The notes beneath the pieces were generated by a model. The model did no database searches, was not told where the DNA came from, and was given only the letters and a program-made list of their open reading frames with translations. Shown piece after piece: positions 1 through 32,000 of a stretch of 32,000 nt of DNA (within the stretch, counting starts at the first letter, position 1; the number at the start of each line of letters is the position of its first letter). Source of the stretch: Wallemia ichthyophaga EXF-994 (lineage: Eukaryota; Fungi; Basidiomycota); the NCBI RefSeq assembly GCF_000400465.1, contig NW_008806296.1, forward strand, positions 30,001 through 62,000. The letters are read 5' to 3'. A program made the position numbers and the translations under genes.

Positions 1-1291
1 TCTCAGGAAGCGCTATCATAGACTTTGATAATGATTCCGGTATTTTTAATGATACCACTGCATCAGATAACAGATTGCTTGCCTTCTATACCAGCGCTAG
101 TGATGATAAGCAAACGCAAAATATTGCGTACTCAACGGATGGAGGTTATTCATATACAAAACGACCAGAGCCAGTCATCGACATTGACAACAGCCAGTTC
201 AGAGGTTTGTCTGGCGTAATTCTAAAACATGCCACTAACACCTCCAAGATCCCAAAGTTTTCTGGTACGAGCCAGACTCGAAATGGGTGATGATCGTGTC
301 ATTAGCTTCGCAGCACGAAATGATCATTTACGACTCAAACAACTTATTGGACTGGACTGAGACATCTCGTTTCGGCAATGTCGGTCAACTGGGCTATCAA
401 TATGAATGTCCTGATCTATTTCCGCTTAAAATCGAAGGCAGTGACGAAGAAAAATGGGTATTGATCACATCTGTTAACCCAGGCGCAATCAATGGCGGTG
501 GTTCGGCCACCAGCTACTTTATCGGTGATTTCGACGGTAAAAAGTTCACACCAGTGGATCTAGCAGTGCACGAAATGGACTTTGGGTACGATAATTACGC
601 GGGAGTCACTTTCAACAATATCCCTGATGGACGTAGATTGTGGTTGGGCTGGTCTAGCAACTGGCTTTACGCTGCAGAAGTCCCCACTGCGCCGTGGAGA
701 TCATCGCTGTCACTCGTACACGAGTTGTCTCTCGCTAGAGTCAACCTCACCGATCAGGAGGAGTCGCTTATGCTGAGACATAAGCCGGTTGACTTATCAA
801 CCCTCATCACCGACACTGTCAAGGAGACTAGCACATCAACGAACTCAGATTCTGTAGAATTTCCAACTGATGGCGCGGTAGACTTTACTGCTCATTTGTC
901 TTTTAACTCTTTAAATTCTAACTCTTCATCAAAATCTGCATCGAGGATCACTATAGAATCTGAAGATGCTCAGAACTCAATTGAAATTGGTTTGCAGTTC
1001 TCTGATCACATCGCATACATCAATAGAGCTAACTCTGGATGGTCTAATGCTATATTCGAAAGTGTTTCAGCGACTTCTATCCATATTCCAGACGATCAAA
1101 AAGTCAGTTTGAGAGCCATTGTTGACCACTCACAGTTGGAGCTATTTATACAAGATGGTATACATCTAGGATCGATGGTTTTCTTTTTTGAGGATGGTCG
1201 TGTTCCTGCGCGCCTTCACTACTCAAACGATAAAGGTGTCCAAACAGATTACTTCCGTCTCGATGCTTTGAAGAGCATTTGGCAATGCTAA
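1..1291 (+). CDS. GH32 beta-fructofuranosidase/invertase, 5'-partial; intron 205-248
   Basis: The frame reads (F)SGSAIID...LAFYT...Q.IAYS.DGG. Splicing GT205..AG248 (44 nt) restores QFRDPKVFW (RDP motif). The ORF 287-1291 contains YECPDLF (catalytic EC motif) and the C-terminal beta-sandwich (VDHSQLELF). Confidence 0.93.
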
Positions 1292-1480
1292 TGCAGCTGC
1301 AAAAATATGTATATAGAATGTAATCATGGATTGAAAATTTGCGATAAAAATTATACGCATAATAAAACAAACTGTTAATAAAAGCAGAAATAGTCCCAAT
1401 GACGTAGTAATATAGCTAATCTGAAAAAAATTCAGTTGGTGAAAGCTGCGAGAAATTCTTCACTTACCCAAGCATTAAAC

Positions 1481-3461
1481 TCAAACAAACTTGCTAAAGG
1501 TTCGTTTATAATTATTCTTAGCCCTCTTCATCTGCCTGTATGTCTTGTCATTGAAATGTGAGTATCCACCACTGATTGTGCTCTCCCATTGCTCAGACGT
1601 CTGACGAGCTCGCTTGTTTAAAGAACTGTGGTCTCGCTTTGACCCTCTTAACAGTCTATTTGCATTTCTTGATGCGCGCATCATTATTCCGCGGCTAACG
1701 CTACTAATTTGCTGAAATGTTTGCATGAATTGTTCACCGATATCTTGACTCTGTTTTTGAATGAATGACGGCGCATATCTCATTAGGTTTTCGTAAAGCT
1801 CTTGTACATTCTCGTAGCCAATTTCAGCTACTATCCATGTGAGTTCCAGTATCGTTTCAGCTATCGCAACAACTTGACGTATGTGATCGCCAACATAATA
1901 CAGCGACATGAAGTACGCGTTATTCAGAACATTTCCAGTCATCTTCATCCAGTCTTCATTATTGAACGAGTCTTTCTCTGAAGCATCTGTACTTCTCAGT
2001 TGATCTTTGACCAGAGTCATAGAGGGTATGCGAGCGACAACATCAAACACCTGATTAAAGACAGAAACTTCTGTTGTAGTCTTGGCCTGGTCTATCGTCT
2101 TGTAATTATTGACGGAGGGCTTTGGTCTAAGGCTGAGTGACGGCTTATAGGAGCAAGGTGCGGAGCTGATCGCAGGCTTGATAGCAGTAGGCTGATTCGC
2201 TCCAGACAGCCAATTCAAATCGTAGTTGCCCTCAGAAGCTAACCTATAGGTGTTGAAAGCCAACATTGACGTGAGCACTAATCCTAAGATGCTGCATGTA
2301 CTGATAGCAAGAAAAGCTGTTAGTAGTTCAACAAGAAAGAGGGCTATATTTACTATTTAAATGACCAAAAAAGATAATCAAGAGAATTTGCAATTGCTGA
2401 AACCTTTGGTTTCACTTTGACAGCATCCTCACCCTTCTCCCTTGAGACAGGTTCTACGGCTCTGGCAGTAGAAGTGTCAGCAAAAGCACCCCGATTTTCA
2501 ATACCTTCATAGATTCTCTTCATCTTTTGTGAAGCTGTGTGGTCAGTCAACTCTTTAAGCGTAATTTTGTTCTCGTCGACGCCAGAGTCCACGGCAGTTG
2601 AGTCGAAAATAACAATTTGAAGCTTTGATCGCAATTTTAAAACATCAGCAAAGACATCAATACCTTCATTGGCGGGAATAACGATGATGGTAGGCAAATT
2701 TTCAAGTAAAATTTTGAAAATTTCATCCTATGGCGGGTGAGTTTGGGTGTATCATAGCAGCAAGGCATACTTGAGCAAATGAGCCACTAATGTTGATGTA
2801 TTGATAATGCAGATGGAAGTAGTTGCTTTCAAGACGCCACTCTTGCTCGCTAACAGGAAAGCAGCAGTCAGGGTTATTCGCATTGACAATATGGTTAGTC
2901 GAATCGCCCTCAGTGACGAATCCAGGTCTTGTATCAAATAAGCATTTAATGAAAGCCTTCTTCATGACGTCCGAAAACTGTTGCAGATCGTTGGATTGAG
3001 TGAGTACGATGACTTTGGCTGTGAGAGTACCTGAGCAGTCTGTAACAGTACGAGAGGAAGAGCTGAGTGATTCTGGAGACTGTTTAGATTCTACGGGCGT
3101 GGATTTGTAAGACGTTTTGAGAGATTCGTGTTTTGGGTTAGAGTCACTGTGATTGCTGCGATTTGTGCTTGCAGTAGAATCAGCATCAGACATGCAATCA
3201 TCAGTTGCTTGTGAGGCGTTTGAATGGCTTTCTAAAGCGCTCTCAAAGTGAGATTTGTCGAGTGGATCTGGGAATGAGAGTGATAAGTCGTCATCCTCGG
3301 ATGAAGGTGGTGCGACGTCTAGCCAGTCAGTTGAAGTCGTTAGATCGCTCATACGTAAATCTGTAGTGTATTTAGCGAGTGTTTTTAATATGCATTCAGC
3401 ACTCACTGTTCCCCTGTTGATTGATACAGGTGAGAACCAGGAATGATGAAATGTGGGCCAT
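1481..3461 (-). CDS. Multi-exon hypothetical protein: acidic/Ser-rich N-terminus, one predicted TM segment. Start codon uncertain.
   Basis: ORFs 2723-3406, 2353-2697 and 1481-2278 can be joined in frame by short GT-AG introns (FAQ|DEIFKILL...; WSFK|YTCSILGLVLTSMLAF). No family recognised. Confidence 0.55.
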
Positions 3462-3611
3462 ATCGGTAAAAAAAGAGCAAAATCATATAATCATCCTGAT
3501 AAACTACATACATCACAAGAATCACATAGATACTTATATTACCCTATTCTGTCGATATTCTGAATTTTGATAGCCCGTACCGGCTGACATCTCCTTCACA
3601 CTCAGACGATC

Positions 3612-4282
3612 ATGTACAATATCTTCTTTAATAAGAATGAAAACGTTCGCGTTGAAGATGGCTCTTTAAAGCTCACTGATATTATTGGTTCTTCCTCTGA
3701 GGACTTCAAGTGCTCCAGCGATATCAATCAATCAGTGGCTAAGTTATGTGGTGAATTCAACTTTATCGACATCAGCGTATCTCCAAGAATGCTCGGTGGT
3801 AAAGGTGGTTTTGGTGCTCAATTGCGCTCTGCAGGTGGCAAAATGAGATCAAATCGCAACAACAACACAGACGCTTGCAGAGATCTCTCTGGTCGACGTA
3901 TATCAACTCTCAAAGAAGCTCAGAAGTGGGTGTGGTCATTATAATAAAGAATGTCAACTTACACGTCTTCAGGGTGGCTGAATACATGGAGTCTTCGGAA
4001 GAGCGCGAAAAGAAGCAGAAGCAAGAAGAGAAAGATAAACTTGAAGCAATGGAGAAGAAATACAATCAACAGCCTCAAAAGAGAAGACTCGATGATGATA
4101 AGTACTTGGAACAAAACAAGGATATGAACGATAACGTAAGATCATCAGTCGCTAAAGGTTTACTCGCAAAGAGACGCAAGAAGCAGCCTTCCACAGAGAA
4201 TGCTGAGGCTGGATCATCCAGAAACCCTTTTCCATCTAAATTGGCAGAAGAATCCTCACAATCAGTACCAGCCAGCGCTTGA
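3612..4282 (+). CDS. SDE2: Sde2 ubiquitin-fold splicing/silencing factor; intron 3926-3972
   Basis: LGGKGGFGAQLR...NTDACRDLSGRR is the Sde2 signature, with the GG|KGG processing site. A 47-nt intron gives EAQK|VAEY, followed by a charged coiled-coil. Confidence 0.9.
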
Positions 4283-5053
4283 AGGACATCCACCACACCC
4301 AAATGCTCCAAATTTTGTAGATTATGAGAAATGTATGGATAGATTATTAGTACTTGCTTTTATTATGCTCATAATTGTTTCTTCTCAAACGAATTAACTG
4401 AAATGCTTAGCTGTCTTCGTATTAGACATAGTTCACACTATCGTGCGAATCGTCAGCGAGGTTATCCAGCATAAACTTGGACTTCTGTTGGATTGCATTG
4501 TCATTTGTCTTTGGGACTTGTAGATGTTTGCCAATCTATAACCCAATATTGACTTTTTTTTGCGATTTGAGCTCAGTTGGGTGAGTATATTGTAATTACG
4601 GTCTCAATGACTTATTATTGATAAGATTAATAAAATCTGTATTCATGCTATCAGCGTCAAAAGTGCTTGATTGTCTTGCTTGGAACGATGGAGTTATTGC
4701 ATAAGAAGACTTCAATGATTCCATGTTTTGAACAACTGCTTTCATCTTGGCGTTTTCAAGGCTCCCAATTAAACATCCGCTTTAACTTCCCTTCTCCTCG
4801 AATTGGGTTGCTGTGGTGTGTGTAAGAGATTCTCACCATAGAGTCGGTCTTTGGACATGTGGGGGCCTCCGGCGGCTAACCCTAACCTGAGATTGGTAGA
4901 TGATTATCAGAAAGAATACTGCAAGGTAGAAAAAACACTTTCAAGTCTATTGGAATATCCTGTTGCGAGACTATATCCCTGAAAGGACTTACGTTTTCAA
5001 TCGTAAGAATAACTTGGGATGCCAAAGTGACGGTAAAGTTGGCTAAAGGGCAT

Positions 5054-7239
5054 TCAATTAGTAATCACATGCAAAATAACCAACGCACTTATAGTGGGCC
5101 TAGTTATTGAGTAGCTCAACCAATTAACAGACAAAGCGAAGAGAAACATTGGGTTGTATGTTTCTCTTTTATTCACATTAAAATCAACTTCAAAGGGTAT
5201 ACCAGCCTTCCGGTTTACTACTAGTAGCGTATTTATTAGCAGAATAGCTGAGGCTGTAAAGTACATTCCGTGGTGGTGGCAAACGGACATACCGAAGGTG
5301 TTGTTGATACTGCACAAACGAGAGGCAACTTCAAGATGAAATGGGTGGTTAATAGAAGAACGCGATAACAATTTGAACGTACTAATGTAAATAGCGTTGG
5401 AAAGAGAATTATTGTTGCGCTGGTTGCAACACTGACTATATAATAAGCCTTGCCGTATAGTATATTGAAGAGACTGAAAATTCCAGTACGCGTAGTAGAG
5501 AAAGTGCTAAAGGCTAAGAAAAGTCCAGTTGCTGTTGCTTGTAGAATTGCGTAAGCAATCTCGGCTGGAAGGGATGAAACTGGATGTGATGTGAGTGCAA
5601 CGATGGTGGATATGGATAGTAGTGAAAAATTTGAAGACATTGCGATACATTTTCTGCAATATATTCTGGTAGCTTTGATATGATGGTCTCGCACTGCGGT
5701 GACTGTTACAAGGGAGAAGAGAGATGGCGTTATCAGGAGCAAAGCAGGGATGTAGCCAGTCATCTTTGCAATATAAGTTGATTTTTAGTCCCATATTTTG
5801 CACTAATTTTACAAAGATCCAGACTTACCGCATCTAACATGATGAAAGATGATGATAAAGTTGCACAGCACTGTGTTTTAACTTTGTAGAAACGAATTTC
5901 ATCCAAGAATGCGTTATGGCTAACAAGATTTTACAAAAGGTGATGGTTGAAACTATAAACGCAATTGGGCGCTTTGTCAATGAGTAAGTAAAATTTGCAG
6001 CACGTCTTGGATAAGAGAGAATTAAATACGTGGCTCAATTCCGACGGATTGATCGAAATGTTAAATGCTAAATGTCGATTAGGTTGTTAGACTGCTTTGC
6101 GTTCATACTGATGCTCTTGTTGAGTTAGAAATCTTCTTTAGAATCTGCTTGAGTAACCCAAACAGCTAAAGGTATATTGTTACCTTTAATGTTCCTAGGC
6201 GCTTTGATTGAATATTTACGATCGTTTTTGATAGTTCCTGTCTGTACTTTGGAGCTATCTTTGCGCATACTGACGCTCGTCGTGAAATCGTACTCAAACG
6301 GGTCCATGTTGCTGCTTGTAGGTGTACTTATATCATAAACACTCTTGCAGCCATCTGATTTGTATATATGTTGCGATGAATTCGCTGATTTTGCACGTGC
6401 CAGCGTTTGGGAACTATTTACGTTCCAGGGGAGGAAGACAGTGTCTTAGAAGTGTCAGAGTGGAAAAACCACCTCTTATACTACCAACCTTTGCTGCTTC
6501 TCCCTTTCATAGCCTCCTCTATGTCTGAAGCTTCGGTCGTTTGGTTTTGGACCTGTGACACTTCCCATTCCAAAGACATTGAGGCTTTGGTGAAGAGTAT
6601 GAGAATGTATATGAGCTGATAAGCTGTCAGGCTAATTGTATAATTACACAGCTAAGACCCAACACACCGCCTCAATACCCTGTATTATCATGCAGGTCTG
6701 ATCGTTGAAGACGTTCTTTGCAATGCGGAGGCAACCATTGACCGCAGGCACTATAGAAGCAATAAAAATTAGCGCAACTTCGACACGACGATAGTAGACG
6801 TGGAATTTAACCATCAGGCCGACTCCAATCAAAGCATATAGTGCTAGGTTGATCAGGGTGACACCGATAACTCTGTCCAGTGAGCGTAGTGGATTTTCAA
6901 ATCTTAAACATATTCTAAAAATCAATTCCATCTAAAGTGGAAACGGCTTTGTTAAATGATGGGCGCTAAAAGTGAGACCATCCTTACTATCAGATATGTG
7001 ACTACGACAGAGGCCATGAACCCCACATATATCGCCGTAAGTGTTCGCGCTGTACACTTACCGCTCGTAACTTTGCTGAGTGCAAAGAACCAAGCAGGGG
7101 AGGTGAGCATGAGGAGTGTTCCAATATAAAGTGCTCTTGCAAGAGACACTATGCTGCTTAATATCACACCAGCTGGCATTTTAGTTCTTGTGGAGTAACT
7201 GGTAATACAAGAGACGCGTGGAGTGAATGACAGGATCAC
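5054..7239 (-). other. Fragmented hydrophobic multi-TM ORFs; possibly two tandem lineage-specific paralogues or pseudogenes
   Basis: ORFs 6952-7239, 6644-6931, 6125-6307, 5236-5763 and 5054-5371 are all on the minus strand and mostly hydrophobic. PFExDF occurs twice. I could not build a clean splice model. Confidence 0.3.
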
Positions 7240-7534
7240 ACCGGGAGTAAAATTGTTAAAGGAAGCAAATTATTTGCGTAAACTGAGATGCGCGAGCTCA
7301 TCAAGCAGCTTGTAAATACAGAATTATTCAATGTGGCTATTCATTTTAATCCTATTGCGCTGCGACGACACTTATTTATTCATATCCTCACCCTCGAAAT
7401 CACGGTAGCAGGCCATATGAATGAGCAAACCACGAGCTGATGTGGCTTGTGAGAAAGTAGGTTTAAGCTTGGTGCGTATACAGGGTTGACTATGTTTTCT
7501 GTTGATTTTTTAATTAGTAAAAAAAGGCAAAAAT

Positions 7535-7640
7535 TGGAGCAGCCCGGAATTGAACCGGGATCGGAAAGAAACAGATAGTTGCTTTTCCTGAAAGACAGGA
7601 TTATGCAAGCCTTCAGTGATAACCATTACACTACTGCCCC
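7535..7640 (-). tRNA. tRNA-Ala(UGC) with 34-nt intron at 37/38 (copy 1)
   Basis: Reverse complement GGGGCAGTAGTGTAATGGTTATCACTGAAGGCTTGCA-[intron]-TCTTTCCGATCCCGGTTCAATTCCGGGCTGCTCCA. Full cloverleaf, G3:U70 Ala identity pair, followed by a T-run. Confidence 0.95.
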
Positions 7641-8414
7641 GCTGTTAAACACCTAATCAATCACTATTTTATTCAATGGATTTTAAAGTCACTTCTTTTA
7701 GATTGTTTTTGAGAAAAGCCTCAATAAATGTAATAAAGGAAGACTCAAGAAGCATTTTTACATTTTCACCTACCTTTTATCTTCGATATAACGGCTAAGC
7801 GATTGTGAGAAAGGTTTTGCATTCTGGTGCAAGATTTTTTCTAGTTCCAATCTCAATTACTAAAACAAAATAGACCTTGTTATCATCAAAAGACGATATC
7901 TTGTACATATTACGAAATTCACAGAGCAAAGGCCAAGAAATGCATATACAGTCTAGAAACTGAATTTCTCAGTTTTTAATATAGCTGATGCCTTTTCAGG
8001 CTCAAAATAAGGACCGCTAATATTTAAAACCTCCTACACTATTCGATCAAGTTCAATGAATAACTTCAAGGTAGAGATGTCGAGACAATGATGCTTTATA
8101 GATATATTCATAACCAAAAAAATTGATTATGGCTTAGAAAATTAACCTTTGTTAGAATTTCAAGTAAGTCAGGCAAAGTTTGACTTTCATTGCTTGAAGA
8201 GTTGTCGTTCTTAAAATTTTCAAGCTATTAAAAATTTTAAGATCTGATCAGATACTGGGAATTACTAGTTAAAGAGCAAAACTTGCACTGATCTATCCCC
8301 AGAGTGACAAAGTTTAACAAGATCAACATATTGTTCAACATTAGAAAGTGGCGACTTCCACAAATAAATGCATTTTAGCTCATCATCTACTTTAATTCAC
8401 CTTCAAGAAGCAGT

Positions 8415-8550
8415 AAATCAAATGTATAATTAAAGCAATACAAGGTTTAACTAGGCCCATCTACATACACTTCTTATGTTACTATTCTGCAATCCTGTGA
8501 CTCCGCTTTGAAAGTGTAGCGTTTCTCGAATGTAGTCTTAAAGGCTTTGG
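8415..8550 (-). mobile_element. Diverged 3'-end relic of the LINE family (subfamily X)
   Basis: The reverse complement aligns by eye with 10570-10697: GAGAAACGCTACACTTTCAAA vs CAGAAACGCTATACTCTCAAA; AATAGTAACATAAGAAGT vs AATAGCAACATAAGAAGT; GTATTGCTTTAATTATA vs GTATCGCTTTAACTATA. Confidence 0.75.
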
Positions 8551-9087
8551 ATTGGGTGTGGTGCGGGCTCTAAGATTTGATCATTTTTGTGAGTGGACCA
8601 TGGTCATGTCTTGGAATGGCTTGTTGAGTTTTTTTAATCAATTTTGAGAAGGGATCCGCTTCGACGATTTTGTGGAGGCTTGAGCTGCCTAATTAACAGT
8701 CGATTTCATATGGTTCTGTGGTTTGTTCTTTGGGTACTGGGAGGAGTATCCTGCTGTTGCGACACTGCCATCAGCTACGGATCCGACCATATAATAAAAC
8801 CTTATGCTTTAGGTGTGTTCATGTTCTGTTGCTGTTGTTTTCTTCTATAGGTTTTTCTTTTGTTTTGTGTTTTGTCTGCTCATGGTGAGTCTGATATTTG
8901 TTTGTGGTACATGTTGTCGTGGGTATGGTAAGTGGTCAATCTGTTCTATATTGGATATGTCTACTATTTGGAGTGAGCGCTGGATAGGCTACGATATATC
9001 TGTAAGTGAAGATGAAGCAGGGGCTAAATGTACATTGGCTATCATATAGTAAACTGCCCATAATCGAAGTCGAGGTTGCAAAAGGGC

Positions 9088-9093
9088 AAAAAA
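9088..9093 (-). terminator. Pol III terminator (T6) of the permuted tRNA-Thr gene
   Basis: TAGC-TTTTTT-GCC lies immediately after nucleotide 37 of the downstream 5' half. Confidence 0.8.
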
Positions 9094-9097
9094 GCTA

Positions 9098-9174
9098 TAC
9101 GAGTCAGGCGCTCTAACCCCTGAGCTAAAAGCGCGATGTGCGCCTTCGCGGATTTGAACCGCGGACCTCCTGAT
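9098..9174 (-). tRNA. Circularly permuted tRNA-Thr(CGU): 3' half (nt 38-73) at 9174-9139, linker CATC at 9138-9135, 5' half (nt 1-37) at 9134-9098
   Basis: The minus strand reads ATCAGGAGGTCCGCGGTTCAAATCCGCGAAGGCGCA-CATC-GCGCTTTTAGCTCAGGGGTTAGAGCGCCTGACTCGTA. Swapping the halves gives a canonical 73-nt cloverleaf: acceptor GCGCTTT/AAGGCGC, D stem GCTC/GAGC, anticodon stem CCTGA/TCAGG, T stem CGCGG/CCGCG, loop CT-CGT-AA. Confidence 0.9.
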
Positions 9175-9390
9175 ATCGGAAGCTCATTGTTGCCGCCGAG
9201 ACAGATTCTTTTGGACTCTAACCAAATTTACGATAATTATTATTGTTATAATCAAGAGAAAATTGAGTCGACGCGGCGTCTATGGTGAGCTTTTTCAGCG
9301 TTATTGAGAACCACCAACAATTTAAAAATTACGACGCTAGTCAAGAAACGCTTCTAGTAAATTCAGCACCCCTTTTGACTCCTCATACTT

Positions 9391-9535
9391 TAAGAAGTAT
9401 TGATGGACGCACTTTATAACATGTATCGTCTTAACAATATAATCAGATTCCATCATCATCATTACAAGAAGTATAGATAGGCGAATATTATAAACATTGT
9501 AACGATTTTGACTATATTATGATTTCTATCTATCT
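9391..9535 (+). mobile_element. Two stacked LINE 3'-end stubs: ~9391-9462 with (CAT)n tail; ~9464-9535 with (CTAT)n tail
   Basis: The first stub resembles 10641-10710 (AAGAAGTATtGATgGaCG...ATGTATCG...CATCATCATCAT). The second has an exact AAGAAGTATAGATAGGCGAA...TTGTAACG.TTTTGACTAT match to the reverse complement of 13494-13560. Confidence 0.75.
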
Positions 9536-9747
9536 ATTGGTTATGTTTATTCTTTGGATAACTGGTGGATAGTGAATTGAGTTTGGCATATATGTCTGCG
9601 AAAGGGGTTCTGAAGCCACGTGGAAATTTCCTAAGGGCTGTAAAATGCATTTTGCTGAGTTATTTGATTGATTCAGATTTTAGGAGGTTGTTATTTTACG
9701 AGTAGCAATACCCCGCTGACCACTACCACCAACCACAACTACTCTCG

Positions 9748-11597
9748 ATGAAATCACTGTGGCAACTTGGTCGAGGCGCTTCACCCAGACACCCAATTCA
9801 ACTTTCACTGGATACCTGGCCACAAGGGAATTGAAGGCAACGAGAGAGCAGACCGCGCCGCGAACAAAGGCAGAGCAAACCACGGAAACGGTTTTGTTCT
9901 GGATATAGAACTCCGAACCTCCTGCTCTGTTACCCGGCGAAACCTCCACGAAACCCTCACTGCACCCATGCGCGTGGAGGGCAACACTCTCACGGGTCTC
10001 ACCTCAAGAACAGCAAGAACCGCCAAAGGCAATCTCAGCTCCATCAAGACCGCCAAGCTGTTGGAAAGTGTGCCCCGGGCCACTCGCTGTCTAGCAACAC
10101 AGCTCCGCTCTGGACACTTCCCTACCACTAAGTCCTATCGCTATCGCTTTAAGCTCACTGATTCTGCCAAGTGCAGCACCTGTCGATTAGACGACACTAT
10201 CCCACACCGTATCTTCATCTGCTCAAGACACATCATGGCGAGAATAGCTTTGAGAAGGAAGATTCTCGCTCTCGGTATTAGGTTCGAATTGGGACCTATG
10301 CTGAGAAACGCCAAATCTCTCCAAGCGCTATACGAATTCTTCAAGCCACAAATCTCCCATTCTCACCGACTTCTGTAGAGCACACAAACTGCAGAGGGTT
10401 TTACGCGGAGTGGTACTTTCGGGTGCCATTCAGGCTTTTCCCCCTTCAGGCCCACCCACCCTCTCATTTTTATTGATTTCGGTACACTAGTTCGACACAC
10501 CACAACAGCCTAACCAAAACTCGCACAATTCCGGGTTCTCGGTACAGCCATCGGTCGGATCGAGTAAATCTAAACCTTTACGCTCAGCACAGAAACGCTA
10601 TACTCTCAAATCAACGTCACACAAGTCCAAATAGCAACATAAGAAGTATAGATAGGCGCAGTTTTACTATGTATCGCTTTAACTATATATTATATTTCAT
10701 CATCATCATCAGCAACTTGGTCGGCAGCTTAAACTGGCCAGGCCGGTAAGGTCACTTAAAGGCCTTGTAAATCCATTCAAAGCAGCAGCAGCAGTGCGCA
10801 CTCAGGCGTTACCAAGAGCAGCTCACTCATCTACCAGATTGTCATCACGCACCATCCACAGAAACTCCTTCCACACACTGGGCCACTTATGCGTAACCAG
10901 ATCAGCCACCAGACCAGCATTTGGCAACTTCGCCAGCCGTACTCCTCAAGCAGGTCTAGGATGTGCAAGAACATACGCTACAGGCAGGGGAGCAGTAGAT
11001 GCAATCCAGAATATCAACGTGTTTGCCAGATGTACTCTCAACCTGCTCGGCGAGGACCATCTGGACAGTCTGCAAGCATCACAATTACGCCGTGAGCGGG
11101 AGGATGATCACCTCACGAACATGAAGAGCTACTTCGATGTCCCCGCCTGCAAGACTGTCCTCGTAGCTCCTCTTTCATCATCGCTCTCGCACCTCCTCAC
11201 CGAGACGAAGCCTTTGCATACCGACAGCGCAAGCGCTAATGGGGTGTTGTTCGATGACACTTTCGTCAGAGACCTCGTCAGCCTGAGGGTGTCGTCCAAC
11301 GTACACGCGAAGCGGCTCGATGCACTGTGTGCGAGTGTGCAGTCCGTCGCCGATACACTCGAGGTCACCAGCTCGGCCAGCGGCCTCCTCATCGTGAAGG
11401 CAACGTTCGATGGCACGGCTAAGGAGATCGGGAAGCTCATTCATGATAAATTGGACAGACTGGTTCTTGACGACATCGCCAACGCCCATCGATTTTCGGG
11501 CTGGTACAGGCTCTATCAGCTCGACGGAGATACTGTCCTCCATGACATGGTATCCAAGTCTTTCTACCTCCCAGACCCCGACCAGACCTTGAATTAG
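9748..11597 (+). pseudogene. Hypothetical 299-aa protein with Arg/Ser-rich, mitochondrial-presequence-like N-terminus, interrupted at codon 9 by a LINE
   Basis: Removing 9774-10723 (element plus one TSD) gives an uninterrupted 900-nt ORF from ATG9748 to stop 11597: MKSLWQLGRQLKLARPVRSLKGLVNPFKAAAAVRTQALP...PDQTLN. Confidence 0.85.
9774..10711 (+). mobile_element. 5'-truncated non-LTR retrotransposon (RNase H + CCHC, Tad1/I-like) with (CAT)4 tail and 12-bp TSD
   Basis: The ORF to 10378 has the RNase H C-terminus FHWIPGHKGIEGNERADRAA, then QLRSGH and C-x2-C-x7-H-x4-C. TSD GCAACTTGGTCG at 9762-9773 and 10712-10723. Confidence 0.93.
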
Positions 11598-11713
11598 TCT
11601 GCGTGGTTGTGGTTGCACGTATTGCGCGTTTCGCCCTCCTGTTACGACATTTTGTACTTTTCATGTATAATACTCCCAACTCTATATGATTGGCAACATA
11701 TGCTCAATTTCCC

Positions 11714-12541
11714 TCATCCCTCAACTGGATTGTCTGCTTTCTTTGACGATGCCTTCCCGCTCACTGAATCAACTTCTCCACTTGTCTTTGTTGCGTTCTC
11801 TGTCTTCTCTGCATTCTCATCTCTCCCTCTTTCGTCTACTGGCTGATCACCCTCCTCAATTGCTGTTATCCCTAGCTTTTCCTCGCTGAGCGAGTCCATT
11901 ACCTCAATGCAACCGCGTGACGCAACGAACACAATCGTAGTAAAGAAGACGATCCAATCATCAAATTTGGAAACATCCCATATAATTTTCCCTGCATTAA
12001 ATTAAATAAGTTTCATGAAGAAGCAAAGCATTGTGTTACTGAAAACAGCCGCGGATGATAACAGCAAAATTATCAACGAGACATAACTGAAGGGTTTCTT
12101 GTGTAAGTCAATTATTGTTTGCGCTTGGTAAGCAAACAGCCTTTCTAGGATAAAGACAACCAGGAAAACAATCACAGGGACCAGGCAAGGTATTGCAAGG
12201 CTTGGTACAATACTACAGTCTCTCACGCCAGCTGTGAGGAGCAATGTGAATGATAGCAGTAGAGCAGCGAAGACGTTTACTAAACACTTTTCTCTGGGAC
12301 TCAGTTGTTCAGCTCTTGCGGGTGTACCAGGTATATCATTGGGAAGGATCGACTTATCCACACATTCTAATAATATAAGAAAGACCAGACCCGCTAAACC
12401 ACCACCCAATACAGTTCCAATCGTGTACGCAGGACTAATATCAGTTGTTGGCATTGATTTTGACGATATAACTTGTTCGAAGAAGAATATAACGAATTTC
12501 GCTACATTTGCATTAAGCAAACCATAGTTCACGAATCGCAT
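11714..12541 (-). CDS. Hypothetical multi-pass membrane protein with a charged C-terminal tail; intron 11992-12039
   Basis: ORF 12002-12541 has several hydrophobic segments. A 48-nt GT-AG intron joins it in frame (AAVF-R-KIIWDVSKFDDWIVFFTTIVFVASRG) to ORF 11714-11932. Confidence 0.7.
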
Positions 12542-13493
12542 CGGTTTTTCTCAAAAACTGCGACTGTGTCCATGGTATAAGTCAGGACTGCCGAGTTCAG
12601 GAACGCGGCTTGAGCGAGCGTCAAGTATAATAAAATTAAGCGTAAGCGTTTCCGTTCGGAAGCATTATTATAGCAGTATTTCCAGATATTGTGATACTTA
12701 TTACTTCCCTTTTCTGCCAAGTGCTTTTGGGCTTGAGCAGTGCACTAGCTGGCGGTGACAGGGTGTGTAGAGGTAATAATTCTATTGCTTATTTTGTGCT
12801 GTGTGCTGTGTGCTGTTTACGTATCTCGGAGTGGGGGTGGGGTGCGCTGGCTGAATGTAGAATGCTCCGAATTGACAGGCCTAATAATCGCGTAGGCTGC
12901 TAAACTCATCACAAGTACCCTAATACCACTGGTTAAAGCTTTTTTGCACAGAGATATTGTTGGCGATAACGTTGTTCTTCTTGCGAAGGCCCAGCCCACC
13001 ATGTTGCTCACTTTGCTAATCAGATACCTCAACCATGTAGACCGCTGTGTCCTCGATTGGTGGCTTGTATTTGACAGCACTCACGATAGGTATTAAAGCA
13101 AGAATGGGCTTTGCAAGGATAAGGAGGATGTGGTGATCAAATACCTTGACTGTATTTCCTCATTACCAAGCTCAACGACAGACACGCTGGTGTTTCCCTC
13201 CACAAATTCCTATTCCAACTATGTACTCTGCGCACACACGCGCCAATGGTCTGACACCCTTAATTCCTGTGGATGACTTGGTGTGTAGGGGCGCGATGGC
13301 CTTGTTACTGGTGCTGTACCGCACGTGGTATTTTGATTGCTGAACTGTCGCCGTTACTCCTGTGTCCGCTTCCGTATGCTCAGTCATCATGAGCATTTCC
13401 TGATGCTGCTGCAAATTGGGTGCTCCGGCCGAACGCTATTCACGGCGAACTTGCAGGGTGACATACAAATACTGACGAACTTTTGGTAACATG

Positions 13494-14351
13494 TAGAAAT
13501 AATAATGTATAGTCAAAAGCGTTACAACGATTAATAATTTTCGCCTATCTATACTTCTTGTGCATTGAAAGCTGACGATTGTAGTGACTCAAAGGGATGC
13601 GGTTCTTGGCACGTGTGCCGTAAATTGGGAGGTAACTACGTGGAGCTACCGGAGCCACGCGGGTGGGTGCTGAGCTGGCTTTTGAAGAACTCGTAGAGAG
13701 CTTTAAGAGCTTTTTCATTTGAAAGCATATTTTCATCTCGAACCTTAACCCCATTCATATATCCTCCTCCTCAACGATAATCTTGCTTGATCGAAATTCC
13801 TACATCTGAAAATTCTGTGTGTGGTACTGTCTACTTCATTTCACTTGCTGCAAAGTGGTGAGTCGGACAGTTTGAATCGGAATCGGTAAGACTTGGCAGT
13901 AGGGAAGTGGCCTGAGCGGATTTGTGTGGAAGTCATCCTACCCATTGCTCTCTCTGCATCTTTCGACTTTGGTTCTGGTAAACTACGTACATCTTTAGGA
14001 ATATTTGTCGATGCTGAGGGAGAGGCTCCATGACACCATAATTGAAGAAAGCTAATTTATTCACCGTACCGGCCTCGAACGCAATTTCCCGCGCACAGCG
14101 TGCTCTCCGCTCCCTTTGTGGCGCAGCGGGAGCCAACCCCGCCCAAAAGCCGCTCGCTTACACAAAGAAACCCAACCGCAGGTGCGGAAGTAGACCTTCT
14201 GCACACGCGCTTGCCGCTGCGCCGCAAAATAACCGCTTGGAAGAATCTCTTCTTTGTCAGTATCATACTAATAGCCGGGACCTCCTTAGCAAGCGGTATA
14301 AGGATGTGCCCCTACCTTCCTAGGTAATACAGCGGGCAAGATGCAGGAACA
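13494..14351 (-). mobile_element. Decayed LINE copy (subfamily Y); candidate 9-bp TSD
   Basis: The minus strand encodes TQIRSGHFPTAKSYRFRFKLSDSPLC..*..HRIFRC..ALYEFFK, homologous to the 9774 element but with stops and frameshifts. It carries the 3' motif AAGAAGTATAGATAGGCG. GGTAACATG is repeated at 13485-13493 and 14352-14360. Clear homology extends only to ~13950. Confidence 0.8.
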
Positions 14352-14577
14352 GGTAACATGACATCATGGTCGCTATGGGAACAATGAACAATGAAGATTA
14401 TGCATGATTATGCACGAGAACAATGAAGATAACGAAAAAATGGAAATAACCCTAGAATTCTAAACTATGTAAACAACTACCTTTCTTTTGATACATCTAA
14501 GACTTAATTCTTTTATTAATCTCAGCGCCTTGCTCTTTGTGTGCACTTTGACCTCACAAAGATCAAGACGTTTACAC

Positions 14578-14665
14578 GGCAGGATGGCCGAGTGGTCTAA
14601 GGCGCACGGTTAAGGCGAAAGCATCCGTGTTCGAAAGAGCGAGGGTTCGAATCCCTCTCCTGTCA
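14578..14665 (+). tRNA. tRNA-Leu(AAG) with 8-nt intron (14616-14623) and short variable arm
   Basis: GGCAGGATGGCCGAGTGGTCTAAGGCG-CACGG-TTAAGG-[CGAAAGCA]-T-CCGTG-TTCGAAAGAGC-GAGGGTTCGAATCCCTC-TCCTGTC-A, followed by T-runs. Confidence 0.92.
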
Positions 14666-15294
14666 AAGTTTTGCTTTTTTTGATACCAGCTCCAACTGTG
14701 ACTTGAAGCGGCCGTCTAATGTTGGATTGCTCAAAGAAGGCAGCTCCTTTTTTTCACAGCAGCTTCAGCATTCATGAGTGTTCGAAGATGCTGATTCTAT
14801 GTTGCTCCGGTTGCAGTCAAGTATTACACACTAAGACGTATAAAGATACTTCTGTAACTTTCAGGCTCTCACTAGTTCATTTTTGTTTAATATGGCTCCC
14901 GTAATTACCACAACTCTGCACTAAACACATCTCGCAGATGCGCCCATTTGACTGTTATATGCATAAAAGTACAAATGTGATATCAAATGAGTGCAGTGGT
15001 CGATCGATTCGACAGAACGCCCGCGCAAGATAGCACAAAAGCTTGGATCATTGAGAGGGGCCTGCAGCCTGGAGCGTGACGTTATTTTAACCCACCCAAA
15101 CAAAGAGACCGTCGATTTCGAGACCCTCGCAACAGACTAGTTTTTTCTCGTCGATCTAGTGTGTTGTCAGCATTGCAGGTTGCGCGAAAAAAAAGGAAAC
15201 CGTAAATGGCATACCCGACAAGTGCGGAACAAGGTCATATTTTAGCCTTAAAACGTAGAGACAAAGATCTGTTAACTCTTTTTATCTCAGTCAG

Positions 15295-15329
15295 ATATAA
15301 ATCATGATACATAGTCAAAAGCGTTACAA
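15295..15329 (-). mobile_element. 35-bp extreme 5'-truncated LINE insertion with 10-bp TSD
   Basis: The reverse complement TTGTAACGCTTTTGACTATGTATCATGATTTATAT matches the subfamily Y 3' end (19-nt identity with 13509-13527). It is flanked by TCTCAGTCAG at 15285-15294 and 15330-15339. Confidence 0.75.
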
Positions 15330-15662
15330 TCTCAGTCAGGCGCTCGAAAAGAATGTGAACAAGCAACGTGCCTCGATTCCGTCAAAAATGTTAATTTCCC
15401 CATCACAAATTATGTTACGAAAATATACATATAAAAAAGCATTTCACACCAATTTATTAATCTAAAAAATCTTCACCGCTTTTGAACTCAATTAACTCCT
15501 CAGGAAGAAAATATTTTATTGCATTGGTATCATGAAGCTAAAAGCACCCAAATCCAAGAAAAACTTGGAAAATTTACTTAAACGCCAAAACGCGAAAATA
15601 ACAGAATTGATGACGTAAAAGATATTTGATATTGTATTTGTTTTCAAGCCTGGGATGTCAAA

Positions 15663-15768
15663 GGGGCAGTAGTGTAATGGTTATCACTGAAGGCTTGCAT
15701 AGTCCTGTCTTTCAGGCAAAGCAACTATCTGTTTCTTTCCGATCCCGGTTCAATTCCGGGCTGCTCCA
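15663..15768 (+). tRNA. tRNA-Ala(UGC) with 34-nt intron (15700-15733) (copy 2)
   Basis: Exons are identical to the 7535-7640 copy; the intron differs at 2 positions. G3:U70 pair present; followed by ATTTTTGCC. Confidence 0.95.
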
Positions 15769-16131
15769 ATTTTTGCCATTTGTTTGTCTGGATCATTCTA
15801 GTCAGCGACAAAACAGCGACAAAACGTATGTGACAAAATTTAGACTTTCTTATAATTTGAGACTAATGCGGTGACTGATGGTAGGATTTGTGTTACTTGT
15901 CGGCGTTTTCCCCGTCGTGGCTCGAAGATTCAGCAACGCTGAGCAACACCTCCTTTTATGGTGACGAATGATATAGATAAATGAGATGGAGTTGTCCCGC
16001 ATACATCAAAAGGACCATTCTATTGTAACTGAAATATACAATGACACATACACGATATGATGTGAAACAAAGTAAATACGGCAAATGACAAAACAAAAAG
16101 CAAATGAAAAAAGAGGAAATAGAAATAACAA

Positions 16132-18008
16132 TCACGACCTAGCTTGAGAGTAAATTCTTGCATCAACAGCGCCCTGATTAGGACGAATTTTATGCACGAG
16201 AACGGGAAGGGGCAGAATGAAGAGGGCGGCGATAGCGAAAAAGCCTGAACGGATATTACTAGATTTGTCAGCAAGCAGACCAACCAACAAGCTACCAACG
16301 AATGAGGTGCTTTTTGAGGAGATGGCGTAGATGCTAAACCAGTGAGCTTCGCGACCAGGTGGAATAAGGGCGCTGAATACGGTACGGGCGTATGACTGAA
16401 ATGCGCCGTATATGGCACCGAAATATACTGCAAAGACGAACATCTCAGCTTGAGTGGTAAACCCGCCGAACGGAGCTTGTTGAACGAGTGGAAGAAACCC
16501 AAGGAGACCGTAGAGAGGGACCAAGAGACCAGCTAAGACGAGCGCTACAAGTGAGCGGTGGTTCGACCATCCCAGTCGCTTCTGCAGATAGGGTGACGAC
16601 ATCGACCCCAGCGCACCAGCTAGTGGTGACAACACCGTTATAGCGAGCAGCTGCTGGCTCTGCATGTGCAGCTGTGTCTTCGCAAATAAAATGGCTGTTG
16701 ATGTAATAGTAGCAAATCCTGCAAAGTGTCAGATCTCGGCCGAAACCCGCAAATGAAAGTCTCTCACCATCCGATAGAGATGCCCAGGCGAGAAGGAACC
16801 AGTACGTCGATTGAAGTTGTTTAATCTCTGCTACTTGAAATGTCTGGTAGAGTCTCTTCCATGCAGCCTTAATAGCTTCTTTGTACGTGAGTGTGTTCTC
16901 ACCTAGCCTTCCCTCCGTAGCTGGAGTGTCCTTCCTAATGAGTGTAATGGCAGGTACAGACAGGGAGGCCCATAGCACACCAGTGAGACTAACACACGCG
17001 CGTATCGCGACGACTGGGCTCCGTTCACTAAACAGCTTCCTTGCTCCAATTACTAAGACGGGCGGCGGGACAGGGTTGTTGGGCGGATGAGGTGTTTTGG
17101 AGAGTATGTTGAGGGGTATGAGTAACACTATGAGTAGTGCGATACCAGATGCATATCCTATTGCTTGACCATAAGCTGATAATTTGGCAGTGTGCGTCTG
17201 TACGCTGTGATTGTCGACCGATCCACCCTCACTTTCGACGTCAGCGTCGCCAGATGAGGACGAGCACTCTGAGTGGGAGAAAGAGGCATTATCGTCGACA
17301 TCTTCCCCCTCTTCAGGCTCGTGCGTGATTATCGGAGTGTAGTTGTTATCTAGGCCGTATTTGACCCGCTTAGCTGACCTTTTGGCGAGAAAAGGGAGAT
17401 ACGAGTTCAAGCAGACGCCGCCTACGCCGTAAGACGTCTGGGTGAGAACTGCCACGATGGATGCTAATGGCCAGAAGAGCCCTGTGAGGGGATAGAAGGA
17501 CATACAGGCGATTGAGCCTATGACGGCGGATGCTGTGAGGAGGTGTAGTCTGTGTGATACTGATTGCGCGCTCGTTAATGAGAATACTGAGGATGAGTCG
17601 AGCTATTACCATTGTCTGCAGCTGTACCCAGTGAAATCACAGCCAAGGCCTGAATGACGACGCTTATGCTGCCTACGTACAAGCTTGTGACGCGTCAAGA
17701 TGGTTTAGCGTTTACAAAGCCTGCCCACCTGTAAGATGCGCTTTCAACTCTCCATCCGAGGAATGAAATGCGACCATCGTGACCAGCGTTTTCAGTAGCC
17801 AGTTGCTCGAGTGCGAGTGGAATAAAGAAAGCCCCCGAAGCAACAATATACTGATAAACTCAATGAGCCGATCAAACGTCATATCCCACAACTCACTGGC
17901 TCGAAAGCAGCTTGAGCGACGAACCAGCCAGTCTTGAGAGTCTGACTGGCATTAAGCGGGTAATTCTGGGCATATAAATTCACGCACATCTCTCAATTTA
18001 AACTTCAT
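16132..18008 (-). CDS. ATG22: Atg22-family vacuolar amino-acid efflux MFS transporter; multi-exon, start approximate
   Basis: Exons read GWFVAQAAFEP, FFIPLALEQLA, LYVGSISVVIQALAVISLGTAADN, LSAYGQAIGYASG and QSYARTVFSALIPPGREAHWFSIYAISSKSTSFVG. Confidence 0.88.
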
Positions 18009-18105
18009 GTTGACTGTAGGGAACGAGAGAATGCATTAAATATAAAAATTAAACAAAATTGAACGCGCTAATGTTAAAGAGTGGATGTCTATAATAGTAA
18101 TAAAC

Positions 18106-19302
18106 TCAAGAAGCTTGGCCATACGCCGCATATGGCTGCGCCGGCTGTTCATTCACTGTAGCTGGAGATGTTTGTCTCATTTGATAACTGTCGCCGTAAC
18201 CAGTGGCGTATCCAGCTCCTGCATGCTCAAGGTCTGCTCTATGTGAATGCTGAGGATATGTACCGCCGTAACCGGGAGCGTAGCCGGTGGCGTATCCAGT
18301 ACCATCATTATGGAAATCTGTAGTTCTTTCAGAGTACATGTTGTCGACAGTAGGCTCGTTTGCTTCTTGTGGATTTGGAATGAGGTGAGATTCGGCTTTG
18401 CTAAGATGGTCAGCCTCCCATGCAGCAGCCTTGCGCAAGAAACGCGGAGAAGTCTTTGCAGCTGGCCAGAGGTCGAGACCGAGGGTTATAAAGTAGAAGA
18501 CAACCCAGAACGCGGTAATCCATTCGAAGGAGGCAGCAGCTGAGGTGATATCGTAACAGTTTCTGCCGGGGTTTTGGGGGGAGTAGATATCGCCACTACA
18601 AGTGCCTTGTAAAGCACCAAATGTGATAGCACAAGCGACAGCAAGCCCGACGACGAGAAGTTTCATAATGCCGTTTCTTCTTAAGTGAGCTCTGTCGGGA
18701 TGATCGAACGCCAGGCACGAGACTTCGCAGGTTTGAGAGATAGCAGAAATGGCGATACCAACGACAAAAACAACGGTCATTGACCAGTGCACGGTGGGGT
18801 GGTTGACATCGTCCATAATACCGAGGGTGATAAGCCCTGCAGAACCGATGATACCAAAAATGATGGTAATCCACCCAAAAGCGACTTCTCTTTTTCTAAG
18901 AGCTTCAGGGATACGTTCGAAAGATCTAAGCCACCGTTGCGCAATGATACTGGGGTTTGTCAGAGGGGGACAGAGAGGAATCCAGTGACACAAACCCGAT
19001 GAGGTAGAAAGCAACGGTAACACAGTTCATCGCTATAAAGAAGGGCTTCCATGTTGCACCAAGATCACTAATATAAACTACGAGACCACGCTGACGGATT
19101 GAGCTTCGTAAGATTACTAACCCAGGGGTATTGATAGGTAACTCACTCCGCTAATGATTCGATAGTAGTCGTTCGTGGCCCATAGAGCTAGTAAACCGAC
19201 AAGATCTGCAGTCCAAACAGCGGCTGCTATCAAAGGCGCGTAAACGATCCAACCATATTTGAGGTGCGTTGGTTTTGGTGCCCGGGTTGTATCCTCTGGC
19301 AT
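18106..19302 (-). CDS. SFK1: Frag1/DRAM/Sfk1-family membrane protein
   Basis: N-terminal TM PLIAAAVW, then AQRWLR, GSAGLITLGIMD...HPTVHWSM..VF and AASFEWITAF, with a Tyr/Gly-rich cytosolic tail. Confidence 0.8.
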
Positions 19303-19500
19303 ATTAGGGTGGATTGTATAACAAAATCAGCTGCTGCTACGGCGCTGAAGATGAAAGTGAAAGAGTTGGTTCAAGGAGCGACTAAGCGTGCAAATAAAAA
19401 TGTAAATATTACGAATTATATGCGCCATTCATTTATACATTTGAGTATCCCCTGCGCTGCTCTTGCCTCTCGACATTCCACTGCGTACAGTTATTTTCGG

Positions 19501-20943
19501 ATGAGTTGCAGCAATCCGCAATCTGAAGTAAAGGATCCGGGCGCTGATATTCCAGAGCGTGAGCTTGAGTCATTTATACCCACCAGCCATGCTCAACAAC
19601 CTAATCCCAGGTCGTACGAAACCAAAGAACAATCAATGTATCAAGTGCAAGACTGCAGCGCCTGTTATTCAAATTAGACACGCGTTGTACTGCAGGTTGG
19701 TCTGATCCACGCATAACCACCCACCACTCAATTCCCCACCAGAGAATGCTTCGTTTACGCCACTTCCGGCAAATTCCTCAAATGGTTCCTCTCAAACTTC
19801 AAACCCAACGACGTTCATCCTGTCTTCTACGTAGCTGTCTCTGGTGGTCCCTCCTCTCGTTATCTTCTCCAGCTTCTCCACACTCAAATGTCTCCGAGGA
19901 AAGGCAAAGGTAGTTTCATTAGGCCTGGCTCAGCTGAGAAGCTTGTCGTTATCTACGTCGATCAATCGAAAGTCGTCCCTGGTGCTGAAAATCTTCGCAA
20001 TCACATAGAAGACATGGTCAAAGATTTTCCTTCAGTTGAGATTATTGAGGCTGATGTCTCTGAATCATGGAAGGGCAGTCAAGCGTCGATATCTGCCTAT
20101 TTATCCGGTCAGCCAGGCCAGCCACCCAGTGCAACAGCGTCTGAGCCCACTGCGGATTTATTCGACAGCACGCTATCAACATCATCACAAGAATCGCATC
20201 TGGCTCTACTCACCCATCACATTATCCTACGTGAAGCGCGAAAGCATGCCGACAGCCTACTCGGTAAAGATAGCACAGCGCCTCTCTTCTTGGGAACGAG
20301 CGCAACACGCGTAACGATCAAGCTTCTCTCCTCCATGTCCAGAGGCAGAGGCTGGTCTGTGGGATCTGGCGAAGTGCAACCTGAATCAACTCAGTATGGT
20401 CTCAATGTATACCAGCCGCTTCTCAACACCTCCTCAAAGGAAATAGCCTACTACAACCGGTTCGCTATTCCAGCACACTCGCAAGCAGTGGTGAACAGAT
20501 CTTTTACCACTTTCTCTCCACCTAAATCTTCCATTGATAGACTAACCGAGGAGCTCGTCGTGTCGCTCGAACGCGGTTTTCCTTCGACAGTGTCGACAGT
20601 GGCGCGCACAGGCAACAAGATATCTTTCGCCGGTGAAACTAAGGAGGGTGAGAGGCTGTGTACTCTGTGTGGTTGGCCGGCCAGAGCTAAAGCGAATGAA
20701 TGGAAAAATGGCATTGCAATAACTAAACTAGCGGGCGAAGAGGATGAGAGTAATCCCCTAGCTGATATGCTCTGCTATGGCTGCTACACTAATCTCACTG
20801 ATTCGCGCGCCCGTTCTCATGTCAATTACGCTCTGCCAGGATGGACAGATGAGTATGCCGAGAAACAGAAAGTGACGGAATCAGAGATGCGCAAGGAGAT
20901 TGAGGATTGTCTGATAGACGACAATGACAATGACAATGAGTAG
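19501..20943 (+). CDS. CTU2: Cytoplasmic tRNA 2-thiolation protein 2; 5' introns not fully resolved
   Basis: RECF..., the degenerate PP-loop VAVSGGPSS, LGTSATR, ERGFPSTVSTVARTGNK, and C-terminal CTLC and LCYGC. Confidence 0.88.
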
Positions 20944-20964
20944 TTTTGTACAATTATATTTTAT

Positions 20965-21261
20965 TTATTTCGCCATCTCAAACAGTAAAGCACACGCGAT
21001 GGACGATTTGCTCAAGAATCTGAGATATAAACTTTTGAGTCGAATTGGGGATTGGATTGGATTCAAGTGAAGCAAGCTGTATCAGCTGAAGTTTTGCGAG
21101 TGTGAGATTATGTCTTGTACAGTAGTCCACACTCCCATCACAATCAAAATTAAGACATATTCCATTTCCACGTCGTTTCTATCAAGTACAGCTTGTTTCC
21201 ACAATTGACCGTTGTACAAGAACAATTGCTCGATGATATAATTCAAATCGAGGGTTGTTCG
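20965..21261 (-). CDS. Possible small-exon gene missed by the ORF track; 5' end unresolved
   Basis: Exons 21133-21261 and 20965-21085 join in frame across a 47-nt GT-AG intron (RTTLDLNYIIEQLFLYNGQLWKQ...LIVMG|LIQLASLE...LLFEMAK*). No start exon established. Confidence 0.3.
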
Positions 21262-21880
21262 CTGTGTCGGGTTATGTCAAAATTCCCTGCAGCTTTCTTT
21301 GAAGGGTGACATCTTCTCGCAGATGAATCTCACATAACACGTCTCAGATTTACACACGCTCCATCATCTCTTCAAACCATCCGTGTCAGACAGGGACTTG
21401 GAACGGGGTACTTAGAGTGCTGAGCACTGAGAATGCTCAAATAGCTTTTCTTTTTTTAAATATTTTTGCTGAACTTTTCCTCTGTACATCAATGTTTCAT
21501 TAAGCGGCATCCGTTTGATGTTTCAAAGCGAATGGGTCAACTCGCGGAGAAATACTGAAACGGTTTCTCGGACGTCAGGTGCGTATGTTCCATCGAATGC
21601 GCTCCTTAATGTATGCAATCCACCTTTCCGATCCCAGCTATTGAACTATTCTTGTCCTCTGGAATGGAGCAGTGAGCTTGGACCATAGAGCAAAGTGCCT
21701 TGCGATAGTTTCAATGCGATATAAATACGTAATTTCACATAATTAGACATATTCCAGCACCTGCCAAATTAGCGGACGCTGTCCAGACGGTCAGTCCGCC
21801 CCTATAATGTGTACCTGATAAGAAAGTGAGGAGGCACATATATTTTTTTTTACTGCTGTCAATCAACTGCTAACTGAACA

Positions 21881-22489
21881 ATGAAACTCACTGCACTGCT
21901 ATCAATCGCTGCGATCGGCGCAACAGCCTCAGCACACCTCCTGCACAGACAGGACAGCCTTGGGGAGTCGTCCGAGCAGTGCCTCCAGAATGAGTGCAGC
22001 AGCTTGTACAGCGCAGTACGGAATGACTGCTACAGCGACTCAGACAGTATCGATAACATGAGCAACAAGCAGAAACACCAGCTGTACGGCTGTTTCTGCG
22101 ATGCTTTCAGAAGCGCGTCGGACGATTGCAAGACGTGTGCATCGAACGCTGGGCTGGATTTCAGCAGCTTGACTAACGAGTACTGCTCGGAGGCTAGCGA
22201 TAACTCTAGCCCAATTACTTCCGTTGCTTCCATCTCAAAAACCAGCTCAAAACAATTGCATAGCTACACAAGCACACACGGAGACTCTTCAAGCTCTTCT
22301 CCTACTTCTACTCCTACTTCTACTCCTACTTCTACTCCTACTTCTACTCCTACTCCTTCTCCTCCGCCATCGGACGGCAACGAAAACGACGACTCTGAAC
22401 AAGACGGCGATTCCGGTTCTCTAACTGCGATCCCATCAATTACTTTCATGGCTTCTGCGCTGGTATTGGCGAGTGCACTAGCACTCTAA
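21881..22489 (+). CDS. Secreted, probably GPI-anchored 8-Cys (CFEM-like) cell-surface protein with Ser/Thr/Pro stalk
   Basis: Signal peptide MKLTALLSIAAIGATASA; 8 Cys including CxC and CxxC; PTST repeats; hydrophobic C-terminus preceded by small residues. Confidence 0.85.
   Translation: MKLTALLSIAAIGATASAHLLHRQDSLGESSEQCLQNECSSLYSAVRNDCYSDSDSIDNMSNKQKHQLYGCFCDAFRSASDDCKTCASNAGLDFSSLTNEYCSEASDNSSPITSVASISKTSSKQLHSYTSTHGDSSSSSPTSTPTSTPTSTPTSTPTPSPPPSDGNENDDSEQDGDSGSLTAIPSITFMASALVLASALAL
22301..22348 (+). repeat. Coding minisatellite (CCTACTTCTACT)x4 = (PTST)4
   Basis: Four perfect 12-bp units read directly from the sequence. Confidence 0.95.
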
Positions 22490-22606
22490 GCCAGCGCCTA
22501 AAATTAAGCATACCACTGGACGGTGTGCTATTTCTAATTTGCCCATTCAATGTGCTCCAATCCTCTTTGATATAATTGTTGCAACAAAATACATACTCTT
22601 TCACTC

Positions 22607-23381
22607 ATGTCCATCACATATGAATGCGTCCTTCTCGGCACATTCGACAGCAGTCTACTGGACAAAGTGCGCGACAAGCTGCGGGTGATATGCGACGCGA
22701 ATGGTGATCTGCACTGCCACGAGAAAGTAATGAGTGTGCAAGCTGGGCCCAACACGACGAATGGACGGATGGTGATGCGGCGGGAGGGTATTGACGAGAC
22801 GGATGAGTCTGCCAAGTGGTGCGTGTGTGTAAAGTGGCGCAGGGTTTGCAATTCTTACAAGCCACCAGGACTGCTGTGCGTATTTTCAGAGCTGAACCAG
22901 CGGTGAGTTTGGCCTTTCGAGCTGAGCTGATCACATAGCACAGCCATAGCCGCACTTTCCCAACTAACGCACAAAAGTCTCGCTACAACCCACAGCTTCT
23001 CATCCGCTCCACTATCAACTTGCCCCTCGATACCAATCACAATGCTGTCGAGTTTGTGCAGGCTCTCGGATACAACCCGAATCACGAATTCAGCAAGCGC
23101 GGCGATACGTATATGTGCAACGGCGTCATAGTCGGCGTCTACCAACTCCATAATGTCGGTGTCGGTGTCTGTCTATGAGTTACGCACACTAACTAAACCT
23201 CCCCTAGGTAAATGGAGAGCGCGTACATGAAGATAATGTGTGGATGGTCGAAGTGCGCAGCTTGCCAGTCGTGCCTGACCAGAGTGCAGTCGCCGATCCG
23301 CTCAATGTAGCCATGCACAATTGTCTCAAACTGAAAGCCACACTGAAACCATTAGTCTTGTTAAAACGGGTAGAGCACTAA
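22607..23381 (+). CDS. MED18: Mediator subunit 18 (Srb5), multi-exon
   Basis: MSITYECVLLG...LHCHEKV, FVQALGYNPNHEFSKRGDTY, and C-terminal WMVEVRS...LKPLVLL. Confidence 0.8.
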
Positions 23382-23561
23382 TCGCACTCATGACACTAAC
23401 CGATCTAACCGCACTTAACAATCTATGTAAAAGTAACTAATTTATCACCGTTATTTCTATAAATAAACTTAAGTCTGGGTATACACTTAGTCGTTTGCAT
23501 TTTGTGAGCGCAAGACAAGTTCAAACGAGAGAGTTTAATCTCATACGTTAACCGCCAAATC

Positions 23562-26500
23562 TTAGAAGAAGCCAGACTCTGACAGCATTCTAGCCATTTT
23601 CTCATCGTCTCTCTCCCTAGGTTCGAGTTTCAAACTGATTGGGAACGCGTCAGGTGCGCTGTCAGACTCTTCCAGCTGCTGTAAAACTATTTTTGATATT
23701 TGTGGTATAGGTGTGAAATTGTATGGCGTTGCTTGATATTGCTGTATCTCTGAAATCAAATCAGCTGCCATCTGACGCTTAGCAAAGTTGACAAGAGGGA
23801 AAGAATCTGGTCCACCACCTGGTGGCGAGGTTAGCTGCTGCCCTCCTCTTTCTGCATCCTTCAAGAAATCTGGATTCCCGTCCGTTATGAATGTCAGATA
23901 AGTTAGGTAGACACCTGCGTTACGTAAGTTTGTGATATTTGGTATGCAACACCTTTACACACCTAAAAATGGTACACAGGGCGGATTGATATTGCGCAAA
24001 AGTTGCTTGTAATTAGCAAAGTTCTTCGTGCTGTCGATTGTAGTATCGAGAGACTGTTGGATATTAAGCGCCTTTTGAGACATCTGATCCCATGTTCGCT
24101 TCAGTCTTCTAATAGGAGGGCTGTTGATACCAGCAATGATACCCGCCATGGTCGAAAAGTTGTTCAGCGCTCTACACCTCTCAGCCACATAGATGAACCA
24201 TTTCACCATCGCAGCTCTCTTTTTAGAATCATCGCCCATTCCAAGAACAGAGTGGGTAACCCACGCAGCCAGTCTGTTGGAAAGTTGGATCATAGTTCTA
24301 ATATTTCTAGCTTTGTGCTTTTTAAGATGCTCAGGACCACTCCAATTCTTATTGAGGCATTCATCAGGTTTAATTCTGTTGAAGTTGTGTGACTCAATAA
24401 TTGTAAGCTGTCGAGCCATCTCCAAAGGATCTATATCCATCAACTTGAGTTTCTTAGAGTTTTTAGGGAGAATAGGTTGTGGAGGGAAATTTTGAGCCGT
24501 TATGATCTTCTTCGGTTCCAGCCCGCCTCTTGATTCTCGCCTCTCTACAATTTTTTTCAAGTAGCGCACCGGTCCTACTATGGTCATTGGTATATCAGAA
24601 TCAGCAAAGTGCCTAACACGTTCGAGTATGTAGTTATCTCTATTCTCGTCAAAGTGGTGCTCGAGCCATGACTTCATTACGTTGATAACACGCAGCTGGA
24701 CCACCATCTGCTTTTTCTCCCGCCACATTGTGATTTCATTCTCAACCAACCAGTCTGGCGGACATAGGTGGAATCGTCTAATCAGTAAATCAAAAACCTC
24801 TTCAGACGTTGAGAAAGAAGTGTATGTCATCAAAAATGTTTTGCTGAATTTGAGATCTGTGAGGTTATGAGATTTCTAACTCTCATTGAAAACTACCAGC
24901 TTACCTGAATGTTCATGTGTCGTTAAACGCTCCACCAGAGCTGGCACAGTACCGCCCTTTACGCTTCCATTTGGTTGGAGTATGAGAGAGGTACCGTAGT
25001 CACTATCCAAGAAGTGTGTTTGATGCGTATTTGTCGAGCTCTGTGAAGGGCGTTGCACTCTACCGAGTGACGCTGAGTTAGAGTTGGTGTTATTTTCGGT
25101 ATTACTTGGCAGACTTTCACGACCGCTTTCTCCCAACAGCTTCTGCAACTTCTGCCTTTGCGCGAATTTGTGCTGCTCTTGCAGCTCCTCCACAGACACA
25201 ACCTGTGTTGTATACTGCGAACTTGTCGTCTGAGAATGAGAATGAGTGCGACTTTGAGGACTAGAAGCTGAATCTGATTCATGTCGATTCGTGTGATCAC
25301 CACTGTTACTTGGCTCCATTCCACCGATATCACTATCGTCATCAGCGACTGACTCCATCGGCGCACCAGCTGCACTCTTGCTCGATCTGATCGATTGCCC
25401 TCCCTCCAACTTGGAGAGCTGTAATGATCTTTCTCCAATTTGCGTAGGGCCTGACAGTTGCTCATTTGACGTTAGTTGGTATTGTATATCCGCAATCTCA
25501 ACCAGAGACAACAGACTTTCAAGTACATCAGATGAGGATGACTCTATCTTGGATATGTCTTTAGATATACATCCTATCAGAGCCTCGCATACTTCAATTT
25601 CAGCAAGATTCATACTGATAAGATCCTGGAGTTGCACCAAGGCATTGCCTGAAGAAATCGACAAGCTCAGCTTAGCTTTCTCGAACTCGTGCAAGAAAGA
25701 GTGAGCTTTAGTGACTAAGTTCATGTATTGAGAGTCGTTGGCACTCAGTTTCGTCGTGACATCTTGTCCCAAGATAGGTGAATCGGGCGGATGAGTGGGT
25801 GGCGGTAGCCCGTCGAAATCCAGCATAGGGAGAACGTCAACCTCTTCAGTCGAATTGCAAAATCTTGTGAGTGTAACTAAACAAGATTGTATGGATGGGA
25901 GAAGCTCAGCTGGAAGTTTATTGACTGTTCTGGTTTCTACCTTCTTCTCCTTGCTCTTTGTTGATTGAGATCTACTTTGTTCATTCATTTCCGGATCTAC
26001 TTCCAAGTCTGAATCTGGCTGTGCTTCTTCATCCTCTTTGATTTCTGTTGTCGATATAACCTCTTCATCCTGCTTGATTTGCGCAAGGAACTGATTTAAC
26101 GACCGAAGAGCCTCTCTAGCATCGCCACCCAACTGCTCTAGCTGAAGTAGAGTTGGTTTTCCCATATCTCTCCTTCTCCTTACGGTAGTTACGTGCATGA
26201 TCTCTAACGATTCGGAACGTGGTCCTAACACAGCGAGTGTCTGTCTGGATGGCAAACCATCTCTAACATCCAAAGCACTCTCGATGAAATCCTGCAGAAT
26301 GTTTTGTAGATCCGCGACGTCCTCGTTCATTTGCTCAAGAGCTTTTTTAACAATGCGGCCTGACTCATCAGTAGGTAAGAAGCAAAGAATGCTTTTAGTT
26401 GCTTCAGAGGTGAGTGTGCATTTCGAAAGAGCCGCGGTTAGTCGTCTTTGCGTTGCTTTAAGTGATATAATCGAAGATGGGAGTGATTTGATTGAAACTG

Positions 26501-27454
26501 ACGAGTTTAGTATGCCAGTGCTGAATAGAACAGATCTGATACTATCTGTGGCAGTTTCAATAGCTATTTCAATCTCATTTGACTGTTTGAAATGAACATT
26601 CTGTCTATGCTGTGAAAGCTGATCTTCGTTTGAGTTATTTGAATCATTGAGATTTGACGGGTTAGGCTCGTCGATTGGACCTTCGATGTCAGAGTCTCTT
26701 CTACCAATTGCAGATGCCTCAGCTGTCCAATTGAGCGAAGAGGCGTTGATGAGAGCCTCAAGTGCGACAATAGCCTGAGCTGAGAGGTCTTCTAAAGAAG
26801 GTTGAATGGCAGGTCTAAGAGCAATAGCGACTTGCAAGTCGTCATCTTTCAAAGTGAGTAAGTCGAAGTTATCGAAGCTGTTGCTATTGAGATCGGAGCT
26901 AAACTCTCTGGTGACGTTGGTCGACGTGGGATTGGCCGTGGACATTTGCGAGTAAATAGGGTTAGTTGGAGTGATTGAAGGGCTTTGCTGGTGATCGACA
27001 GAAGGGGAGCCATTGAAAGTGGGTAAATAAGCAGAATTGGGCATTTCTAGTGATTGCTGGCCAGTTTGAGTGTTGAAGTAGTAGATATTTCCATCCAAGC
27101 TTGCTTGCGGTATCCAGTACTCGTCCGGGGTCATATTCTGAGATTCAGGGAGAGGACTGAGAATATCCTGTTCAAGGAGAGCGGCAGCTTCGTCATCGGA
27201 TATCTTTATGACCTGTGCAACAGTGCGTAAGTCCAAAGTGGTTCAAACTGGCTCGATTGGCTCAAATTGAAACTAAAACTTACGTGATTTGAGGGGAACC
27301 ATCCTCTGTCGTTTCCCAGCAGACCATCCCACCAGCCCGAGTCGAGCGTCGTTAATACTTCGATTACGTCCCCGATTACAAAGGGGAGAGAAGAGGAATC
27401 GTGCGATTGGTAATTGTAAGCAGCGCGAACGAAGAACGTTGTACTGCTCGACAT
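23562..27454 (-). CDS. CDC25: Cdc25-type Ras guanine-nucleotide exchange factor (SH3, WW-like, REM, RasGEF domains)
   Basis: SH3 (VRAAYNY...GWWDG...RGWFPSNHV), YYFNTQTG, GGTVPALVERLT, DIDPLEMARQLT, LNNFST, PCVPFLGVYLT and FPLVNFAKR. Confidence 0.92.
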
Positions 27455-27565
27455 TAATTTTTATTCGTCTATTATCTATATATTTAACTGATGGGAGTGA
27501 TGCGTTGAGATGTGTATGTGCACTCAGACTGTGCTCAGGCCATTGCATGAAAATTAAGAGTACAG

Positions 27566-28322
27566 TCACATTAATATACATTTGCTCTTTGAGCCTTTTC
27601 GACTTCTCTCCCTGTGCCTCCGCTTGCGATGCTTTCTCGCGTCTATATACATTTTGGCCAGATCCATAAACGCCTTTTCAACGCCAATTTCAAGCTTAGC
27701 TGATGTTTCTAGGTAGCTTAGACCTTGCAATGCCCCCGTAGGCTTGAAATCAGCTGGAAACATCCCTGTCCCAAGTAAGTCCGGCTTCACAACTTGATTC
27801 ATTTTCACGTACTTTCAAATCCTAAATCCACTTTATTACCACAAAGTAATATTGGAATGCGCTTAACGTCATTTGTATCCTTTATTCGCTTGATATCCTC
27901 CATAATTGGCATCAAGTCGTGATAAGTTGAAGGATTGTTTAGCGCGAATACCAGCAAGAACGCACTGCTCTCGCGTATAACCGATTCACGTAAAGAGACC
28001 ATCTGCTCAACACCCGCTGTATCCGTTATCTGCATTCTGCACGGCTTCCCTTGCTCCACCTGGGCTATCTTGGTGAAACTGTCCTCGATCTGCACGTGCA
28101 GGCGTGAATTTGGGTTTCTATGAGGGGCGGGAACACTCACAGTTGGATCATACTGCGTTTACCCGTTAGCTTTGCCTCAACCATTATAGCTATTTGGCTA
28201 TATTACAATATATAGCACGCTACACTCACATTCTCGTAGAATGAACCGTGCACGAATCTTACCGTCATGGACGACTTGCCTACCGCGCCTGCGCCTAGTA
28301 CGCATATCCTTATTGATCGCAT
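27566..28322 (-). CDS. Ras-family small GTPase (Rap/Rsr1-like) with CAAX; alternative upstream ATG at 28394
   Basis: GAGAVGKSS, YDPT-IEDS, DTAGVEQ, GNKVDL, ETSAK, a polybasic tail and terminal CILM. Confidence 0.9.
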
Positions 28323-28563
28323 TGGAAGATCGCTAAGAGGTACCTGAGATATTATTTGGATGAGGGTAGTTTCCAGCTGGCCTATGACGTACATAATTTA
28401 TTCGTGTTCCGCTTTGGGCAGCTTGCGCAAGAAAAATACATTTTATGCTACGCGTAAACGTATGCATGCAGCTATACACAGTCAGTCAGCCGGTCTATCA
28501 AATCCGATCCAAATCAATTCATTATCGTGAAAATATTCGTCAAGATATCTTACAAAACTTTGT

Positions 28564-29858
28564 TCAAAGTTTGGCTTGTTTGGTGAGGTATTTGACGTTA
28601 TCGTTGATAATCTTAACAGCGCCAAGTACCATTTCATCGACAATCTCCTGCGCAGTCTCAACTTTGTCGATGGATCCGCTGACTTTGCCCATCAGCCACA
28701 TTCTCGTCTTTGCAGAGATCTCAGGTCTCTTTTCAAGCTCCACTTCGTGTGGCACTAGACCTTTCGAGGTGAGCTCCTTGATTTCATCGCGCCTTTCCTC
28801 TTCCCAGTGTTTTACGTAATCGTGTCCGTAAACTCTCAATGGTCTGCCCGTGTAGATGAGAGTGCGAATATTGTCATCCCATGTCGACTTTAGTACCAAA
28901 TCCTTGTGTATTTTGGGTGCAGCGGCTTCCGCACACGCAACGAAACGTGTTCCGACCCAGACACCCGAAGCGCCATATCTGCTAATGTGAAAAAAGAGTC
29001 AATCAGAAAACTCCTACTCACGACAAAGCTGCTGCTAATCCTTTGCTGTTGTAGATACCGCCAGAAGCTACGACCTGGATCTGCTTGCCTGTGAGGGGAC
29101 TCTTTGTGCCCTGGACGGCTTCTACGACGGTAGGGATAAGAACGCTGGTTGGTACGTCTCCTGTGTGGCCGCCACCTGCAATTTGTCATTCAGTTTGAAT
29201 GAGATGAGCAAATCAATCACGATACACACCCTCTCCACCCTGAGCAATGAGTATATCAGCACCAGCGTCGATCGCCTTCTTTGCGTGCTTTGGGTGCCCG
29301 ATCATATTCGCAACTGTCGTTGATTAGATGTGGTCGGTTGTATCGCATGACTTCTCACCGGGTATACCAGCCTCATGGAGCCTTTCAACAGCAAAGTTGG
29401 GTGGAACGCCAACAGCGCACACGAAGAGACTTGCTTTGTTTCGAATTATAACATCTAACAACTCCGGGAGCTGTCCCTTTGTGTAGTCGTAATTTGTCTT
29501 CCGTGCCGATCCGCCGACTTGAGGGAGAAGTAAATCGACGCCAAAGGGGGCGTTCTTGTCGTTGAGCGATGATTTGAGCTCGTCTATTTGGTGTTGGAGG
29601 TTCTTAGGCGTGTAGCCGAGTCCTGAGGATGTCTAAGAGGGGGTTTTAGGGTATGAGTAGACATCCACACACCACCGAGGACTCCAATACCGCCAGCATT
29701 AGTCACAGCAGCAGCGAGCCTGTGGATTCGTTGGCTTGTCACGTGTGTCTCAGCCACAGAACAACTCACTTGCTACCTGCTGCAACATTCATTCCCGCGA
29801 GCATAACTGGGTGCTTGATATTCAATAATTCTGTAAGTGCTGTGTTTAACGAGGACAT
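28564..29858 (-). CDS. Nitronate monooxygenase / 2-nitropropane dioxygenase-family flavoprotein, multi-exon
   Basis: MSSLNTALTELLNIKHPVMLAGM, LAAAVTNAGGIGVLGG, RTLIYTGRPLR and LMGKVSG.I..V..AQEIVDEMV. Confidence 0.9.
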
Positions 29859-30206
29859 GATGACCGTTTATACACAACCGACAGGGTTGAGACCTCAAAG
29901 ACCCTAAATACAAAAACAGGAATTAAGAGATCTTCTGTCTGCATTGCTGGCTGGAACTGCCTTCTTTTAGGCTGGGTAGCGTTTGCTAATAATATAATAT
30001 ATTCATCTCACAACCGGTGTTTACAAGCGGTGAACCGGTGGTGGATACCCGGTTATTTGAAGGTAAAGTAATTATGTAACGCAATCTTACATCATTTGAA
30101 TATCCTATTTCAGCTAATTTCAAGTCTCCGACTGTCCTCCACACCGCGAAAGGTGCAAATGAATATTTTCACAAGTTAGATTGTATAAAGGTAACAAAAC
30201 AAGCAA

Positions 30207-31223
30207 TCATTCTAAACTTTTACTTTTACGCTTCTTTGATTCGCTTGTAGTATTTTTGTCATTATTCTTTTCCTTCTTTTCCGATGACTTGTCATCAATT
30301 TTCACTTTCTTCTCCTTCTTGTCTTTCTTATCAGCTTTGCCAGCACTATCTGTCTTTACTGAACCTTTCTTATTCTTCTTATCCTTCTTACCTGCATTGT
30401 CCTTGTTCTGTCCTCTCTTGCCCTTGTTTTCATCTTGCTCACTAACAGCAAGTCGCCGCCGCTCATCTGCATACTTGGCCTTGTTTGCTTTCTTACGCTC
30501 ACGTCTAAGCACTCTCTTGGCCTCCTTAGCCTCCATATTTTCCTGGGTACCTGTCTCATTCATATCCGATTCGACGTGTTTCTTCTCAACTTCGTCCAAA
30601 GGAACTGGCAGTGTTTTCTGTGCTTGTAGTTTACGCAGCAAGCGCTTCTCCTTTGCAATCTTAGCCTGATTAGTGCGTTTTTCTTCCTTTTTAGATTTCT
30701 GTTTTGGCATTGAGCCTTGCTGCTCGTTGTATGTATCAATATAAGCATGGACATCGTCGTCTGTATCCACGTTATTATCTTTGATGAACTGTCTAAACTT
30801 GTTTATACGCCTGTTGTGAGCCTTGGATTTGAGATGCTCGTTTCCAAATTTATCCGCTGTAAACAGCCTTCCTGGGCAAATAGCGCAACGCTTATGGGGA
30901 TATTCGCTGAACAGAGGTGAAGTGAGTGCGTTGTGGATGGTGATATCCTCTAGCTCAGAGGCACTTGAATAACTGTCTTCTTCGTCGTTCTCGTCCACGT
31001 CGTCGTCGTCGATCTTTTCGTCGTCGTTGTCCTCGCTGTCATTCTCACTGCCATCGTCACTGCCATTCTCACTGTCATTCTCGCTGTCTTCACTCCCCTC
31101 ACTTCCCTCGCTATCGCTGCCAGACTCGTCTGAATCGGACACAGCGCCTCTCAAGCCCTCTGCGAGTCCAATTTTATCCTCTAATTCTGAGCGTTTCTGC
31201 CTTTTAGCTGCTCTTTTGAACAT
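30207..31223 (-). CDS. Acidic/Lys-rich protein with a C2H2 (U1/JAZ-like) zinc finger; possibly nucleolar
   Basis: 338-aa ORF with CAIC...HLKSKAH, an Asp/Glu/Ser tract and a Lys-rich C-terminus. Confidence 0.75.
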   Translation of the reverse strand: MFKRAAKRQKRSELEDKIGLAEGLRGAVSDSDESGSDSEGSEGSEDSENDSENGSDDGSENDSEDNDDEKIDDDDVDENDEEDSYSSASELEDITIHNALTSPLFSEYPHKRCAICPGRLFTADKFGNEHLKSKAHNRRINKFRQFIKDNNVDTDDDVHAYIDTYNEQQGSMPKQKSKKEEKRTNQAKIAKEKRLLRKLQAQKTLPVPLDEVEKKHVESDMNETGTQENMEAKEAKRVLRRERKKANKAKYADERRRLAVSEQDENKGKRGQNKDNAGKKDKKNKKGSVKTDSAGKADKKDKKEKKVKIDDKSSEKKEKNNDKNTTSESKKRKSKSLE

Positions 31224-31269
31224 ATCGTTCTACTTGGGAAGAGAGAAGACCTTCTTGTTTAGGACGTCG

Positions 31270-32000
31270 ATGGCGAAAATTAAATTCGACGGCGACGGAA
31301 ATAAGCAGGAGACAAACGGGAAGCGTGAGACGTCTCCGGTGAAAGGTTCTGCTCCGCCATTTGCCTCATCTGTCTCATCTCCGTCGAAGAAGAAACGGAT
31401 TTACTTTGACGCAGATGGCATGGATGATGGTATACGCGACAGTGCACGCGATAGTAATCATTACTCCACTCATGACTCCACCAATTCCCCCCATAAAGCT
31501 CGTCGGAAAGCGCACAAGAAGGTCGACATTGAACAACGCAACCGAATGCTCGAAATAAGGAAACAGCTGCCTATTTGGACAGGTGCGTTGAGCGTGCAGA
31601 TTGTGTACCACCACTCACACACACTCAGGCCGTGAAGCGCTCATCGATGCTGTCCACAACAACGACATCATCGTCGTTCTCGGCGAGACTGGTTCTGGTA
31701 AAACAACGCAACTTCCTCAATTTCTCCTTGAGAGTGGAATTGGTAGTGGTCGTAAAATAGCTGTCACTCAACCCCGTCGTGTCGCTGCCGTGTCCCTCGC
31801 TCACCGCGTTTCACAAGAAACAGGCACCCAACTAGGTAGTCTTGTCGGTTACAGTGTCAGATTCGATGATATGTCGTGGAAAGGCACGCGACTCAAGTAC
31901 ATGACTGATGGTATGCTCATGCGCGAGCTACTCTCAGATGAGCTGCTGTCTCAATACGGTGTGATTGTTATAGACGAAGCACACGAGCGCACCCTCCGCA
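31270..32000 (+). CDS. DEAH-box RNA helicase (Dhr2/DHX33-like), 3'-partial
   Basis: RKQLPIW, then after an intron GETGSGKTTQLPQ, TQPRRVAA, VGYSVRF, TDGML and DEAHER. Confidence 0.92.

Follow-up and report, generated by a model that had tools for sequence, protein, structure and literature searches.

On the minus strand of the window, the 32,000-nt stretch of Wallemia ichthyophaga EXF-994 DNA analysed here, a circularly permuted tRNA-Thr(CGU) gene structure with its two halves in swapped order lies at 9185-9088. By direct reading, this segment consists of GAGCTTCCGAT, ATCAGGAGGTCCGCGGTTCAAATCCGCGAAGGCGCA (nt 38-73), CATC, GCGCTTTTAGCTCAGGGGTTAGAGCGCCTGACTCGTA (nt 1-37) and TAGCTTTTTT, and all the features given below are on the same strand. 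The first element is a leader, GAGCTTCCGAT (-11 to -1, 9175-9185), which shows 0 differences between two strains. It is followed by the 3' half (nt 38-73, 9139-9174), whose limits, like those of the 5' half, come from ARAGORN on the rejoined halves; it contains the 3' strand of the anticodon stem, the variable loop, the T arm, the 3' strand of the acceptor stem and the discriminator A73, and includes the B box GGTTCAAATCC (9150-9160). The linker CATC (9135-9138), which has neither a T run nor CCA, lies between A73 and G1. The 5' half (nt 1-37, 9098-9134) comprises the 5' strand of the acceptor stem, the D arm with the A box TAGCTCAGGGGT (9127-9116), the 5' strand of the anticodon stem and the nucleotides C32 U33 C34 G35 U36 A37, with the anticodon CGT at 9101-9099. 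Finally, there is a trailer, TAGCTT (+1 to +6, 9092-9097), whose +2 position, an A in the window, is occupied by G in strain GCA_004917845.1, and a direct reading places a run of six T residues resembling a Pol III terminator at 9088-9093, overlapping trailer positions +5 and +6. An AT-rich block located 57-76 nt upstream of nt 38, TATAACAATAATAATTATCG (9231-9250), may represent a TATA-like Pol III promoter element.

Once rejoined at 37/38, the halves give a 73-nt tRNA-Thr(CGT) in which ARAGORN finds 21 of 21 stem pairs intact, with one G.U. The rejoined molecule keeps U8, A14, G18/G19, U33, A37-A38, the T-loop TTCAAAT, G1:C72, C2:G71, G35 and U36, so that the usual tertiary and identity nucleotides are present, including U36-A37-A38 across the junction. 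The position of the junction is the canonical intron position, which corresponds to type II in the algal classification. According to this, the structural features expected of a type II permuted gene are found at the locus: the 3' half comes first on one strand, the rejoined halves form a canonical cloverleaf, leader and trailer make a relaxed BHB-like arrangement, a T stretch lies downstream and the linker contains no terminator. By its anatomy, the Wallemia locus is a known kind of gene in an unexpected lineage. The leader at 9185-9175, the trailer TAGCTT and the 37/38 register of the permuted pair, which had been described in an initial annotation of this DNA, were all borne out by our reading of the minus strand.

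Permuted tRNAs were searched for by doubling 120-nt windows from both strands and asking ARAGORN for an intron-containing tRNA spanning the joint. In 149 kb of Wallemia DNA the sole return was the permuted Thr locus, with 0 false positives. When run on the window in default mode, ARAGORN misses this gene and all three native tRNA genes, and Rfam does not return the permuted gene in the window even at E<=1. No other Thr half was found in the ~170 kb of Wallemia DNA examined; a 12-nt match to nt 22-33 at 15334-15345 turned out on inspection to be a chance match. Scans of metagenomes for exact patterns of the 3'-half/linker/5'-half arrangement and of nt 8-37 produced no matches, and an exact-protein look-up of the ORFs adjacent to the tRNA (9136-9288, 12002-12541 and 8813-9049) returned no record. 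As ACG codons are used in the ORFs of the window (9 per 1000), a decoder for them is needed.

The window reads as nuclear DNA of a halophilic basidiomycete. Its ORF at 19888-20943 is CTU2, 100% identical to a W. ichthyophaga protein, other ORFs encode typical fungal proteins (GH32, ATG22, Frag1 and RasGEF) and the GC content is about 40-50%. Rfam identifies three tRNA genes in the window, all of them with introns at 37/38: two tRNA-Ala(UGC) genes with 34-nt introns (7535-7640, minus strand, and 15663-15768, plus strand) and a tRNA-Leu(AAG) gene (14578-14665) with a long variable arm, U32.G-3 and the 8-nt intron CGAAAGCA. That all the native tRNA genes of the window bear introns suggests an intron-rich tRNA set in Wallemia. 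The tRNA-Ala genes are near-identical copies that form a 122-nt, 97% inverted repeat (7519-7640 and 15663-15784), 8 kb apart, with identical exons and with introns that differ at 2 positions; between the two arms of this repeat, which could bring about inversion, lie the permuted tRNA, a LINE fragment and tRNA-Leu. The short-read contigs of Logan stop within the tRNA-Ala repeat. Relatives of CTU2 and ATG22 (80% and 70% DNA identity) were found; short-read assemblies are interrupted at the repeated tRNA-Ala, which is why the contigs of these relatives do not reach the tRNA region.

The permuted gene lies in intergenic DNA that has been rearranged and has received a LINE insertion. A 5'-truncated non-LTR (LINE-like) fragment of 938 bp occupies 9774-10711, with an RNase H domain ORF at 9767-10378. 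The element has a (TCA)n tail at its end and a target duplication of 12 bp, GCAACTTGGTCG, on either side; strain GCA_004917845.1 lacks it, and there an annotated 301-aa gene model runs unbroken over the empty site. We regard this fragment, located some 590 nt upstream of the permuted tRNA, as a recent and polymorphic insertion. The segment 10908-14580 shares 72-84% identity with the 3' end and the downstream region of a Med12/UBX-type gene in another W. ichthyophaga contig (L009, 15817-18763), of which it is a paralogous copy; the blocks are rearranged and inverted between the copies, and the ORF at 10794-11597 appears to be a pseudogene remnant of this Med12/UBX-type gene. The surrounding 9.3-14.6 kb are a mosaic of diverged paralogous segments. 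A query made from seven neighbouring ORFs returned only the paralogous Med12/UBX locus in W. ichthyophaga and W. mellicola, and neither copy has the permuted tRNA. Two further observations concern these paralogous segments. A stretch of ~130-170 nt at 9294-9461, 110 nt upstream of the leader, is 80-82% identical to L009 18131-18296 and L008 17114-17243; in W. ichthyophaga as well as in W. mellicola, the matching DNA follows the Med12/UBX gene. Between species this stretch is better conserved than its surroundings, and it has no Rfam match. The upstream flank of tRNA-Leu (14297-14580; L009 18392-18763) carries a short inverted repeat, ATTGTTCTTTATTCTCATTGTTCTCA / TGAGAACAATGAGAATAAAGAACAAT in L009, like the terminal repeats of transposons, and no tRNA follows the L009 copy of this flank.

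The same permuted order, with unique flanks on both sides, is found in an independent assembly of a second W. ichthyophaga strain (GCA_004917845.1, locus L010), a strain set apart from the window by 16 SNPs in 1221 nt and the nearby 938-bp indel. Short-read assemblies of the W. ichthyophaga genome break at repeated tRNA genes, as seen in the Logan contigs that end in the tRNA-Ala repeat, and a permuted order might therefore be suspected to arise from collapsed tRNA repeats during assembly. However, since an independent strain at this distance from the window has the same order and unique flanks, we rejected the artefact explanation, which we hold to be extremely improbable. In the block 8553-9773, which holds the permuted tRNA, the two strains diverge by 1.3%, compared with 0.24% in the next 20 kb (10712-30959), and the SNPs are densest (5 per 100 nt) directly upstream of the leader. 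The tRNA and linker show 0 differences in 77 nt and the flanks 8 in 300 nt, which would be the right direction for constraint on the tRNA although the comparison is not significant (about P=0.13).

The initial annotation had proposed that trailer nucleotides A+2, G+3, C+4, U+5 and U+6 pair with leader nucleotides U-7, C-8, G-9, A-10 and G-11, and all these pairs hold. The resulting outer helix has 5 bp (A+2:U-7, G+3:C-8, C+4:G-9, U+5:A-10 and U+6.G-11), and in the strict register the trinucleotides 36/37/+1 and -2/-1/38 are left unpaired between it and the anticodon stem. Leader G-3 faces C32, and the C32:G-3 pair proposed earlier is possible and is also present in the tRNA-Ala introns; in fact, G at -3 is common to all three native tRNA introns of the window, being opposite C32 in Ala and opposite U32 in Leu. 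The central helix was said to have 2 of its 4 pairs, and this is exact: in the strict BHB register the two pairs, C32:G-3 and G35.U-6, are non-adjacent, and U33/C-4 and C34/C-5 are mismatched. A strict BHB (hBHBh', with two 3-nt bulges and a 4-bp central helix) is therefore not formed by the permuted locus. In the sequence we find the intact mature domain, the sites at 37/+1 and -1/38, the possible C32:G-3 pair and the 3' site in a 3-nt bulge, all of them features of SEN substrates. The initial annotation had regarded this geometry as the one that the tRNA splicing endonuclease cuts, which is sustained as far as the relaxed register, the 37/38 junction and the outer helix (probability 0.73-1.0) are concerned, but the arrangement is not a true BHB, as the central helix is absent.

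Folding of the precursor, which had been put forward as a check, predicted the outer helix and altered the picture of the anticodon contact. Pairing was estimated from constrained folds in which the cloverleaf was enforced. Unconstrained folding of the precursor did not recover the cloverleaf (z = -1.6), a failure that is common for tRNAs. In the constrained folds the outer helix contributes -4.7 kcal/mol, and the probability of 0.73-1.0 applies to leaders of 11-20 nt; with leaders of 30-45 nt it is 0.4-0.8. The isolated pairs C32:G-3 and G35.U-6 have probability 0 in the thermodynamic ensemble, which prefers a shifted helix between the anticodon and the leader CGA at -4 to -2 (U33:A-2, C34:G-3 and G35:C-4). 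The native Ala intron is likewise predicted to pair with the anticodon (UUGC with GCAA), and a helix of this kind is made by ordinary eukaryal introns. In either register, U36-A37-U+1 is predicted to be unpaired and the 3' site to lie in an unpaired -1/38 or -2/-1/38. On the basis of these models, the splice-site motif of the permuted locus would correspond to the relaxed 'no H' form in the published nomenclature (PMC3978253), a form found among accepted introns and permuted genes as well.

How far such pairing may be due to chance was estimated with random 11-mers and 6-mers drawn from the window as flanks. The 5-bp outer helix in the exact register appeared in 0.8% of random flanks, or 1.4% when +5 and +6 were fixed as terminator T, and the exact-register helix together with G at -3 in 0.18-0.32%. 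A 5-bp helix in any register is found in 29% of random flanks, so it is the register alone that makes the helix notable. When folding was register-free, a stabilisation at least as great as that observed (-6.9 kcal/mol, with a 20-nt leader) was reached by 9% of random flanks, at least 5 leader-trailer pairs with all four splice nucleotides unpaired by 3.2%, and both criteria together by 0.27%.

The second strain also bears on this helix. The A-to-G change at trailer +2 in L010 converts A:U-7 into G.U-7 and keeps the pair, and another flank difference lies at -12, just outside the helix. The one-sided change at +2 would be compatible with the helix, bearing in mind that a transition preserves pairing by chance about half the time. 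As to conservation of the pairing in orthologous loci, on which the initial annotation had made its reading depend, the comparison covers one second strain of the species, with this one-sided change.

The outer helix has a second property. AGCU is self-complementary and trailer +2 to +6 (AGCUU) is identical to leader -10 to -6, so that what pairs as a helix also reads as a direct repeat of 5 nt, AGCTT, present on either flank. The register of this overlap is that expected from a single 11-nt intron, TAGCTTCCGAT (RNA: UAGCUUCCGAU), kept on both sides, and the pairing of leader and trailer could then be inherited from the origin of the locus instead of selected. The earlier description of the flanks as an opened intron is possibly literal. 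Two origins have been proposed for permuted tRNA genes (PMC3978253): in one of them a gene with an intron is duplicated in tandem and its outer parts are then lost, and in the other a circular pre-tRNA is reverse-transcribed over slightly more than a full turn. The single-intron overlap at the Wallemia locus fits either of them.

The main alternative to a functional gene is that the locus is a fairly young, non-functional rearranged or retro-copied tRNA-Thr fragment, 'dead on arrival' and intact only for lack of time to decay. In that case, just over one unit of a tandem or circular intron-containing Thr(CGU) copy would have been fixed (TAGCTTCCGAT, 3' half, CATC and 5' half), the leader being the intron minus its first base, the trailer the first six bases of the intron and the T run a part of the AT-rich insertion site, and the pairing would be due solely to the self-complementarity of the duplicated AGCT. 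Several observations are in agreement with such a dead copy: trailer +2 to +6 equals leader -10 to -6 in the register of one 11-nt intron, the leader ends in CCGAT with an anticodon complement and G-3 like a real intron 3' end, the mosaic surroundings at 9.3-14.6 kb contain a polymorphic LINE and so a source of reverse transcriptase, the order of the boxes is reversed, the difference in constraint between tRNA and flanks is not significant, and both duplication and reverse transcription of a circular pre-tRNA have been proposed in the review literature (PMC3978253). However, the in-register repeat is itself statistically weak (p about 0.05 if it has to start at +1 or +2, and 0.36 otherwise), local alignment of the 100-nt flanks against the halves detected no remnants of decayed outer halves (p=0.12 to 1.0), and there is no other Thr half in about 170 kb. 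A dead copy also needs several coincidences at once, namely a palindromic overlap, the fifth pair at G-11, a T run at +5, 77 nt without damage and a change at +2 that keeps the pair. We consider the dead copy a serious candidate whose chances fall somewhat short of even. The initial annotation had concluded from the opened-intron behaviour of the flanks that they argue for function rather than debris, and in our view this is plausible: the register, G-3 and T6 speak for it. Against it speak an AGCTT repeat that the origin may suffice to explain, the reversed boxes, the missing central helix, the short linker of 4 nt, an internal T4 run, strain SNPs in the upstream region and the rearranged surroundings hit by a LINE.

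With regard to transcription, the T6 run begins at +5, and the native Ala and Leu genes have T4-T7 runs 2-4 nt after the end of the coding part. There is no T5 or longer run inside the permuted unit, and nt 5-8 are TTTT, an internal T4 run that could give some early termination. The B box (9160-9150) lies upstream of the A box (9127-9116), that is, in reversed order. In opisthokonts tRNA genes are normally transcribed from internal promoters bound by TFIIIC, and according to the TFIIIC/TFIIIB geometry an A box at 9127-9116 would set the start near 9146, inside the T arm in the 3' half, so that transcription of the whole precursor would depend on a promoter further upstream. The reversed boxes are a real obstacle to TFIIIC-directed transcription in a fungus. 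No upstream motif common to the other tRNA genes of the window was found, and one of the 5 strain SNPs in the 100 nt upstream of the permuted gene (9244) falls inside the AT-rich block.

A start at this position could also mean that TFIIIC directs transcription from inside the 3' half and that the product is not a tRNA but a small RNA resembling a 5' tRNA half, whose primary transcript would be the acceptor hairpin followed by the 5' half and the trailer. The start near 9146 that the A box would set and the T6 run 4 nt after nt 37 are consistent with it, but the intact 3' half, the exact 37/38 junction, G-3 and the leader-trailer register are left unexplained, and we know of no gene class that makes such a 5'-half RNA from an internal start. 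We consider this product improbable.

Building on the anatomy of the gene, the pairing register, the terminator and the presence of the locus in two strains, we propose as the most likely one the following route, by which the permuted tRNA would be transcribed, cleaved, ligated and used in translation. Pol III would make one precursor containing the leader, the 3' half, CAUC, the 5' half and the trailer, which would start downstream of the AT-rich block and end at the T6 run. The body would fold into the cloverleaf, with the CATC-encoded linker closing the acceptor stem as a 5-nt loop, and the leader and trailer would be the two ends of an opened intron held together by 5 bp (+2 to +6 with -7 to -11). 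The leader would contact the anticodon loop, through G-3 with C32 or through CGA with U33-C34-G35, and A37|U+1 and U-1|A38 would stay unpaired, a configuration like that of relaxed ('no H') BHB-like substrates in eukaryotes. The SEN endonuclease would then cut at 37/+1 and -1/38, and the Trl1 ligase with Tpt1 would join A37 to A38. Removal of the linker would require RNase P and tRNase Z, acting either after circularisation, as in algae, or before splicing, and CCA would be added last.

In budding yeast, end processing precedes cytoplasmic splicing (PMC4090602), and therefore a route in which the linker is removed first is possible. In this variant, a two-piece pre-tRNA would be held by its stems and by the leader-trailer helix and then spliced, so that the 5-bp helix would be needed more than in the circular route. 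It is in agreement with the proposed processing that eukaryal splicing endonucleases normally act at 37/38 and that the validated algal and archaeal cases include ones with relaxed 'no H' motifs and with type II junctions (PMC3978253). All these data lead us to give the proposition that the permuted Thr locus is functional by the SEN/Trl1 route an even chance. The fuller claim, that a basidiomycete uses a permuted gene for tRNA-Thr(CGU), possibly its sole dedicated ACG decoder, cut and rejoined by SEN and Trl1 through a circular or two-piece intermediate, we put just under even.

If this is true, permuted tRNAs would for the first time be known from beyond algae, nucleomorphs and archaea, namely from an opisthokont. 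A working gene would mean that a eukaryal ruler-type endonuclease and a yeast-type ligase can mature an 'opened-intron' precursor, that Pol III can transcribe a gene with the B box before the A box, and that in fungal genomes an isoacceptor that is required can escape the standard tRNA finders, as the permuted gene escaped ARAGORN and Rfam here. The question of origin, tandem duplication versus reverse-transcribed circles, would also enter a group with good laboratory genetics. Even if the copy is dead, it would still be a rare snapshot of a proposed intermediate.

Permuted tRNA genes have been documented in C. merolae, prasinophytes, chlorarachniophyte nucleomorphs and Thermofilum pendens (PMC3978253), which amounts to six algal species or nucleomorphs and one archaeon, and reviews up to 2026 keep to those lineages (PMC3978253, PMC13578239). 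A review of 2014 describes most eukaryotes as having no permuted tRNA genes (PMC3978253), and full-text literature searches that combined permuted tRNA with fungi, basidiomycetes or Wallemia turned up no such case. Among the C. merolae genes is a type II tRNA-Thr(CGU) whose intervening sequence measures 31 bp (Soma et al. 2007; table in PMC3978253). The Wallemia locus resembles the type II genes of this alga in having the 3' half upstream on one strand, a short intervening sequence without promoter or terminator, the 37/38 junction and the same anticodon, as well as leader/trailer pairing around the processing sites, a downstream T stretch and an AT-rich upstream region. However, the intervening sequences of the alga measure 7-74 nt (PMC3978253), and no algal gene has one as short as the 4 nt found in the fungus; the Wallemia locus also lacks the central BHB helix. 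C. merolae has no recognisable TFIIIC box-binding subunits and its transcription is TATA-dependent, while such transcription is not known for Wallemia.

The nearest structural match to the Wallemia locus is found in prasinophytes (Ostreococcus and Micromonas) and in the Bigelowiella natans nucleomorph (Maruyama et al. 2010), whose genes are mostly type II with relaxed hBH motifs, as in Wallemia, a relaxation that fits the eukaryal ruler-type endonuclease (PMC3978253). They belong to another lineage and have linkers of 12-26 nt, and for some of them expression and circular intermediates have been shown. In T. pendens (Chan et al. 2011) the intervening sequences are of 1 and 7 nt and the motifs are relaxed ('no H'), and 1 nt plus the encoded CCA gives the same loop size as CATC in Wallemia; however, these genes are archaeal, with the junction at 59/60, an encoded CCA and an endonuclease of broad specificity. 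The split tRNAs of Nanoarchaeum equitans are relevant to the two-piece route, as a leader-trailer helix joins the exon ends for the splicing endonuclease, but they come from separate genes with long complementary flanks and a strict BHB, whereas the Wallemia locus would rely on one transcript and 5 bp. Closest at hand, the native tRNA-Ala and tRNA-Leu genes of the window share with the permuted locus the 37/38 position, G-3 facing pyrimidine 32, a stretch of the intron that is complementary to the anticodon and a 3' site in -2/-1/38. The native introns, on the other hand, run without a break and form no outer helix in the +2/-7 register, and in the open 'intron' of the permuted locus this helix would have to stand in for the covalent link of the native ones.

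Follow-up and report, generated by a model that had tools for sequence, protein, structure and literature searches.

A 77-nt unit in the nuclear genome of the salt-loving basidiomycete Wallemia ichthyophaga (9174 to 9098, minus strand) carries the two halves of a tRNA-Thr(CGU) in swapped order, with both of its ends lying exactly at the 37/38 position of the anticodon loop. Coordinates refer to the window, the whole 32,000-nt stretch of contig NW_008806296.1 (strain EXF-994) that was analysed. The permuted architecture is real and fixed in the species and, going by the literature that is open to searching, such a layout is new for fungi. We read the locus as a genuine, working circularly permuted tRNA-Thr(CGU) gene of the 37/38 anticodon-loop type, a reading drawn from the sequence to which we assign a probability of roughly 55%. 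It is an evenly balanced proposition that this would be the first functional permuted tRNA gene in Fungi and in opisthokonts, that it could be the sole source of tRNA-Thr(CGU) and that it would have arisen recently within the genus.

Architecture and detection of the permuted unit

The unit begins with the 3′ half of the tRNA (positions 38–73; 9174-9139, minus strand; ATCAGGAGGTCCGCGGTTCAAATCCGCGAAGGCGCA, 36 nt), which contributes the 3′ sides of the anticodon and acceptor stems and, between them, the variable loop AGGTC and the T arm, where the B box GGTTCAAATCC is located; it ends in the discriminator A73. An intervening sequence of 4 nt, CATC (9138-9135, minus strand), links A73 to G1 of the 5′ half (positions 1–37; 9134-9098, minus strand; GCGCTTTTAGCTCAGGGGTTAGAGCGCCTGACTCGTA, 37 nt). 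The latter contributes the 5′ sides of the acceptor and anticodon stems, with the D arm and its A box TAGCTCAGGGG between them, and the anticodon-loop residues C32, U33, C34, G35, U36 and A37. It is followed by a trailer TAGC (9097-9094, minus strand), a TTTTTT run (9093-9088) and then GCCC and TTTT, to 9080. The minus strand from 9174 to 9088 thus shows the half order, CATC linker and TAGC-T6 tail described in the original prediction, and the break that it placed at the canonical intron site 37/38 is exact on both sides.

When the halves are joined in the order 5′ plus 3′, ARAGORN identifies a 73-nt tRNA-Thr(cgt). All its stems are paired (acceptor 7 bp, with one U5:G68; D 4 bp; anticodon 5 bp; T 5 bp), and U8, A14, G18G19, U33, G53-T54-T55-C56, A58 and C61 are kept. 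The set of Thr identity residues is complete, including A73, G1-C72 and C2-G71. The 73-nt cloverleaf with a single G:U pair and intact invariant and Thr residues, already described in the original prediction, is therefore also what the program returns. The fold of the re-ordered RNA is better than that of all but one of 200 shuffled sequences (z = −2.76). Under the definition by which circularly permuted tRNA genes are recognised (Soma 2007; Maruyama 2010), the locus has the structural features of the 37/38 type: half order, linker length, cloverleaf, T-stretch and a linker free of terminators. The intervening sequences of known permuted tRNA genes span 1–74 nt (PMC3978253); the 4-nt CATC falls inside this span and has no T-run. 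The marks of a pseudogene are absent, as there is no defect in any stem or invariant residue, the outer halves are undetectable and T6 lies 4 nt past A37.

In its native order the locus yields no tRNA call by ARAGORN and no Rfam match at the gathering threshold, which bears out the expectation that standard scanners would miss it. A scan for permuted tRNAs was carried out by doubling 130-nt segments in tandem before submitting them to ARAGORN. It recovered the locus in 4–5 overlapping segments and found no second permuted tRNA in the window and the loci L006–L015, which were retrieved for comparison. The same scan gave 0 matches in 352 kb of shuffled or reversed sequence and the permuted tRNA is thus not a chance pattern. 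No further copy of either half was found in ~190 kb of Wallemia DNA (the genome has 9.6 Mb).

The only Rfam family that matches the native order is YrlA (RF02553). The match, which covers 9080-9196 on the minus strand, has 25.7 bits (E 0.049); it falls short of the gathering score of 69, and the locus is not assigned to the family. The tRNA-like module of YrlA has the same permuted order as the Wallemia locus, and we count the match as an independent check of topology. It also brings in the reading that the locus does have a use, but one other than making a tRNA, serving as a Y-RNA-like permuted RNA, as the source of an A-box-driven 5′ tRNA half or as a TFIIIC chromatin boundary. This we consider improbable. 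The best Rfam match being to a bacterial Y-RNA-like family speaks for it, but the score is far under the gathering score and is explained by the tRNA parts alone. A leader GGCAA and the GCC found beyond T6 could lengthen a YrlA-like closing stem, although T6 would stop the transcript before this extended stem. In yeast, an intact B box by itself can bind TFIIIC, which also speaks for this reading; yet the intact anticodon loop and the Thr identity elements are needed neither by a scaffold RNA nor by a boundary. No further copies or relatives that would support an RNA family were found in the loci L006–L015 and ~190 kb of Wallemia DNA.

The assignment of the DNA to a fungal nuclear genome, already made in the original prediction, is now specified to W. 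ichthyophaga (Wallemiomycetes) by the neighbouring ORF 10794-11597, which is 100% identical to a protein of this species; the other genes of the window are eukaryotic (Atg22, CTU2, RasGEF, GH32). The 77-nt unit is unchanged in four other NCBI assemblies from different strains (GCA_004918895.1, GCA_004917865.1, GCA_004918415.1 and GCA_004917895.1), in which its flanks are 98.7–99.3% identical; contigs are indexed for 8 samples in all. The 3′ half is identical in loci L006–L009. Mis-assembly, the first objection that could be raised against the locus, is excluded because these four assemblies carry the unchanged unit, and an artefact of assembly or sequencing can be dismissed with near certainty. 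An alignment of the five strain sequences has 1774 sites, of which 23 are variable (~1.3%), none of them within 9098-9174; this absence of SNPs from 77 nt is not significant because only ~1 would be expected. SNPs are found in the flanks at 9097 (trailer +1), 9096 (trailer +2) and 9186 (leader −12). The change of A+2 to G still allows pairing with U−7, as G:U (see below). This pattern fits a constraint that ends exactly at the borders of the tRNA, but has no statistical weight.

Neighbourhood and origin of the locus

The window also has conventional, intron-bearing tRNA genes: a tRNA-Ala(UGC) in two inverted copies (7535-7640 and 15663-15768) and a class-II tRNA (14578-14665). Their introns, of 8 and 34 nt, can be placed at 37/38, though ARAGORN gives shifted positions. 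Orthologues of a neighbouring 300-aa gene are present in W. hederae (61% identity) and W. mellicola (49%). The inverted tRNA-Ala(UGC) pair is found in W. mellicola as well (L012), between ATG22 and the orthologue of the 300-aa gene. The DNA between these tRNA-Ala genes is different, shows no trace of either Thr half and has no orthologue of the 301-aa gene (P0001) that neighbours the permuted unit in W. ichthyophaga. The “half tRNA-Ala” copies seen in L012 adjoin runs of N and were discarded as scaffolding artefacts. W. hederae (L011) has an epimerase as the upstream neighbour and no tRNA at that place. In a third relative (L010) the 301-aa gene has an orthologue flanked by Med12 on one side and, on the other, by the start of a tRNA that matches 14578-14665; no Thr unit is present. 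In these syntenic comparisons the unit is found at this site in W. ichthyophaga alone, where it sits on a synteny breakpoint. The original prediction would have fallen if relatives carried two intact tandem tRNA-Thr genes of which the locus were a deletion remnant; no Thr gene at all is found at the syntenic place in L010–L012. Since it is absent from the syntenic regions of its congeners the unit may be young, and its intactness may possibly reflect age and not selection.

This leads to an alternative that we consider doubtful but serious, namely that the locus is an inert rearrangement product. The starting point would be a conventional tRNA-Thr(CGU) gene with an intron, duplicated in tandem or copied via RNA or a circle, the outer parts being lost as this LINE-rich region was reshuffled. 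The result would be a permuted pseudogene that is not transcribed or not processed, while the working tRNA-Thr(CGU) is encoded elsewhere (our doubt applies to this scenario as a whole). The synteny breakpoint and the lack of the unit at the syntenic site in W. mellicola, W. hederae and L010 are favourable to such an origin. Furthermore, breakpoints inside an ancestral intron of 30–35 nt would yield the “exact” 37/38 ends without selection. Against this scenario, the 73 nt are without defect, whereas any outer halves are gone beyond detection. The latter were searched for in 126 nt upstream and 148 nt downstream by local alignment under three scoring schemes, with shuffled and genomic nulls. 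No significant remnant of an outer 5′ half upstream or of a 3′ half downstream was found (p at least 0.04 uncorrected, mostly >0.1), in agreement with the initial observation that both flanks lack them. The best upstream resemblance to the 5′ half is GGTTAGAG at −49 (p 0.04 uncorrected, 0.1–0.25 otherwise) and another one, weak and non-significant, is AGCTCA..GACTC at −117..−90. Both might be counted in favour of an inert product. A tandem remnant with decayed outer halves was rejected, nothing in the alignments of the flanks being significant.

The surroundings are also rich in remains of mobile elements. LINE 3′ fragments are found at 8415-8526 (minus strand), 9391-9455 (plus strand), 13496-13562 (minus strand) and 13884-13927 (minus strand), those nearest to the unit lying 217 nt upstream and 572 nt downstream, and a strain-specific LINE insertion (9774-10711) lies 600 nt from it. 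Such a setting would suit an inert rearrangement product, but the tRNA and the nearer LINE tail have opposite orientations, the unit is flanked by neither a poly(A) nor a (TCA)n tail, and no target-site duplication is significant. The candidate duplication, GCAAC..CTTCCGAT versus GCAAC..CTTCGAT, was not accepted (p 0.09–0.17). An origin mediated by LINEs was rejected on the grounds that the nearer tail is antisense to the tRNA and that no tail adjoins the unit. Likewise, the locus does not have the features of a SINE or LINE retrocopy: there is no copy in ~190 kb (a small sample, in which rare copies could be missed), no tail and no significant repeat.

Flanking signals and a possible maturation route

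The region upstream from the 3′ half (9187-9254, minus strand) is a putative control region with a predicted promoter role. It has an AT-rich stretch, TGATTATAACAATAATAATTATCGTAAATTT, at ~−80 to −49, which includes TATAAC at −76. This is the nearest TATA-like motif; at ~−30 relative to a plausible start no clear TATA is seen. The definition of permuted genes used above includes a TATA-like or AT-rich element within ~50 bp of the 3′ half. The sequence CAACAA is present at −18..−13 and we take it, after yeast tRNA genes, to be a possible start-site motif. The two internal boxes are reversed in the permuted unit, B ahead of A, and yeast-type TFIIIC is not known to work with this order. This reversal is unfavourable for TFIIIC and supports the inert product discussed above.

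The downstream flank (9080-9097, minus strand) is made of the trailer and a bipartite putative Pol III terminator, TTTTTT-GCCC-TTTT. T6 begins 4 nt past A37, and only 1.4% of the intergenic positions of the window have a T6 that begins 10 nt away or less. The conventional tRNA genes nearby end in T4-5 and GC(C), followed in two of three by T7, an arrangement that resembles the terminator of the permuted unit.

The leader segment directly 5′ of position 38 (9176-9185, minus strand) was analysed in constrained folds. With the cloverleaf stems enforced, leader GAGCU (−11..−7; 9185-9181) pairs with trailer AGCUU (+2..+6), and leader CGA (−4..−2; 9178-9176) pairs with U33 C34 G35. In this enforced fold the cut after A37 would fall in a U36-A37-U+1 loop and the cut before A38 in a U−1/A38 bulge. 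The junction is thus ordered as a 5-bp helix, a 3/2-nt internal loop (5′ cut), a 3-bp helix, a 2/1-nt bulge (3′ cut) and the anticodon stem. The energy gained from the pairing of leader and trailer is −6.9 kcal/mol, compared with ~−3 for shuffled or genomic flanks (p ~0.04–0.06). Alternatively, G−3 (9177) can pair with C32 and form the classical anticodon-intron (A-I) pair; the neighbouring introns, when placed at 37/38, likewise carry a G at −3. A local-type terminator only 4 nt past A37 together with a complementary leader and trailer has a joint chance of ~1e-3, a point against an inert product, although the statistics on the flanks, both terminator spacing and leader/trailer pairing, are post hoc.

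The junction resembles a bulge-helix-bulge (BHB) without having its strict 3-4-3 form. The eukaryotic splicing endonuclease acts by a ruler mechanism in which varied local structure is tolerated (PMC4090602), and a non-strict BHB may be acceptable because the enzyme measures from the tRNA body. Unconstrained folding favours a different pairing of the leader, CUUCC:GGAGG, by 1–3 kcal/mol, and the unconstrained minimum free energy structure of the precursor has no cloverleaf with leaders of at least 8 nt. In our view this carries no weight against function: the re-ordered tRNA, folded by itself, lacks the D and anticodon stems too.

If the locus is a working gene, its expression could proceed as follows, every step being one that we infer from the anatomy of the unit and from known enzymes. 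RNA polymerase III would start ~15–45 nt upstream of position 38 and stop in the T6 past A37, to give a transcript composed of the leader, the 3′ half, CAUC, the 5′ half and UAGC-U(n). This RNA would fold as a normal tRNA body whose acceptor stem is capped by a CAUC loop, while the pairing of the leader with the trailer (5 bp) and with U33-G35 (3 bp) would imitate an intron that is open at its far end. The SEN endonuclease, measuring from the tRNA body, would cut after A37 and before A38, and Trl1 with Tpt1 would ligate A37 to A38; fungi possess the Trl1 ligase and not RtcB. RNase P and tRNase Z would excise CAUC, followed by addition of CCA. In yeast, end-processing usually precedes splicing. 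If the ends were processed first here, the intermediate may therefore be a nicked tRNA whose two pieces stay together through its stems, and not a circle. The product would decode ACG, which accounts for 15% of the Thr codons in the ORFs of the window, in line with other NCG codons.

Permuted tRNA genes are regarded as an oddity of a few algae, of nucleomorph descendants and of one archaeon, and have been discussed either as vestiges of an early stage of tRNA evolution or as linked to unusual machinery for transcription and splicing. A functional gene in Wallemia would imply that such a layout can evolve de novo in a lineage whose machinery is that of ordinary eukaryotes, and that standard SEN/Trl1 splicing and yeast-type Pol III can express swapped halves with reversed A and B boxes. 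The logic of Pol III promoters would then be more flexible than the rule of an A box followed by a B box, and real fungal tRNA genes could escape the counts of standard scanners. It would also offer a comparison within one genus, between W. ichthyophaga with the gene at the locus and W. mellicola and W. hederae without it, for the study of gene birth. Were the locus inert, it would still be a rare snapshot of an intact permuted intermediate.

Relation to known permuted tRNA genes and RNAs

The hosts of permuted tRNA genes reported in the full-text literature searched are Cyanidioschyzon merolae, prasinophytes, chlorarachniophyte nucleomorphs, Auxenochlorella and Thermofilum pendens. No fungal case was found in the literature searched, and a 2026 review lists only algae and archaea; the statement of the original prediction that no fungal example was known agrees with a record limited to algae, nucleomorphs and one archaeon. 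An exact 30-mer of the 5′ half has 0 matches in metagenome contigs. Of five ORFs of the window compared with protein records by exact sequence, four had no entry. A looser pattern (Thr(CGU) 5′ half, then T5 within 10 nt) has 115 matches. Among the 80 of these 115 that are listed there are 21 conventional genes with short introns, several with introns of ~219 nt, many 5′ halves without a 3′ half detected within ~220 nt, and one permuted gene. This gene, a tRNA-Thr(CGU) on contig L093 (minus strand, 820-725), has the order 3′ half, 16-nt linker, 5′ half, 10-nt trailer and T5. It is green-algal, since an NRPS fragment of the contig is 100% identical to a Picochlorum protein, an identity by which a fungal origin was rejected. 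Its architecture is that of the Wallemia locus, and it can be used as a positive control from a lineage in which permuted tRNA genes are expected.

The closest counterparts are the 37/38 “type II” genes of green algae and of the Bigelowiella natans nucleomorph (Maruyama et al. 2010), which have the same order and junction as the Wallemia unit and share with it a T-run after a short trailer, a terminator-free linker and an AT-rich upstream region. Permuted genes with a 37/38 junction are now also reported in Auxenochlorella (2025 preprint, PMC12633428). The Wallemia unit differs from the type II algal genes in its fungal host, its 4-nt linker, its occurrence as the single gene seen and its absence from the syntenic site of its congeners. 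Because fungi lack RtcB, its ligation would in addition need Trl1/Tpt1, unlike that of the algal genes.

The permuted genes of C. merolae follow the same logic, with a TATA-like element upstream and a T-stretch downstream, and their maturation corresponds to the route proposed for Wallemia: cleavage by the endonuclease at the leader/trailer junction, a circle, and then RNase P and tRNase Z. They differ in being many, in having several junction positions and in their clear BHB motifs, whereas the Wallemia junction is only BHB-like. No homologues of TFC1 and TFC3, the box-binding subunits of TFIIIC, were identified in C. merolae, while a standard TFIIIC is expected in Wallemia. The archaeon T. 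pendens (Chan et al. 2011) shares the permuted order and a very short linker, of 1 nt compared with 4 nt in Wallemia. Its junction lies at 59/60 in the T loop, recognition is by a strict BHB, and the promoter and enzymes are archaeal.

YrlA is like the Wallemia locus in its succession of T arm, acceptor-like stem-loop and D arm, a structure that its 5′ and 3′ termini close. The family is bacterial and has neither an anticodon loop nor an aminoacylation identity set, the likeness being one of topology and not of membership. The conventional intron-bearing tRNA genes of Wallemia itself share with the permuted unit an intron position placeable at 37/38, a G at −3 relative to the 3′ cut and the T-run/GC(C)/T-run terminator. 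Their halves are in the normal order and their introns are closed, whereas the “intron” of the permuted gene would be an open pair of leader and trailer.

Pol III-type genes and their terminators

The gene at 14578-14665 (+) was labelled by ARAGORN as a tRNA-Val(AAC) with an intron at position 36/37. This assignment was set aside given its class-II D arm, its long variable arm and the possibility of placing its 8-nt intron (CGAAAGCA) canonically at 37/38. These same features identify it as a tRNA-Leu(AAG). The window also carries two inverted copies of a tRNA-Ala(UGC) gene with a 34-nt intron, found at 7535-7640 (-) and 15663-15768 (+), which flank the region on both sides and are 96.7% identical across 122 nt. 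Only one of them was listed by Rfam at the gathering threshold while both were recovered when Rfam was run by E-value.

Terminator regions were compared for these three genes (14666-14705 (+), 7495-7534 (-) and 15769-15808 (+), respectively) and for the permuted tRNA-Thr(CGU) unit at 9098-9174 (-), whose terminator lies at 9080-9097 (-). All four are similar, with GC(C) coming after a stretch of T4-6. The sequence TTTTTGCC is common to the permuted unit and to the two tRNA-Ala copies; the class-II tRNA gene has TTTTGCT. A second T-run (T4-T7) is found downstream of every gene except the tRNA-Ala at 15663-15768.

LINE sequences between the tRNA genes

A 5′-truncated non-LTR (LINE) element of 938 bp occupies positions 9774-10711 (+) and ends with a (TCA)n tail. 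It is carried by the window strain and is missing in the four other W. ichthyophaga assemblies compared (GCA_004918895.1, GCA_004917865.1, GCA_004918415.1 and GCA_004917895.1). The element is flanked by a 12-bp target-site duplication (GCAACTTGGTCG; copies at 9762-9773 and 10712-10723). It is a clean, recent insertion. Two motifs of the element lie in ORF 9767-10378: one of RNase H and one of Cys/His type, the latter interpreted as a zinc knuckle. Fragments of the 3′-end of the same LINE accumulate in the tRNA-rich intergenic DNA of the window (8415-8526 (-), 9391-9455 (+), 13496-13562 (-) and 13884-13927 (-)). Repeats were reported to represent only 1.67% of the W. ichthyophaga genome. LINE ORF fragments are also present in the corresponding inter-tRNA region of a W. 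mellicola locus (L012, ~6070-8960), and this LINE may have a preference for the neighbourhood of Pol III genes.

The W. mellicola locus has the same inverted tRNA-Ala(UGC) pair (5767-5873 and 9581-9687; intron of 35 nt), while the DNA enclosed by the pair differs between the two species. The inverted pair may mediate rearrangements. Apparent tRNA-Ala half copies at 6160-6197 and 9229-9306 of L012 were rejected as natural fragments: both directly adjoin runs of N and are scaffolding artefacts of the reference.

tRNA-Thr(CGU) genes in metagenomes

Near-identical tRNA-Thr(CGU) genes were found in a group of mostly marine-labelled metagenome contigs. Their first reading as isolated 5′ halves was abandoned for the three members examined (L039, L042, L077), whose anticodon loop is interrupted by an intron of ~219 nt that may belong to group I. 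The same 5′ half occurs in contigs L027, L057, L071, L076, L078 and L079. Another metagenome contig (L093, Ga0114919_10231739) carries a permuted tRNA-Thr(CGU) gene on the minus strand (820-725). Its linker measures 16 nt and its trailer, which is followed by T5, 10 nt; the gene has one acceptor mismatch and a variable region longer by ~7 nt. An NRPS fragment encoded by this contig is 100% identical to a protein of the trebouxiophyte green alga Picochlorum.
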